Shown: one piece after another, positions 1-64,000 of the stretch
Layout of the letters: the number at the start of each line of letters is the position of its first letter
Position numbering within the stretch: the first letter of the stretch is position 1
Translations under genes and position numbers: made by a program
Origin: Candidatus Micrarchaeota archaeon
GTDB taxonomy: Archaea > Micrarchaeota > Micrarchaeia > Anstonellales > Bilamarchaeaceae
NCBI GenBank assembly: GCA_043827025.1
Contig: JBDRPL010000032.1
Span: 1-64,000 of the forward strand
Reading direction: 5' to 3'
Length of the DNA stretch: 64,000 nucleotides
Notes under the pieces: model-generated
Seen by the model: the letters and a program-made list of their open reading frames with translations, nothing else
The model's database searches: none
Told to the model about the DNA's origin: nothing

Positions 1-7
1 ATTTTCC

Positions 8-1282
8 ATGTCCAACCCCCTCATTGTCCATCATTATGATTGCGATGGTATTACTTCGGGCTCCATAGTTGCAGATGCCTTCAGGTCAAAGTCAAAGAAA
101 TACCGACAGAAATGGATCAAGAAGCTGGATGATTCCGTTATTGACGAGTTGAAATCGAGCAAGGAAAAAGAAATCATATTTGTAGATTTGGGTGGAGGGA
201 ACAAGCGAGTCAATGAGTTGGACGATGTTCTAGTGATAGATCATCACCAAACCGAAGGCATAGATAAACTTCAAATCAACCCTCTTTTATTTGGAGTAGA
301 TGGCGGAGAAGAGCTGAGTGCAGCAGGCACTACATCTCTTGTATTTGACCATCGAGAAGATCTTGGCATAGTTGGCGCAGTTGGTGATATGCAACACCCA
401 TTGAAAGGCGCGAATCGTTTCCTTTTGGAAAAGGCAGTCAAAAAGCAATTGGTAAATGTGGAGCACGATCTTTGCTTTTATGGTAGGTTCTCAAGGCCGA
501 TAATCCAATTCCTAATGTATTCCGATGATCCATATATCCCAGGACTTTCATATGATGAGGCACAGGTTATTGCGCTTCTCAATCGGCTTGGAATAAAGAT
601 GAAAAATGGGGATGGAGATCGAGATAGATGGAGGACTTATTCAGACCTTTCAAAAGAAGAGAAGATGAGATTGGTATCAGAACTTGCGAACATGCTTCTC
701 AACCAAAACCAGATAAAAAAGGCGGAAGACTTGATACAAGAATCATATTTGATGGCGAACCAGCCAAAAGATACTGAGATGTATGAAGCTAATGAGTTTT
801 CTACTTTGTTGAATGCCTGCGGAAGGCATGGAAAGGCAGAAATTGGGGTGTCAGTTTGCCTTGGAGATAAAGGGGCATATGACAAGGCAAGAGAATTGCT
901 AAGTCTTCACAGAAGGATGATAAAAGATGGCATAGAGTATGCAAAGAAGAATGTCCAAGATTTTGGAAAATTCTATTTTCTAGATGCAAGAGGCATTATA
1001 GACGAAGGGATCATAGGTATAATTTGTGGTATGTATCTCCATCCAGCTTCAACCAAGCCAATGATAGGTATTTCAGATGGTGATGAGGATACTCTAAAGC
1101 TTTCCTCCAGAGGCACCAAGAAGCTGATTGCCGAGGGACTTAACCTTAGTGCAGCATTGCACGAAGTCACTGAAATCGTAGGCGGGGTAGGCGGAGGCCA
1201 CAGAATTGCAGCAGGCGCATCCTTTCCAAAGGCCAAAATCAATGAATTCCTGTCAGAATTGGGACTTAGATTCTTGTCGTAA
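8..1282 (+). CDS. recJ: DHH/DHHA1 phosphoesterase, archaeal RecJ/GAN-like nuclease
   Basis: HYDCDG, VDLG, IDHH and GAVGD motifs, plus C-terminal DHHA1 GGGHRIAAG. Confidence 0.88.
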   Translation: MSNPLIVHHYDCDGITSGSIVADAFRSKSKKYRQKWIKKLDDSVIDELKSSKEKEIIFVDLGGGNKRVNELDDVLVIDHHQTEGIDKLQINPLLFGVDGGEELSAAGTTSLVFDHREDLGIVGAVGDMQHPLKGANRFLLEKAVKKQLVNVEHDLCFYGRFSRPIIQFLMYSDDPYIPGLSYDEAQVIALLNRLGIKMKNGDGDRDRWRTYSDLSKEEKMRLVSELANMLLNQNQIKKAEDLIQESYLMANQPKDTEMYEANEFSTLLNACGRHGKAEIGVSVCLGDKGAYDKARELLSLHRRMIKDGIEYAKKNVQDFGKFYFLDARGIIDEGIIGIICGMYLHPASTKPMIGISDGDEDTLKLSSRGTKKLIAEGLNLSAALHEVTEIVGGVGGGHRIAAGASFPKAKINEFLSELGLRFLS

Positions 1283-1338
1283 TCTCAAGAAGGGGTTGGA
1301 TAAGCTTTAAATATGCTGCTTTTCTTCATTAGTCTGTT

Positions 1339-2799
1339 ATGAATCTTAGTTTTAGGAATCGACAAGACGTCAGCCATACGGCTCAAAAATGCCCTAGCTT
1401 GGACCATGCCTTAAACAGGAAATCGCCTATGGAAATGTTCGGCCAAAAACAATATTCCGCTGAAGCCCTTAGGCCATGGTTTGGAAGCACAAGGACACGT
1501 TCAGGTTCATACTGCTATGGCTATGCAAAGAAAGGCAGAAAACCCATCGGGGTTTGGTCATATCTTGGATGGATGAATTTTTATACAAAATATGGATTGA
1601 CATTTGCCTCCTTCGAGGATTCTTTTTCCATAGGCAATCGCCTTTCTGCTTCAGCCAGTTCAGAAGCTGAGAAAACTCCATTTGCTTCAATGGTGAGCTT
1701 GCTTATGGCAGATTCTCATGTTTCCGCATTCTATTTTTCAGTTTCAGAATCAGGCGAGTCCGGAGTTCATGTTCTTAGGGATCAAAACCATAGTAATGAT
1801 TATTCCCATGGCGACAATCCTTCCAATCATTTTGACCATTTTGCTTCAGGCTACTACCCACATCATTCAGAACATCACGAACATAACGGAACCCATGTTT
1901 CTGAACACAGTGCAGAGCATCTTGAAATGAACTCTCATTTGTCAGCAATGCTTGCAGGTCGGGGTCACAACCCATTTGCGGATCTTATGCACACTAATGG
2001 TGACCATACTGCTCATATGGCTGCTGAAGAAGAAGCGCATGCAATTCAACACGCAATTCATGAAGCGCTTGAGACAGGTCATAATCATAGCGAAGGTTTG
2101 CATTTCGTTGCAGGCATGCATCACTTTCACAGTGAAATAGAGGTTTATCACTGGTATCATCACGAACATTCTGGCAATCACAACAATCCTTTTGGTCATG
2201 AAGAAGGCGAAGAACATGATGGAGAAGACCACGGATTGCATCATTCCCATCACATACATGGCCCAAGCGTCCACGGAGGCCACGGCTTTGCAGAATGGTT
2301 CTTATGGTGGCAGCATGGCCATGGATTTCACCATGAAAGTGTACATGTTCCACACGAATCGCATGAAGGAAACCATGAACCTCATTCGCACGATGCACAA
2401 GGTCATCACGAGCACAATGCCCATCATGGGCATCATGAGGGTGGAGACAAATCGCATTACGGTTTCCTAGGACATGGTTGGAATAGCCAGGCACATCCTT
2501 TTTGGGAATATGTATTCCACCACTCTTCCGAGCATCATGTTCCACGCACTTCAGATTCGCATTCCTCACATCTCACACCTAATCATGCTTCTTCAGGTCA
2601 TTCAGATGTTATGGTAGAGCACATTCAACATAACCACCCTTCAGAACATCATTCTTCAGATCCTGCTTTAGTAGGCCATAGTTCTGCTATTGAAGATCAC
2701 GTAATTGCCAAGAATCTTGCCCATTCAGGCTATAACCGCGCTTATGCAGTGAGATTCAAGACAACTGGCGCATCAAGCGGTTCAGACCGCTCAAATTAG
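1339..2799 (+). CDS. Histidine-rich low-complexity hypothetical protein
   Basis: 486-aa ORF with about 80 His by hand count; TATA-like tttaaata ~25 nt upstream. Confidence 0.75.
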   Translation: MNLSFRNRQDVSHTAQKCPSLDHALNRKSPMEMFGQKQYSAEALRPWFGSTRTRSGSYCYGYAKKGRKPIGVWSYLGWMNFYTKYGLTFASFEDSFSIGNRLSASASSEAEKTPFASMVSLLMADSHVSAFYFSVSESGESGVHVLRDQNHSNDYSHGDNPSNHFDHFASGYYPHHSEHHEHNGTHVSEHSAEHLEMNSHLSAMLAGRGHNPFADLMHTNGDHTAHMAAEEEAHAIQHAIHEALETGHNHSEGLHFVAGMHHFHSEIEVYHWYHHEHSGNHNNPFGHEEGEEHDGEDHGLHHSHHIHGPSVHGGHGFAEWFLWWQHGHGFHHESVHVPHESHEGNHEPHSHDAQGHHEHNAHHGHHEGGDKSHYGFLGHGWNSQAHPFWEYVFHHSSEHHVPRTSDSHSSHLTPNHASSGHSDVMVEHIQHNHPSEHHSSDPALVGHSSAIEDHVIAKNLAHSGYNRAYAVRFKTTGASSGSDRSN

Positions 2800-2880
2800 A
2801 TTGTTTTTAAATATTTCTACATTTCCGAACCATTTTTTACACAGAAAGACAAGAATATTTAAATAATAGTTATAGGCATA

Positions 2881-2980
2881 AAGGTAGAAGTGGAGATTAT
2901 CTTTCTTCACCTTGTTTTAAGTGTATGGGAGGATAACTGGTCGCCTTGCCAACAGACATCGCTCTGTTGGCCTACTTTTT
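2881..2980 (+). ncRNA. Candidate small structured RNA or terminator region
   Basis: TATA-like atatttaaat ~2855; imperfect hairpin 2881-2913; perfect 9-bp hairpin gccaacaga/tctgttggc 2948-2971 followed by a T tract. Confidence 0.3.
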
Positions 2981-3082
2981 CAAACGCTCAGTCTGATTTA
3001 TATGATAATCATTATTAGGGGTATTTACCACAAAATACCGTAAAAAGATACATTTAAATATAGTTTGGGAGTATAATTAACT

Positions 3083-3898
3083 ATGATTTCGTTATCTAAG
3101 AGGTTATCCCTTCGAGAGGTAATTCGCAGTACTGGATTCCGAAAGTCGGAAGAGCTTTTGCTTGAGTCTAGTATTAGGGCGTTTAGCCATTTGGAAGCGA
3201 TGGGCGTAGATAAAAAAGCCATGATTATTGGCGGTTTTGCATTTCGTTTGTATATTGCTGAACTATATAAAGGAAGGATTGCTAGTGGTGCGCCTACGGA
3301 CTTAGACCTTGCATTTACTGAAGTACCTCCACAATTAATGCGTTCTTTGAGACAAGATATGCTGATTGCTAGCGGCAAAGCAGTAACCTTTGATTCTCGC
3401 CAAGTACGTGTATCTGAAGAGGTCACGACCAATTTCCCTGTTTATCACTTATCTCCTGATAAAATGGATCAACTTCCATTTTTAGATGATGTCTGTATCT
3501 TTAATGGCAGAGTAGGAAAAATAGTCATAAGGCCAGAAGACTTACAAAGGGCAAGATTATTGGATGTTTATATCGGGGACGGAGTTACGAGAGTAGATGG
3601 CACACTTCGTGTTGCAGATCCTGGTTATATCCTTGCCAGCGTAGTGAATCCTGATGCATTAACAGGAACTCGCGCATGGCGTACTATTCTTGTATTAGCT
3701 AGTTTAGGAAAAGAAGACTTCAAAGAGGTAGTTGAAAGGTATGTTGACATCGTAACTGCAAGTGGCATCTCTACTCAAGAATTGGCACAACCTTTAGCAC
3801 TTCTCAACGATATGGGCAAAAGAAAAGGTTTTGCTGACCAGGTAGCGCAATTTTTCGATGGGGTTCAGACCAAAATGGGAAAGATATTAGAAGCATAA
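3083..3898 (+). CDS. Putative Pol-beta-superfamily nucleotidyltransferase
   Basis: hIGGFA followed by PTDLDL matches the hG[GS]...DhD pattern. Confidence 0.55.
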   Translation: MISLSKRLSLREVIRSTGFRKSEELLLESSIRAFSHLEAMGVDKKAMIIGGFAFRLYIAELYKGRIASGAPTDLDLAFTEVPPQLMRSLRQDMLIASGKAVTFDSRQVRVSEEVTTNFPVYHLSPDKMDQLPFLDDVCIFNGRVGKIVIRPEDLQRARLLDVYIGDGVTRVDGTLRVADPGYILASVVNPDALTGTRAWRTILVLASLGKEDFKEVVERYVDIVTASGISTQELAQPLALLNDMGKRKGFADQVAQFFDGVQTKMGKILEA

Positions 3899-3929
3899 TT
3901 CTTTTATTTTACCCTGTGAATCTATTATT

Positions 3930-4901
3930 ATGATAGAAATCGATTGTTCAGAAGGCGAATCAGGTGGTCAAATTGTTCGGACTGCACTTTCTCTGTCTTC
4001 CATAACTCAGAAGCCCATACGCCTCTTTAACATAAGGGCAAAACGCCCGAATCCAGGTCTTGCTGCCCAGCATCTTATGTGTGCAAGATCAGTTAGAAAA
4101 ATCTGCAGAGGCACTTTAGAGCATGATGAAATAGGAAGCAGTGATCTCATCTTCAATCCTGGCAAGATTGTTGGCGGGGAATATGAGTTTAATATTGGAA
4201 CTGCGGGTTCAGTAACCCTGGTGGCACAGACAGTCATCCCAATCCTTCTTTATGCAGACAAGCCAAGCAAGATAAAAATCATTGGCGGAACCCATGTGAT
4301 GAAATCTCCAGGCTATGATTACTTCGAGAAGGTTTTCATTCCAGCCATAAACCTGATCGGGGCAAAGGCAGCTTCAAAACTTATAATGCCAGGCTTTTAT
4401 CCAAAAGGAGGTGGAGAAATAGAATTCGAAGTTTCTCCATCAAAACTCCATTCAAGAATCGAATGGCCGAAAACAGATGAAGTGAAATCATTAATTCGTT
4501 TGTCAGGGCTTCCAGCTTCAATAGGTGTTCGTGAGAAAATAATCTTTCATAATAATAAACTTCCTAGTGTTCGCGTATATGAAGATGATGCCGAAAGCAT
4601 TGGCAATGCCATAACCTCATGGCGAGGACTGTGCGGAAGCTACGTTTTAGGTGAAAAAGGCAAGAGGGCAGAAGTTGTTGCGCAGGAAGCAATCGACGAA
4701 TTGAAGAAAGAAACAGAGTGCGGTGCAGATGTTGACAAACATCTTGCAGACCAAATTCTATTGTATCTATGCCTTGCAGATAGAAAATCAACTTTCTCCA
4801 CAAGTGAAATCACTAGTCATTTCACGACCAACTGCCAGACAATAGGAAGATTCTTGGAAAGGAAAATAAAAGTTTTGGAGAACGTTGTTTCAATATCTTA
4901 A
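3930..4901 (+). CDS. rtcA: RNA 3'-terminal phosphate cyclase
   Basis: GESGGQIVRTA, NIRAKRPNPGL..QH, GFYPKGGG, VDKHLADQ. Confidence 0.95.
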   Translation: MIEIDCSEGESGGQIVRTALSLSSITQKPIRLFNIRAKRPNPGLAAQHLMCARSVRKICRGTLEHDEIGSSDLIFNPGKIVGGEYEFNIGTAGSVTLVAQTVIPILLYADKPSKIKIIGGTHVMKSPGYDYFEKVFIPAINLIGAKAASKLIMPGFYPKGGGEIEFEVSPSKLHSRIEWPKTDEVKSLIRLSGLPASIGVREKIIFHNNKLPSVRVYEDDAESIGNAITSWRGLCGSYVLGEKGKRAEVVAQEAIDELKKETECGADVDKHLADQILLYLCLADRKSTFSTSEITSHFTTNCQTIGRFLERKIKVLENVVSIS

Positions 4902-5485
4902 GAAGCAGGCTTCTCTATCTCCTGCCCTGCAAGTATCTTTCCATTCTTGCTGACTTCTACTACATACTGTGTATTCGAGTATGCGGAGCCCCATACAACG
5001 ACCCATTTGTCCTCGTTTTCCTTTGCAACTGGTATCGCACTAGGATTGAATTCTAAGAATTTGTTCATACCTTCGCTTCCTGAAAGGGTGTGCGATGCGA
5101 TTATGGCTTCTTCAGGGAATGCAATTACGCATGGCCCTTTTGTGCATACTCTGCATCCTTTTGTCAGGTATTCAGGAGCCTGCTGAACGAAATTTTGAGT
5201 AGGGTAATTATAATAGATGTGTGTTCTTATTGGGCATTTGGATTGTGCGTCTTCAGTTGCCTTTGCCTTTATTTCATAATATTTTCCAGTTGCTCCATTT
5301 TCAACTGTCGTCACTGAAAGAACTTCAACTTCGCCATTAGGGTATTTTGCCTGCAGGTCTTTCATTACGAATTCTATGGCAGTGGATTCCTTGAGATCAT
5401 GTTTGAAGAATGTGGTGAAAATTATCAATACTGCAATTATGATCACAAGTACGATTATGATTCTAGCCTCTATGTTCTTTGCCAT
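4898..5485 (-). CDS. Hypothetical membrane-anchored surface protein
   Basis: N-terminal hydrophobic helix and four Cys. Confidence 0.75.
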   Translation of the reverse strand: MAKNIEARIIIVLVIIIAVLIIFTTFFKHDLKESTAIEFVMKDLQAKYPNGEVEVLSVTTVENGATGKYYEIKAKATEDAQSKCPIRTHIYYNYPTQNFVQQAPEYLTKGCRVCTKGPCVIAFPEEAIIASHTLSGSEGMNKFLEFNPSAIPVAKENEDKWVVVWGSAYSNTQYVVEVSKNGKILAGQEIEKPAS

Positions 5486-5534
5486 GTTTATCCATCAGCA
5501 TTAAAGTTTTTATTGTTTGTTGTTTGAGAATATG

Positions 5535-5858
5535 TCATTGGTTTGCTGACATTATAGCTTCAGCGATATCTCCATTCGCGTTTTTGAGAAGTTCAATTGC
5601 CTTTTCTCTGGAGCAGCCTGTCTTTTCCATAATGAGCTTCAAATCATCTTCATTCATTTTTGCCTGCATCTCCGTTTTTCCTGCAATCTGGAAAGACGTC
5701 TGGCCTTGCATGGTTATTTCAGTTATCTGTGGATCAGTTATTACGAGGTTCTCATCTTCCATTTCTATTATGACCCTAATGGCATTTATCTCCTTTGAGT
5801 TGATGCCCATCTGCTTCATCAGTTTTTGCATCTGTTGTGGATTCATATTTGGAAGCAT
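5535..5858 (-). CDS. nac: Nascent polypeptide-associated complex protein
   Basis: MNPQQMQKLMKQMGI N-terminus and UBA-like C-terminus NGDIAEAIM. Confidence 0.95.
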   Translation of the reverse strand: MLPNMNPQQMQKLMKQMGINSKEINAIRVIIEMEDENLVITDPQITEITMQGQTSFQIAGKTEMQAKMNEDDLKLIMEKTGCSREKAIELLKNANGDIAEAIMSANQ

Positions 5859-5869
5859 ATTCTCGCCGT

Positions 5870-6457
5870 TTATCCGAAGACTTCTTTCCTTTCTGTCTTG
5901 TTTATCTCGATCCTTCTCATTGAAGTGATTGATTTTACCTTTGCAAGTATTTTCGAGCCAACTCTTTCATATAATATATCTTTCATGGCTTCGTCGAAAG
6001 TGAGCGGGCTTAGGTTGGCGAGTATTTCTTCGACAATCTTCTTCCCAAGGTTCTTCTTTGTGGTTGCACTTACTTTTCCTGCTGTGACTGCCACTACCTT
6101 TACCCGTAGAGTTTCTCCATCCTTGGTTTTGACATCAACCACGTAATGGCTTATGTTCTTCCCTCTTCTTGCGAATGTCTTTAGAAATGAGTTTGACATT
6201 TTATGCCCTATGAGCTTGGTTTTCGCAGTTGTTGCTCCGATATCTGTTATTCTGAACAATACTGTGGTGAATGCTGCAGTCTGGGTTCTGCTTGAAGTCA
6301 GCCTTGCAAGATTTACTTGAAGTATTCTGTTCTTAAGGCCTTTTTCATCTGTTCCGAGTACTTCGCAGATTTCCCCACCTTCGAATAATGCTGGTGCTTC
6401 TACACTATACCATTTTTTTAATTTCCATTTGTCAACGACTTTAGTTCTCTTCGCCAT
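5870..6457 (-). CDS. rps3ae: 30S ribosomal protein S3Ae (eS1)
   Basis: DKWKLKKWYSVEAP; VKTKDG; RRIEINK. Confidence 0.92.
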   Translation of the reverse strand: MAKRTKVVDKWKLKKWYSVEAPALFEGGEICEVLGTDEKGLKNRILQVNLARLTSSRTQTAAFTTVLFRITDIGATTAKTKLIGHKMSNSFLKTFARRGKNISHYVVDVKTKDGETLRVKVVAVTAGKVSATTKKNLGKKIVEEILANLSPLTFDEAMKDILYERVGSKILAKVKSITSMRRIEINKTERKEVFG

Positions 6458-6470
6458 CTTTTCACCAGAC

Positions 6471-6926
6471 CTACTTCACCAAAAGTGCTGCGCTTTCAGG
6501 ATTATATTTCCAGTCCTTTGCAAGTACTCCCTTTCTTTTGTAATATTTAACAAGCCTGTTTATCTTCGATTCGATATGCAATAGCTTGACTTTGTTATGA
6601 ATATCTTTCTTGAATTCTTTCATGTGTTTCCTCATACCCACTGCTCTTCGGATGAGGTCCATTACGTCATCAGGATATTCAGGATTTGCATTTTCCTTTT
6701 TAAGATAGCTGCCTATTGTTTCCCCAATGACTGGCCTTGCATTAGGTATGGCGTATTCGTCTCTGAGAATTCTTCCTATTTTGGATTTAGGAGTACCTTC
6801 TTTTGCCAGCTTCAGTATGATTTCCTTTACTTGGTGCTCATTTTCGCTTACCCATTCCGGACTAGTTTTTCTTTTGGGTCTTTTAGTTCCGGATCTCCCG
6901 CCTTTTTTTGAATGTAATCTTGCCAT
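6471..6926 (-). CDS. rps15: 30S ribosomal protein S15 (uS15/S13e)
   Basis: MARLHSKKGGRSGTKRP; IESKINRLVKYYK. Confidence 0.96.
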   Translation of the reverse strand: MARLHSKKGGRSGTKRPKRKTSPEWVSENEHQVKEIILKLAKEGTPKSKIGRILRDEYAIPNARPVIGETIGSYLKKENANPEYPDDVMDLIRRAVGMRKHMKEFKKDIHNKVKLLHIESKINRLVKYYKRKGVLAKDWKYNPESAALLVK

Positions 6927-6955
6927 TTTATCACTTTCATCAGATGTCTCTTCTT

Positions 6956-7504
6956 CTACTTTTTATTAAAATTCTCTTTTATATATTTTGAAAGTTTCAG
7001 AAGAGAAAGATATCTATGTGATAGTTTGTTTTTTAAGTCTTTGCTTTCAGCAAAGGTCTGGTTTTCTCCCTTGGGAATGAATAGGGAGTCATAGCCAAAA
7101 CCATCTTTGCCTTTTTCCTCAAACCCAACATTTCCATTACATTTTCCAGCAAAGGTCTTTACCTCATTTCCATCGTGGAATGCTATATATGTTTCGAAGT
7201 GCGCTCCCCGACTTTCAATGCCTTTAAGCAGTTTCAATATTCCTTTTGGGCCTATCTTTTCCATTACCCATGCAGAATACGCCCCAGGAAATCCATTCAG
7301 CGCATCTATGGACAATCCGGTATCATCTACAAAAACAGGTTTTTTCAGTTTTGCATATGCAGTTTTCACCGCTTCGACAGCAATTTCCTCAAGATTGTCC
7401 GACCTTATCTCATTGTGCTTAAAGCTGAATCTCTTTATTCCAGGGATGATTTCATTGGCTTCATTGAATTTGTGAATATTGCTTGTTGCGAAATATATTT
7501 CCAT
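6956..7504 (-). CDS. rdgB: RdgB/HAM1 non-canonical purine NTP pyrophosphatase
   Basis: FATSNIHK, DDTGL, GFPG, GFGYD, KNKLSHR. Confidence 0.95.
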   Translation of the reverse strand: MEIYFATSNIHKFNEANEIIPGIKRFSFKHNEIRSDNLEEIAVEAVKTAYAKLKKPVFVDDTGLSIDALNGFPGAYSAWVMEKIGPKGILKLLKGIESRGAHFETYIAFHDGNEVKTFAGKCNGNVGFEEKGKDGFGYDSLFIPKGENQTFAESKDLKNKLSHRYLSLLKLSKYIKENFNKK

Positions 7505-7555
7505 GTGAGGTTCTTCGAGTCTACTTATTTAAAACTATTTCTCTAAGTTTAATTC

Positions 7556-8305
7556 ATGGCAAATAAAAAGAAAGACAAGAGCAAAGAGAAGGTATCTTCA
7601 AAAAAAGAGCTACAGGTTACTAGTCCTGCACAGAAGGTCATGGAAAAGGAATCTGAACAAACAGTGAAAAGTCTCGAGAAACTAATCCTTTCCATCAAAT
7701 TCTACCCTGTTGCAGTCAAGGCAGATGTTAAGGACAATGCTGTTCGCGAACTTCTCTCGAGGTATGAAGCAGGCAATGATACTTTCAAACAGCTCATACT
7801 TTATATGATACATGAAAATATTTCCCAGGTATCTGAACTTAAGACAATGTATAATTTTGAGTTCTATAAGCGCAAGTTCCCGAATATTGAACCTGCGCAG
7901 AACCGCTTTAATGTGTACAAGTCCATGTTCCATTTTAATTTCTCAATCGAGGGAATATGTGAATTGGTTTCCATCCTTGGCAGGTTGAGTGGAGATGGTG
8001 CTGCAAAGGTTTTGACATATCATTTCACCTTTCTTTCAGGATTTGATTCGGATGCCATTCGCATGATAAGGAATGCAGTTATTGAAGCGTTGGGTGAGTC
8101 AAATTCTTTTTATGCATTCAATTCTCTCCTTACCTACGCACGATATTGCGACAACGAACAGCTTATCAACAGGATTGCCTCTTCAATTTCACGATGGTCC
8201 AAGAAAATAGATTCCCTGAACATAGCTGAATCGAAGAAGGCTGAGTTGCATAGGGTGCTTTCAGAGCTCGTACTTCCTAATTTCAGAGAGAACCATTACA
8301 GGTGA
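7556..8305 (+). CDS. Hypothetical alpha-helical (HEAT-like) protein
   Basis: Helical repeat-like segments such as IRNAVIEALGE. Confidence 0.65.
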   Translation: MANKKKDKSKEKVSSKKELQVTSPAQKVMEKESEQTVKSLEKLILSIKFYPVAVKADVKDNAVRELLSRYEAGNDTFKQLILYMIHENISQVSELKTMYNFEFYKRKFPNIEPAQNRFNVYKSMFHFNFSIEGICELVSILGRLSGDGAAKVLTYHFTFLSGFDSDAIRMIRNAVIEALGESNSFYAFNSLLTYARYCDNEQLINRIASSISRWSKKIDSLNIAESKKAELHRVLSELVLPNFRENHYR

Positions 8306-8309
8306 TGCT

Positions 8310-9065
8310 GTGAAGATCCATTTCTTAGGAACAAATGGTTGGTTCGATTCGAATACGGGTGAAACTCCTTGCATATTGATTGATTCAAAGGAAGCATATG
8401 TTGTTTTGGATGCGGGGAATGGAATACGGAAATTGGACAAGTATATTAAAGACAAAAAGAAGCCCATCTATCTGTTTCTCAGCCACTTCCATCTCGACCA
8501 TACCAGTGGCTTGCATATTCTCCTAAAGTTCAATTTTTCCCAAGGTCTGGTGATTGCAGGTCAGCCTGGAACCAAAGGAATATTGGGCAGGCTAATGGCA
8601 AAACCATTCACAGCGCCATTGCAATTGCTTAACAGGAAATATCCTGTGAAGGTTATTGACCTCAAACAGGGCAAGGATCAGCTTGGCGCTCTCACGTTCG
8701 AGGCAGATTATCTCGACCATGCAGATCCTTGTTTTGGCTATTCTTTTTTTATTGAGGGAAAGAAGATAACTTATTGCACTGATACAGGGGTTTGCAACAA
8801 CCTCGTCAGACTGGCAAAAAAGTCAGACGTTTTCATAACAGAATGCACCTGGAACAAGAGAAATCAATATAAGGGATGGCCTCATCTTTCACCGCATGAT
8901 GCCGCAGAAGTCGCAAAGAAGGCAGATGTAAAGCGATTGATTCTAACTCATTTCGAGGCTTCAAATTATTCAAATATGGCGGACAGGAGAGAGGCGGAGA
9001 AAAAAGCAAAAAAGATTTTTGCGGATACTGTTGCAGCCAGGGATGATTTGACAATCAAGGTTTAA
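8310..9065 (+). CDS. Metallo-beta-lactamase fold hydrolase, RNase Z/BN-like
   Basis: FLGTNG, LDAG, SHFHLDH, YCTDT, HLSP, LTHF. Confidence 0.85.
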   Translation: MKIHFLGTNGWFDSNTGETPCILIDSKEAYVVLDAGNGIRKLDKYIKDKKKPIYLFLSHFHLDHTSGLHILLKFNFSQGLVIAGQPGTKGILGRLMAKPFTAPLQLLNRKYPVKVIDLKQGKDQLGALTFEADYLDHADPCFGYSFFIEGKKITYCTDTGVCNNLVRLAKKSDVFITECTWNKRNQYKGWPHLSPHDAAEVAKKADVKRLILTHFEASNYSNMADRREAEKKAKKIFADTVAARDDLTIKV

Positions 9066-9724
9066 CCTTTGTTCTCACTGCATTTTCTAATTATCTCTTT
9101 TATCTCCGGATTTTTCTTGTTTATCCCTGCCTTTTCAATTGCCTCAAGTATTTTCTGCGCTGTTTTTTTATCCTTGAATTGTGCATCTCCGTCAAGCACA
9201 ACTTCTGCAGATTCCCTGATCTCGCGATCATTGCTTTTTAGGAACTCAATTAGCTTGTCATATTTTTTTCTGTTTGAATAATGGTATGCTAGATCAGTTG
9301 CTGCATAGCTTCTTATGGCATGATCATAGCCTTTCAATTTTGCCACGAGTAAATCTTCTATAAATGAAAGGCCTTCATTGAATTCAAGCGAAATTGTCCA
9401 CAACGCACTTATGATTGGTTTGTTTATTTCTTTATCGTCAAGCATCTCAGCGAATTTCTTCTTATCTTTCTTGTTTATGTAATGGTAATCAATTACCTTT
9501 GCCACCATTCCTGAATCCTCTTTCAACATTGAGAATAATGCAGGAATCGCATGGGTGATGTCCTTCTTTTCCTGGACGCGTTGCCAAAGTGCGAAAATCG
9601 CACCGTTTTTAGGGTTCTCTTCAGAACTTTTCAGCATATTTTCCAATGCCTTCCAATTCCTTTTCCTTATCATTGCCAATGCATTTTCTCTTTCTTCGTT
9701 CCATGGCGGTAGTTGGCGTGACAT
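9062..9724 (-). CDS. HEAT-repeat-like hypothetical protein
   Basis: Repeated helical units ending DREIRESAEVVL and AIRSYAATDL. Confidence 0.6.
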   Translation of the reverse strand: MSRQLPPWNEERENALAMIRKRNWKALENMLKSSEENPKNGAIFALWQRVQEKKDITHAIPALFSMLKEDSGMVAKVIDYHYINKKDKKKFAEMLDDKEINKPIISALWTISLEFNEGLSFIEDLLVAKLKGYDHAIRSYAATDLAYHYSNRKKYDKLIEFLKSNDREIRESAEVVLDGDAQFKDKKTAQKILEAIEKAGINKKNPEIKEIIRKCSENKG

Positions 9725-9793
9725 ACCTACATCCTTCCAATGAGCTTTAAATTACTTTCTGTTGGCAGTATTGTTTGAATTATCTTTTTTAAG

Positions 9794-10741
9794 TCAGTTT
9801 CCCAAAAGAGTCTTGCATTGCCCGTCTTCAAAGAACAGGCCAGATATGAATAATTTTAGGTATCCCAAATAGGGTATTCTGAAAAGCACTTTGCCCTTTA
9901 GGGTCTTTGCAGGGGTATTCCCCATTCCATATGCATACATTTGGACATCGAAAATCTGGTTGTTGTCGCCTTTAGTGACATAATATTTTTCGCCTTCGAC
10001 ATTTATTATGAATTGGGTTCTGTGCACTATATCGCCGATCTTTGAGTAGATGTCTTCTTTGCTAGGTTGATAAACAGTAATGTCTCCATCATGGTTGATT
10101 GGGTACTTTTTGCCTTTGAACCCATATTCCTTCACGCATGGGGCTTTTATGCTGCCTTCTGCGGTTTTCAGGTTGCAGGAGGAATAATATATTGTGACAG
10201 GGCCCTTTTGTTCATGATAATTACTTGGATTATTGTAGAAATCCTGGCAGGTCTTATTGACACTTATCAAGAGCTCGCCCTTTGGGCTCAATCCAAAGCA
10301 GTTGGCATAAAGCGATCCATTTAGTTTGACACCATTGTTTACCAGAACAGTTGTCTTGGAGAATTCCTCGAATTCAGTTTTGGTCATAGTTATTTCTTCT
10401 GCATTTATCTGAGATCCCTGCACTATTACAAAATCCCCACGTTCAAGATTTGGAAGCATGCTGCATGAAACTACTGCTGAGATCGGGCTTGAAGTCTGCA
10501 ATACTATACATAAGAATATCCAGAATCCAAGAGCTACGCCGAATGCGATGAGCGTATCAACTATCTCGTTTTTCCAGCCATGCTTTGTCGCACCCTGTCT
10601 AACCTCGAGTCCTACAAATATAATTATTTCCAGGACTATCATTATCCCGAAAAATATGTTCTTGGTTATTATGAAAAGAAAAAGTGTGCCTAATATTATG
10701 GCGATTTGAGCATACCATTTCTGCAACTGTTCGGCCAGCAT
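9794..10741 (-). CDS. Signal peptidase I (archaeal Sec11/S26 type) with a large insertion
   Basis: VVSCSMLPNLERGD, IVHR, TKGDNN, GKV..RIPYLG; N-terminal TM helices. Confidence 0.85.
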   Translation of the reverse strand: MLAEQLQKWYAQIAIILGTLFLFIITKNIFFGIMIVLEIIIFVGLEVRQGATKHGWKNEIVDTLIAFGVALGFWIFLCIVLQTSSPISAVVSCSMLPNLERGDFVIVQGSQINAEEITMTKTEFEEFSKTTVLVNNGVKLNGSLYANCFGLSPKGELLISVNKTCQDFYNNPSNYHEQKGPVTIYYSSCNLKTAEGSIKAPCVKEYGFKGKKYPINHDGDITVYQPSKEDIYSKIGDIVHRTQFIINVEGEKYYVTKGDNNQIFDVQMYAYGMGNTPAKTLKGKVLFRIPYLGYLKLFISGLFFEDGQCKTLLGN

Positions 10742-10748
10742 GCTCTAC

Positions 10749-11018
10749 CTATTTTTTCTTGAAATTTGAAGCGAATTCCTTGACTTCCTTGGTGGTTTCT
10801 TCAAGTGCTTCAAGCACGAGATCCATAGGCTCGTCCTTCTTGGTTTTTACGATCATGCGCTGAATTCCTGAAGTCGGATGTTCTATCTTGCATGCTGCGA
10901 ACTCTACGTTTTTGTTTGCATTCAATTTGTCTACTAGAAGCCTTAGTATTATCTGATCAACGTCCGAAACCCTGAGTTCCAGGTGCTTCTTCTCTTTTTT
11001 CAATATTTCGATTTCCAT
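10749..11018 (-). CDS. rpoL: DNA-directed RNA polymerase subunit L (Rpo11)
   Basis: VEFAACKIEHP motif and ~90-aa size. Confidence 0.85.
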   Translation of the reverse strand: MEIEILKKEKKHLELRVSDVDQIILRLLVDKLNANKNVEFAACKIEHPTSGIQRMIVKTKKDEPMDLVLEALEETTKEVKEFASNFKKK

Positions 11019-11134
11019 CAATATCACTTTTTTTTGCCATTGCTTTTATTTCGTAAAGTAATAGCTTTATATCATAAAGTTTATATTCCATTTAGTTTGC
11101 TTAGATTTAAAAAAGCCTAAGTCGAAAAGATATC

Positions 11135-12376
11135 ATGAAGCTGCCGTTACTAGTGCTTTGCATAGATAGGGATAACGACCTGTTTGAGAAAGCAAGCATT
11201 TCAGGCCCCGTATTTGGCAGGGCGAATAATATCACAGCAGCCACAAAACTATCCCTAGCTGATCCTGAGGATCCTGACTCCAATACCATCTTCTACGCAG
11301 TCAAGCTTTTTGACAAGCTCAAGAAAGATGGTATAGATGCCGAAGTAATCACACTCACCGGAGATAAGAGCCTAGGGTATGTGGCTGACCGTGCAATAAG
11401 CTTCCAGCTTGATAAAATCATCCGCGAGACTCATGCAAGTTCCTGCATACTTGTTTCTGATGGGGCGTCTGACGAGGAGATATTGCCAATCATAAAATCC
11501 AGGATAAAGGTTGACTCAACCAAGGTTGTTTTCATAAAGCAGGCCAAGGAGCTTGAGAAGACCTATTTTGTCCTTCTTGAAAAGCTCAAGGATCCTCACT
11601 ATGCTAAGATACTTCTTGGAATACCCGCATTGCTCCTATTGATATTCGGCCTTTCCAGAATGTTCGGCCTTGGGCTTGATATCATAGCCCTTACTATCTC
11701 CTTGCTGTTGTTTCTCAGGCTTTTGGGAGTGGATACATTTTTCTTCAACCTTGCCAAGGAATTCCGTTTTTCAGTTGAGAAATCCAGCTGGGTCAGCTAT
11801 GTGAGTGCAATCGCTCTTTTCATAACTGCCCTTATGATCTGCTACCAATCTTTTTTCGATGGTATGAGAAGCGGTTTCAACCAGGAAAAACTCATTGCAT
11901 ATGTGATAAGGAACACGAGTCTCCTGCTCCTTTTCTCATTTCTTCTCATACTCGTAGGCAAATCCATTGACGCGATTTCTGAAAAGAGGAAATTCATTGT
12001 TACCAAATATTCCATGTATGGCGTTGCACTGATACTCGCATTCCTTGTTTTGAAGGTTGGCAGCGACTGGGTGTTGAATCTTGAGCCTCCATATGTCAGC
12101 TTCTCAGACTTTCTGGCTACTCTTGTCCTTGCTATATTCATAGGATATGGCAGCACTTATATAATAGGTGAGATACGGTCTTCCATGGTGCAGGGTATGA
12201 AGCTGGAGGGAAAAGAAGTCATAACCCAGCAGGGTACATATTTGGGAAAGGTCATCGGAGTGGACCCAAAGACAACTTCGCTTGTTGTACAGACCATGTT
12301 TGATAAAAGATATTTCGTATCATTCGGTTCCATACTTTCAATAGGTGATAATATACTAACAAAGGCTGAAGGATAG
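11135..12376 (+). CDS. DUF373-family membrane protein with C-terminal PRC-barrel-like domain
   Basis: LVLCIDRDNDL, DPEDPDSN, SDGASDE; multiple TM helices; GKEVITQQGTYLGKV. Confidence 0.82.
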   Translation: MKLPLLVLCIDRDNDLFEKASISGPVFGRANNITAATKLSLADPEDPDSNTIFYAVKLFDKLKKDGIDAEVITLTGDKSLGYVADRAISFQLDKIIRETHASSCILVSDGASDEEILPIIKSRIKVDSTKVVFIKQAKELEKTYFVLLEKLKDPHYAKILLGIPALLLLIFGLSRMFGLGLDIIALTISLLLFLRLLGVDTFFFNLAKEFRFSVEKSSWVSYVSAIALFITALMICYQSFFDGMRSGFNQEKLIAYVIRNTSLLLLFSFLLILVGKSIDAISEKRKFIVTKYSMYGVALILAFLVLKVGSDWVLNLEPPYVSFSDFLATLVLAIFIGYGSTYIIGEIRSSMVQGMKLEGKEVITQQGTYLGKVIGVDPKTTSLVVQTMFDKRYFVSFGSILSIGDNILTKAEG

Positions 12377-12482
12377 GTGCTTAGAAGTTAGTGTGGGAAA
12401 TTGTTGTAATAGATAAATTTAAAAGTAGTTCAGTAACAGAAGCTCCTCAAAAATAATCAGTTTTTATCCTTTCTTTTCTCTA

Positions 12483-14459
12483 TCAAAACTCCTTCCTCAT
12501 CTTTGCAAGCATCGTTTTCTTTTCCTTAGTGTCCTTCAATGCATGCTCAAGGACATCCACAATCGTCTTTGCTGCAACTATCCGTATTTTCTTATCATGT
12601 CTTAGTACGTCTCCCATATTGGAACTGGGTATTATCACTTTCTTAAGCCCCATCTCTATTGCAGCAGCTATTTTTGCATTCACTCCGCCTATTGGCAAAA
12701 CGTCTCCACGAATGTCAAGCGAGCCTGTCATTCCGCATTCCTGGTTTATAGGTATTTTGGTTATTGCTGATATTACTGCAATTGCAATGCTTATACTTGC
12801 ACTGTCTCCTTCAACACCTTCATAGGTTTGTAAGAATTGAATATACATATCTTGTCGTGAAATGTCCGCACCAATATGTTTTTTAATGACAGCTGAAACA
12901 TTATTCACAGCTTCCTTTGCAATTACCCCAAGCTTTCCAGTTGCAATTACCTTTCCTTCGCTCTTTGAAGATGCAGGTGTCATCTCTGCAACTATTGGCA
13001 GAACCAAGCCTGCGCTCTGGTCAAGAACAGCAAGGCCATTCACCCTTCCGACTTCAAAACCTTTTGTCAGGACGGTCTGATATTCTTTTTTCATTTCAAT
13101 CATTTTCTTGCTTAATTGAGCTTCGATTGACATAAATATTTTCTTTGCTTCGAGCACCTGTTTCCTGTCCACTATCGGAAGATTCTGTTGCTTTGCAATG
13201 TCTCCTGCAGCCCTTACAAGGCCGCCGAGATCTCTCAAATTAAGCGTGAGTTTCTTTTTTCTTCCAGACATGTTTCTTGCATGGTCTATTATTTCAGCAA
13301 CTGCTTCTTTTGTGAAATTGGGGATTCTTTTATCCTTTCTTATTTCCTGCGCCACGAACTGCACAAGCAGATCCTCATTTTTCTTGTTGTCTTCCATACT
13401 GTCTTCTACGTAGACTTCGTAGCCTGCACCCCTTATCCTTGAGCGAAGTGCGGGATGTATCTGTTTCATGTCTTGTAAATTTCCTGCAGCAACAAGCACG
13501 AATTCAGTTGGCACAGGCCTTGTCTTCACAAGCGCTCCTGAGCCCATCTCGCTTTGGCCGGTTATCGAATATTTCTTTTCCTGCATCGCTGTTAACAATT
13601 CCTGCTGCCAGTTCCATTTCAGTGAAGCTATTTCATCTATGAATAGGACTCCTTTGTTTGCCCTTTGGATGGCTCCTGATTCCACTCTCAAATGGGCCGG
13701 AGTCCCCAAACCCCCTGATTGTAATGGATCATGTTTACAATCACCAAGAAGCGCACCTGCCTTTGTTCCTGTTGCATCTATGAACGGAGCCATCATCTGT
13801 TCTGTGTTATCAACTATCAATTTTGGAAGTATCTCTTCGAAATTTCCTGCCCTTCTTCCAAGTCCTGCAGTTGCATTAGATAATATGTAAAGCAATCCAA
13901 ATATTCCCAGTACTGCTACTATCATCCATTTGGTGTCTTCGTTTACCAGAGAGGGTGAGAGCAGGACAACAGAAATCATCACCAGGCCGATAAATAGTAT
14001 GAGTGTGTTAGTCGGAATTCCAGACGAAGAATTCTTGTCTATTGTTTTCTTGGTATTGGTTACTCTTCTTCCAAGCCCGACTTTCAATATGTTTGGTGTA
14101 TCCTCTTTTTTTGCTCCCTTGAGAATCATTATTTCTTTTTGATTATAATACCCTATCAAAGTAGGATTCTTAGTAAGGTATTCATACTCAGGATAGGTTT
14201 TTACAACCCTTATAAGTGGCTGGTTCTCATTGTTTGGATTAGGATAGACTAAAATATCTTCAAGTTCTTCTCTTGGCATTAATTCTGCCATTGCCTGTGC
14301 AAGCATGCTCTTTCCAGTTCCTGGAGGCCCTATGAGCAGAACATTCCTCTTCTGTGCAGCTGCTTTCCTTATTATATCTGCGGCCTTATCTTGCCCTATC
14401 ACTTGGTCAATGAGTTTCTTTGGGACTTCGATTTCTTCAGTTGTCTTGAATTCGCGCAT
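12483..14459 (-). CDS. lonB: Archaeal membrane-bound ATP-dependent Lon protease
   Basis: Walker [11 protein letters not shown] insertion, Walker B LFIDE, EGDSAS catalytic Ser, IGGVNAKI catalytic Lys. Confidence 0.96.
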
Positions 14460-14552
14460 AGTATAATCGATATTAAATCAATAATTAGATTAAAAAAGGT
14501 TGATGCGGTTTTTAGGAAAAAAGAAGCGATTTAAACATTTTGTTATATATTA

Positions 14553-15365
14553 TTGTCCCATATGTCACAAAGACAAATCAGTTCCACAGCAATTGCCACC
14601 TCTAGATACAGGCGTTCAGTTGCAAATGGGGATCATTACTATAAACTTACTACTGGCCTTTGGATTAGGATTCCGCCAAGGGCAAGGGAAAATCCTCCGC
14701 TGTTGGAAACAAAGCTCTATTCGCCTATAAAAGGAACCAATTTTGAGCTCTGGAATTTTAATCCGGAGTCTGGTTTTTCTAGGTCAAGCGATGTATTTGC
14801 AGGGCTTTTTGCAGAGTTTACTGAATTTGGGCCTAGATTCTATTCTTCAGCTTTAACCTGCGTTCATCATATCCCATACGATTCATTTCCTGAGGGTTTT
14901 TTTATTCCAATTCCACACAAGGTAGCGACTAGATATTTAAGTTGTTATGATGAGGGCTTGAGCGAAAGGGTTTTCAGCAATGTGGTCATTAAAACAGGCG
15001 GAGGCATGTCCCTATCTATTGCAGAAGGAGGCAGATGTGACCATCCGAATGTGCAGTATTTCTTTGCAGTTTCAGATGATTTTGATTTTGAACCCTATCT
15101 GTGCCTTGTCTGCTCTGCATTTGAATTGCGAAGGATAGATCTATTGACTGCAAAAGACCATGAAGAGCACGGAAGTTTATTTCCTGTCTATCATGCCACA
15201 AGGCATTTTGAATTCGATAGCACTTTGGTATTGTACAGAGGCACATGCCTTGATGCGAAGGAACATTATCTTCTAATGTCCACTCATACAGGGGAAAGGC
15301 ATCATGATACCATAGATGTGAGGGTTTCAAAACAAGGCGAGTTCCGCTTTAGGTTTGACTACTGA
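14553..15365 (+). CDS. Hypothetical protein (orphan)
   Basis: 270-aa ORF in otherwise empty space with TATA-like atttaaac upstream; no recognisable motif. Confidence 0.6.
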   Translation: MSHMSQRQISSTAIATSRYRRSVANGDHYYKLTTGLWIRIPPRARENPPLLETKLYSPIKGTNFELWNFNPESGFSRSSDVFAGLFAEFTEFGPRFYSSALTCVHHIPYDSFPEGFFIPIPHKVATRYLSCYDEGLSERVFSNVVIKTGGGMSLSIAEGGRCDHPNVQYFFAVSDDFDFEPYLCLVCSAFELRRIDLLTAKDHEEHGSLFPVYHATRHFEFDSTLVLYRGTCLDAKEHYLLMSTHTGERHHDTIDVRVSKQGEFRFRFDY

Positions 15366-15437
15366 GTTTTTGGGAAATGATCTGCACAAAATAAGAAAGT
15401 AAGAACGAAAAATCAAATAAAAAAATTGGAAATAAAT

Positions 15438-16049
15438 CTATCGTAGGACTGGTATTGTAGGTATGCCTGCAAAGGTATCACTTAATTTATTGAAAGCATG
15501 CACTTCTCCGCCATTCAGAACGCAGAATCCTGCATATTGCCCTATTGATTCCGGACTAAAATTTGCTGAACCTAAAAATTGCACTCTGCCCTTTACATGT
15601 ATTGCGTATGGCGGAATTTGTACCAATAACTTACTATCATCCTCTCTGACCATTGCTACTTCTGGATGCAACACTAATGTGCCAGTAGCCCAGCTAAATT
15701 GATGTGGTACGGCAATAGCCATGTCTCCACTTACAACTTCTCGCCCAAAAACTTCATTTCCAGAGCATACGATTATTGTTCCAGTCAGGACTGGAGAAGT
15801 GAGTTTACTGTCGGACATCATTGCATTTTCTGCTTCTGGAAGTGATAGCAATCTTGCTTTTGCATCACTTAATTGAAATACTGTTTGCCTTACTGAGAGT
15901 TGTATTTGCCCTTCCAGACCTCCTAAGATCCGTATCATTCTACTCTTTCCGTTTAGAGTTTCTGGTTGTAATAGTTTACTAAATAATCTGTTAAGAGCTA
16001 TTGCACTTTGTTTATTTCCATTTGTTGGGGCTACACCTAATTGTTTCAT
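15438..16049 (-). CDS. Hypothetical protein (orphan)
   Basis: 203-aa ORF with GGTGA Shine-Dalgarno before the ATG. Confidence 0.65.
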   Translation of the reverse strand: MKQLGVAPTNGNKQSAIALNRLFSKLLQPETLNGKSRMIRILGGLEGQIQLSVRQTVFQLSDAKARLLSLPEAENAMMSDSKLTSPVLTGTIIVCSGNEVFGREVVSGDMAIAVPHQFSWATGTLVLHPEVAMVREDDSKLLVQIPPYAIHVKGRVQFLGSANFSPESIGQYAGFCVLNGGEVHAFNKLSDTFAGIPTIPVLR

Positions 16050-16141
16050 TTTATTTCACCACTTTATTTCATTTATGCAAACACTTTATAAACCTTATTA
16101 GTACTTTTTTGTACACAAAAGTTATAAGCTTACTTCACAAA

Positions 16142-16722
16142 ATGAGTAAGAAACATATGTATATTCTCGCCAAGCATAGAAACATATGGTATCAAAACCT
16201 GTTTCTGATCATATTGTTCATAGGTCTTTTTATCAGCGGTTGTATATACAAGCAGCCAGCTGTGCAGAACCTGCCAACTCCTGAGAATATTACAGTAGCA
16301 CCGCCTGCCAAGCAGGAAACTCCTGAAATATTCGATGTTGGAGTCAGTTCTTTAATCTGTTCTTGGACAGTTAAAACAAATGAATATGGCGTCAAGAGCG
16401 ATTGCGTCCGGATTATTGCAAAAGGAATTGTCCAAGGGCCTGTTGGGGCAAGGGTCGAGCTGCCTATTCTTTCCTGGTCAGATGATGCTTTTGATTGCGG
16501 ATTATGGATGGCATAAAACAGGAGCGCTTGTTGCAGTAGGCCATACTTGTGTTCGAAAACAAGGTCAGCCTGAAGCAATAAACTGGACTGTGGACACTGA
16601 AGGTAATGACTGCCCTCTTAAGGAGTATTTCAGCAGTAGCCGTGCTTACAGAGTTAAAATCTATAATAGCGATGATTTAGAGCCTAAAAAAGAGGATGAA
16701 AAAAAATACTGTTTGTCAGTAG
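16142..16722 (+). pseudogene. Frameshifted predicted lipoprotein
   Basis: Lipobox-like LFISGC; frame broken at ATGGATGG (16504-16511), and removing one ATGG joins the two ORF halves; an A8 run at ~16699 may carry a second +1. Confidence 0.55.
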
Positions 16723-16731
16723 TTCTTTTTG

Positions 16732-17952
16732 TCACACTATCACAATATCATTGAAAGCAATCCTTGGCGAAACCAATCCATCCCTCTCATGTCTCTCTTT
16801 TTCCAAACCTTCAATATTCCTAAACATCTCAAATATATTACCTGTAATCATGAATCCGCGTACAGGCAGCAACTCATTTCCTTTTTTGTGGAATGCAATA
16901 TTTGCCTCAACTCCGAAATCACCTGTGGTGGAGTTTGCAGTATGAGTACCATGCACTGATTTTACTAATATATAACTACCAAGTTCGTCAACTGATTTCA
17001 AATCCCCTTCTTTTATGGTAAGGGTGCAGGATGAAATCCCAGGCGGAGACATGAAATTCTGCCTTGCACAGAACCCTTCACCACTGATTCCTTCAAGGGC
17101 AGCTGTTTCTCTGTCATACATGAATCCCTTTACAACCCCATTTTCAACAAGGCTCCGTTTGCGTGATACAGTACCTTCATCATCAAAAGGTCTTGCTGAC
17201 GAGGTGAGGGAAGGGTCATCAAGTATGGTCAATTTTTCGTCAAATACCGTGGCTCCAAGTTTGTCCGAAATGTTGCTTATCTTCTTCCTTTTCCAGTCTC
17301 CAGAGAATGAAGGAAGGAGTATATTGATCAAATCCCCTATTGCATCTATATCAAACACGAGCCTATGCTTCCCTGTTTTGGGTTTCTTGGCCCCATCCAT
17401 CTTCCTGGCAGTTTCTGAAGCCTTTTCGCCTATTTCCTCCATCTTGTCTGATTTCGGAAGGAAATTCGAAGAATATATCTCAAAACCTATTCCTCTTTTC
17501 ACAGTAGCTTCTGCGTATATGCTGAACACCGTCTTATCATACGAAGCATCGACTCCAAGCTCTTCTTGTTCTAATCTTGCGGTGGATGAACTGCATGAAA
17601 GCTGTATTCTCTTATTTTCAACACCTTTCATTGAATCTTGCAATCCCTCGACCATATCTCTCAATTCATTTGCGTCTATACCATTTGCTTTTCTGTCAAC
17701 GATCTTCAGTTTGGGGTATTTCGATTTCTTCTGGAAAGAAAAATCGCTTGAAGGCGAGCATGCAGAAATTTCCTCTGCCTTCTCAATCGCCCTTTCTAAC
17801 TCATCCTCCTTTGAGCAATAAGAAAAGCCAATCTTCCTATTTTTCAATGAGCGCACACCGAAGCCCTGGGACTCACCGAATTCCTTGCGTTTGAATCTGT
17901 TTGCAAAAACTATGGAATACTCTCTCACCTTTTCAAAAAATATCTCATTCAT
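16732..17952 (-). CDS. TldD/PmbA family protein (PmbA/TldE-like)
   Basis: GFGVR..IGFSY, PFDDEG, LVENGV, HTANSTTGDF, MITGNIFEM. Confidence 0.88.
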   Translation of the reverse strand: MNEIFFEKVREYSIVFANRFKRKEFGESQGFGVRSLKNRKIGFSYCSKEDELERAIEKAEEISACSPSSDFSFQKKSKYPKLKIVDRKANGIDANELRDMVEGLQDSMKGVENKRIQLSCSSSTARLEQEELGVDASYDKTVFSIYAEATVKRGIGFEIYSSNFLPKSDKMEEIGEKASETARKMDGAKKPKTGKHRLVFDIDAIGDLINILLPSFSGDWKRKKISNISDKLGATVFDEKLTILDDPSLTSSARPFDDEGTVSRKRSLVENGVVKGFMYDRETAALEGISGEGFCARQNFMSPPGISSCTLTIKEGDLKSVDELGSYILVKSVHGTHTANSTTGDFGVEANIAFHKKGNELLPVRGFMITGNIFEMFRNIEGLEKERHERDGLVSPRIAFNDIVIV

Positions 17953-18040
17953 AGTCTAAAAACACACAGGTACATTTATAAATATTATCTTTGAATTCCT
18001 TTTATCGCCTTCGGGCAGATATTTTAATAGGTGATCAAAC

Positions 18041-18490
18041 ATGGCAAAAAAGTCCCAAGTAAGTTCTAAAGGACTAGGAGTAGGTGGTAAAATGGGAAAT
18101 GTAACTGAAGAATATGGATCCAAATATGGAGCATATCTGTTCCTTTTGGGTGTAGTAGTTGCTTTAATCGTAGGGGTTTTCTCCTCAGTGGATACAGTAA
18201 AGGCAAACCTTCCGACTATTCTTGGGGTTTTGGCATTACTAGGGTTAATTGTGGGTCTATTGAATGTGACTGCACAGGAATCTGATTCATTCCTGATTGC
18301 AACAATCGCTTTGATGGCAACTGCAACAAGCCTTGTGCCAGCGCTTTTGTTGGTATTAACCGTGACTCCTCAGTTGAGTCCTATGGTTGATGCAATAAGC
18401 GGATTGCTTTCAGCATTGGCAGTATTCGTTGCACCAGCTGCAGTAGTAGTATCTCTTAGGAGCATCTACCACTTGGCAAGCAACAGGTAA
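18041..18490 (+). CDS. Small four-TM membrane protein
   Basis: GLIVGLLNVT..E..FLIATIAL and VAPAAVVVSL; ggtgat SD upstream. Confidence 0.8.
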   Translation: MAKKSQVSSKGLGVGGKMGNVTEEYGSKYGAYLFLLGVVVALIVGVFSSVDTVKANLPTILGVLALLGLIVGLLNVTAQESDSFLIATIALMATATSLVPALLLVLTVTPQLSPMVDAISGLLSALAVFVAPAAVVVSLRSIYHLASNR

Positions 18491-18516
18491 TCCTTTCATT
18501 TTTTCTTTTCTCTTTT

Positions 18517-19050
18517 ATGCGAATTGAAAAAGACAATAGACTTATTTTTCTTGTCCTTGGTATACTAATCGGTTTTTTGGCATATCATTCTGTTTCATCA
18601 TTCTTTCCTACCTCAGTGGTTGCAGTATTCTCTCCAGGCGCACAGCAGACAATTGTTGATCTCATTGATTCTGCAGGGCAAAGCGCCTATGTGGAGATGT
18701 ATGTCTTTTCCTCAGATGAATTGATTTCTTCATTGGTCTCAGCAAAGAAAAGAGGAGTTGATGTCAGGGTAATAATGGAAAAGCACGTCATGAGCGAAGA
18801 GAATACTAGGACTTTTGAAAGACTCAAAAGCGCAGGTATAGAAGTCAGATGGGCTTCAGAGTCATTCAAGCTCACACATTCCAAATTCATCATAATCGAC
18901 AAAAAGACAGTATTGGTAGGTTCTCATAACTGGTCCAGAAGCGCACTAAACTTCAACAGAGAAGCTTCGGTCATAATAAGCAACCTTCCATTGGTTTCGG
19001 AATTCCTGAAGGTCTTTGATTCTGACTGGGAAATCGCAACTTCCTACTGA
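18517..19050 (+). CDS. Phospholipase D-family (HKD) membrane-anchored nuclease or lipase
   Basis: THSKFIIID...GSHNWS...NRE; RGVDVRVI; N-terminal TM. Confidence 0.88.
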   Translation: MRIEKDNRLIFLVLGILIGFLAYHSVSSFFPTSVVAVFSPGAQQTIVDLIDSAGQSAYVEMYVFSSDELISSLVSAKKRGVDVRVIMEKHVMSEENTRTFERLKSAGIEVRWASESFKLTHSKFIIIDKKTVLVGSHNWSRSALNFNREASVIISNLPLVSEFLKVFDSDWEIATSY

Positions 19051-19067
19051 CTAGTAAATCTAATTAG

Positions 19068-20096
19068 TCAACTGTGCTCCAGAACATACTTCCCATATAG
19101 TTTATTGAATATCCTGTAAATGCCACGCTTCACTCTTATTATGCTCCCCTTTTTTTCCATCCTGAGAAGGAGAGTAGTCACAGTATTCATGGGTTTTTTG
19201 CTTTCTTCTGAAATCTCCTTTGCACTCTTCTCCTTTTCAGCCAAAAGCCTCAGCAGTTCTCTTTCAGACTCTGACAACTCATAATATACCTTGTCGAACA
19301 TCTCTTTTGAAAGCTTTGCCATTATCGACGGCAGATGAAGCAAGTAATGGCCTTGGGTTATTATCTTTTCATTTTCCCTTAACTTTCCATAAAGGATGGA
19401 ACAGATTTCCCATATCATGAAAGGGTGGCCTTCCGAATCCCGGTATATTGTTTTTATACATTCTTCTCCCATTTTTATGTTGGTGCCTGAGAGGTATACT
19501 TCCATATAACTCCTGGTTTCCTGTTCTGTGAAAAGCTCTATTTTTATCTTTTTATCCAGATATATCTTATTACTGCAGGTTCCTGAAAATACAAACATGA
19601 ATGGCCTTTTGTTTCTCATAACTCCCTTCAGCATTTTGTCTATCTTTGCAGTCTCTCTTATCTCATTGCAGTTTTCAATCAGAAAAAGGATGCCATGTAC
19701 ATTATTTTTTATTTTGTCATATATTTTCTCTATCTTCTCATAGTTTTGCATCTTCCCTTCGATAATATGTTCAAAATATTCCCTGTTGTTCTTGGATGGG
19801 ATTTCCACAAGCATGTGCATTGCAGAGTTTGCAGTTTCCCTGATTAATCTTTCATCAAGCATTTCTTTCTTTTGCATAGCAAGATGGATCACCATGAATC
19901 TTCTTTTCTCAGCCATTTCCTCTACCTTTTCAAGGATAAAGCTCTTTCCTATTCCTTTCATTCCAACCAAACCAACTGCCTTTGGTTCGTAATATGCTGA
20001 AGATGATAAGTCTTCCTCAAGTTCCCTGAGTATGCCCTTTCTTCCTATGAATAGCCTTTTTGTTCTGAATGGGTTTTCCTGCTTCTCTTCTTTCAT
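19068..20096 (-). CDS. Archaeal STAND/AAA-type ATPase with C-terminal winged helix
   Basis: NPF..FIGRKG, Walker A GMKGIGKS, SEGHPF, C-terminal wHTH; start reassigned to ATG 20096. Confidence 0.78.
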   Translation of the reverse strand: MKEEKQENPFRTKRLFIGRKGILRELEEDLSSSAYYEPKAVGLVGMKGIGKSFILEKVEEMAEKRRFMVIHLAMQKKEMLDERLIRETANSAMHMLVEIPSKNNREYFEHIIEGKMQNYEKIEKIYDKIKNNVHGILFLIENCNEIRETAKIDKMLKGVMRNKRPFMFVFSGTCSNKIYLDKKIKIELFTEQETRSYMEVYLSGTNIKMGEECIKTIYRDSEGHPFMIWEICSILYGKLRENEKIITQGHYLLHLPSIMAKLSKEMFDKVYYELSESERELLRLLAEKEKSAKEISEESKKPMNTVTTLLLRMEKKGSIIRVKRGIYRIFNKLYGKYVLEHS

Positions 20097-20208
20097 AATC
20101 TGTTTTAAGACGTAACTATTTAAAAAACTACATTTTTTGTCGTTTTTGTCAGAACCCTCAACCCTCCAAACTATAACATTTATAAAGAGTCCAAGCAGCA
20201 ATTATATC

Positions 20209-23200
20209 ATGGACTTTAAATTGATAAGTATTTTTGTGGCGTTTCTGCTTGTTTTGTCTACCCTAGGGGCAGCGGATCCAATTCCTGTTCCAGGAGCACA
20301 ACAGGATTCCAACATCCTGGTTGAAACAAGAGTCGCTGTATTGTATCAGGAATCAGATTGCAAAACTGATGCTTTTGGAACCACATGCGAACAGAAAGGC
20401 CTGGTTCCAATAGTAATACAGGGTTTTTCAAAATCCCTGGCGTCTTCGGATGAGATACAGGCCCAGATTCAGAAATGTATAAGAGACAATCCGCAGTCTG
20501 CAAATGAGAAATGCGGAGTCAATTCATTATTCGGCGGCCAGATGAAGGAGTATCTTCAGAGCGTTGCAATGAGAGATTCGTCTAATATACTGCCAACAGT
20601 TGCAGACGATGGCAAGGTCCAGGTTGTTTTCTACGGGGAAGACGGCACTTTCCTAGAGGGTGTTGATTGTACTACGCCATGGACTCAAGTTGTTTCCACT
20701 ACAAATGCAGACAATATTGCAGGAGTTGGAAGCGAGGTGGAAGTCGTTTCACGATACTGTGTTATTTCTAAACAATATTATTCTAAGACATGCAATTCTT
20801 TTGTTGCATTTTACGCTCCTGGGGGAAAAATAGATTATAATACCAGGTCCAATTCAATTCAGCTTTGTGACAATGAGATAAGCGCTTTAGGCGGGTTCCG
20901 TTCCAAACTTTCAGAAATAATGAACACTGCAACCAACGTGACCTATTGTTTCCCATTTGCAATTCTCATGGGACTTTTATTTGCTTCCATGTACTTCAGC
21001 GGAAAGAGCCCTATAACTCTTTTGGACATTTCGTCTCCAAAGCTTCCTTCTCCGAAAACATTCGCAGCAGGCGGACAGGTGCTTGGAGGTTTTGGTTATA
21101 GTGAAATGAAGAAAGTAGCTGGTGGAAAGATGGCACTTGCTGGAAAAGCAATATACCAGCTTTCTCGCGCAGGCGTTTCGGGTGGATTGAATGCAAGGGC
21201 GGAACAGTTCGTTGACAAGTCATTGGCTGCAAAGGGAAAAGTTGAAGCCTATGCTGACAAAAAAGCAGAATTAGGCGGACAGAGAACCAAGGATTTCCTT
21301 TATGGTATGTATGTAGGAGGAACAAAAGCAGGTTTCACGCATGAACAGCTTTCCCAGCTTGCCATGAATCCAAGGCATTGGGGAGAGAAAGAGCAGGCTC
21401 TTGCAGGTAAGGTTATAAATAAATTAGAAGGTATGAAAGGAAGTACTGGCATGCTTGGAGCTAATCTTAAAGAGTTCCAGTTTGCAAACGTAACTCAACA
21501 TCATCTTGAACAACTTACTGGTGCCCCAGATATAGGAAAGAGGAGTGTAGTTATGCTTACTGCCCAATCTGCGGTAGGAAAATACATGGGTTTGAAGCAC
21601 TTTGCCCAGATTGGAGGTTTTTTCCCTGCAGCATTTGATTCTACAGTAAGGTCTTTCCAGGTTTTTGGAAGATTCGGAAAGGCAGTTGTTGCAACCCCAT
21701 TGAAACCAGTTGCTAATGCATTGGGATTGAAGACACTACATAAGCATCTTGAAGGTTGGACAGGCGGTCTCGTAGACCTTGGCGGTTTCTATCCAATAAG
21801 AGAAAGGATGAAAAACCAATATCAGATATGGAATGACGAGGCGAAAAGAGACCTTATGAGAGGCCTTATGGCGGATATGTTCAGGGCAAAAGGCATGAAC
21901 TTCAACATGTCAGCAGAGCAGATGCTTGAAATCGCTTACAAGAAGGTTGATTGGCTAAAGAAGTGCGGATATTCTAATGACCCTAGATTACAGGCTCTTG
22001 AAAGGGAATTAAGGGCAATTCTTGCAAATGAAACAATGACACTGAGCCAGAAACTAGAGGCTTTAGTTACGCTTGCAAGGTCCAATAATGCTTCATCAAA
22101 GACTTCAGCAGTTTTAGAGGAATTGGCTGTTTTGGAAAGAATAGAAAACAGCGGAGAAGAAAGCCATGTGAAAATGGTCAGGTTGTATGATCACATAGCA
22201 AACGGCAGACCTAACTATGAGTATGCAATACTCCATGATAATATAGATGATCCTCGCAAAGGCCATCAGATGTTTGAAGTCTTGATATTCAGGTCTTACA
22301 TAGACCAGGCAGAGAATGGCCATCTTGCACAGAGCGCAGGAATAAAGGAAGTAATAATGCAGGAGTATTTACATGAGTTAAATAGGTTGATTACTCTTAG
22401 GCCGAACAGAGAAATGGGAGCAGATAATATTAGTGATTCCGCAAAGATGCTTGGCAAACAATTTGGTGTTGATCCTCATGTTTACCATGAAATAGAACAG
22501 CATGCATTAATCTATATGAAAGAACTTATAACTGATGAAGGAAGAGCAGTCCTTGACAAATATCTTGCAAAGAACAACAAATCGTTTGAGCAGGCCAACA
22601 TAGGAGATTTCTTCAATGTCCTTTACGGATGGAAGGAAGCATATGCACATTTGGGAATAGATGTTGACAAACAAGTTGTTGATCCTTCATTGTTAATTAA
22701 AGGATGGGGAGACAAGGATCTTACTGAGTCTTTGAAGAAGGGTGAAAATCCTCTCAAATCAGATCTTCTGAGTGCCAAAGAAGGTGCAATAAGGGATCCA
22801 AAGTCTGGCCAGGTTATATGGCTGGGCGACTTGGATGAAATAGGTCCACATGCCAACTGGTGGAAAGCAGACATGAAGAGGCACTGGCAAAAGGAAATGG
22901 ATCCAAGAGCTTCGTTCTCAATAACCGAATGGGTCAATATGCGTTTTACCAGGGCACACTATGACCCAGTGAATCCAGTCATAGAAAGGCAGTTAAGACA
23001 GGAGATGGTACAAAGCGGGGTGAACCCAGACCAGACTCATACTTGGACGCCTAACCAGGTTTCACAATGGAAACAGAAACGTGAACAATTATGGGTACTG
23101 GATAGGATGAAGGAGGATATGAAATCATATTTCAACTCCACATTCGGCCAGAACACATATTCCAACTCAAGGGAAACTGCGAACTTCTATGCGAAATCAC

Positions 23201-25299
23201 TTGCAGGATTCCTTGCAGCTTCGCTTAACACAAGGCAGGATGACCTTAGGACTCACAAAGAACTTGAAAGCATTGATGTTGGGAACAGGGATGCGCTTAA
23301 CCACCTGGGAAATCTTGCACAGGCAAGGTCACGTTCTCTGGAAGAGTACATCAAGAAAGGCCCTACATATAATTCAATCGTTAACTCAGGCAATCCATGG
23401 GTTATGATGCATGAAGGAGGTTGGGCTCCGCATGTGCATGGCATGAGATTGGGCCAGGGTGACAGGGTTCTTGGCGGATATGTTGCAATACAAGACGAAC
23501 ACGGAAAATGGAGGAGATTCGATCCGGATTCCGTGAGAGTTGATTTTGCAAAGTTCGGAAGAGGGGACCTTATGGAGCAGTATAACCGCCTTGGTGGAGG
23601 AATTCACGAAGATGAGCAGGGAATGGGTGCACACCAGGCGCAGACTGATAAGAGAACTGGCAAGCTAATGGCACCTGAAAGGGATCCGCTTGGCTGGGCA
23701 GGTTTCCTTGCCGAGGTTAAAGATTTCACTTCTAAGATGGAAGATAAATTCGAAGGAAAGAAAATGTACAACTCCATTCTTTGGAGCTACACGAACCACA
23801 CTGGGGACTATACAAGATATTACGATGAAAGCGGAGCAAGAATAATTTCAAAGAGAGAAACAACTCCGAATAATCCATTGCGTATGTTCACTTTGAAACA
23901 AGATACTCTATTCGGAACAGATATGTCTGTATTCCAAAAGGTCAGGAATTTTGGACTTGGCTTAGGGGATTATGCGACAAAAATGGCGCTTGCATCTCTT
24001 GGTCCATTGCATACGGCATCATATGGAATAACTTCAACTTCAGAAGTATTCAGGACTGCTTCATTGAGGAATGCAGTGGCTGTGCTTAGGATGAATGAGA
24101 ACGATTGGGAAGCCCACCTTTCAGATATTTCAAATCCTAGGGACAGGGAAACAATTAAGAAATCCCTGATAGCTTCTGCAGTTGCGCATGGTGCTTACCA
24201 TATGGTCTGGGATTTTGCAATAGATAGGAACCCACAGAGAATCAGTGCTTCGCATGGTGTTCATCAGTCTTGGGATTCTTCATTTAACTTTGGACCCCAG
24301 GCCGTCTATCCAATGAGGCAGAATATGAGTCACATGACGCCTACTCAATATGCAATGTATATGATACAGCAGGGAGGTTTACAGTCTCTTGCAGGGGCCA
24401 TGCTCAGGCCTTATGCCTCTATGTTTAGAGCTATGCAGCAGGAAGCTCAGGGTTATGCTTCAAAATGGGATACCACGCAGGATCCGCTCAGGCACTGGCA
24501 ATATACTGATGTTAGGTCTTTGAATCTTACAAGGGTTTTAACCAATCCGATTTCCACTTATCGTGGAGAAGATTCAGTAACTGGCTGGTTCAAGAAAAAA
24601 CTGGGCATGGATGAAAGTTCTTTCAGAAATCCTGCTGAGTGGGCACAGCTTGCAGGAAAGGACATGGCCAGAGGTTTACTACAGCAGCCTCTTGATATCA
24701 TGCATTATGCGCAGGGCGGTGGTCTTTATGCCAACGCAAGGACTGGAGAAGCAAATCCAGGTGCATCCTATTACACATACAGGCATGTGCTCAAGACTGA
24801 CCCGATATCTGCAGAATACCTGGTAAGAGGGGTTGGTGCACAGACTGAGTTCTACAAGAACATCGCCTCAATAAGGGATCAGGCATATTCCAAGATATAT
24901 ACTAGGGAAATAAGTGATGTCGGCCTTCAGATGAGAAGGGAGCAGGAGCTTCGTGGATTCGGTTTCGGCCAGAATACGATGAATGCCTGGCTGACTCCAC
25001 TTAGTTATGTATGGCACAGCGGTATACTTTCGCCAGTAGGCCTTGGTACTCCGTTCACTCCTTTCATGGCACCTAAAGACATTGTCATGAAAGCTAAAAC
25101 TCAAGGGTGGCTCCATGCACTGAATCCAGGGAATTATCTTCCAAGCGGGGCAAATCCAGCGAACTGGGGCAAAGGCCAGTCTGACTTGAAAGGCGCAGCG
25201 CAAAGAGCAGCTCCATGGAACGCAGCCAATGTCATTGTATGTACTTGTGGAAAGCAGAAGCTGAGGAATGCAGTGTGTAGCTTTTGCCACAAAGTATAA
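20209..25299 (+). CDS. Giant (~1696 aa) signal-peptide, single-TM hypothetical protein with C-terminal Zn ribbon
   Basis: MDFKLISIFVAFLLVLSTLGA signal; Cys-rich ectodomain; TM YCFPFAILMGLLFASMYF; terminal CTC..CSFC. Confidence 0.8.
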   Translation: MDFKLISIFVAFLLVLSTLGAADPIPVPGAQQDSNILVETRVAVLYQESDCKTDAFGTTCEQKGLVPIVIQGFSKSLASSDEIQAQIQKCIRDNPQSANEKCGVNSLFGGQMKEYLQSVAMRDSSNILPTVADDGKVQVVFYGEDGTFLEGVDCTTPWTQVVSTTNADNIAGVGSEVEVVSRYCVISKQYYSKTCNSFVAFYAPGGKIDYNTRSNSIQLCDNEISALGGFRSKLSEIMNTATNVTYCFPFAILMGLLFASMYFSGKSPITLLDISSPKLPSPKTFAAGGQVLGGFGYSEMKKVAGGKMALAGKAIYQLSRAGVSGGLNARAEQFVDKSLAAKGKVEAYADKKAELGGQRTKDFLYGMYVGGTKAGFTHEQLSQLAMNPRHWGEKEQALAGKVINKLEGMKGSTGMLGANLKEFQFANVTQHHLEQLTGAPDIGKRSVVMLTAQSAVGKYMGLKHFAQIGGFFPAAFDSTVRSFQVFGRFGKAVVATPLKPVANALGLKTLHKHLEGWTGGLVDLGGFYPIRERMKNQYQIWNDEAKRDLMRGLMADMFRAKGMNFNMSAEQMLEIAYKKVDWLKKCGYSNDPRLQALERELRAILANETMTLSQKLEALVTLARSNNASSKTSAVLEELAVLERIENSGEESHVKMVRLYDHIANGRPNYEYAILHDNIDDPRKGHQMFEVLIFRSYIDQAENGHLAQSAGIKEVIMQEYLHELNRLITLRPNREMGADNISDSAKMLGKQFGVDPHVYHEIEQHALIYMKELITDEGRAVLDKYLAKNNKSFEQANIGDFFNVLYGWKEAYAHLGIDVDKQVVDPSLLIKGWGDKDLTESLKKGENPLKSDLLSAKEGAIRDPKSGQVIWLGDLDEIGPHANWWKADMKRHWQKEMDPRASFSITEWVNMRFTRAHYDPVNPVIERQLRQEMVQSGVNPDQTHTWTPNQVSQWKQKREQLWVLDRMKEDMKSYFNSTFGQNTYSNSRETANFYAKSLAGFLAASLNTRQDDLRTHKELESIDVGNRDALNHLGNLAQARSRSLEEYIKKGPTYNSIVNSGNPWVMMHEGGWAPHVHGMRLGQGDRVLGGYVAIQDEHGKWRRFDPDSVRVDFAKFGRGDLMEQYNRLGGGIHEDEQGMGAHQAQTDKRTGKLMAPERDPLGWAGFLAEVKDFTSKMEDKFEGKKMYNSILWSYTNHTGDYTRYYDESGARIISKRETTPNNPLRMFTLKQDTLFGTDMSVFQKVRNFGLGLGDYATKMALASLGPLHTASYGITSTSEVFRTASLRNAVAVLRMNENDWEAHLSDISNPRDRETIKKSLIASAVAHGAYHMVWDFAIDRNPQRISASHGVHQSWDSSFNFGPQAVYPMRQNMSHMTPTQYAMYMIQQGGLQSLAGAMLRPYASMFRAMQQEAQGYASKWDTTQDPLRHWQYTDVRSLNLTRVLTNPISTYRGEDSVTGWFKKKLGMDESSFRNPAEWAQLAGKDMARGLLQQPLDIMHYAQGGGLYANARTGEANPGASYYTYRHVLKTDPISAEYLVRGVGAQTEFYKNIASIRDQAYSKIYTREISDVGLQMRREQELRGFGFGQNTMNAWLTPLSYVWHSGILSPVGLGTPFTPFMAPKDIVMKAKTQGWLHALNPGNYLPSGANPANWGKGQSDLKGAAQRAAPWNAANVIVCTCGKQKLRNAVCSFCHKV

Positions 25300-25411
25300 T
25301 CCCTTCTCTTTTTATTTTAAAATTTACATGCAGACATAAACCGATTGTTTTTTATTTGCTTCTTGGGTTAGTATTTATATCGTTTTTAGTATAAAATGAG
25401 GATGAATACTA

Positions 25412-28366
25412 ATGAAAAAAACATTCGTTTTAACATTTGTTGTTCTGATGTTTCTTTTATTCGGATGCATAAGCAACATGGCTGAGTATTCAGCTGTTTA
25501 CGGAGACAAGGATTTTTTCAATAAACGTTCAACAGAAGATGAGCCCATGCCATGTACCTTCGGCCCATGCGCCTGTTTTGTGTGCACAAAAACCTCGAGC
25601 TTCTTCAACATATTCACTTCTTTCAGTAGCCAGCCAAACCAGCCAGTGGAATGCAAGGTCAATCTGGATTGCAAATATGATGGTTATCTAGACCAGCTCT
25701 TGAAACCACCTTATGAGCTTCCTAATGATGAATATCTCATGAATTTCCTGATCGGCGCTCCTTCTTCTCAATTCAGCCAGTCGAATGCATTATGTGAAAA
25801 TAGATTAGATATGAGTGTCAAATGGGTGCTTGGCTCAAATAATCCTAATGACCATTATGAATCTATTGACAGTAGCCGTGCAACCTGCTATCTTGACATC
25901 GGCGTAATTCCTGTTTATGTTCTTTACACACAACCTCCTAAGGGCGAGGAGAGGCGGCCTCTTGATAATGGTGATATCCTTGCTGCAGAGAAAATCGCAA
26001 AAGCACTTGATGGAACAGGCCCTGTCATAATAACTGCTGAAGCAGAGTTCGACAGTTCAAATTCTAATGATATTGCTATAGTGAAAGAACAGCTGAGAGT
26101 GATGAAAGCAGCATGCCCCCATTGCATGATTGCCCTTGCGCCAAGATATATGGATACAACAGGAATAGATGACATTCTCAGTGACCAGTCTGTTATTCCT
26201 AGTGTAGATCTCATTGCATTTGGCATAAATACAGATTATTCACAAACCAAATGCAATCCAGGTTCAATTTTTAGGGAAGCTGGAGAATTTTCCAGATATA
26301 TTCTTTACAAACATCAAAAACCAAGTGTAATTACATATATGTACTTTAATACAAAAGAACCAACAAAGGGAACTCCCGTTCCTCCTGCTGCAACTGATCC
26401 CCTGGCATGCACATGGGCAGATTATGATATTACCAATCCAAATGGAGAAAATGTGTATTCGACATTCTTTGCTATTGAAACCATTTCAGGCTTCATAAAA
26501 TCAGGAGTTCTTGGAGCAGCGTTTTATTCATATGATCCCTATGAAGCCGATCCATTCTACTGCAAGGAAACCGGAGTAAAAAATGAATGCTCATTAGGCA
26601 AGTCTGCTGATTCTGAAAAAAGCTTCTTTGCGCCATGCCAGAAATACAAGAAGACTGAAAGCCAGTACGAGAACGGCGATCCTCTTCTTAAGTTGAATGC
26701 AGGTATGAAATTACTGTTTCCTGCTGCAAAAGGCGCCACCTGTTCATTGAGCCACCAAAACAACCTTATTTCTTTGATTCTTGCCAGTGACTATAGAAAT
26801 AAGGATATAACACAGCCAGTTGTTTCGGAGATGAGGCCAAAGGCAGAACTGAGCCTTTCATGCGATGCATGCGCCAATTCGGATTACACCGGAAAGTTTC
26901 CATTCAATATAAACAAGAATGGTTTCCCTAGTCTTGATTATAAAAAAGCATGGTGCGCTTCTTCACAGGACGAGTCAAACTCAGTAACTATTACTACGCC
27001 TCTTGGAAATGATCCAAATTACGAAGAAATAGGTTCAATGGTTGATTATTATGCAGACAAGAGGGATCTTGACCCTTACATCATACGTGCGAACATAATT
27101 GGAGAGAGCCAGTATGATAAATGCGAAATAAGTTTTTTCCTGCCTTTAAACCATGCTTGTAATCCTTTAGGAGTTGTGACTGGTGAAGATGGCAAGCCCT
27201 TTGGGGAAAACAGCAAGGGAATCAATGATGTTGATTCAGACTGCAATGCCAACATTAATTTACAGTTTACCCGTGATTCAAAGCTTGTTAATAATAAACC
27301 CACGATGAAATCCTGCGCCTATGGGGTAATGCAGGCAATTGAATATCCTGCCGATGTCAGGGAACGACTGAAGGCTGAATCAGAGCTTCCGCAAAACACA
27401 CCATCTGTTGATCCTGTGGCATTTCTTTCAGTCCGGAGGCTGGCAAATGGGGATATACGGCCTCTTACAAGTGCTGAGAAAGATAAGATCAAGGCAGTTC
27501 TCATTGATAATGGCCCACATGGCGAAGTCAATATCTATACTCAGTTGGACAATTCTGAATGCCTTGGTTCAGATGCCAAATACAATCCATTCAACATCGA
27601 CGATTCAATGTGCTGGGGAACATTGAAATTGAGATTGATGCTTGATTCTGCAATCGGCCTTGTGAAGGGAAAGGAAATAGATTATGGTTTTGTGGATGAC
27701 GATGATCCTACAAAAATAGACTCTGATAAGGTGAGGGTTGCTGAATACTATATCGCACTGCAGAAATACGGTGGCGGATGGAAGGACGACTGGTTGGCAA
27801 AGTATAAACTTTATCTCAAAACTCCGGGAGTGTGGTGCGATCCTGCAATTGATCCAGAACGTACCCGGAACACAGATTGCAAAGTTGATGGTGGAAACTA
27901 TGTTTTTACGTCTGATGATGAGACAAGGTGCTACGGGCAAACAGATTTCCTGAAATTCATGGAAAGATGCGTTTATTATAATTTAAATGAAAAAGGAAGG
28001 CTTCAGCCTGGGGATGACAAATACGAGCGAGATTCTGCCATGGGAAAGATAAAGTGGTACAAGGCTCTGACAGTTCCTTACAATGAGAATAATGAGATTA
28101 ACACTGGTTGCAAGCATTCGACTTGCCCTTCACCTGTATTGTCCGGTCTTTACGTGCAGTGCAAAGCTATCTTTGATCCTAATCCGCCTAGAAAATCCTG
28201 TTGGGATGATGAAAAAAAGGAGTGCAATGAAGAATGTGCAGCAAGGGCATTTTGTGCAACCTTGACAGACCCAGTCACCCACCAATCTTGTTTACAGGGT
28301 GGCGTATGCGTGGAAAGCTGTATCGCTAAGAACCAGGGAGTTGTTGGTGCGAATGGCGCACAATAA
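25412..28366 (+). CDS. Cys-rich lipoprotein with glycoside-hydrolase-like and lytic transglycosylase (SLT-like) domains
   Basis: Lipobox LLFGC; SLT motifs LDPYIIRANIIGES, AYGVMQ, NPFNIDDSMCWG, ALQKYGGG. Confidence 0.72.
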   Translation: MKKTFVLTFVVLMFLLFGCISNMAEYSAVYGDKDFFNKRSTEDEPMPCTFGPCACFVCTKTSSFFNIFTSFSSQPNQPVECKVNLDCKYDGYLDQLLKPPYELPNDEYLMNFLIGAPSSQFSQSNALCENRLDMSVKWVLGSNNPNDHYESIDSSRATCYLDIGVIPVYVLYTQPPKGEERRPLDNGDILAAEKIAKALDGTGPVIITAEAEFDSSNSNDIAIVKEQLRVMKAACPHCMIALAPRYMDTTGIDDILSDQSVIPSVDLIAFGINTDYSQTKCNPGSIFREAGEFSRYILYKHQKPSVITYMYFNTKEPTKGTPVPPAATDPLACTWADYDITNPNGENVYSTFFAIETISGFIKSGVLGAAFYSYDPYEADPFYCKETGVKNECSLGKSADSEKSFFAPCQKYKKTESQYENGDPLLKLNAGMKLLFPAAKGATCSLSHQNNLISLILASDYRNKDITQPVVSEMRPKAELSLSCDACANSDYTGKFPFNINKNGFPSLDYKKAWCASSQDESNSVTITTPLGNDPNYEEIGSMVDYYADKRDLDPYIIRANIIGESQYDKCEISFFLPLNHACNPLGVVTGEDGKPFGENSKGINDVDSDCNANINLQFTRDSKLVNNKPTMKSCAYGVMQAIEYPADVRERLKAESELPQNTPSVDPVAFLSVRRLANGDIRPLTSAEKDKIKAVLIDNGPHGEVNIYTQLDNSECLGSDAKYNPFNIDDSMCWGTLKLRLMLDSAIGLVKGKEIDYGFVDDDDPTKIDSDKVRVAEYYIALQKYGGGWKDDWLAKYKLYLKTPGVWCDPAIDPERTRNTDCKVDGGNYVFTSDDETRCYGQTDFLKFMERCVYYNLNEKGRLQPGDDKYERDSAMGKIKWYKALTVPYNENNEINTGCKHSTCPSPVLSGLYVQCKAIFDPNPPRKSCWDDEKKECNEECAARAFCATLTDPVTHQSCLQGGVCVESCIAKNQGVVGANGAQ

Positions 28367-28398
28367 AAAGAATTGAATTTTTTTACAGTAGTCAACTT

Positions 28399-29496
28399 TC
28401 AGGGCAACCATTTCTTATTTTTTATTTTGTCATTTAGATATTCACCAACGAATGTCAGTCTCTGCCCTTGAAGTGCATCCTGTTCTATTTTTTTCCTTGT
28501 CTTTATGACCTTCTTTAGATTGGAGACCCATTCCTTGTGCTGGTTGACCCAGGGATAGCCAAGCATTTCCTCTGCTCTTTTTACATCGACATCTTTTGCC
28601 TTTATGGTGAGTTTTTGAAGGAACTTGAACTCCTCAATATCATCCATTGTCACCCCAAGGAATCTTGCTTCCGGAACAGCGAAATTTCTGCCAAGATAGG
28701 CAAGGTTCATACTTCCTGTTTTTATTGTCCAGTAGATATACCATCCCCAGGCATCGCAATCCATGAAGCAATAAATAGGAAGTCCTTTGTCAGCCAGTTT
28801 CCTAAGCAATCGACGAGTTCCACGCGAAGCCTGGCCTTTTGGAGTTATGAGTATGCACTTCTCTTTCTGCCAGAATTTATCTTCGTTCAGCCTCTGCCAG
28901 AGCGCATCCTTTTCAACAACAAGAACGTATTTTGCTTTTATGTCTCTAAGTTCGATTCCATTGTCAATGTCTGAAGGAACCATCCATCCGCTTCTTCCTT
29001 GTTTTGAACAATCAATGATGGTGTCCTCCCCTGCGAATGTGTCCTTGACTATCATTTCGCCTGCAACAACTCCTTTTCTATCAGTAGTCAAATGCAGGTC
29101 TTCCCTTGTTACTCCGAGTGCAACTTCCAGATCTTCTATGAGTCCATTGCTTTCGCTCTGCTCTGTGAACAAATCCTCATCAAGGTCTTCCCCAAGGCTG
29201 AATTTCAATTGATAATAAAGACCTCTGATACTTGTGTGCAGATCCTGTCCAATGAAATCTTTGGTTTTAGAAGCAACTGCAACTGTCTGCATGAATTTCC
29301 TTGCACCGCCAACAGAAAGGAATTTTCTTATTTCTGTTCTGTCACCAACTCTCAGGCAACCTATCCCCCGGTCATAAATCGTATTGCTTTTCGACCTTAT
29401 CTTTGTTTCAAAAGTCGGGCCTTCGTCTGCCTTTATCTCCTTTACCATGTTCTTTCCAAGCTCTTCAAGTTTTTCCATTGCTTTTTTGTCAGTCAT
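28399..29496 (-). CDS. top6A: DNA topoisomerase VI subunit A
   Basis: SIRGLYY catalytic Tyr, VLVVEKDA, KGQ, DCDAWG toprim motif. Confidence 0.96.
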   Translation of the reverse strand: MTDKKAMEKLEELGKNMVKEIKADEGPTFETKIRSKSNTIYDRGIGCLRVGDRTEIRKFLSVGGARKFMQTVAVASKTKDFIGQDLHTSIRGLYYQLKFSLGEDLDEDLFTEQSESNGLIEDLEVALGVTREDLHLTTDRKGVVAGEMIVKDTFAGEDTIIDCSKQGRSGWMVPSDIDNGIELRDIKAKYVLVVEKDALWQRLNEDKFWQKEKCILITPKGQASRGTRRLLRKLADKGLPIYCFMDCDAWGWYIYWTIKTGSMNLAYLGRNFAVPEARFLGVTMDDIEEFKFLQKLTIKAKDVDVKRAEEMLGYPWVNQHKEWVSNLKKVIKTRKKIEQDALQGQRLTFVGEYLNDKIKNKKWLP

Positions 29497-29513
29497 GAAT
29501 GCCACCTGTTGCG

Positions 29514-31127
29514 TCAGCCTTCGTTCTCTTCAGAGGCCTCTGCTTCGTTGTCATTGTTTTCAGTTTCGCCTTTTTCTTCAGGCTCTTCAATGACTTTTGT
29601 GTATTTCTCTTCGACTATCTTCAGAAGCATCTTTCTCAAATCGTCCTTCTTGTATTCTGCAAGGCGTGTCAAATCTCCTGAGAGCTGTTCGACATATCTT
29701 AATATCAATTTCTTCTTGCTTTCGACTTCATGTGCCCTTCTCTTTCCTGATATGTGGACTTGTATTTTTCGAGCAGTTTCCATCACCGCATTCTTCATCT
29801 CGTCCATTATTTCCTGTTCATCTGCTATGGCCTGTTTGCCTGCTCCCGTATATGGGACATGCACGCTCACCAGGTTCACAAGCACCACTATGGGCTCTTC
29901 GTCGAATTTTTTGAGGTGGTATCTATTCCAGTCTATTGATTTCACTGTTTGGGTGATGGCGCAGCCTCCTCCGTCAAACAATAATGGGACCCGGTTGGCG
30001 AATCGCATGACCTCTCCTCTCTTTCCGGATTCAGCAACTCCTCCTCCGAAAGCTATTGCGGTTTCAACTGCGAATGCAATTCCTCCCTTGAATATCTTAG
30101 GGCTTCTTTCGCTCACTATCAAAAATTCTGGATTGAAGATATTGTTGAATGATTTTTCGATCTGTTCCTTTCCTATTGGAACTATAGAGTCAGTTGCAGG
30201 CGCTATCCACTTCACCTCTTGAAAGGCCTTGACCATCTTTTCCGCATCCTCCCATTCCATGTTTGCCGGCTTCTTGTTGAAATTTATTTCAGGAAGTTTC
30301 TCTTCAAGTTCCTTCACCTTGTTTGCGCTCACTCGTGCGAATGATTCCTGCAGGAATGATGAAATTTTGTCGCTCTGCTTCTGATGTTTTGCGATTTCCA
30401 GCAAATCATGGGGCCCTATTCCCAAAGGGTGAGGTTGGATTTCCTTTGGTCTCTGAGGGTTGTTTTCTACTGATCTTGGAAACACTATTGTTTCTCCGTT
30501 TGGTTCTGTTAGTGTTATTTTTATGTGCGGATTAGCAAGCGCAGTCCTTCTCAAATATTCGTAGACTCCGTGGTTGCTTCTTTCATATCCGACTTCCTTG
30601 AACTCTGCAATATATATTAATCCTGTCTTCTCTTCAGGCACATCGCTCTCCACAACATTTTCAATTTCTGCCCTGTTTGTCTTGAAGTTTATGCCCACAT
30701 CACATTCCACTTTTTTTCCTTTGTTATATGAAATCGCATGCACGGTCTTTCCTGTTGTGAGTATAGAGTACATTGTACATGCAGAACAGCCTATTCCCTG
30801 CTGGCCTCTTTGCTGCACATACCTGTGGAATTTAGTGCCGGCAAGCATTTGGCCCAATGCCTTCCCAATCAATGCCATTGGGATTCCAGGGCCATTATCC
30901 TCCACCTGGATTTTATAGTGGTCATCTCCAAGACTGTCTATTTTGACAGCAATCTCAGGAAGTATGTTATTTTCTTCAGCAGCATCTATCGAATTTGTAA
31001 CCAGTTCATGCACTATGGTTGTCAACGACCTTACTTTTCCTGAAAATCCAAGCATCTGCTTGTTTTTCTTGAAAAACTCAGCAATGGAATGTTCCTTGAA
31101 GTTCTTTGTGATGCTGTCTTCTGCCAT
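29514..31127 (-). CDS. top6B: DNA topoisomerase VI subunit B
   Basis: ELVTNSIDA, EDNGPGI, QQRGQQGIG, RFANRVPLL. Confidence 0.97.
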   Translation of the reverse strand: MAEDSITKNFKEHSIAEFFKKNKQMLGFSGKVRSLTTIVHELVTNSIDAAEENNILPEIAVKIDSLGDDHYKIQVEDNGPGIPMALIGKALGQMLAGTKFHRYVQQRGQQGIGCSACTMYSILTTGKTVHAISYNKGKKVECDVGINFKTNRAEIENVVESDVPEEKTGLIYIAEFKEVGYERSNHGVYEYLRRTALANPHIKITLTEPNGETIVFPRSVENNPQRPKEIQPHPLGIGPHDLLEIAKHQKQSDKISSFLQESFARVSANKVKELEEKLPEINFNKKPANMEWEDAEKMVKAFQEVKWIAPATDSIVPIGKEQIEKSFNNIFNPEFLIVSERSPKIFKGGIAFAVETAIAFGGGVAESGKRGEVMRFANRVPLLFDGGGCAITQTVKSIDWNRYHLKKFDEEPIVVLVNLVSVHVPYTGAGKQAIADEQEIMDEMKNAVMETARKIQVHISGKRRAHEVESKKKLILRYVEQLSGDLTRLAEYKKDDLRKMLLKIVEEKYTKVIEEPEEKGETENNDNEAEASEENEG

Positions 31128-31242
31128 AAATTCGCCATCCTGTCTGTTAGTATATTAATGTTATTCTCTTTGGGAGTTGCTTTTCCAATTCGGGTTTTAG
31201 GTTTAAAAAACTTTCTTAACATTTGTTGTTATTGGTGTTTGA

Positions 31243-32052
31243 TTGACAATTACAATATATATTCCTGAAGGCAAGACTGTGAATGCCGGAGTCATAAGAC
31301 GTCTTTTTCAAAATAAGTATTTGCGCTTCGAAGATATGCATATTCCAGATAACGCAACAGGAGTTCTCCGAGTTTGCGATTTCAGTTATAGTAGGTCCAG
31401 TACTGGTGCGAAACCCTGCGGAGAAATTTTCATATCTCCAAGCGGAGACAGCGTCACATTTGCCTTTTCAAACCGTTTTCAGGATCAGGATCTTGCAGAT
31501 GCTTTGAGGCAAGAATTAAGGATACCTGCACATTCTAAAAGAGAAAGGCAAGAGCCAAGAAAAAACATTCCACCTCATGCAAGAAGCGTTGATATTCCTA
31601 GTGATTGCACGTCTTTTTACAGTCCTGTTTTGCAGGTTGTCAGCCTTGTTACTGGCACCTCATTTAAGCTGGTGACAGATTGGAAAAATGATGATCATTC
31701 GCAAAGAGATAATGCTCATTTCTCTGTTTTCGATCCAAAAAGAAGGGATCCAACTGATGTGGAGAAATATTTTAGACTCGGAGCAGTTGATGTTTCGCCC
31801 CAACAAGTCATTTTCAATCTTCGGGATTCCCGCATGAACGATGATCTTGCAAGTGTACTGAGAAAGGAACTGAGGTTGCCTGAACCAAGAAAAGAAATGC
31901 CTAAACCTGTGCAAAGAGGCGGATGGGTATACCCTTCAAGAACAAAGATGGGGACTCATGGCGTTGACCATAATGGAGGCAAAGGGCCAAAAAAGAGAAG
32001 GCATCATGAAACTAGGATGCAAGGCTCCATCGGGAAAAGACTAGCCCATTAA
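31243..32052 (+). CDS. Hypothetical protein with two internal repeats
   Basis: DQDLADALRQELRIP versus NDDLASVLRKELRLP; basic tail. Confidence 0.65.
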   Translation: MTITIYIPEGKTVNAGVIRRLFQNKYLRFEDMHIPDNATGVLRVCDFSYSRSSTGAKPCGEIFISPSGDSVTFAFSNRFQDQDLADALRQELRIPAHSKRERQEPRKNIPPHARSVDIPSDCTSFYSPVLQVVSLVTGTSFKLVTDWKNDDHSQRDNAHFSVFDPKRRDPTDVEKYFRLGAVDVSPQQVIFNLRDSRMNDDLASVLRKELRLPEPRKEMPKPVQRGGWVYPSRTKMGTHGVDHNGGKGPKKRRHHETRMQGSIGKRLAH

Positions 32053-32567
32053 TTTACCCTATTCGGTGCAATCCTGTTTATGAATATCTTTTCCTTAGCC
32101 TCTGCAAGGAATCTTAGAAGTGTTGAGAATTTCGAGCCATTGATTATTATTTCAATTGCCTCCTTCACATACTCCACAGTATCTATCTTGGCGACTATCC
32201 CAATAGTATTCCCATATATCGAAAGATAGGAATCAGTCGAATCTTCTATTTCCCTTTTTATCTTTCCGTCTTCTCCGATGACTCTTGATTTTATTAAAGT
32301 AATGGCTTTGTCGCTTTTTGCATGCTCCTTCAAATTTATCAAATAGAATTGAAAATCCTTGGTATATATCTTTAGCGCTACCTTTGGGTGGAAGCCCCGC
32401 GCAACGGCCTTCACAACGTCCTTTGCAAAATATACATCCGCCACATCCCCTTCAACAGTAACTTCTCCTTCCACTATGTTTAGCTTTATCTTGCACGTAT
32501 TCTGAATCTCTTTCTTGGCCTGCTGAAGCGCCCTTATCCTATCTCTAGGGATCTTTAGTATTTCCAT
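32049..32567 (-). CDS. KH-domain RNA-processing protein (Dim2/Pno1/Krr1-like)
   Basis: VKAVARGF, RVIGEDGK, LSIYGNTIGIV. Confidence 0.88.
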   Translation of the reverse strand: MEILKIPRDRIRALQQAKKEIQNTCKIKLNIVEGEVTVEGDVADVYFAKDVVKAVARGFHPKVALKIYTKDFQFYLINLKEHAKSDKAITLIKSRVIGEDGKIKREIEDSTDSYLSIYGNTIGIVAKIDTVEYVKEAIEIIINGSKFSTLLRFLAEAKEKIFINRIAPNRVN

Positions 32568-33390
32568 CTTTCTCTCCTTTGCTTACTATTTTTTTAAGTA
32601 TTTTTGTGATATATTGGTTGGTTTCAAACCCCATCTGCCTTTTAGCAGCTTTCAGTACTTTGGAGTCAACCTTTTCACTTAATATCATGGCAACCATTCT
32701 TCTGGTTTCCTCATCCCAGTGGTTGAGCAGGTTGATGAACAATGCCTGGACATCCTCTTCGTCCTGTATGTGCGTGAGCGCATTTATGGCATTGTATTGG
32801 TTTTCTTCTATGTCAGACCTTGCAATTATCATCAATTCCTTTTTCATCTCCTTTACCATTTCTTTATTGTGCAGCTCTGTTAGATACGCAGTAGTGCATT
32901 CTGTTGAATACCTATCCCGTATCATCGAGGACAAGAGACTGCTTAATTTTTCTTTGTATCTTGAGTTCTCTGCAAGCTTGTTCAGTGCCACAATGACTGG
33001 AAGCATTGGCCTTTTTTTGGCCTCATAGCTCTCTGAAACGAATTCTATGAAGGCATCTTCCCAGTCTTCGTCAAGAAGCATCATCAGCGTATAGAGTGCA
33101 GTGAAGTTAGGGGTTAGGCCTGAACTGTCCTTTTCAGGATTGCTCAAAGTGCTCACAGCTATCCTTACAAGTGCCATCCTTGAGTTTTCATGGTGCCTTA
33201 TTTCTTCAGGAGATACCTCTTTTTTGGTTGCATAGAGCCCCATTATGTCCCAGAACACATCTCGTATATTCTTATCTGGATGGCTTGCGAATTTCTTGAG
33301 CTTTGGCTTTGTTGGAGGTGTGTCAACGTATTCTGTATCGTCATCCCCTCCGTGAATTGGACCCTTTTGCTCCTGCTTCTGTTCTACCAT
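32545..33390 (-). CDS. HEAT-repeat-like hypothetical protein
   Basis: NQYNAINAL and LLNHWDEETRRMVAMIL helical repeats. Confidence 0.65.
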   Translation of the reverse strand: MVEQKQEQKGPIHGGDDDTEYVDTPPTKPKLKKFASHPDKNIRDVFWDIMGLYATKKEVSPEEIRHHENSRMALVRIAVSTLSNPEKDSSGLTPNFTALYTLMMLLDEDWEDAFIEFVSESYEAKKRPMLPVIVALNKLAENSRYKEKLSSLLSSMIRDRYSTECTTAYLTELHNKEMVKEMKKELMIIARSDIEENQYNAINALTHIQDEEDVQALFINLLNHWDEETRRMVAMILSEKVDSKVLKAAKRQMGFETNQYITKILKKIVSKGEKDGNTKDP

Positions 33391-33443
33391 GTATTTTGTA
33401 TATGGGAGATAAGCTTATTTAACCTTGATTCCGTACTTTTATC

Positions 33444-34412
33444 ATGGTTAATAATGCAGACGAACAACTTTTAGGTGCAGTGGAGAAGGGAGATCTGAAA
33501 GGTGTCAGGAATGCGCTTGCCCATGGCGCCAATGTCAATGCAGTAGCCTATGTTGGAGATGCGTATTCGCAGACCTCGCTTATAATTGCAGTTGCAGATG
33601 GAAATTATGGCATTGCCAAGCTTCTTTTGGAATCAGGTGCCAATCCCAATTTTCAAATAAATGGTGAGGATTGGAATGGAATGAGTGCGCTCATGTGGGC
33701 GGCAATGAAAGGATACCATAGAATTGCAAAGCTTCTTTTGAAGCATGATGCTTTAGTGACTCTAAAGGATGAACATGATTTCATGGCCTATGATTTTGCA
33801 ATTGAGAATAACCATAAGGAGATCGCAAAACTCCTTGAAAAAAAATCAAAGGATAAGAATGTCCTGCTTTTGGAATCTGTTGATTCTGATAATCTTAACG
33901 GAGTGGAAGAAGCTTTAAAGAAAGGGGCGGACGTAAATTCAAAATATCCTGAAGGTGACACGCCTCTCTTACGGGCATGTAATCCAACCACTCCTGAAAT
34001 AGAGGTCGCAGTGTTGCTTGTCAAGCATGGTGCGAAAGTGGATGCCAAAACAAAAGATGAGATAACCTCTCTTATGCTCGCTTCCATTCGAGGCGAGAGT
34101 TCCCTTGTGAGCCTTTTCCTGAAAAAAGGTGCGGATGTGGATGCAAGAGACAAGCAAGGTAGAACTGCACTGATGTATGCTGCGGATAGCTGGAGATGCT
34201 GGCCTGAAGTTGTAAAAATATTGCTGAAAAATGGTGCGGATCTGAAGATAAAAGACAAGGATGGGAAAACCGCGTATGACCTGGCAGAGAACAAATGCCC
34301 AGAAAGGCTGAAATTGGTCAAATCCCCAAGCCAGGGGCGCATCCATGAACCATATACTGCAGACATAAAGGAGATAATCAATCTTCTAAAGGGTGCGGAA
34401 AAAAAGAAGTAG
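33444..34412 (+). CDS. Ankyrin repeat protein
   Basis: Multiple G.TALM.A...LL..GADVN repeats. Confidence 0.93.
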   Translation: MVNNADEQLLGAVEKGDLKGVRNALAHGANVNAVAYVGDAYSQTSLIIAVADGNYGIAKLLLESGANPNFQINGEDWNGMSALMWAAMKGYHRIAKLLLKHDALVTLKDEHDFMAYDFAIENNHKEIAKLLEKKSKDKNVLLLESVDSDNLNGVEEALKKGADVNSKYPEGDTPLLRACNPTTPEIEVAVLLVKHGAKVDAKTKDEITSLMLASIRGESSLVSLFLKKGADVDARDKQGRTALMYAADSWRCWPEVVKILLKNGADLKIKDKDGKTAYDLAENKCPERLKLVKSPSQGRIHEPYTADIKEIINLLKGAEKKK

Positions 34413-34458
34413 TTGGTTTTTTAATAATTTGCACTCAAACGTTATTCCTATTTCATAT

Positions 34459-34576
34459 GCCACCGTGGCTCAGTTGGTAGAGCGTGTGCTTGGTAAGAAA
34501 CTCTTTCGGGGTGCCTAAAGAGTTTCATCAGAAACCAATGAGTACAAGGTCGTGAGTTCAATTCTCGCCGGTGGCT
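34459..34576 (+). tRNA. tRNA-Thr(GGT) with a 45-nt intron at 37/38 (34496-34540)
   Basis: Acceptor GCCACCG/CGGTGGC, D arm GCTC/GAGC, anticodon GGT 34492-34494, T arm GTGAG-TTCAATT-CTCGC; TTGG/CCAA central helix of a relaxed BHB. Confidence 0.93.
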
Positions 34577-34681
34577 TCTCATTTTTTATTCGAAGCCACC
34601 TATTTTATGCCTCACATAAAATCTCTCGAAATTCTCATTGAATTTCTCGATCGCCGGTGGCATTTCATTTTTTTATTCGAA
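34565..34681 (+). repeat. Direct repeat of the tRNA-Thr 3' end
   Basis: tcgccggtggc..tcatttttt(t)attcgaa at 34565-34594 and 34651-34681, offset 86 bp. Confidence 0.8.
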
Positions 34682-34731
34682 TTCTGGCAATGATTAAAAA
34701 CCCTACCAGTGTTTATCTTTTCAGTGATATT

Positions 34732-35541
34732 ATGGACAAAGACGAAATCATCCTCACATGCAAATACAAGGGCTTTAACATAGGAAAGAAATACGAATTC
34801 GACAAGCCTGATCCAAAAGTGATTGCAGGGGTTTTATCCTCTCTTTCCGAAGATATCGAGCAGAAGGCATTTGAACTTTCTGGGATAGATACGAAAAAAA
34901 TAGATGAGCTTGTTTCTAAGAAAACTGATCTTATCGAAGGCATAAGGACAACAAAAAAGGAGGATCTTCTTGCTGGTTGCAACAATGACAAACCTATGAT
35001 CCCTATTGCAGAATCCTACTTTCTCAACAAGATGTTCAAGAAATTCAACATTCCAATAAGGCCCGCTCCTAATACTTCGTATCCTTCCAAGAAGGAAGAG
35101 CCGTCGAATGTTGTTTTCATTGGAAATGTCAAGCCTTGGTTTGCTGCCAGGAAAATTCTAGTAGGGAAAACAACTGAGGATTACGAAATTTCAGGTGTCT
35201 TGTCAGCTGCTAATTACACAATAGTGAACAAGTCCTTTGAATTTTTCATGAGCACCATCCCAATGGCTGGCGAGATGGCGCAATTCGGCCAAGGAGAGCG
35301 AAAGAGTTTTGCAAATCTTGCTGCAGCATTGGAGAAGCTCAGGGCATTCTTGTTGTTCTCTAAATCACTTACAAATAATAATCCTGATTTGGTTGCATAC
35401 AATTATTTCAAGGTCTGTTCAAATGTCGGCTTCAACAAGGGCGTTCCAGGCTTTATGCCATATGCAAATACATACGTAATGGTTGGCAAATATCCTGATT
35501 TGAAGATAAAGAAGCCTAAGGGAAGGGTTGCGAAAGGTTAG
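34732..35541 (+). CDS. DUF2666-like archaeal protein
   Basis: Two similar halves (TCKYKGF; IGNVKPWFAARKI) and C-terminal YPDLKIKKPKGR. Confidence 0.65.
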   Translation: MDKDEIILTCKYKGFNIGKKYEFDKPDPKVIAGVLSSLSEDIEQKAFELSGIDTKKIDELVSKKTDLIEGIRTTKKEDLLAGCNNDKPMIPIAESYFLNKMFKKFNIPIRPAPNTSYPSKKEEPSNVVFIGNVKPWFAARKILVGKTTEDYEISGVLSAANYTIVNKSFEFFMSTIPMAGEMAQFGQGERKSFANLAAALEKLRAFLLFSKSLTNNNPDLVAYNYFKVCSNVGFNKGVPGFMPYANTYVMVGKYPDLKIKKPKGRVAKG

Positions 35542-35546
35542 CGTTT

Positions 35547-36449
35547 ATGGGTCCAAGAACCAAACCTATGGAACAACTTGAATATCCTAGTGGATGGGTT
35601 TATGTAAATACTTCAGAACAGGCGCATAATTATCTAAGGGGGCTCTGGGATTCTTTCCTAGATGCACATAGGATTGCATTTCCTCTTACTGAAAATCAGT
35701 GGAACAAAATTGCAGATCAGTCATTTGCCATTCCAAAAAAATATACGATGGATGTTTTGACTGTTCTAAACAGATTTCTTCCAGAAGAAACAAGAAAAAT
35801 TATTGAGAAATATCCACCCTATTTCATTGTGATGCCAGATGCCTACTTTGAGGTTCGTGGAACGAAGTCTGTCGCTTTTTGGGGAAACACTAGTGGTTCT
35901 GTTGTTGGCGCGGTTATGCGTGATGAGAAGAGTAATGTAATCTTTGTTTCCCAAGGTGAATATGCGAAACTGAATTCTGTCAAAGGACTCGTTCCGTTGC
36001 TAATTCATGAATCACTTCATTATGCAAAAGCATTGACTAACAAAAAGTGGAGGGAATCAATCAAACATGGTTTCGATGAAGGAGTTACAGAATATTTGTC
36101 CCTCAGATTCAGTATTGAGGTAGGATACAAACATCCAAATTCTTCTGAACAGTATCGTTTTCAATTCAGGGTTGCGCATGTTTTAGGCAAACTTGTCCGG
36201 GATGATGAATTTGTATCCGCGTACTTCAGCAGTGATTATTCAGAAATAAGAAAAAAGGTCGACAAACTCTGCGGGTTTGGCACTTGGGACCGATTATACG
36301 ACTCTCTTTCAGACAAATTCCACATCTCTGATCCACAAAAAGTTATGGATATTTTGAAAGACATAATCAAAAAAGCCAAGCTTAACCTTGACCAACTTAA
36401 CAGAGAATTAGATGCATTTGGAAAATTAACTCCCAAAAAAGTCCAATGA
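35547..36449 (+). CDS. Putative zincin metallopeptidase
   Basis: LIHESLHY followed by FDEGVTEY (HExxH plus downstream E). Confidence 0.7.
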   Translation: MGPRTKPMEQLEYPSGWVYVNTSEQAHNYLRGLWDSFLDAHRIAFPLTENQWNKIADQSFAIPKKYTMDVLTVLNRFLPEETRKIIEKYPPYFIVMPDAYFEVRGTKSVAFWGNTSGSVVGAVMRDEKSNVIFVSQGEYAKLNSVKGLVPLLIHESLHYAKALTNKKWRESIKHGFDEGVTEYLSLRFSIEVGYKHPNSSEQYRFQFRVAHVLGKLVRDDEFVSAYFSSDYSEIRKKVDKLCGFGTWDRLYDSLSDKFHISDPQKVMDILKDIIKKAKLNLDQLNRELDAFGKLTPKKVQ

Positions 36450-36488
36450 CCAATTGCTCTTTAAACTTTTTTATCCAAGAGTAGGTAT

Positions 36489-37370
36489 ATGTCTGAAGGC
36501 ATAGGTTATGGAAAAGTTATCCTTTTCGGAGAACACTTTGTAGTTCATGGAACTCCTGCAATTGCCGTCGGCATCTCGTCCAAATGCGTTGTTGAGCTTG
36601 AGAAGCAGGAGGAAATGGAATTCGTCACAGATGCCAAAGGAACAATCCCGGAACTCACAAACAGGGCAATTGCAAATGTTACTGGCGCAATGGATGTAAA
36701 AGATAATTTCCAAGTTTTCATGGGTGGCAACCTTCCGACCTGCGGCGGATTAGGTTCATCAGCTGCATTTTCGGTTGCAATGGTTCGTGCATTTGCAAAT
36801 TATTATGGAATGAAATTAACTGAGGAACAGGTCAACAAATTTGCCTATGAAGGTGAAAAAGCATTTCACGGCAATCCGTCTGGAATTGATAATGTAATTG
36901 CCACTTACGGCGGAGCAATAGAATATACAAAAGGTAAAGAATTCCAAAAGCTTAAGATTGGAAAACCCTTTTCTCTCGTAGTCGGGATAACTGGAAAAAC
37001 CGGGCCTACTAAGAAGATGGTTGAATCTGTGCAGAAGTTCAAGGACTCTGACCCAGGCGATTTCCAAAGTCTCCAGGATCGTTCTGTTGACATTGTGCGA
37101 AGAGGAAAGAAAGCTCTTGCAACAGGTGATTTTGAAGATCTTGGGATACTGATGAATTCGAACCAACAACTCCTGAAAGAAATCGGAGTCTCGCTTGACA
37201 TAAATGATGAGCTTGTGAAAAAGATGCTCGATGCCGGAGCTTTAGGCTCAAAGCTCACAGGTGGCGGAGGCGGAGGATGTTGCATTGCTTTGGCAAAGGA
37301 TGCATTGCATGCACAGAACATATTGAAGGAGATAAAACCTTTTGAGGGTTTTGTAACAGAAGTAAAGTAG
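36489..37370 (+). CDS. mvk: Mevalonate kinase
   Basis: GKVILFGEHFVVHG, GLGSSAA, HGNPSGID, KLTGGGGGGC. Confidence 0.95.
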   Translation: MSEGIGYGKVILFGEHFVVHGTPAIAVGISSKCVVELEKQEEMEFVTDAKGTIPELTNRAIANVTGAMDVKDNFQVFMGGNLPTCGGLGSSAAFSVAMVRAFANYYGMKLTEEQVNKFAYEGEKAFHGNPSGIDNVIATYGGAIEYTKGKEFQKLKIGKPFSLVVGITGKTGPTKKMVESVQKFKDSDPGDFQSLQDRSVDIVRRGKKALATGDFEDLGILMNSNQQLLKEIGVSLDINDELVKKMLDAGALGSKLTGGGGGGCCIALAKDALHAQNILKEIKPFEGFVTEVK

Positions 37371-37396
37371 GCCCAATTAGTTTTTCTTATTTTTTT

Positions 37397-37713
37397 GGAG
37401 GAGGAAGTGTGATTCCCCCTCCGTATCCGCGACCATTGGTCGAGGATATACGATCCAGCCTTTGCTGGATCGGTGTAGCCCTATGTTTGAACATCTTGGC
37501 AATGCCAAATGTCTCTGCCTATATCACCTCCAAAATAAATGGCAGCTGGATTTGAGATGATGCCTGTTTCCTGAACCTTCAAGTCCTCCAGAGCGAAAAA
37601 CCCTCTGGTTTAGAATCAATGAAGGGGGAACGCAGGTCTACGGTAGTATAAGGTGGGAGGCGCCCCAGACAGAGTCTTGTCCGAGGCCAGTCCCCTTTCA
37701 TCCTGAGTCAGGA
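37397..37713. ncRNA. Candidate highly structured non-coding element
   Basis: At least eight adjacent stems in ~320 nt, visibly GC-richer than its flanks, no ORF of 60 aa or more; strand unresolved. Confidence 0.5.
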
Positions 37714-37720
37714 CATTAAT

Positions 37721-37966
37721 CTAAGCTGGATTCGTTGCTATGCCAACAAACTCCTTCAACTTTGCAATTTCTTTCTGCTGTTCGAGCACAACGCCCATCA
37801 GTATTGTTTCAAGCATGTTCAGCTTTGAGCTTCCGCCAGCCTTTGCATGGCTCTTTGCAGTCATTAGCATCTCATCAAACAGGCCCTTGTATTCTGTTCC
37901 AAGTCCTTCCCTGTAACTTATGATTGCGTTAACATTTTCGTTTATTGTTTCTGTTTTCATCATCAT
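37721..37966 (-). CDS. Small helical protein resembling PolB2-associated proteins (arCOG07300-like)
   Basis: YREGL..EYKGLFDEML..AKSH..A...LETILMGVVLEQQKEI recalls that family; ggtgat SD; assignment from memory only. Confidence 0.6.
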   Translation of the reverse strand: MMMKTETINENVNAIISYREGLGTEYKGLFDEMLMTAKSHAKAGGSSKLNMLETILMGVVLEQQKEIAKLKEFVGIATNPA

Positions 37967-38019
37967 ATCATCACCAATATTGATGTGATTTTAGTAGATT
38001 AAGTGCGTTGCGGAGCACC

Positions 38020-38041
38020 TCACTTCCGCGTGCGGAAGTGA
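38020..38041. promoter_or_regulatory. Palindromic operator-like site between divergent genes
   Basis: TCACTTCCGC-GT-GCGGAAGTGA with perfect 10-bp arms, next to TATA-like tatttaag. Confidence 0.6.
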
Positions 38042-38073
38042 ATCTATTTAAGCCTATTCTGCGAATGAATAAT

Positions 38074-39111
38074 ATGAATATTTTTGACGGGAAGGACGAC
38101 GCACGAGTCATAGCCAACGAGAAGTTCCTTCAACCCGAATTTTTCCCAACTCAAATACTGAATCGTGAGAAAGAGATAAACACAATTGCTTATTCAGTCA
38201 AATCATTTCTTAGGTCAAAATCTCCTCAAAATCTTTTTGTCCATGGACATCCAGGGACAGGGAAAACAACCTGTGCATCCTATGTCATGAATCAGCTCGA
38301 GGAACATACGAGTGCAGTCACTCCTCTATATCTAAATTGTTGGAAATTCTCCACCTCACTGTCCATTTATTCTGAAATAGCAACTGCAATGAAACTGGCA
38401 ATTCCAAGAAGGGGCATAGCAAAGGATGAAGTCTCTCAACGGATAATCGAATTCCTTGAAAAAGATAAAATGCGTTTCGTTTTGGTTCTTGATGAGCTTG
38501 ATGGACTTATAAAACAAGGAATGGATTTCCTTTATTTCGCTTCAAGATATCCCCACTTTAGTATTGTTGGTATCTCAAACAGGACTGATTTTCTTGCGTT
38601 ATTGGATCAGAGAGTTAAGAGTTCACTAAATTTCAGCAGCCTTGAGTTTGCGAAGTATTCTTATCTTGATCTCAAATTTATACTCGCGGAAAGGGCGAAG
38701 AATGCTCTTGTTGCAGGCTCGTATTCAGATTCTATAATGGATGCAATTGCAAAGAGGTCTGCGGAAACAGGAGATGCAAGGTTCGCAATAGGCCTTCTTC
38801 TGAAGTCTGCAAAGTCAGCAGAGCAGAGAAATTCGAATAAGATCGAATTGGTAGATGTTCCTAGAGAATTAATTGAGCACAAATTCGAGAACAAGAAACT
38901 TTCTGATGTCGAAAAAGAGGTTGTGGATTTTTTGAAGCATGGAGAGAAAACTTCAACAGAGATATATTCGCACCTTTCCGTTAAGGACATCAGCCTGAGC
39001 AAAAGGCAAATCCGAACTTATCTTGAAACCTTGGTTGAAAAGGGAGTGATAAAACAAAAAGAAATAGAAACAGGCTCCTTCCTAAAGCCGAGGATGTTTA
39101 GCTTGTCTTGA
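38074..39111 (+). CDS. cdc6: Orc1/Cdc6 family AAA+ protein
   Basis: LQPEFFP..ILNRE, GHPGTGKT, YLNCW, VLDELD, GDARFAI, C-terminal wHTH. Confidence 0.9.
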   Translation: MNIFDGKDDARVIANEKFLQPEFFPTQILNREKEINTIAYSVKSFLRSKSPQNLFVHGHPGTGKTTCASYVMNQLEEHTSAVTPLYLNCWKFSTSLSIYSEIATAMKLAIPRRGIAKDEVSQRIIEFLEKDKMRFVLVLDELDGLIKQGMDFLYFASRYPHFSIVGISNRTDFLALLDQRVKSSLNFSSLEFAKYSYLDLKFILAERAKNALVAGSYSDSIMDAIAKRSAETGDARFAIGLLLKSAKSAEQRNSNKIELVDVPRELIEHKFENKKLSDVEKEVVDFLKHGEKTSTEIYSHLSVKDISLSKRQIRTYLETLVEKGVIKQKEIETGSFLKPRMFSLS

Positions 39112-39742
39112 TTCCAATCTTTGGACAAATCCTGTTCAGTTTGCATTTTCCGCAAAGCGGTTTCTTAGGCAAGCAGATTACCTGTCCATAGGCTACAAAT
39201 ATTTTATTGAGTTTTCTTCTGTAATTTGCAGGAACAAGTACCATAAGCTTCTTTTCAGTTTCCTCTGGCTTTTTAGTCTTAACAAGCCCGAGCCTGTTGC
39301 TTATCCTGTGTACATGGACATCTACCCCTATAGTGTCCTTTCCGAATACTCGCGCCAAAACGATATTTGCTGTTTTTCTGCCAACCCCTGGTAATCCCAA
39401 CAGTCCCTCAATTGTGCTTGGAACCTTTCCATCATATTCGCTTATCAAAATCTTCGAAATCTCATGAATCCTTTTTGATTTAGTTTTGTAGAATCCTATT
39501 CCGTAAATTATTTTTTCAAGTTTCCTATTGCTTAGCTTCAGCATCTGGTCTGGGGTTTTTGTCCTATCAAATAATGATGGCAGAATTCTTGCAGTAGTTG
39601 TATCTTTTGTTCTTGCAGAAAGCATTGTTCCAATAAGCGTTTCAAAAGGAGTGCTGGCCGAATTCTTCTCCAGTAGATGAACAGGTGCACCCTTGGCATC
39701 CAGCTCCATTATCCCGAGTATTTTCCTAATCTCGAATTTCAT
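39098..39742 (-). CDS. nth: Endonuclease III
   Basis: LSARTKD, HhH LPGVGRKTAN, VDVHVHR, 4Fe-4S motif C-x6-C-x2-C-x5-C. Confidence 0.95.
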   Translation of the reverse strand: MKFEIRKILGIMELDAKGAPVHLLEKNSASTPFETLIGTMLSARTKDTTTARILPSLFDRTKTPDQMLKLSNRKLEKIIYGIGFYKTKSKRIHEISKILISEYDGKVPSTIEGLLGLPGVGRKTANIVLARVFGKDTIGVDVHVHRISNRLGLVKTKKPEETEKKLMVLVPANYRRKLNKIFVAYGQVICLPKKPLCGKCKLNRICPKIGIKTS

Positions 39743-40494
39743 AGCCTTATCTCTGTGCAGGTTGTTTTCTTCCCCCGCAAAACAGCCTCTAGCCTTTCAG
39801 GATAATTAGCATTTACTATGTATATGGGCTTCTTCAGTTTTATCATTTCGTTTATCTTTCCTTCCATTCCGCCGGTGACATCATTGGTTGCAGCACCCTT
39901 TACATTCTCCAGAATTTCCTTGACGTTCTTTTTGGTGACTTTATCAACCACTTTCCCATTCAAAAGTATGCCGTCAACATTTGTTCCGAAGATTATTTTT
40001 TTCGCATTTTTTCCAAGATGTGCAACAATCTGGTCCCCAGAACAAGGCGCTCCGCCTCTCTTATCATCAAGAACCATATCACCATATAAAATTGGCATAT
40101 ACCCATTTTGAAGATAATCATTCACTATTTTCGCTTCGAATGAAAGGATTCGCCTGTCTCTTTGTTTTATCAACGCAGCTGGCGGCAAGGAAATCGCAGG
40201 TATTCCTTGTTTTATAAGTGAATTGACGATTATGAGTGAAAGATAGGAGCACCCTGCATGGGTATCTGCGTATGAAACTTTGTTTTCAATCGTTTTTACT
40301 CCTTCACGGATCCCATGCATTATCACTGGAGCATGGCCAAATGAACCTGCCCCATGCACTAATACAATATCCTTCTTTCCTGCTTTCCAGGCATTTGCTA
40401 TGACAGTAGTTAGTGATTCTATGGCCTTTTCATTCTCTTCCATGTATCCGTGCTTTTTGCTCACGACGCTTCCGCCCAGTTTTACGATTAGCAT
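39739..40494 (-). CDS. ipk: Isopentenyl phosphate kinase
   Basis: VKLGGSV, HGAGSFGH, SGD, DVTGGMEGK. Confidence 0.92.
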   Translation of the reverse strand: MLIVKLGGSVVSKKHGYMEENEKAIESLTTVIANAWKAGKKDIVLVHGAGSFGHAPVIMHGIREGVKTIENKVSYADTHAGCSYLSLIIVNSLIKQGIPAISLPPAALIKQRDRRILSFEAKIVNDYLQNGYMPILYGDMVLDDKRGGAPCSGDQIVAHLGKNAKKIIFGTNVDGILLNGKVVDKVTKKNVKEILENVKGAATNDVTGGMEGKINEMIKLKKPIYIVNANYPERLEAVLRGKKTTCTEIRL

Positions 40495-40600
40495 GTCTAT
40501 ACTATTCGTTTAATACTTAAATGTTTTTCTGCCATTTTGAACACACAAATCCACTCATTGCGTCTAAATTTGCGTTTGGCGCATAGCTTTAAAAATACGT

Positions 40601-40616
40601 TTGTATAATTGTACAA
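40601..40616. promoter_or_regulatory. Probable ArsR autoregulatory operator
   Basis: Near-palindrome ttgtataattgtacaa between TATA-like tttaaaaa and the ATG at 40619. Confidence 0.4.
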
Positions 40617-40618
40617 CT

Positions 40619-40879
40619 ATGCAAGTGTTCAAGGCGCTTTCGTGCAAAACGAAACTGGAGATGCTGAAGAAGTTGCTTTCAAGCGATGTTTGCTGTAATG
40701 ATGTTGTAAGATGCAGTGGGCTCGACGCTTCGACTGTTTCAAGGCATCTCAGGGACCTGGAGAGGGCAAACCTCATAACTATTGAAAGAAAAGGCAAGAA
40801 TATAAGATGTTCTGTCAAGAATAGGAAATTGGTCAGTATATTACTTGAATATGCGCAAAAAATAGAGGTGTCCAGATGA
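40619..40879 (+). CDS. ArsR/SmtB family transcriptional regulator
   Basis: VFKALS..TKLEML, DVCCND, STVSRHLRDLERANLI. Confidence 0.88.
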   Translation: MQVFKALSCKTKLEMLKKLLSSDVCCNDVVRCSGLDASTVSRHLRDLERANLITIERKGKNIRCSVKNRKLVSILLEYAQKIEVSR

Positions 40880-40914
40880 ATTTCGGGCCAAATAAGATTT
40901 TCGAGGTGTTGGGA

Positions 40915-41154
40915 ATGGGAGACAAAAAAGTGATAGTTTATACGACGAATACATGTCCATATTGTGTTCTGGCAAAGGATTATCTGAAGAAAAAGGGCGT
41001 AGAGTTCCAGGAAATAAATGTTTCCAATGACAGGGAAAAAGCAATGGAAATGATGAAGAAATCCGGCCACAATGGCGTTCCTCAGATTGAGATCAACGGC
41101 CAGATGGTTCTTGGCTTCAATAAACCCAAGATAGACCAGTTGCTTGGACTCTAA
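40915..41154 (+). CDS. Glutaredoxin / NrdH-like redoxin
   Basis: CPYC, GVPQI, VLGFN; gaggtg SD before ATG 40915. Confidence 0.9.
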   Translation: MGDKKVIVYTTNTCPYCVLAKDYLKKKGVEFQEINVSNDREKAMEMMKKSGHNGVPQIEINGQMVLGFNKPKIDQLLGL

Positions 41155-41184
41155 GTTATAAATCTATTTTTCCTATTTCTTTTT

Positions 41185-41565
41185 ATGCTTCAAACTTATA
41201 AGAAAGGCGCACGAGCCGAACGCGAATTGATAGGTCATTTTGACCAGAGAGGCTTTAGCGTAATTCGTGCAGCAGGAAGCGGTGGCAATTCACTTTCGCC
41301 TGATATCCTTATTTTCAAGCATGGTATGCAGTATGCTATCGAATCCAAGGCCCATGAGAAGGAGCATCTTCATCTTGACAAGGATCAGTTCCTTACGATG
41401 AGGAAATGGGAGGAAAATACAGGCATAACCTCACTGATAGGTTGGAAAAGGAACAGGAAGCCATGGTCTTTCTTAAGGCTTTCATTGTTTGAAGAAAATG
41501 AAAAAAGTTTTGCCATTTCATGGAAGACTGCAGAATCCATGGGCATGAGGCTTGATGAATTCTGA
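41185..41565 (+). CDS. hjc: Holliday junction resolvase
   Basis: KGARAERELI, GFSVIRAAGSG, PDIL, AIESK. Confidence 0.93.
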   Translation: MLQTYKKGARAERELIGHFDQRGFSVIRAAGSGGNSLSPDILIFKHGMQYAIESKAHEKEHLHLDKDQFLTMRKWEENTGITSLIGWKRNRKPWSFLRLSLFEENEKSFAISWKTAESMGMRLDEF

Positions 41566-41570
41566 TTGCA

Positions 41571-42191
41571 TTAATATTCCATATAGAAATGGTTGAATGC
41601 AGCAGCACCTATCAGGAGGATTGCACTGATCATGAACAGTATGTTTCCACCCGTCTTCTGTTCATATGGCAATTCGTATTTCAATTTGTTGGTGGATGAA
41701 TCAAATTTCGCATTCTTCGCACCTTCAGGGAGCTTTATTGTGCTTGTGATTATCGTGTTGTAAAGACCTGAATTTCCCGTGGTAGTGAATACGAATGCAT
41801 TTCCTGTTTCTGCCGACAGCGTTATTTTCTGTCCTTCAGGAGAAATCTGTATTTCCCAATAATCCCTTTTGTTTACGGCTATGCCCCTTATCTCATAAGT
41901 TGCAGTGAGGGTGTTTTTCATTTCATCCATCTTTATGTCAAGGTTTTCCATTTGGTTTGGGGTTGATTTAGGTTCAAATACCCTTGCAAATGTGCTTAGA
42001 CTAGAAAATTGCTGCTTGAAGTTTGTGAATGCCGAAGCTGAGAATGTCAACACTTCTTCTACGTTTGCATCTCCATTTGGAAGCAAAGTTACAGTGGATT
42101 TATCACTCACTTCAGATACAGGCATATCCATTTGCGAGAAAGCCAAAGAAACAAATGCAATCAAAAATAAGATCGAATTTATCTTTTTCAT
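41571..42191 (-). CDS. Secreted protein with C-terminal membrane anchor
   Basis: Signal peptide, beta-rich body with IKLPEGA, C-terminal TM. Confidence 0.75.
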   Translation of the reverse strand: MKKINSILFLIAFVSLAFSQMDMPVSEVSDKSTVTLLPNGDANVEEVLTFSASAFTNFKQQFSSLSTFARVFEPKSTPNQMENLDIKMDEMKNTLTATYEIRGIAVNKRDYWEIQISPEGQKITLSAETGNAFVFTTTGNSGLYNTIITSTIKLPEGAKNAKFDSSTNKLKYELPYEQKTGGNILFMISAILLIGAAAFNHFYMEY

Positions 42192-42195
42192 ATTT

Positions 42196-43779
42196 TCATC
42201 CCCCCAGTTTGAATGTGTCTGTTAATTGCATACATGTTGATAATTCATCCATTGCAGTTGGGTAATCGCATAAAATTCCAAATACATAGTTATTTGATGC
42301 AAAATACCATACAATTGTTTCGTATGCCATGCCATCGAGATATCCTTGATAAAGAACTGCCTGTGCAGAAACTCCTGAAACAGCTACCTGTTGTTCTTCG
42401 ACTTTATAAAATCCGCCCATGTTCAGGATGTTTTCCGTATCTTTCCTTGCCTGCGAAACAGTCTTTCCCTGCGCCCAGACTATTATGTATTCCACTTGGT
42501 CAGTTGGATTGGAGTAAAAATCAACTTCATTTGCACTAGTTTGGTCATATGTCCATCCTTGTGGAGGAATTATGGACCATAATGGGTCTGATTGATGGAC
42601 AAACCTTTGTCCCTTTAGCGTTCCAGTGTTTCCTGGATCCGAAGTAACCCGGCCCTCCTTTATCCCCCATTTATCTAATATGTCTGTCGGAAGTGTTTCT
42701 AATTCGGGAGGTGTCACACCTGCTGCCTGAAGGGCTTGCACATCTATGATGATATATGGCCCTGTCTGTGCTTGCTGATATGACTGTTCTCCTCCAGCTA
42801 CAGCTTCTTCAAATGATGCCTGGCTATTTAGCATTGTGGATTCTATAGGTATCCATATTCCACTTGGAAGCTGGATTACAGGGAACGCGTGTCCTGGCAT
42901 GAGGATTATATATGCCTTGAGCCCTTGTGCAATTGCCAAACTTGAAAAGAAGATCGCAGTATCTATACACGTTCCTGCCTTGTCCCTTATCACATCTCTA
43001 GGGTATTTCAGGTATTGCGACATTTTTCCTGTCCAGAATGCTGCTGGTTCTGTTTTATATTGGATGTTGTTGAGAACTGAGATATCCCACATTCCCCGAA
43101 GGCTTGCAATTGCGCCTTCATCAGAAAGTGATGCTCCTGCTCCCCCTGCAAGTTTGTTTCCAAGGTCTGCATATTCTCGTACTACGGGATCAGTTGGAGT
43201 CACCCAGGCCGCTATCAGGGGATAATTGTCAAAATTGTCATAAAATGTGCCAGTGTTTTTTTCTGGAGAGATGCTTGTGAAGATGAAATCATTTGCACCA
43301 AGTAGCATTATCGACTTGCCTTCAGTTATCTCCTTTTCAGGATCATCTGGTTTTTCCGAATAAGTTATCTTGAAATTAATCTTTGATGTTTTAGATGTGG
43401 TGAGTTTTGTTATGTCGCCAGATATCAAAGGGTAATAAAGGTCAACAACAGTGCTGTTTGGAAGTAGTATCGAGTATTCCTTTCCTTCGCTCCAGTCGCT
43501 GTATTCCTCAAGCTTATATTCCACCCTTACGTTATAGAGTGGTGCGCTTCCGGAGTTCTTTATTATCATTTTCGCAGCCCAGAAACCGAGTTTTTCGTTA
43601 CCGTATATTTTGTACGTTGCACTTGTAATGTGCTGGGGCATCAAAATTGTATGATCTATTTTCCCCTTTCCTTCAATGGGTGCAGTGAAAAACATCCATA
43701 AACAATATATTCCTGCAATTATGAGTATTGCGCTTATTACTTCCTTGACAGGCACTTTAGACAAAACCAATATTACCAC
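42196..43779 (-). CDS. Membrane-anchored transglutaminase-like protein with PsbP-like C-terminus
   Basis: GTCID Cys, PGHA His, WIPIEST; C-terminal WSIIPPQGW..VSGVSA. Confidence 0.72.
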   Translation of the reverse strand: MVILVLSKVPVKEVISAILIIAGIYCLWMFFTAPIEGKGKIDHTILMPQHITSATYKIYGNEKLGFWAAKMIIKNSGSAPLYNVRVEYKLEEYSDWSEGKEYSILLPNSTVVDLYYPLISGDITKLTTSKTSKINFKITYSEKPDDPEKEITEGKSIMLLGANDFIFTSISPEKNTGTFYDNFDNYPLIAAWVTPTDPVVREYADLGNKLAGGAGASLSDEGAIASLRGMWDISVLNNIQYKTEPAAFWTGKMSQYLKYPRDVIRDKAGTCIDTAIFFSSLAIAQGLKAYIILMPGHAFPVIQLPSGIWIPIESTMLNSQASFEEAVAGGEQSYQQAQTGPYIIIDVQALQAAGVTPPELETLPTDILDKWGIKEGRVTSDPGNTGTLKGQRFVHQSDPLWSIIPPQGWTYDQTSANEVDFYSNPTDQVEYIIVWAQGKTVSQARKDTENILNMGGFYKVEEQQVAVSGVSAQAVLYQGYLDGMAYETIVWYFASNNYVFGILCDYPTAMDELSTCMQLTDTFKLGG

Positions 43780-43817
43780 CTAATCAATATTATACTATTG
43801 ACTTCGGAATCACTATT

Positions 43818-44798
43818 TTAATGCTTTCCTATTGTTGTTTTCATTTTATCTATTCTGTAATTAGTGTCCATCTTCCATTCTCCAATCTTTTTCGTGCCAT
43901 ATTTTTTGTATAAGAATTCTCCTGCAAATGCTATCATTCCGCCGTTGTCTCTGTTGAATTCATCTGGAGCAACTCCGAACGCAATACCATCTTCTTTGCA
44001 CATCATAGCCAGCATTTTCTGCAGCCGTCTGTTTTGTGCAACTCCTCCGCATAACACTAGTTTCTTCTTTTTTGTCAGGAATAATGCCCTTTCAGTTGCC
44101 TCGCAGGTCATTGCAAAAGAGGTTTCCATTAGCGAATAAGCCAAGTCTTCGCGTGACACTCCTTGTTTGTAGAGCTTTTCAGACTGTGTCAGCAACCCTG
44201 AAAAAACCAGGTTCATGCCTTTTACAGTGTATGGTAGCTCTACATACCTGCCTTTCTGCGCCAATTGCTCTATAACTGAACCATGGGCATATTCTAACCC
44301 TATGGCCCGTCCAAAAGCATCAAACAGATTCCCGATCCCAACATCAAGCGTTTCTCCTATCACATGAGGAAAACTTTTTTCGTATTTTATTATTTGGGTG
44401 TTGCCTCCGCTTAGATATAGAAACAGAGGATCATTCAATCCAGTAAGGTGTTCGCTTATTTTCAGGTGTGCATAGCAATGGTTCACTCCAATTAATTTCT
44501 TGTTGAAAAGATGAGCCAGGTACTTCGCCCCGGTAGTTCCTACTGCCAGTGGCGCTCCTATGCCAGGCCCTTGTGCAAATGCAATCACGTCCACATCCAG
44601 CATCCTTATTTTTGCATGTTCAAGATTTTTCCTGAGCACTTCTGCAAAAAGCTCTGCATGGTGGTCAGCTGCCTTGCCAGGTATTATTCCTTCGTTTTTT
44701 GGCTTGTACATATCATGGATGTTGGAAAGCATTTTTCCATTTTTAACAATCCCAATGCCAAGCGTGTGGCAGGTGGATTCTATTCCAAGGGTTATCAT
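43818..44798 (-). CDS. kae1: tRNA t6A threonylcarbamoyltransferase Kae1
   Basis: LGIESTCH, GPG, VNHCYAH, SGGNT, GGVAQN, DNGGMIA. Confidence 0.95.
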   Translation of the reverse strand: MITLGIESTCHTLGIGIVKNGKMLSNIHDMYKPKNEGIIPGKAADHHAELFAEVLRKNLEHAKIRMLDVDVIAFAQGPGIGAPLAVGTTGAKYLAHLFNKKLIGVNHCYAHLKISEHLTGLNDPLFLYLSGGNTQIIKYEKSFPHVIGETLDVGIGNLFDAFGRAIGLEYAHGSVIEQLAQKGRYVELPYTVKGMNLVFSGLLTQSEKLYKQGVSREDLAYSLMETSFAMTCEATERALFLTKKKKLVLCGGVAQNRRLQKMLAMMCKEDGIAFGVAPDEFNRDNGGMIAFAGEFLYKKYGTKKIGEWKMDTNYRIDKMKTTIGKH

Positions 44799-44806
44799 TT
44801 CAACAC

Positions 44807-45430
44807 CTATCCTACAAATGTCTTCACTGCATATATAGAAATTAGATTATATATAAAATGTATCATCACGCATGGAACTATGCTTTTTGATCTGTAATAT
44901 ATTGATGCAAGCACTATCCCAATGACAAACGTGCCTGCGAATTCATATAACGAGCCGTAGGATATGTGGACTATAGAAAAAAGTATGGAGGAAAATAATA
45001 TGCCAGAATACGGTAAACCCTTGATGATAAGCCTTTTGGACAAATATGCCCTGAACAATAATTCTTCTGAAATTGGCGCTAGGATTATTGCAAGCAAAAG
45101 CACGTACAATGGAAGTTGGTCGATTGTTTCGACTATCTTGTTTTGATCGTTTATTCCGAAAGAATTCAGCGAAAGATAGATGAGTATCGAAAGAAAGTAT
45201 ATCGAGAGCAGCCCGATTATTGTATATTTCGTGTTGTTCCAAAAATCTCCAACACCCATCCTTTTCACAGTTTCCTTGAAATCCTTTTTCCAAAGTAGGT
45301 AAAGGCTTCCTGAGACCATCACCAGTTCTAGGAAGATAGTGCTAAGAAGGCTGTGTGCCAGTACCAATATCACGAAAAGAATAAGAAAAATTATTGAGAT
45401 TATCTTAAGATTTTTTTTCAAAGTATCCAC
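44807..45430 (-). CDS. CPBP (Abi/CAAX) family intramembrane metalloprotease
   Basis: [20 protein letters not shown]; start uncertain because the 5' extension of the ORF overlaps eS31. Confidence 0.85.
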
Positions 45431-45584
45431 ATTTTCCACAGGATTTTCTGTCCTTGTGGTCTGCAAGCTTAACGCCAGCTCCGCATTTAGGGCAGTCTTT
45501 CTTTCCCTTGACATATGGCTTTGTTACTTTGCCTTTCTTTTTTGCAACTGCTTTTGGTTTTTCCTTGTCTTTTTTCTCTGCCAT
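45405..45584 (-). CDS. rps27ae: 30S ribosomal protein S27ae (eS31), absent from the ORF track
   Basis: Hand translation [59 protein letters not shown] (59 aa), directly downstream of eS24. Confidence 0.93.
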
Positions 45585-45594
45585 TCATTCACCT

Positions 45595-45927
45595 TTATTT
45601 TTTCTTCGGAGCTGCGGCCTTAGCTGCCTTGACCTTCTTGACCCTCTGCGCCCTTGGGACGTCTCTTGTGATGATATATTCCGGCTCCATTTTTTTCATA
45701 CCTTCTGCATCCTTGTATAGGTGAAGCGTAACTGAGATTCGTTTCCTTCCAAATTCATTTTTCGTTTTCCTGAGGACTGCAAAATCAGTGTTTGCACCTA
45801 ATTTTCCGCACACGAGTTCTTTTATTTGAATCCTGTTCGGAGTTGCTGCATCAAATGTGATTGTAGCTTCAACTTCTTTCCTATTGAGTAACTTGTTTTC
45901 TTTTTCAGATTCTATATTCAGTTCCAT
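45595..45927 (-). CDS. rps24e: 30S ribosomal protein S24e
   Basis: ENKLLNRKEV, ATPNR, EFGR, EPEYI. Confidence 0.92.
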   Translation of the reverse strand: MELNIESEKENKLLNRKEVEATITFDAATPNRIQIKELVCGKLGANTDFAVLRKTKNEFGRKRISVTLHLYKDAEGMKKMEPEYIITRDVPRAQRVKKVKAAKAAAPKKK

Positions 45928-45944
45928 ATATCCACCGTTTAGTA

Positions 45945-46343
45945 TCATCTTATTCTTTCTATCTTTCTTCGCCCCATTGATTCAAGTACGTCTGCTTCTT
46001 TTCCAGGGGCCACTTGGTCCATAAGTTCTTCAGGTACATCAAGATCGTACATTTCATAGGTTTGTGAATCCATGACCTTGATAGTCTTTCCTTCGACAGA
46101 CATTATCTGGACTGATTTCCTGTCAATTATTGGAATTTCAATTGTAGCGTCTCCAGGAGTAAGGATGACTTTTTTCTGGCCGTCGAAAATGCCTATTGCA
46201 GTTATTCTTAGTTTTGCTCCGCCGTGTTTTCCTGATTTGGATTTGTCTATATTAACTATTTTGCATGGCACTCCATCTGCCAGCATGTACTTTCCATCTT
46301 TCAGGTCTTTTGCATCTCCTAGGGTTTTTTCATTACTCATCAT
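45945..46343 (-). CDS. eif5a: Translation factor aIF5A
   Basis: Hypusine loop KSGKHGGAK. Confidence 0.95.
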   Translation of the reverse strand: MMSNEKTLGDAKDLKDGKYMLADGVPCKIVNIDKSKSGKHGGAKLRITAIGIFDGQKKVILTPGDATIEIPIIDRKSVQIMSVEGKTIKVMDSQTYEMYDLDVPEELMDQVAPGKEADVLESMGRRKIERIR

Positions 46344-46488
46344 ATACCACCATTTGAGGTTTAAATTTTCAAAAAGATAGAACTTTTATGGAACATTAGC
46401 TTTTTTAATATAGCAGATACGCTTTTCGCCGTATAGATATCATTAGGCTAGCACTATTTTTTAAATAGGATACGATTAACTTTTAATT

Positions 46489-47022
46489 ATGCATTTGATT
46501 GTAGCAATAACTGGTGCATCAGGCATAGCCTATGGCACAAGGCTTGTGGAGGCTTTGAAGAAGCTGAAAGCTAGCCATTCGGTGATAATCAGCGAAGGTG
46601 CCAGAAAAGTTGCTGAAGCCGAAGGCCAGAAACTGCCCAAATCCGATTATAGTGAAAAAGAGATTGGCGCTCCGTCTGCCTCAGGTTCGCACAAGGTAGA
46701 TGGGATGATAATCTGCCCCTGTTCGCTAAAGACTCTTGGCGAGATAGCTAACGGAGTAGGAGAGAATCTTGTCACAAGGTCTGCTGAAGTCATGCTAAAG
46801 GAAAGAAGAAAATTGGTTTTAGTTGTGCGTGAGACTCCTCTTTCATACATTGCCATAAAGAATATGGAAACAGTTACAGTTGCAGGTGCAGTAATTCTGC
46901 CAGCATCCCCTGGTTTCTATCATAATCCAAAATCCATCAACGATCTATTGGATTTCGTTGTTGGAAAGACATTGGACCAGTTTGGGATTGAACACGCTCT
47001 ATTTAAAAGATGGAAGTCGTAA
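46489..47022 (+). CDS. ubiX: Flavin prenyltransferase
   Basis: ITGASG, ASGS, PCSLKTL, LKERRKLVLVVRETP, PGFYH. Confidence 0.95.
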   Translation: MHLIVAITGASGIAYGTRLVEALKKLKASHSVIISEGARKVAEAEGQKLPKSDYSEKEIGAPSASGSHKVDGMIICPCSLKTLGEIANGVGENLVTRSAEVMLKERRKLVLVVRETPLSYIAIKNMETVTVAGAVILPASPGFYHNPKSINDLLDFVVGKTLDQFGIEHALFKRWKS

Positions 47023-47031
47023 GGTGTTTTT

Positions 47032-47289
47032 ATGATGCCATTACCCCCGATAATTTATAGGAAACTCAAATGCCAGAAATGCAAGAAGTTTGTCGAATTC
47101 ATAGGGAATACTCCTGATGTTCCGGATCTGCCTCCAAGAGAAACTATCATTCCACCAGAGCTTGTCCTTTATATGAAAGGTATAGAGAAACGTGGATCGA
47201 TTCCGTACTTTTGTGCCCTTCCTCCAAAAAGTTGGCCAAAAGGATGGAAGCCTTTTTGTCCTAAATGCGGGTCTGAACTTGAATATTAA
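47032..47289 (+). CDS. Small Zn-ribbon protein
   Basis: CQKC...CPKC. Confidence 0.65.
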   Translation: MMPLPPIIYRKLKCQKCKKFVEFIGNTPDVPDLPPRETIIPPELVLYMKGIEKRGSIPYFCALPPKSWPKGWKPFCPKCGSELEY

Positions 47290-47299
47290 TAAATAAGTT

Positions 47300-47506
47300 A
47301 TGGGGTTATTTATGTCAAAACTTTTCTGTCCGAAGTGCAAGAAAGGGGTTGTTCTACTTGGCGGAGATGTAGTTGACGAAAGAACTGAGGAGCTTATGCA
47401 AAAAATAAAGGATGAAGGGAATATTCCAATGATGAAAGGTTATCCTCCAGTTGGCTACAAATTATTATGTCCCGTTTGCCAGACGGTGCTTCAGAAAAAA
47501 AGGTGA
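47300..47506 (+). CDS. Small Zn-ribbon protein, paralog of the upstream gene
   Basis: CPKC...CPVC. Confidence 0.65.
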   Translation: MGLFMSKLFCPKCKKGVVLLGGDVVDERTEELMQKIKDEGNIPMMKGYPPVGYKLLCPVCQTVLQKKR

Positions 47507-47510
47507 AAAA

Positions 47511-48806
47511 ATGATTTCGTTTCGTGAATTTGTTGAAAAAATTAAGAAGAATGGAAAATTGGTTGAATTGAAGAAGCCAATCTCAAAGTATCTTGACCTT
47601 GCCGGGATTTTGAGCCAGCTGGATGGCAAGCCTGTAATTGGCGAGGCGAAAGAAGGAGGCAGGTTCGCAGGTAATGTCTTTTCCACAAAGGAATTGGTTG
47701 CTGAATGCCTTGGCGTTTCAGTAAGCGAACTCATCCCTAAACTGACGAATGCAATCAACAATCCAACAAAACCCAAGACTGTAGACGCTAAGAACGCGCC
47801 TGTTCTTGAAGTCGAAGAAAAGAACGTTGATCTTTCAAAACTACCCATTCCATTCCATGCTGAAAAAGACGGCGGGCCTTATTTTTCTTCGGCTGTAATC
47901 ATTGCAAATGATTCCCAATACGGCAGAAACTGTTCATTTCATCGAATGATGGTGATTGGCAAAGACGAATTGGTGATGCGAATACTTCCAAGGCATCTTA
48001 ATGAATTCATAAAGCGCGCTGGCGGAGAGCTTGATGTTGCGTTTGTCCTTGGCGCTCCAATAAATGTCCTTCTTTCAGGCGCAATCTCAGTTGATCTTGG
48101 AAAGGATGAATTGACCATTGCCAATAGTTTGATGCCTGTGAACACTGTCAAACTAAGTAATGGTATTGAAGTTCCTGCAGATGCGGAATTTGCATTCGAA
48201 GGAAAAATCACAAAGGAAATGGTTGATGAAGGTCCGTTCATAGATCTTACTGAAACATATGACATTGTAAGGAAACAGCCGGTGATGAAAGTCACTAGGG
48301 TTTATCATAGAAAAGATCCAATCTGGCACGTTCTTCTGCCTGGTGGTCTGGAGCACAAGATATTGATGGGAATGCCAAGAGAGCCAACCATCTTCAATGA
48401 AGTCAATAAGGTTTGTGAGTGCAAGGGCGTCAATATAACTCCGGGAGGTTGCTCATGGCTTCATGCCGTGGTTGCAATAAGGAAAAAGAAGGAAGATGAT
48501 GGCAAGAAGGCAATTGAAGCTGCATTCAAAGGTCACAAGTCATTGAAGCACGTTGTAATTGTTGATGAAGATATTGACATCTACAATCCAATGAGTGTTG
48601 AATGGGCAATTGCAACAAGGGTTCAGGCAGACAAAAGCATAGTGATAAAGCAGAATGAGAAAGGTTCTTCTCTTGACCCCTCGGCAGACCCGAACACATT
48701 GGCAACAACAAAGATGGGTGTTGATGCCACAAAGCCACTAGTCGCTCATGGGAAAAACTTTGAGATGGCAGACTACAAGAAGATGGATGTGAAGAAATAT
48801 CTCTAA
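47511..48806 (+). CDS. ubiD: UbiD-family decarboxylase, probable trans-anhydromevalonate phosphate decarboxylase
   Basis: DGGPY, NCSFHR, EGPF, VDEDID, VEWAIATR, SLDPS, KMGVDAT; clustered with ubiX and acnX. Confidence 0.9.
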   Translation: MISFREFVEKIKKNGKLVELKKPISKYLDLAGILSQLDGKPVIGEAKEGGRFAGNVFSTKELVAECLGVSVSELIPKLTNAINNPTKPKTVDAKNAPVLEVEEKNVDLSKLPIPFHAEKDGGPYFSSAVIIANDSQYGRNCSFHRMMVIGKDELVMRILPRHLNEFIKRAGGELDVAFVLGAPINVLLSGAISVDLGKDELTIANSLMPVNTVKLSNGIEVPADAEFAFEGKITKEMVDEGPFIDLTETYDIVRKQPVMKVTRVYHRKDPIWHVLLPGGLEHKILMGMPREPTIFNEVNKVCECKGVNITPGGCSWLHAVVAIRKKKEDDGKKAIEAAFKGHKSLKHVVIVDEDIDIYNPMSVEWAIATRVQADKSIVIKQNEKGSSLDPSADPNTLATTKMGVDATKPLVAHGKNFEMADYKKMDVKKYL

Positions 48807-48861
48807 TACGCACTTTGCCATGCGTGCGAATACTTTTATATTCTATAGTTGAATCTTTACC

Positions 48862-49446
48862 ATGAAAAAATTACTGTTAGTTGTTTTTCTGCTGTTTGTT
48901 TTTGGTTGCACAAGCATGACTCCGGATGCGAGCACAAATGCAAGTGCGAAGACCCAGGCAAATGCAGCGGATGGAAGTGTTGCTATGACAAAAAACATTG
49001 TTGAAAAAGGAGATATGGTCTCAGTGGATTATGTAGGAACTCTAAGTGATGGGACTGTATTTGACACAAGCCTTAGGGATGTTGCTCAAAACGCAGGCCT
49101 TGAGCTGAGACCGAGCTACCAGCCATTGTCATTTAGCGTAGGCGCAGGCCAGATGATTCCAGGTTTTGATAATGGGGTAGTTGGTATGAAAGAAGGCGAA
49201 GAAAAAACCATTTTCATAAATGCAAAGGATGCCTATGGGGAATCCACTCCTGACAATATCGTTCAAGTTCCGGTCGATGCAATTGATGGTACACCTACCG
49301 TAGGGCAGATATTGCAGGCAAACAATGGTGCAATGGGTGTTGTAACCTCTGTAACTAGTGATAGGATTACAGTTGATTTCAACCATCCGTTGGCAGGAAA
49401 GGATTTAACCTTTAAAGTAACAGTAAGAAGCATAAAAAAGAAGTAA
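48862..49446 (+). CDS. FKBP-type peptidyl-prolyl isomerase (lipoprotein)
   Basis: Lipobox VFGC; DYVGTL.DG.VFDTS, GAGQMIPGF, DFNHPLAGK. Confidence 0.9.
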   Translation: MKKLLLVVFLLFVFGCTSMTPDASTNASAKTQANAADGSVAMTKNIVEKGDMVSVDYVGTLSDGTVFDTSLRDVAQNAGLELRPSYQPLSFSVGAGQMIPGFDNGVVGMKEGEEKTIFINAKDAYGESTPDNIVQVPVDAIDGTPTVGQILQANNGAMGVVTSVTSDRITVDFNHPLAGKDLTFKVTVRSIKKK

Positions 49447-49485
49447 AATTGATTGGTTATCGAATTAGATGGTTGAGTTGGTCGA

Positions 49486-50703
49486 ATGATTCTTACAAAG
49501 CAAGAGCAGAAGATGCTTGAAGGAGAGCATGGCGAAGCAGTTCAGCAGTCAATGGAGATACTTGTTGCACTTGGCAAGATCTACGATGCTGAGAAAATGA
49601 TCCAAGTGAAAAGTGCGCAGATATCCGGCGTCTCATATAAAACTATTGGTGATGCAGGGCTTGCATATCTGCAGGATTTGGCTTCCAAGCATGCAAGAGT
49701 CAAAATCCCATCTTTCCTGAATCCAGCTGGCATGGATCGACGCCAGTGGAAGGAGATGAAAATTCCAGAAGAGTTTGCAAAAAAGCAGATTGAAATCCTT
49801 GATGCATATACTTCGATGCACATTATGCCTACCTGCACTTGTGCACCCTATGAAATCGGGATAAGACCTAGAAAACATGACCACATTGCATGGTCTGAGA
49901 GCTCGGCAGTTTCTTTTACAAACTCTGTTTTAGGCGCACGAACCAATCGAGAAGGCGGGCCAAGCGCATTGGCAGCTGCAATTTGTGGCATTACTCCTTC
50001 CTATGGGTTGCATCTTGATGAGAACAGAGTTTCAGAATTGGTTATTGATGTTGAATGCAAACTGAATAATGCAAGCGATTTTGCAGCATTGGGCGTTTAT
50101 GTTGGCAAGCTTGCAAAGAACAAGCACCCTGCATTTAAAGGAGTGAGAAAGAGCATGTACGGCTCAAGAATACATGATGAGGATTTGCTCAAATCCCTTG
50201 GTGCAGCAATGGCAGCCTCGGGTTCAGTAGCATTGTTTTATGTGGAGGATACGACTCCAGAATATGCAGTTTCAAAAAAACCGGAAAAAATCTCATTCAC
50301 TGAAAAGGAATTGAATGCCGCCAGGAAGGAATTGAACAAATGCAATGAAAAGCCGGAGATAATAACTCTTGGCTGTCCGCACGCTTCCCTTGAACAGATA
50401 AGGGAGGTTGCAAAACTTCTGCGAAAGAAAAAACTTACTTGCGAACTATGGGTATGCACATCACAGCAGATGAAGAAAAGGGCAGATGCCTATGGCTATG
50501 CAGCAATAATAGAAAAAGCAGGTGGAAAATTAATCGCAGATACTTGCATGGTTGTCTGCCCATTGGAAACAATTGGATACAAAATCACAGGAGCAGATTC
50601 AGGTAAGGCAGCCAAATATTTAGAGAGCCTGTGCAAGCAGAAGGTCGTCTTCAATGACATGAAGACGCTGATTGAGAATAACTCTGAATCCATAAAGAAG
50701 TGA
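49486..50703 (+). CDS. Aconitase X large subunit (phosphomevalonate dehydratase L)
   Basis: SAQISGVSYKTIG, CTCAPY, WSESSA, GARTNREGG, GCPH, DTCMVV, SGKAA. Confidence 0.92.
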   Translation: MILTKQEQKMLEGEHGEAVQQSMEILVALGKIYDAEKMIQVKSAQISGVSYKTIGDAGLAYLQDLASKHARVKIPSFLNPAGMDRRQWKEMKIPEEFAKKQIEILDAYTSMHIMPTCTCAPYEIGIRPRKHDHIAWSESSAVSFTNSVLGARTNREGGPSALAAAICGITPSYGLHLDENRVSELVIDVECKLNNASDFAALGVYVGKLAKNKHPAFKGVRKSMYGSRIHDEDLLKSLGAAMAASGSVALFYVEDTTPEYAVSKKPEKISFTEKELNAARKELNKCNEKPEIITLGCPHASLEQIREVAKLLRKKKLTCELWVCTSQQMKKRADAYGYAAIIEKAGGKLIADTCMVVCPLETIGYKITGADSGKAAKYLESLCKQKVVFNDMKTLIENNSESIKK

Positions 50704-51290
50704 TGATTATGCAAATCAAGACCCAAGCAAAAAAGAAAAAAAAGGTTGAAGGGATGGGTAAAACAGACCTATTCTTTTATGTTGGGTTACTTGGTATGCT
50801 CACTCTTATTTTCGGAGTATTTGCCCAACCAGCAACACTTTTACAAAAATCCTTGTTCCTCATTGGTGCGTCTATACTTGCCCTAGTTGCATTAAAAGAT
50901 AATCAGAAGATGCTATTGGTTTTGCAGATGCTTATCACATTTGCCAATATCCTGGCTTTTTTGGATTTTGGAGGTATTCTTAAGTATGGCCTATTGCTGG
51001 GTGTTGCGATAGTTGGAATCGGTTACCTTGTGTTCATCAAATACTATGAAACAGATCGTTTTGGTTGGATAGGGACTGTTGGCCTTTTGCTGCTTGCAAT
51101 TGGTTTTGCCACTGACGCTAGTACACAACCATTTTATTTTGGAATTTTACTTGGATCAGGTGCATTGCTTGTTGCGGCATACTCTTTTATAGACTATTAT
51201 CAGACCAAAGGAAAGATCTCACTTATTTGGTTTGTTTTGAACATAATATTTGCAATAAATCCTTTGATATTGGCTTTAACAAACATGTGA
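50700..51290 (+). CDS. Multi-TM membrane protein
   Basis: Six to seven hydrophobic helices in two similar halves. Confidence 0.75.
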   Translation: MMIMQIKTQAKKKKKVEGMGKTDLFFYVGLLGMLTLIFGVFAQPATLLQKSLFLIGASILALVALKDNQKMLLVLQMLITFANILAFLDFGGILKYGLLLGVAIVGIGYLVFIKYYETDRFGWIGTVGLLLLAIGFATDASTQPFYFGILLGSGALLVAAYSFIDYYQTKGKISLIWFVLNIIFAINPLILALTNM

Positions 51291-51294
51291 TTAT

Positions 51295-51693
51295 ATGGAT
51301 GTCCTCGGTAGAATTATCTCAAAAGGGAAAGCAAGTGGCCCAGTTCTCATTTCGAAAGATTCAATTTCATTCCTTGGAGGAGTTGATCCGAAAACCGGAA
51401 TCGTAATCGAGAAAGGCCATGCAATCGAAGGAAAGAATGTTTCAGGAAAAGTTTTGGTTTTTCCTTCTGGAAAAGGTTCGACGGTTGGATCTTATGTCAT
51501 GCTTCAATTAAAGAAGAATGGGACAGCGCCAGTTGCAATTATAAACCTGGAGGCGGAGCCAATCATCGCAGTTGGCGCAATCATCGCACACATTCCATTA
51601 TTGGATCAATTGGAAAAGGATCCGTTCAAACTATTGAAAGACGGACAGACAGTTACAGTGGATGCGGATAAAGGAATATTGAGCTACGTGTGA
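51295..51693 (+). CDS. Aconitase X swiveling small subunit (DUF126; phosphomevalonate dehydratase S)
   Basis: ISFLGGVDPKTG, GKGSTVGSY. Confidence 0.92.
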   Translation: MDVLGRIISKGKASGPVLISKDSISFLGGVDPKTGIVIEKGHAIEGKNVSGKVLVFPSGKGSTVGSYVMLQLKKNGTAPVAIINLEAEPIIAVGAIIAHIPLLDQLEKDPFKLLKDGQTVTVDADKGILSYV

Positions 51694-51697
51694 TATT

Positions 51698-52399
51698 ATG
51701 ATTGTCGATTCCCATTGCCATCTTTATGACATAAAGAACTTTTCTCCTGTAGAGAATATACTTCCAGTTATTTCTGGATATTCTCATTCAACAAACCTGA
51801 AGACGATCGAAATCGCAAAGAAATACAATTATCCTTTTTGCATTGGCATAGCTCCGCAAACTGTCCTAAAGGAAGGAATGGACAAACTTGATTTGTGGGT
51901 TTCGACAATAAAGAGATCAAAGCCCAATGCAATAGGCGAAATTGGCCTGGATTATCATTGGGCGAAAACTGATGAGCAGAAGAAGCTGCAGGGAAAATGT
52001 TTCAACGAAATGATTGCTCTTGCTGAATCCATGAAACTGCCAATAGTTCTTCATTCAAGAGAAACAACAAATATCTGCCTTGATATGCTTGAAGAAGCAA
52101 AGTTCAAAGGAAAAGTCATGCTTCATTTCTTCTCAGGCATAGTGGAAGATGCGCTTAGAACTGTTTCAATTGGTGGTTTTGTTTCGTTTCCTCCTGTGGG
52201 TTCGAAATCAAGAAAAGATACATTATTAAAAATTCCCTTAGAAAGCATTCTTGTTGAAACTGATGCACCATTTGTAGGGAGAAACATATCTGATGTTTCT
52301 GATTCGATAAAATATGTTGCCGGGGTTAAAAACTCGGATTTTGATACAGTTGCGGATCAGACTGCAAAGAATGCCTTTGGGTTTTTCAATATAAGATAG
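51698..52399 (+). CDS. tatD: TatD family hydrolase
   Basis: DSHCHL, IGEIGLDY, LHSR, LHFF, ETDAP. Confidence 0.92.
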   Translation: MIVDSHCHLYDIKNFSPVENILPVISGYSHSTNLKTIEIAKKYNYPFCIGIAPQTVLKEGMDKLDLWVSTIKRSKPNAIGEIGLDYHWAKTDEQKKLQGKCFNEMIALAESMKLPIVLHSRETTNICLDMLEEAKFKGKVMLHFFSGIVEDALRTVSIGGFVSFPPVGSKSRKDTLLKIPLESILVETDAPFVGRNISDVSDSIKYVAGVKNSDFDTVADQTAKNAFGFFNIR

Positions 52400-52411
52400 A
52401 AGGTGAAAATT

Positions 52412-52885
52412 ATGGGTATTTTTGATGGCCTTTTCGGCCGCAAGAACAGGATAGCGATATTAGTAGATGGTCCGAATATCATAAGGAAGGCGTTCAACGT
52501 AGATTTGAAGGATATGAAGGCAGAACTTTCGAAATTCGGTCAGATAAGGATTGCCAAAATCTATCTTGACCAGTATGCTTCTGAGAAATTGATAGAGGCC
52601 ATGGTAAACCAGGGCTTTGAAACTGAAATCACTACGGGTGATGTTGATGTTACAATGGCAATAGAAGCAATGGAATATGTTCTTGATCCAAATATTGACA
52701 TAATCGCATTGATGACTCGCGATACGGATTACAGGCCTGTTTTGATAAAGGCAAGGGCAAAGGGGAAGAAGACAATAATAATCGCAACTGATGTTGCTTT
52801 CAGTGCAGCCCTTAGGAACACAGCAGATCATGTGATAATACTACAGACAAGGCCTGATTTGTCAGCGCCGAAACCGAAAGTTTAA
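52412..52885 (+). CDS. NYN-domain protein (TIGR00288-like)
   Basis: LVDGPNI, GDVDV, TRDTDY. Confidence 0.88.
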   Translation: MGIFDGLFGRKNRIAILVDGPNIIRKAFNVDLKDMKAELSKFGQIRIAKIYLDQYASEKLIEAMVNQGFETEITTGDVDVTMAIEAMEYVLDPNIDIIALMTRDTDYRPVLIKARAKGKKTIIIATDVAFSAALRNTADHVIILQTRPDLSAPKPKV

Positions 52886-52934
52886 AAACTCATATCGATT
52901 ATATGTAAAGTAGTTTTTTTTGAGGTGTATATAA

Positions 52935-53159
52935 ATGAGCGATAAAAGACCATTTGATTTGCTGAATGAATCAGTGAACAACACAGTGATTATTGGAATG
53001 AAGGGGAACTATGAATTTAGGGGCGTAATGATCTCATATGATATTCACATGAACGTGGTTCTTGAAAAAGCAGAGCTGATTGTTAACGGAGAAGTCAAGA
53101 AAGGCATGGGCAAGATCTTCATAAGGGGAGACAGCGTAACCTACGTTTCGCCTTCATGA
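52935..53159 (+). CDS. Sm/Lsm-like protein (SmAP)
   Basis: RPFDLL, SYDIHMNVVL, IRGDSV. Confidence 0.93.
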   Translation: MSDKRPFDLLNESVNNTVIIGMKGNYEFRGVMISYDIHMNVVLEKAELIVNGEVKKGMGKIFIRGDSVTYVSPS

Positions 53160-53297
53160 ATATGATTCAAGATAATTCAAATTTTTTCTTATTTTTCTTT
53201 TTAGTTTTCTGTTTCTAGATGATTAGTTGGCTATGTTTACAAGGTTAGAAAACAGGTTTTCTTTTTTGGTTACATCTAGCGTTTCTTTTCGAAAGAA

Positions 53298-53396
53298 AAA
53301 TTTTATTGGACAAGCCTTGAACTATTGTTCACGACAGTTAAAAGCAGGTTTTCTTTGATTAAAATTTCTTTTACAAAAGAAATTTTATTGGACAAG
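53298..53396 (-). repeat. 17-bp direct repeat of the tRNA-Ala 3' end
   Basis: aaattttattggacaag at 53298-53314 and 53380-53396, offset 82 bp. Confidence 0.8.
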
Positions 53397-53550
53397 AAGG
53401 GATTTGAACCCTCAGCCTCCCCCAGTTCGGAGTCTTCGGTTTCCAGTTTCCCGTTTTGAGCCCGTAAAACAAAAAATACAAGACTCAAAACTCTAGACCG
53501 AAAACTTATTACTTCGCCAAGGGGGCACTCTACCGTTGAGCTACATGCCC
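53389..53550 (-). tRNA. tRNA-Ala(GGC) with a 90-nt intron at 37/38 (53425-53514)
   Basis: Acceptor GGGCATG/CTTGTCC with G3:U70 Ala identity pair; anticodon stem CCCCC/GGGGG; T loop TTCAAAT; canonical BHB. Confidence 0.92.
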
Positions 53551-53648
53551 GAATGAAATGAAGGTATGGAGCGAACTTGAGTAACACCCAACTTTCTTGA
53601 TGAAACTTCTTTGGCAACCCGAAAGAAGTTTCTGCTACATGCCCGAAT
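53540..53648 (-). mobile_element. 79-bp hairpin insertion (53555-53633) flanked by a 15-bp direct repeat of the tRNA-Ala 5' end
   Basis: gctacatgcccgaat at 53540-53554 and 53634-53648; insert hairpin nearly identical to the tRNA-Thr intron. Confidence 0.6.
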
Positions 53649-53694
53649 AGGTACTAAGTATAAGTGGTAGTGTTTATATTTGTTTTTCTATCTC

Positions 53695-54381
53695 CTATAG
53701 AATTGGAAAAACTGCTTTGCCGGTATTATCAGAAGCTATAGGTGTCCTGGTTGAGAAAATGCCCAGCTGTATCGTATCGATAAGGGCTTTCACTGATTTT
53801 TCAAGCATTTGTGAGAACTGACACACCATTTCATTTCCTGCATTTGCCAGAAGCATTTTATGCATATCTTCTGGATATTGGCCAATGAAGCTCGGGTCAA
53901 ATGTTTTCATTTCGAGTAAGATGTCTGATATGTACAGGATTCCAATCTCCCTTTCCTTAAGCCTTCTTATAATATTGCAATGAGATGTTAGTGCGATTAT
54001 TCCATTACTACTCAAAGTGCCATTTTGATCCATACTATCTTTCCCTATAAAAGGGAACATCCTGCAAATAAGAGGCCTATGCGAATAAATGCTGCAAGTT
54101 GCTCTGTCTGCCAAAAAATGACATTCTCCATTTTCTTTGGGATTTATGAATAATCCTTCAGTATCCCTTTCAATTTTTCTTTGAGGCACCTTACGATCCA
54201 CTTCTGAATATAACTGTTTAGCATTTTGTTCTGTGGCAAGAATCATAATGCCATTTTTTTCTTTGCAGCACTTTCCACAGGCTCTGCAATGGTGGGATTT
54301 GAAAATCGAGAGTATTCTTCTTATGGCATCAGGTGGTCTTGATGCAATTAGCTGCTGTATGCTTATGCTTTTTTGTGCCAT
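53695..54381 (-). CDS. YkgJ-family CxxCxxCC Fe-S/Zn cluster protein
   Basis: CRACGKCC, CHFL, CSIYSHRPLICRMFPF. Confidence 0.85.
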   Translation of the reverse strand: MAQKSISIQQLIASRPPDAIRRILSIFKSHHCRACGKCCKEKNGIMILATEQNAKQLYSEVDRKVPQRKIERDTEGLFINPKENGECHFLADRATCSIYSHRPLICRMFPFIGKDSMDQNGTLSSNGIIALTSHCNIIRRLKEREIGILYISDILLEMKTFDPSFIGQYPEDMHKMLLANAGNEMVCQFSQMLEKSVKALIDTIQLGIFSTRTPIASDNTGKAVFPIL

Positions 54382-54470
54382 ACAGTCTCTTTTCTTGGGA
54401 TATGTTCTTAAATATTCTCTTTTTACCACTTCTATTGGCTTTTTGCACAGGCCTTCCCAATGCCATGTTT

Positions 54471-55130
54471 TCATTCCTTTGCGCCGAGCTTTTTCAGCAG
54501 TTCCACAGTATCTTCATGCTTAGTGCTTTTGGCTATCTCCATTGCTGTATGGCCAGCACTGCTCTGTAAGTTTACATCTGCCCCTTTTTTCACAAGCACC
54601 TTAACCACATTGTTATGGCCGTCTACGCATGCAAGCATCACTGCGGTGATTCCTCTGGAGTCCTGCAGATTGGTGTCAGCCTTGCTTTCGAGGAGCGCAT
54701 TCACTGCATTTATCTTTCCTTCCTGGGATGCCATCATGAGGGCCGTGGCTCCGGATGCATTTACAGCATTCACATCCGCACCTTTTAAAACAAGAATTTT
54801 TATCGCTTCTGCGAAATCATATTTTGCAGCAATTATAATGGGAGTCCATCCCTTTGCATTTCTTGCATCCACATCCGCACCTTTGCCAAGAATTACCTTC
54901 AATAACTCTACATCCCTCTTCTGGCATGCATACATAAGAGGAGTGAATTGGTACTCGCCACGACAATTGACATTCGCACCCATGTCCAAAGCCTTTTGGA
55001 CTAGTATTTTATCAGCATTTTGCACAGCAATCACCAGTAATTGGTCATTGCCAGTCATTGCAGTGCCTGTACTTGTATTTACAAAAAGAGTTTCTCCTTT
55101 CTTTTCCTGTTCTATGCTTTTCTTTGCCAT
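54471..55130 (-). CDS. Ankyrin repeat protein
   Basis: About five TPLM.A / GADVNA repeats; start reassigned to avoid overlap with smc. Confidence 0.92.
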   Translation of the reverse strand: MAKKSIEQEKKGETLFVNTSTGTAMTGNDQLLVIAVQNADKILVQKALDMGANVNCRGEYQFTPLMYACQKRDVELLKVILGKGADVDARNAKGWTPIIIAAKYDFAEAIKILVLKGADVNAVNASGATALMMASQEGKINAVNALLESKADTNLQDSRGITAVMLACVDGHNNVVKVLVKKGADVNLQSSAGHTAMEIAKSTKHEDTVELLKKLGAKE

Positions 55131-55221
55131 AAACATATAAATAGCAGAAGTACATTTAAAAATATTAAAAGTGTAAAGCGTTAACTCTACATTTGGCTCT
55201 GCGGAGATATCAGGTGCATCT

Positions 55222-58200
55222 ATGATTTTCATTTCACGTTTAAAGGCAAGAAACTTCAAGTCTTTCAAATTTGTCGACATAACTCTTCCTAAAAATTTTC
55301 TGTGTTTTGCTGGCCCAAATGGCTCTGGCAAGTCGAACATCATGGATATGGTGCGTTTCGCACTCGGCGAAGTGAGCCTCAAATCACTAAGGGCAAAGAA
55401 GACGAGAGACCTTATTCATACAGGTGCAAAGGCTGCGGAAGTCACAATTTATTTTGAAGGCGACGAGAAGATTGAGATAAAGAGGGCCATCCGCGTAGAT
55501 GGAAAGATACTCTACAAGCTCAACGGTGAAAAAACCACGAGGTCTGCGATCCAAAACCTTCTGAAGAAATATAATCTGGATGACAGTGGAAGGAACATAA
55601 TCGCCCAGGGCGAAGTCCAAAGAATAATTAACATGGGCGGAAAGGAGCGAAGGGGTATCATAGACAGCGTTGCAGGCATAGCTGATTTCGAGGAGAAGAA
55701 GAAAGAGGCAATGAAAGAGCTTGATATTGTTGATGTAAGGATAAAAGATGCAAGCCTTGTGCTTGGGGAAAGGACTGCTTATCTTGAAGATCTTGCGAAA
55801 GAAAGGGAGCTTGCAATAAAATATAAGGACAGTAGGAAAAGGCTCACCGAAGCAAAGGCAACTCTTTTGAAGACAGAGATAAAGAAGATCGGGCACAACT
55901 TTTCCGAAGTATCGACCAATATCGAGAAGCTTGATTTCAACATAAAGAATAAAGAAACTGAGATGCTCGAAGTCAACGAAAGGATCACTGTGGTTGAAGA
56001 AAAGAGGGATGAAAGGAGGAAGGTTCTAGAATCAAAGCAGAAAACATCCATACTCATAAGGAAAATCGAGGAACTCAAGGCTCTTTTGAGGTCCGGAACT
56101 CAACTCATTGAAGACAGGAATGTTTTCCTGAAAAAACTGGAAGATGACTCATTGAAACTGTCAAAGGAGCTTGAAATGTGCGGTTCAGAACTCCCTCATC
56201 TCGAAAATTCTATTTCTGATTTCAGGTCTGAGCAGAAAACATTTGAGTCCCAACTCTCAAATCTTCAGATGCATGAAAGCAGCGAATCCCACAAATTGAG
56301 GGAGAAACTCGAGGCTGAAGAGAAGAGCCTCCATTCCATAAGGGAGAATATCGTAAGGATAGATACTGAAATCTCTTCAAAGAACGAGCTCATACAGCAC
56401 AAGGCATCCATGCTTTCAGCGCTTTCAAAAGACATTGGGGAATTCGATTCAAATAGCGTGGACAAGGAAATAGCTGCAATGAAGCGCGAATCCTCATCAG
56501 TCATGAGAGAGATCGAGGATTATTTTTCAGAAACCAAGGACTGCAATAAAAAGATAGCTGAGATCGACAAGCAACTCCTTGAATTGAAGGAAAAAGGCTC
56601 TTTCCTCAGGGTGAGCATTTCCCCGGCCCTTGCAAACCCTGCACTCAGGTTCATCGCTGAGCTCAAGAGTTCAGGAAAAGTAGATGGGATATATGGGCTT
56701 GTGGGTGAGCTCATAAAGTTCGATCAGGAATATTCAAATGCAGTAGAATCTGCAGCAGGAAACAGGCTTTTGTATGTTGTAGTGGACAATGCAGACACTG
56801 CCTCCAAGGTCATTGCCATGCTCAAGAAAAGCGATGTTGGAAGAGCAACATTCATTCCTATAACTGAGGTTAAGGTTTCTGAACCACGGCCTGTTGCAGG
56901 ATTTGAGTCGTTGCTGAAACATGTCTCATTTTCCAACAGCGTGAGGCGTGCCATAGAATTCGTTTTTTCAGATACCACTCTGGTTCCAAAGATGGCTGAC
57001 GCGAAGAAAAACATCGGCGCAGGCAGGATGGTCACCCTTGAAGGGGAAATTTTCGAGAGATCAGGTGTCATTTCCGGAGGGCGCGTAGCAAGCAACATAC
57101 TTGCAGGCATGCGGCTCAAGAAACTGGATGAACAGCTTGCCCAATTGAAATCCGAGAAAGAATCGCTCATCAATAGGCTGTATTCCATACGCGAGGAAGA
57201 ATCAGAGAAAAGGTCCAAGAAATCCAAGATCGACCTGGAGATACGCTCTCTTGAGATTGAATTGCAGAAACAAGGGGAAAAGAAAAAAGAGCAGGAAGAC
57301 CTTTTTAAGACCAAGGAGCGCCTGCAATTCGAGATAAACACAGTAAATGATGAAATCAAATCACGGCACAGTGAAAAAGATAAATTAGGTTCAGCACTGG
57401 TCGCTCTTGAAAAGCAGATTGCCGAACTTAATGATTCATTATCCAAGAGCGAACAGAAGTACAAGGAGATTTCAGATGCATCGAACAAACGGCGTACAGA
57501 ACTCACTGCAAAAATATCCTCACTGAAGGCGACCATAGAAGGGAAGATGAAAGAGCTTGAGCTCAAGAAAAGGGAATATTATTCCACTGATGAGCGCATA
57601 AAACAGCTTTCAAAGGAGAAGAAGGATGCGGTTGCTAGCATAAATGATGCAAAAAGGAAGCTGAATGAGCAGAATGACGAGCTTTCCAAATCAGAATCCG
57701 AAATGGAGAAATACAGCAAAGATATCGAAGCTCTTTTCAGGGCACTGAAGGAATTTGATGGGCAGATACAGGAACTTGGCAAGTCAAGAGGTGAAGTCAC
57801 GATCGCCATAGAAAAATTCAACAAGGACATGAATTCCTTGCTTGTCAAGAAAGCAACTTTTGAAACCAGGATACAGGATTTAAAGGTAGAGTATGAGACC
57901 TACAAAGACATTCCAGTTAACGAATCAATAAGTAAGGAAGAGCTGACTGTCACAATAAAGGAATGCGAAGGCGCGCTTTCCCAGCTTGGAGATGTGAACC
58001 TTGCATCTATTGAAAAGTATGAAGAGAAGAAAAAGGAAGTTGAGGATATACGGCAGAAGATAGACAAGCTTTCTGAAGAGAGGACTGCTATACTTCAGGT
58101 GATGTCTGAGATAGAGGATAGGAAGAAAGAGGCTTTCTTCAGCACGTTCTATGCAGTAAGCGACAATTTCCAGAAGATGTTCAAGCACATAAGCATTGGC

Positions 58201-58593
58201 GAAGGATTCCTTTATCTTGATAATCCGAACAGCCCTTTTGATAGCGGGCTTTTCATTAAACTCAAGAGATATGGCAGGGAACATACTCTTGATTCGCTTT
58301 CAGGCGGGGAGAATAGCCTTGTAGCATTGATGTTCATTTTTGCATTGCAGTTCTTCAAACCTGCGCCTTTCTATATACTTGATGAGGTGGATGCAGCCCT
58401 TGACAAGGAGAACAGCAAGAACCTTGCACTTCTTATCTCAGAAGTATCAAAGACAGGTGGAACGCAGTTCATTATAGTTTCTCACAATGATTCTGTGATG
58501 TCCAATGCGCATGCAGTGCTTGGTGTAGCAAAGGTGGATGGCGCATCAAGAATTGTCGGAGTGAAGCTCGAACAGCTTGCAAAAGAGGCATGA
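55222..58593 (+). CDS. smc: Chromosome segregation protein SMC
   Basis: NFKSF, GPNGSGKSN, hinge GRATFIP, LSGGE, ILDEVDAALD, IVSH. Confidence 0.97.
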   Translation: MIFISRLKARNFKSFKFVDITLPKNFLCFAGPNGSGKSNIMDMVRFALGEVSLKSLRAKKTRDLIHTGAKAAEVTIYFEGDEKIEIKRAIRVDGKILYKLNGEKTTRSAIQNLLKKYNLDDSGRNIIAQGEVQRIINMGGKERRGIIDSVAGIADFEEKKKEAMKELDIVDVRIKDASLVLGERTAYLEDLAKERELAIKYKDSRKRLTEAKATLLKTEIKKIGHNFSEVSTNIEKLDFNIKNKETEMLEVNERITVVEEKRDERRKVLESKQKTSILIRKIEELKALLRSGTQLIEDRNVFLKKLEDDSLKLSKELEMCGSELPHLENSISDFRSEQKTFESQLSNLQMHESSESHKLREKLEAEEKSLHSIRENIVRIDTEISSKNELIQHKASMLSALSKDIGEFDSNSVDKEIAAMKRESSSVMREIEDYFSETKDCNKKIAEIDKQLLELKEKGSFLRVSISPALANPALRFIAELKSSGKVDGIYGLVGELIKFDQEYSNAVESAAGNRLLYVVVDNADTASKVIAMLKKSDVGRATFIPITEVKVSEPRPVAGFESLLKHVSFSNSVRRAIEFVFSDTTLVPKMADAKKNIGAGRMVTLEGEIFERSGVISGGRVASNILAGMRLKKLDEQLAQLKSEKESLINRLYSIREEESEKRSKKSKIDLEIRSLEIELQKQGEKKKEQEDLFKTKERLQFEINTVNDEIKSRHSEKDKLGSALVALEKQIAELNDSLSKSEQKYKEISDASNKRRTELTAKISSLKATIEGKMKELELKKREYYSTDERIKQLSKEKKDAVASINDAKRKLNEQNDELSKSESEMEKYSKDIEALFRALKEFDGQIQELGKSRGEVTIAIEKFNKDMNSLLVKKATFETRIQDLKVEYETYKDIPVNESISKEELTVTIKECEGALSQLGDVNLASIEKYEEKKKEVEDIRQKIDKLSEERTAILQVMSEIEDRKKEAFFSTFYAVSDNFQKMFKHISIGEGFLYLDNPNSPFDSGLFIKLKRYGREHTLDSLSGGENSLVALMFIFALQFFKPAPFYILDEVDAALDKENSKNLALLISEVSKTGGTQFIIVSHNDSVMSNAHAVLGVAKVDGASRIVGVKLEQLAKEA

Positions 58594-58597
58594 TCTA

Positions 58598-59101
58598 TTG
58601 GACAATGCATTGTTCATCGGAAGATTCCAGCCATTTCATCTAGGCCATTTCAAGATGGTTGAATATCTTTTGAAAGGACATGATCATGTATCCCTTGTGA
58701 TCGGCAGCTCCCAGGAGTCTTTCACCGAAAAGAATCCATTTACCTTTGATGAGCGGAAGCAAATGGTACTCTCTTGTTTTCCAGACTGCAAAAGAATACT
58801 CGTACTTGGACTTGAAGATTCTCCAAATGACAATGAAGTATGGATACGAAATTTGCTGTCTGTTGCCCCAAAATTCAATGTTGCCTATTCGCACAATCCG
58901 CTTGTGCAGTCTCTTCTGCGGGAGAAAGGATTTACTGTCAAAGACATTCTTTTCCAGCGTGAAATGTATGAAGGCACCAGGATACGAAAACTTCTTGGGC
59001 AAGGAAAAGGTTTAGGCCTAGTTCCGACTCCTGTTCTTGATTATCTTAAAAAAATCAAAGGAATGGAAAGATTAAAAAAATTAGGGCATGGAACTCTCTG
59101 A
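58598..59101 (+). CDS. nadM: Nicotinamide-nucleotide adenylyltransferase
   Basis: IGRFQPFHLGH, IGSSQ..NPFT..ER, GTRIR. Confidence 0.9.
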   Translation: MDNALFIGRFQPFHLGHFKMVEYLLKGHDHVSLVIGSSQESFTEKNPFTFDERKQMVLSCFPDCKRILVLGLEDSPNDNEVWIRNLLSVAPKFNVAYSHNPLVQSLLREKGFTVKDILFQREMYEGTRIRKLLGQGKGLGLVPTPVLDYLKKIKGMERLKKLGHGTL

Positions 59102-60115
59102 AACATCTACCTTTTCTATGTCTGTTATTCTTGCCCCATATCCCTTTCCTGTTATTTTCACCTGAACAGTTTCATTGATCAGAAGTTCTTTTCCTGAAAT
59201 CAGTTCAGTTGGCTTTACGTATCCTTCGATTTTTACTACATAAACATATTTGTCTTTGCCTTCTGTTTCAACCTCTAATATCTCGTCTGCAGCTGCAACA
59301 TAAGTTGACTCAGGGAATTCGATTTCATACCCGAAATCTGCAATTATCTTCTCCTTGTTGGTGAAGTTCTCATTAACTGTCATGCTTTTTTCGCTTATGA
59401 ATTTCACATATTCAAGGCCTTTTTTTTGCTGTATTATTTGAGCATCCAGAGGAACTTTGAATGTGACATAATTCCTTTTAGAGTAGTTTTCTGTATTCTG
59501 CATTGAGTTTCTGTTTTCCCAGGGTATTGAATATTCTTTGACATGCGACTTTAACTTCATTATTGTTGCATTTGCAAGGGCTTCGGACGTGCTAGGTACC
59601 AGTGTTGCAGAAGTTAGGCTGGTTATCTTATCTTGTACAAAGTTAAATGCAAGCGCGATTTTTACCTGGTCTCCAACTTTGAAAATAGGTTCGATGTTCA
59701 ACGATATCGGAGTTATGCTGTTTTGCACTTCAATTCCAGATGCATTGATGAAAGATGGAAGGTTGATTTCCCCCTTTGCATATGCAGTAATGTTATTTGC
59801 CTTTACCTGCGCATATATTGCGAGCATGTCTTCTGCATCTTTCAGAACTACTATGACTCCGTTCGGGCTGTTTTGGACGTCTTCCACTCTTGAATCAGAC
59901 ATGAGATATTCCAATTGGCTCATGTTATTGGTATTGGCCGTAAAATAATTCCTGTATCCAAGTATCGTGGCTTCAACTTCTGCGTTTCCTGTTTTTTCAG
60001 TCAGGTCAGCAGATTTCTGCGCATTGCCTTGTCCGCTTCCGAATGCAAACGGTTCTAGGATGAACATCAGCACAACTGCAATAGTTATTATTACGATTAT
60101 TGTCTTTTTATCCAT
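59081..60115 (-). CDS. Hypothetical membrane-anchored protein
   Basis: N-terminal TM and beta-rich body. Confidence 0.75.
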   Translation of the reverse strand: MDKKTIIVIITIAVVLMFILEPFAFGSGQGNAQKSADLTEKTGNAEVEATILGYRNYFTANTNNMSQLEYLMSDSRVEDVQNSPNGVIVVLKDAEDMLAIYAQVKANNITAYAKGEINLPSFINASGIEVQNSITPISLNIEPIFKVGDQVKIALAFNFVQDKITSLTSATLVPSTSEALANATIMKLKSHVKEYSIPWENRNSMQNTENYSKRNYVTFKVPLDAQIIQQKKGLEYVKFISEKSMTVNENFTNKEKIIADFGYEIEFPESTYVAAADEILEVETEGKDKYVYVVKIEGYVKPTELISGKELLINETVQVKITGKGYGARITDIEKVDVSESSMP

Positions 60116-60247
60116 TGGAATTACCTTCAAAATTTGTATTTTTTGTCTCAAACCTTAATTAGATACTATGAACAAATCTTTTAAATTGTATACATCAATA
60201 TTTTGCTCTTGATGGAAGTAGTTCCAGAACTGTTTAGCGGTGATTAT

Positions 60248-60889
60248 TTGGCATTAAATAAAGGAGATTTCATAAAGATAGAGTATGATGCATATGACGA
60301 TGACGGTAGGCTTTTTGATTCTACTAGTGGGGACATTGCAAAGTCCCTGCATGGAAAAGAAGGTGCAATGCTCGTAGTTTTCGGATTTGATAAACTGCTT
60401 TCTGGTCTTGAAGACGCGCTTCATGGGATGAAAAAAGGGGAAAAAATAGAATTGGACATCCCTGCTGACAAGGCTTTCGGCCAGAGGAACAAGAATCTCC
60501 TTCGCATAATGTCGCGCTCTGATTTCATAAGAAATGAGATCAATCCAGTTCCAGGGCTCACAGTTCATGTGGATACTGAGCAGGGAAGGCAGTATGGCAT
60601 CATAAAATCCTCCAGCGGAGGAAGAGTGCTTGTTGATTTTAATCATCCCCTTGCAGGAAGGAATGTTAAATATTCGCTTACCCTTGTGGATGTTGTCACA
60701 GATACAAAAAGCAAGACTGAGGAGATATTGAAGGACATAAAGCTTGAAGGCGAAGTGAATCTGGACAAGGATGTGCTTTCAATCACCCTAAAACCAACGG
60801 AACATTTCGACTCTGCCAAAAAGACGCTTGAATTGGTAATCAAGAATGTCATGCCTGATGTAAAGACAATAAACGTCTCGGCAAAGTGA
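60248..60889 (+). CDS. Archaeal long-type FKBP/SlyD peptidyl-prolyl isomerase
   Basis: GDFIKIEY, FDST, AFGQR, GRVLVDFNHPLAG; TTG start after ggtgat. Confidence 0.9.
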   Translation: MALNKGDFIKIEYDAYDDDGRLFDSTSGDIAKSLHGKEGAMLVVFGFDKLLSGLEDALHGMKKGEKIELDIPADKAFGQRNKNLLRIMSRSDFIRNEINPVPGLTVHVDTEQGRQYGIIKSSSGGRVLVDFNHPLAGRNVKYSLTLVDVVTDTKSKTEEILKDIKLEGEVNLDKDVLSITLKPTEHFDSAKKTLELVIKNVMPDVKTINVSAK

Positions 60890-60893
60890 GCAG

Positions 60894-61661
60894 ATGTGCA
60901 AACTCTGCGATTTTTCGAATAATCCCTCTTATTCTTCTTTCATAGATAAAATGACTGAACAGGATTCCCTGCGCATGAAATTCACCCATAAGATGGTTGA
61001 GGAGCTTTCAGTAATCAAGGAAAGATGCTTCTCTTCCATTAAATTGCCTGTCAAACTGGTGTATCCTATGTTCGAGGCGCGTGCAGCATTTGCAGTCCCA
61101 AATAATTACTTCCAGAATCTTCTAGTCGATGGCGAAAGGGCGAGCGTCATGTTTTCGCACGGTTCCATGCGTTCTGTATTTTTTGCAGGCAGCCGTCTTA
61201 TCCTGTTTTCCAAGAATGTGAATTTCAAGGATGGAAAAGAGTATTTTACATCCTTTCTTCTTTGCCATTTTGATTCCAATGAATATGATTTTTCTCTCAC
61301 CGAGGATGATGAGATTTTGATGCATGTAGACTCGCACAAGTCCTTGAAAAACCTGATAACTGGCAAGCTGGAAAAACGCCAAATACAATTCAACTTCACT
61401 GGCAAATCAGTTATGAATAGGATTGTCTCCAGAGAACAGGTGAAAACCTCCTCGCAGTTTACAAATGTCTATTCAAAATATGGAGGAGTTGACACAAAGG
61501 TCCAATCCATTGACCTTGAAGGTTATGCGATAACAGTTCAGCATTTTTCGCCTCACCCATATATGCTCCAGCTTTTCGAATCAGCAGGTTTTGCTTCGGC
61601 AAGGGACATGCAGGAGCATGTCATTGATTATTTTAAGGAAAAGAAGGCAGGAATGCAATAA
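60894..61661 (+). CDS. Hypothetical protein
   Basis: 255-aa ORF with N-terminal CxxC, closely downstream of the FKBP gene. Confidence 0.7.
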   Translation: MCKLCDFSNNPSYSSFIDKMTEQDSLRMKFTHKMVEELSVIKERCFSSIKLPVKLVYPMFEARAAFAVPNNYFQNLLVDGERASVMFSHGSMRSVFFAGSRLILFSKNVNFKDGKEYFTSFLLCHFDSNEYDFSLTEDDEILMHVDSHKSLKNLITGKLEKRQIQFNFTGKSVMNRIVSREQVKTSSQFTNVYSKYGGVDTKVQSIDLEGYAITVQHFSPHPYMLQLFESAGFASARDMQEHVIDYFKEKKAGMQ

Positions 61662-61671
61662 TCATGTTCAC

Positions 61672-62697
61672 TTATTTTGGCTGCTGCTGGGTTATGCAGT
61701 GTATGGATCCCATCCCCCAGACAAGAGGTTCGCAATAAATCGGAACTATTTTTCTTTTTGGGAAGCATTCCTCAAGTATGAGTATTGCCTTTTCATCATT
61801 GTCATGTTCGAATACTGGTAATAAAACTATTTCATTGCCTATGTAGAAATTTGCATAGCTTGCAGGAAGCTGTCCCATAGGCCCACTTACCGTTCCTGGC
61901 ATTGGAAGCTCTTTCATTTCCAGCTTTTCACCGTCTTGGTCTTTGGAGTTTAGTAATATGTCCCAATTCTTTTTCAGTGCCTGGTAATTGGTGTTTGTTT
62001 TGTTATCTTCCCTAATACATAGCACAGTTCTTTCATCAACAAATCTTGCTATGTCGTCTATATGCCCGTCAGTATCATCGCCTGCAATTCCTTCTTTTAG
62101 CCAGATGATATCCGTAAGCCCGAGATTGTCCTTGAGCTTCTGTTCAATTTCCTTTCTGTTCAGCTTATTATTTCGGTTTTTGTTAAGCAGGCACTGCTCT
62201 GTTGTAAGCATAGTGCCTTTTCCATTGACTTCTATTGATCCTCCCTCAAGAATCATGTTTGGTTTTATTACCTCGATTTTACCCAATATCGGCAATATCC
62301 TGTCAACGACTTTATCATCTTCCATTAGTTCATCATATTTTTGGCCATAGGCATTGTATGTCCATTTAGTTATCTTCAGTTTGTTATTATCTTTCACGAA
62401 AATAGGGCCGTAATCACGTATCCACACGTCTGCAGTTTTGATTTGGTGGATGAGTATATTCTTCTTCACTCCAATTTCATTAAGCATTCTTTGAACTCTG
62501 GATTCTGTTTTTTCATCATCAACAAGCAGGTGCACCTTTTCTCTTTTATGCAACGCATCCATTATTTCAATGTAAATCTTCTCCACTTTAGGGAGTATCT
62601 GTCTTGGAAAACTTTCCTGGTTTTTTGGCCATGCAAGCCATGTTGCCTCATGAGGTTCCCATTCTGCAGGCATTCTATTTTTTGTCATACGATTCAC
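61672..62697 (-). CDS. aguA: Agmatine deiminase
   Basis: MPAEWEPH, WIRDYGP, EGGSI, DTDGHID, ASYANF, GSIHCITQQQP. Confidence 0.95.
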   Translation of the reverse strand: MNRMTKNRMPAEWEPHEATWLAWPKNQESFPRQILPKVEKIYIEIMDALHKREKVHLLVDDEKTESRVQRMLNEIGVKKNILIHQIKTADVWIRDYGPIFVKDNNKLKITKWTYNAYGQKYDELMEDDKVVDRILPILGKIEVIKPNMILEGGSIEVNGKGTMLTTEQCLLNKNRNNKLNRKEIEQKLKDNLGLTDIIWLKEGIAGDDTDGHIDDIARFVDERTVLCIREDNKTNTNYQALKKNWDILLNSKDQDGEKLEMKELPMPGTVSGPMGQLPASYANFYIGNEIVLLPVFEHDNDEKAILILEECFPKRKIVPIYCEPLVWGMGSIHCITQQQPK

Positions 62698-63533
62698 TTT
62701 TTTGTTAGCCGTCCGTAGGTTTCAGGCCTTCTGTGTTTGAAGAACATCCAGCCTTCTTCAATTCTCTTTCCCAATTCTAGATCCACATTTGCATAGATTA
62801 TCTCTTCCTTTTCTTTGCCTTTTGCAAGTAATGTGCCGAACTGTGAATATACAAAAGAATTGCCCCAGAATTTGGTATCTACTTCCTTTCCTACTCTGTT
62901 TATAGTTGCGACAATTGTTGCATTTGCAATGGAATGCCCACGTTGAACTGCTTCCCAAGCTTCCTGCCAATTGCCTTCAAATTGTTTTGTGTTGCCTGGC
63001 AATCCTATTGCAGTTGGGTAGAAGATTATCTGAGCGCCCATCAATGAAACTATTCTTGCTGCTTCAGGGAACCATTGGTCATAGCATATCAATACTGCAA
63101 TCTTTCCATATTTTGTCTCAAATACACTGTATCCCAGATCGCCTTTCTCAAAATAATCCTGCTCGTAGAAATTTGGATCATGGGGTATGTGCATTTTTCG
63201 ATATTTACCCAGAAGCTCTCCATTCTCATCAAAGATCATTGCAGTGTTGTAGAACTTTTTCCCGTCCTTTTCATAGATCGAGCCTGCCACTAGCACCACT
63301 TTGTTTTCCTTTGCTGCCTTTGATAACTCTTTTTCAATCGGGCCAGGTATTGTTTCAGCATGTTTCTCTGCATCGTATTTTTTCCTTGTTGGAAAGTAGA
63401 CGGATGTGAAAACTTCAGGAAGCGCAACTATCTTTGCTCCTTTTTGTGCAGCTTCCTTTATTCTTTTCACTGCTTTTTGGACATTTTCTGCCTGGTCTTC
63501 AGACATGCTCATTTGTATAAGTGCGATCTTCAT
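62694..63533 (-). CDS. aguB: N-carbamoylputrescine amidase (carbon-nitrogen hydrolase)
   Basis: LPE, YRKMHIP, ICYDQWFPE, YPTAIG; adjacent to aguA. Confidence 0.9.
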   Translation of the reverse strand: MKIALIQMSMSEDQAENVQKAVKRIKEAAQKGAKIVALPEVFTSVYFPTRKKYDAEKHAETIPGPIEKELSKAAKENKVVLVAGSIYEKDGKKFYNTAMIFDENGELLGKYRKMHIPHDPNFYEQDYFEKGDLGYSVFETKYGKIAVLICYDQWFPEAARIVSLMGAQIIFYPTAIGLPGNTKQFEGNWQEAWEAVQRGHSIANATIVATINRVGKEVDTKFWGNSFVYSQFGTLLAKGKEKEEIIYANVDLELGKRIEEGWMFFKHRRPETYGRLTKK

Positions 63534-63617
63534 GCTTGTGCCTCTTTGGAATGCATTTTCCTCTATCTGTTGTTTCAAGTTATAGTTTTAAAAAAGTTAT
63601 GGGGTAAATAGGATCTA

Positions 63618-64000
63618 ATGTCAGTTTTAATCACTAATTCTGGAAAACAGGGGGGACAACGCGGAGCGCCAAACGGTGCACAAGGAAACTTGCAGAAGCA
63701 TTTGTTGCCAAAGGATCCAAGGTCATCGGATTGCAGCGAATTATCTTTCTCAGCGCATGGGCTTTCTGTTGCGGTCTCAGTTACCAGAGGGGCAAGAAAT
63801 GAGGTCTGCCAGGATGTTGCAATTGCCCATGCTTCAGAACAATTCGCGCTTTTTGGAGTTCTTGATGGTTACAGAAATCAAGGCCACGTTCTTTCAAGAT
63901 TACTTGGAGATGGGATCCTGGATGCGTGTGGCAACTTGCCTCCTAGAGAGGTTTCACTTTTCAAAATAATGGAGAGGGCTCTTTCTTCTATATCTGGAGA
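63618..64000 (+). CDS. PP2C-like phosphatase (partial, runs off the window)
   Basis: Hand translation contains TRGARNEVCQD and LFGVLDG, resembling PPM motifs 1 and 2. Confidence 0.55.
   Translation, partial: MSVLITNSGKQGGQRGAPNGAQGNLQKHLLPKDPRSSDCSELSFSAHGLSVAVSVTRGARNEVCQDVAIAHASEQFALFGVLDGYRNQGHVLSRLLGDGILDACGNLPPREVSLFKIMERALSSISG

What the first reader, a model, noticed from the sequence alone, without database searches (positions are those of the whole stretch)
53540..53648. One hairpin element is both a tRNA intron and a repeat-flanked insertion in another tRNA gene
Seen: on the minus strand the first 11 nt of tRNA-Ala plus 4 upstream nt (ATTCGGGCATGTAGC) occur twice, around a 79-bp insert. 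The insert begins AGAAACTTCTTTCGGGTTGCCAAAGAAGTTTCATCAAGAAA. The tRNA-Thr intron 19 kb away (34496-34540) reads AGAAACTCTTTCGGGGTGCCTAAAGAGTTTCATCAGAAA. The extra T and extra A in the Ala copy are compensatory and preserve the stem. A TATA-like box lies upstream of the outer repeat, so the insert is probably transcribed as a leader. Inference: a tiny non-autonomous element targets tRNA genes and stays harmless either by becoming a BHB intron or by duplicating its target, which would be a snapshot of how archaeal tRNA introns arise and move. No mobilising enzyme is present in the window.
Basis: partly seen in the sequence, partly recalled or inferred. Interest (0 to 1): 0.85.

Follow-up and report, generated by a model that had tools for sequence, protein, structure and literature searches.

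The report
Triplex mini-element invading archaeal tRNA genes
A roughly 40-base repeat that can fold into a three-stranded helix has spread through the tRNA genes of tiny archaea, either as a removable intron or as an insert that duplicates the gene's end, which gives a concrete candidate for where new tRNA introns come from.

Summary
The window is from a Micrarchaeota genome. The shared hairpin is one member of a family: pyrimidine arm, purine arm, short linker, then a mirror copy of the purine arm. That is the class II intrastrand-triplex layout of bacterial BoxC/PIT repeats.

All three strands covary: 68 of 93 elements against 19.7 by permutation, and 46 of 56 in a tail-blind metagenome scan. 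In this genome 18 of 19 copies sit at tRNA genes (13 intronic, 3 leaders with 12-22-nt duplications, 2 trailers); controls give 0-1.

Syntenic genes of a same-genus genome lack or swap these inserts. Its Ala(CGC) intron matches this Thr intron at 37 of 38 nt. No mobiliser was found: Y1 transposase, RT, DUF559 and GIY-YIG do not track element load.

Best reading: DNA-level copy-in with variable target duplication, filtered by RNase P and epsilon2 EndA. Folding, splicing and mechanism are inferred, not shown. My searches found no paper on it; this scan noted such triplex introns and target duplications earlier on other DNA.

The parts
53673..53678 (-). TATA-like box, 34 nt before the outer copy of tRNA position 1; implies the insert is transcribed as a leader (inference)
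53634..53648 (-). outer copy of the 15-nt duplication (4 flanking nt + tRNA positions 1-11)
   Evidence: (D3, 100%)
53593..53633 (-). triplex-type element in the leader: pyrimidine arm 53632-53622, loop, purine arm 53612-53602, 3-nt linker, mirror tail 53598-53593
   Evidence: first 42 nt of the insert identical to G000:C25:36652-36693
53555..53592 (-). locus-specific filler; pairs with the outer copy in the predicted fold but no better than shuffles (p 0.50)
53540..53554 (-). inner copy of the 15-nt duplication, supplying the real tRNA 5' end
53389..53550 (-). tRNA-Ala(GGC) gene (G3:U70, discriminator A)
53425..53514 (-). 90-nt intron at 37/38, strict BHB, not of the triplex family
   Evidence: absent from the near-identical gene in G011 (L389)
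53349..53387 (-). second triplex-type element directly behind the tRNA 3' end: 13-bp stem and an 8-nt exact mirror tail
53298..53314 (-). duplicate of the tRNA 3' end plus flank (17 nt exact with 53396-53380), 82 nt downstream
   Evidence: unitig at double depth in run X1
53257..53300 (-). older, decayed triplex-type copy behind the 3' duplicate
   Evidence: (D1); read from the sequence
34459..34576 (+). tRNA-Thr(GGT) gene
34496..34540 (+). 45-nt intron at 37/38 made of a triplex-type element (arms 34497-34506 and 34517-34526, mirror tail 34530-34534) plus the strand that closes a relaxed hBH motif
   Evidence: 37 of 38 nt identical to the Ala(CGC) intron of G001
34651..34681 (+). decayed duplicate of the Thr 3' end and its T-rich flank, 86 nt downstream

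Best explanation
The hairpin is a member of a family of about 30-60-nt non-coding mobile repeats whose conserved feature is a class II intrastrand triplex (pyrimidine arm, purine arm, mirror purine tail). SHOWN by sequence comparison: three-strand covariation; concentration at tRNA genes; gain, loss and swapping between syntenic genes; near-identical copies in different tRNA types; two outcomes, intron without duplication or end insertion with a variable duplication (11-22 nt in this genome). INFERRED: the fold forms in single-stranded DNA, most often on the RNA-like strand displaced during heavy transcription. A nascent DNA end leaves the target, copies a donor element plus some filler, and rejoins the target a little upstream (duplication) or in place (no duplication), using host replication or repair enzymes. 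Selection then keeps only harmless outcomes: inserts at gene ends, where the duplicate rebuilds the gene and RNase P trims the longer leader, and inserts at sites where a relaxed BHB lets the epsilon2 splicing endonuclease remove them. I put the family and triplex reading at about 0.85 and the host-driven copy-in step at about 0.45.
For: Covariation: A-run length of arm and tail equal in 68 of 93 distinct elements, permutation mean 19.7, maximum 36 in 20,000; where mirror and direct repeat differ, 54 mirror vs 4 direct of 73. Tail-blind scan: 46 of 56 distinct metagenome hits carry the predicted mirror. The orthologous Arg(TCT) introns of G000 and G001 differ in all three strands at once. Distribution: 18 of 19 copies at tRNA genes, 17 of them in one orientation. 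Mobility: Thr(GGT) 37/38 is empty in 12 and filled with differing sequences in 15 of 27 relatives; syntenic G001 Thr holds another family member, and syntenic G001 Ala(TGC) lacks the leader insert; 0 of 22 Ala(GGC) genes of relatives show the leader insert. Variable duplications: 7 of 39 tRNA genes have a 5' duplicate of 10 nt or more, control 0; the same anatomy occurs at protein-gene ends in relatives (L030, L276, L286). Host filters are present: epsilon2-type EndA (4FZ2, E 4.8e-103) and an RNase P RNA match below the gathering score. Purine-motif triplexes do not form in RNA, and PIT elements block DNA polymerase in vitro (PMC4666352, passages).
Against: No folding, splicing or insertion was observed. 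Holder et al. found no stable triplex in double-stranded DNA or in vivo for the bacterial motif. The elements come from related genomes and are not independent; 25 of 93 did not match (several are wrong-strand hits or register misses, not removed). Other, non-triplex hairpins show the same duplications in this genome (4 of the 7 5' cases), so the triplex is not required for this insertion mode. The strong sense bias also fits an RNA route. Absence of four enzyme families from draft genomes does not prove that only host enzymes act.
Confidence: 0.6

Rival explanations
1. A dedicated trans-acting enzyme (RAYT-like HUH nuclease or an unrecognised nuclease or recombinase, possibly on a passing virus or plasmid) recognises the triplex and moves it, as proposed for REP/REPIN repeats.
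For: Tight conservation of a three-strand shape is easiest to explain by protein recognition. Inverted doublets of two variants occur (L325, L328, L361, L362), like the paired type A + B triplex motifs of E. coli. G000 has three IS200-type tnpA genes. The all-A member also occurs on viral contigs.
Against: High-load (35) vs low-load (32) genomes: Y1 11 vs 13, RT 7 vs 7, DUF559 6 vs 3, GIY-YIG 12 vs 7, mostly UvrC-sized. G033 (97% complete) and G085 (93%) are high-load with none of the four. No recurring mobility gene among 75 ORFs next to non-tRNA copies. Ends and duplication lengths vary. The tnpA genes have their own, different end hairpins.
Confidence: 0.22
2. An RNA route: excised introns or pre-tRNA pieces are rejoined by the splicing ligase, reverse-transcribed and recombined back into tRNA genes.
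For: 17 of 18 copies are in the tRNA sense; about 20 vs 3 in metagenome hits by a crude motif test, 24 of 47 unassigned. Targets are abundant structural RNAs. All three leader copies join at GC|A, like an anticodon ending in GC followed by A37.
Against: The sense-strand fold is the purine motif, which does not form in RNA. Antisense and inverted-pair copies exist. RT does not track load, and the only RT found in G000 is a frameshifted DGR-type gene. Duplications include flank outside the mature tRNA.
Confidence: 0.1
3. The leader is the relic of a tandem duplication of an intron-bearing tRNA gene that decayed, with introns spread by ectopic gene conversion; there is no mobile element.
For: The filler resembles the last 37 nt of the tRNA weakly at this locus (p 0.054) and clearly at Cys and Leu(TAG). 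The 3' unit of repeat + element + filler is itself present twice in tandem (D1, D2).
Against: The duplication is perfect and 42 nt are identical between two loci while their fillers are unrelated, which uniform decay does not give. The same anatomy occurs at protein-gene ends. It does not explain the mirror covariation.
Confidence: 0.06
4. Assembly artefact or chance similarity of A/T-rich hairpins.
For: The path between the two unitigs runs through a 44-nt node shared with the C25 locus, and run X1 may be the source of the assembly.
Against: Each outer copy matches its own inner copy including flank (15 and 22 nt). Controls give 0-1 hits. The same anatomy occurs in other genomes (L229, L234, L278).
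Confidence: 0.02

Closest known systems
BoxC / PIT / TMECO intrastrand-triplex repeats of bacteria (Holder et al. 2015, PMC4666352; Hoyne et al. 2000 as cited there)
   Same: Class II order (pyrimidine arm, purine arm, mirror third strand), about 35-40 nt, multi-copy, inverted pairs of two variants, unstable loci, no known mobiliser.
   Different: A/T-rich instead of G/C-rich. The E. coli motif is always intergenic with no strand bias, and the paper's main text has no occurrence of 'tRNA'. Here copies sit inside or at tRNA genes, strand-biased, with target duplications and many covarying variants.
Intron transposition among tRNA genes of Thermoproteales (Fujishima et al. 2010, seen only as cited in PMC3239211 and bioRxiv 10.64898/2026.10.13.758758)
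   Same: Near-identical introns in different tRNA types and positions, in a host with a broad-specificity splicing endonuclease.
   Different: Here the moving unit also exists outside introns with target duplications, in both orientations, and carries a triplex symmetry; the host is a Micrarchaeote with epsilon2 EndA.
Insertion with long and variable target duplication of restriction-modification genes (Furuta et al. 2010, PMC2853133)
   Same: Variable direct repeats, often over a gene's start or stop so the gene stays whole; no other mobile element at the site.
   Different: There the inserts are kilobase gene clusters and the repeats over 30 bp by definition; here inserts are 30-100 nt, non-coding, and repeats 11-22 nt in this genome.
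REP/BIME/REPIN repeats and RAYT (TnpA-REP) (search listing only; rest recalled)
   Same: Short palindromic non-autonomous repeats, doublets and mosaics of modules.
   Different: No RAYT-type gene flanked by the repeat was found, Y1 genes do not track load, and no GTAG/CGTC-type foot is seen.
tRNA-integrating elements (pNOB8-type; Sugahara et al. 2012, PMC3293823, abstract only)
   Same: Duplicated tRNA 5' fragment upstream of an intact gene, linked to intron gain at tRNA-Thr(GGU).
   Different: That insert is 1.8 kb and encodes a recombinase; here it is 79 nt, non-coding, and the repeat differs for every target.

Membership tests
BoxC/PIT/TM intrastrand-triplex repeats | Class II arrangement: pyrimidine arm, complementary purine arm, mirror purine tract | tested here: met
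BoxC/PIT/TM intrastrand-triplex repeats | G/C-rich TMECO consensus | tested here: not met
   consensus vs A/T-rich arms
BoxC/PIT/TM intrastrand-triplex repeats | Intergenic location without strand bias | tested here: not met
   13 of 19 copies intronic, 17 of 18 tRNA copies in one orientation
BoxC/PIT/TM intrastrand-triplex repeats | Triplex folding of the single strand in vitro | not testable with these tools
   needs CD, NMR or footprinting
Archaeal BHB tRNA intron (Thr copy) | Strict hBHBh' motif | tested here: not met
   3' bulge and central helix are present; the 5' site is an asymmetric internal loop
Archaeal BHB tRNA intron (Thr copy) | Relaxed hBH/BHL motif and an EndA able to cut it | tested here: met
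   epsilon2-type EndA; epsilon2 cuts hBH in vitro (PMC3239211)
Archaeal BHB tRNA intron (Thr copy) | Intron removed in the cell | not testable with these tools
   no RNA holder listed
MITE (non-autonomous IR transposon) | Terminal inverted repeats at both insert ends and a fixed-length target duplication (recalled definition) | tested here: not met
   hairpin at one end only; duplications 11-22 nt or none
IS200/IS605-derived PATE | Ends shared with a resident tnpA element and no target duplication (recalled definition) | tested here: not met
   tnpA ends differ; duplications present
REP/REPIN-RAYT | A Y1 HUH gene flanked by, and co-occurring with, the repeat | tested here: not met
   draft genomes and a loose first-look filter limit this
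tRNA-integrating elements (att duplication) | Integrase gene and an element-borne att core common to all sites | tested here: not met
   79-nt non-coding insert; repeats are target-specific. An integrase elsewhere in the genome was not searched
Insertion with long target duplication | Variable-length duplication with an empty site in a relative | tested here: met
   (L464 empty for the Ala(TGC) leader insert)
Insertion with long target duplication | Duplication over 30 bp and R-M gene cargo | tested here: not met

The most novel reading that the evidence does not exclude
These are minimal selfish DNAs with no enzyme of their own: the three-stranded fold itself stalls and redirects host DNA synthesis so that the element is copied into highly transcribed RNA genes. 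They would be the main source of new tRNA and rRNA introns in much of Micrarchaeota, which would give a biological role to intrastrand-triplex repeats and a direct mechanism of BHB intron birth.
Probability: 0.3. Interest if true: 0.92.

Novelty: new variant of a known kind. Interest (0 to 1): 0.78.

Why it matters
How intron DNA enters archaeal tRNA genes is called 'the central open problem' in a 2026 preprint that tested copying, mobile elements and reverse transcription in Asgard archaea and found no general route. Here the intron sequence is caught both inside introns and outside them with fresh target duplications, with empty and swapped syntenic sites, so arrival at DNA level can be studied directly. 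Intrastrand-triplex repeats have been known in bacteria since the 1990s without a function. Natural three-way covariation over many variants is strong comparative evidence that the triple helix is selected, and the element is small enough to test with oligonucleotides. Practically, such inserts hide most tRNA genes from standard tools: Rfam found 13 in this genome, and I listed 39 by hand.

Tried and rejected
Expression: no RNA holder listed; RNA run X4 gave only short pieces of other tRNA-Thr genes. This says nothing either way.

Splicing out of the leader through the duplicated 15 nt: rejected by inspection, since the helix would need self-complementary repeats, which fails at Arg(CCT).

Target-derived counter-strand in the filler, as a mechanistic source of BHB helices: filler pairs with the outer copy better than shuffles in 4 of 9 leaders (p<0.05) but not at this locus (p 0.50). 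It cannot be told from a copy of the tRNA's own 3' strand. Left open.

Mobiliser candidates Y1, RT, DUF559 and GIY-YIG: no tracking. The strongest DUF559 hit (G082) has no element in its flanks. Integrase, HNH, Cas1 and primase families were not tested.

Same-genus Ala(GGC) orthologue: not found in G001 (74% complete).

Searches used a miscounted pattern, one search found nothing, and searches were uninformative.

Literature searches found no paper describing this family; subscription papers are not covered, and the preprint's supplements were not seen and may list similar sequences.

Full report
**1. Observation.** The window is contig C32 of a 1.33-Mb genome, 91.6% complete. Its Kae1-like protein has its best relatives in Candidatus Micrarchaeota, up to 74% identity. 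Rfam finds tRNA-Thr(GGT) at 34459-34576 and tRNA-Ala(GGC) at 53550-53389. The 15-nt repeat, the 79-nt insert and the 45-nt Thr intron are as described. The two hairpins differ by one T in the 5' arm, one A in the 3' arm and one A in the tail. In run X1, possibly the source run, each repeat copy lies in its own unique unitig at depth 12.6-14.7 and the 3' duplicate at 30.9. The unitigs meet through a 44-nt node shared with another locus, so this is support but not independent proof.

**2. A family, not a pair.** The first 42 nt of the insert recur identically before tRNA-Ala(TGC) on C25, and close variants occur on C5 and C6. A strict scan for hairpin plus mirror tail gives 19 hits in the genome. 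By my reading of the flanks, 18 are at tRNA genes: 13 in introns (D-loop, 37/38, T-arm), 3 in leaders, 2 in trailers. Seventeen are in the tRNA sense and one is antisense. The reversed genome gives 0 hits and three shuffles give 1, 0, 0. All three leader copies join after tRNA position 11 and carry duplications of 12, 15 and 22 nt. Of 39 tRNA genes listed by hand, 7 have an upstream duplicate of 10 nt or more (control 0) and 5 a downstream one (control 1; the 3' end was not located or not usable for 5 genes). Four of the seven 5' cases carry other hairpins. Behind the window's tRNA-Ala lies a second member with an exact 8-nt mirror and a 17-nt duplicate of the 3' end.

**3. The conserved feature is a triplex symmetry.** The tail is the mirror image of the purine arm: AAAGAA then AAGAAA in the leader, AAAGA then AGAAA in the Thr intron. 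I noted this, before looking at earlier scan notes. Over 3.05 Mb of own genome and fetched archaeal loci, 95 candidates gave 94 distinct and 93 scorable elements. The A-run next to the internal G had the same length in arm and tail in 68; permutation mean 19.7, maximum 36 in 20,000. In the 73 cases that separate mirror from direct repeat the count was 54 vs 4. The 25 misses were kept in the count. Ninety of the loci were selected with a pattern demanding a purine tail but not the place of its G, and relatives are not independent. A metagenome scan that left the tail free gave 65 loci, 56 distinct; 46 carry the predicted mirror, 4 are one letter off and 6 are further off. The orthologous Arg(TCT) introns of G000 and G001 differ in all three strands together. 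This order is class II in Holder et al. (PMC4666352; I read part 1 of 10 and passages), the layout of the G/C-rich BoxC/PIT/TMECO repeat. They state that purine-motif triplexes cannot form in RNA, that PIT elements block DNA polymerase in vitro, and that no stable triplex was seen in vivo. Since the tRNA-sense strand carries the purine motif, the fold most likely matters in single-stranded DNA (inference).

**4. It moves.** Of 30 loci printed for Thr(GGT), one was the window's own and two were other tRNAs. Among the remaining 27, position 37/38 is empty in 12 and filled with differing sequences in 15. The same-genus genome G001 is syntenic at Thr(GGT) but holds a different member there, of the type found in this genome's Asn intron. 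Its Ala(CGC) intron matches this genome's Thr intron at 37 of 38 nt. Its syntenic Ala(TGC) gene lacks the leader insert and has an intron that this genome lacks. Its Gly(TCC) gene has two members where this genome has none. Of 30 loci read for Ala(GGC), 7 were not tRNAs and 1 was the window's; none of the other 22 shows the leader insert, and G011 has a near-identical gene with neither leader nor intron. The Ala(GGC) gene of G001 was not found (74% complete). A loose G-containing pattern matches 233 of 401 Micrarchaeota genomes, up to 47 times, against 0-4 times for most reversed-pattern controls; low counts are chance level. In relatives the same duplication anatomy appears at other tRNA 5' ends (L229, L234, L278) and at protein-gene starts and stops (L030, L276, L286).

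**5. Why the host survives.** The Thr intron closes a central helix and a 3-nt bulge at its 3' site but an asymmetric loop at its 5' site, a relaxed hBH motif. The genome's EndA is of the epsilon2 type (4FZ2, E 4.8e-103), which cuts such motifs in vitro (PMC3239211, passages). For the leader, the duplicate restores an intact 5' end; the promoter-like box lies before the outer copy and an RNase P RNA match exists, E 6e-16 but below the gathering score. Trimming and splicing are inferred.

**6. No mobiliser found.** Of the 130 ORFs listed in the window, the 64 scanned include no transposase, integrase or RT. The genome has three IS200-type tnpA genes with their own ends, a frameshifted DGR-type RT and a Vsr-like gene. 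I compared 35 high-load genomes (33 with 10 or more matches, 2 with 11 or more) with 32 low-load ones. Y1: 11 of 35 vs 13 of 32. RT: 7 vs 7. DUF559: 6 vs 3. GIY-YIG: 12 vs 7, nearly all UvrC-sized. G033 and G085 are high-load, over 90% complete and have none. One unpublished genome (G063) was left out. Seventy-five of 82 ORFs next to mostly non-tRNA copies were scanned and showed no recurring mobility family.

**7. Mechanism.** Variable duplication length, locus-specific filler, ragged ends, both orientations and no tracking enzyme fit a copy-in event during DNA synthesis better than cut-and-paste. I commit to host-driven template switching at single-stranded, heavily transcribed genes, helped by a polymerase-stalling triplex (about 0.45 for this step). 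A dedicated unknown enzyme (0.22), an RNA route (0.10) and decayed tandem duplication (0.06) are the rivals. Against my reading: non-triplex hairpins insert the same way, so the triplex is a feature of this family and not of the insertion mode; the strand bias also suits an RNA route; and a target-derived counter-strand is seen in only 4 of 9 leaders and not here.

**8. What is known.** Closest are BoxC/PIT triplex repeats (same layout; other sequence, place and behaviour), Thermoproteales intron transposition (seen only as cited), insertion with long target duplication (PMC2853133, passages), REP/RAYT systems (listing only) and the recombinase-bearing insert at Caldiarchaeum tRNA-Thr (PMC3293823, abstract). 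It works like these in parts but fails a defining test of each. [quoted passage not shown] PMC4060949 (passages) does not describe it. Searches found no paper on the family. Earlier unchecked notes of this scan describe triplex introns and target-duplicating hairpins on other DNA; they agree, are not independent evidence, and gave me the long-target-duplication paper. A look-up by sequence found no look-alike note.

**9. Verdict.** Real, well supported as a mobile triplex-symmetric repeat family that forms both tRNA introns and duplicated-end inserts; mechanism open. New variant of a known kind; interest 0.78.

Noticed in passing
G000:C9:47785, C10:12799, C18:3403, C21:4949, C26:8754: Five near-identical copies of a non-coding element of about 110 nt that shares its inner hairpin with the ends of the IS200-type gene at C6:11056-11487; looks like an IS200-derived miniature element.
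   Followed up: partly
G000:C9:about 19990-20040 and C6:about 11640-11570: Both IS200-type tnpA genes whose left flank is assembled have a tRNA-intron-type hairpin module just upstream: the C9 one matches the Val(CAC) intron at C25:57050, the C6 one is the reverse complement of the Ser(GGA) intron module.
   Followed up: partly
G000:C11:15985-18293: Diversity-generating-retroelement-like locus: target gene, template-like repeat, and an RT gene frameshifted in an AG run.
   Followed up: partly
G000 tRNA genes (Cys, Leu, Met, Val, Lys, Ser, Pro): Other small hairpin families, without a mirror tail, show the same 5' or 3' end duplications and nested mosaics; some tRNA genes reach 300-415 nt.
   Followed up: partly
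L187, L189, L205, L216, L218, L221, L222 (IMG/VR contigs, some labelled giant-virus MAGs): The all-A member of the family occurs letter for letter, or nearly so, in intergenic DNA of viral contigs, in places in tandem.
   Followed up: no
L017, L333, L335: Family members inserted in what read as 23S and 16S rRNA genes; read by eye, not scanned.
   Followed up: no
L326:1501: The 10-nt linker-plus-tail of an element is expanded about eleven times inside a T-loop intron, suggesting polymerase slippage at the tail.
   Followed up: no
window 20137-25299 and 25412-28366: Two large ORFs (1720 and 984 aa) without any Pfam match.
   Followed up: no
window 47451-51693: UbiD-like, aconitase X large and small subunit genes, with UbiX-like, GHMP-kinase and kinase genes nearby: consistent with the archaeal modified mevalonate pathway (pathway recalled).
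   Followed up: no
run X2, window 53427-53515: A contig of another organism's tRNA-Ala(GGC) has a 40-nt all-A family member as its 37/38 intron where this genome has an unrelated 90-nt intron (table 5c).
   Followed up: no
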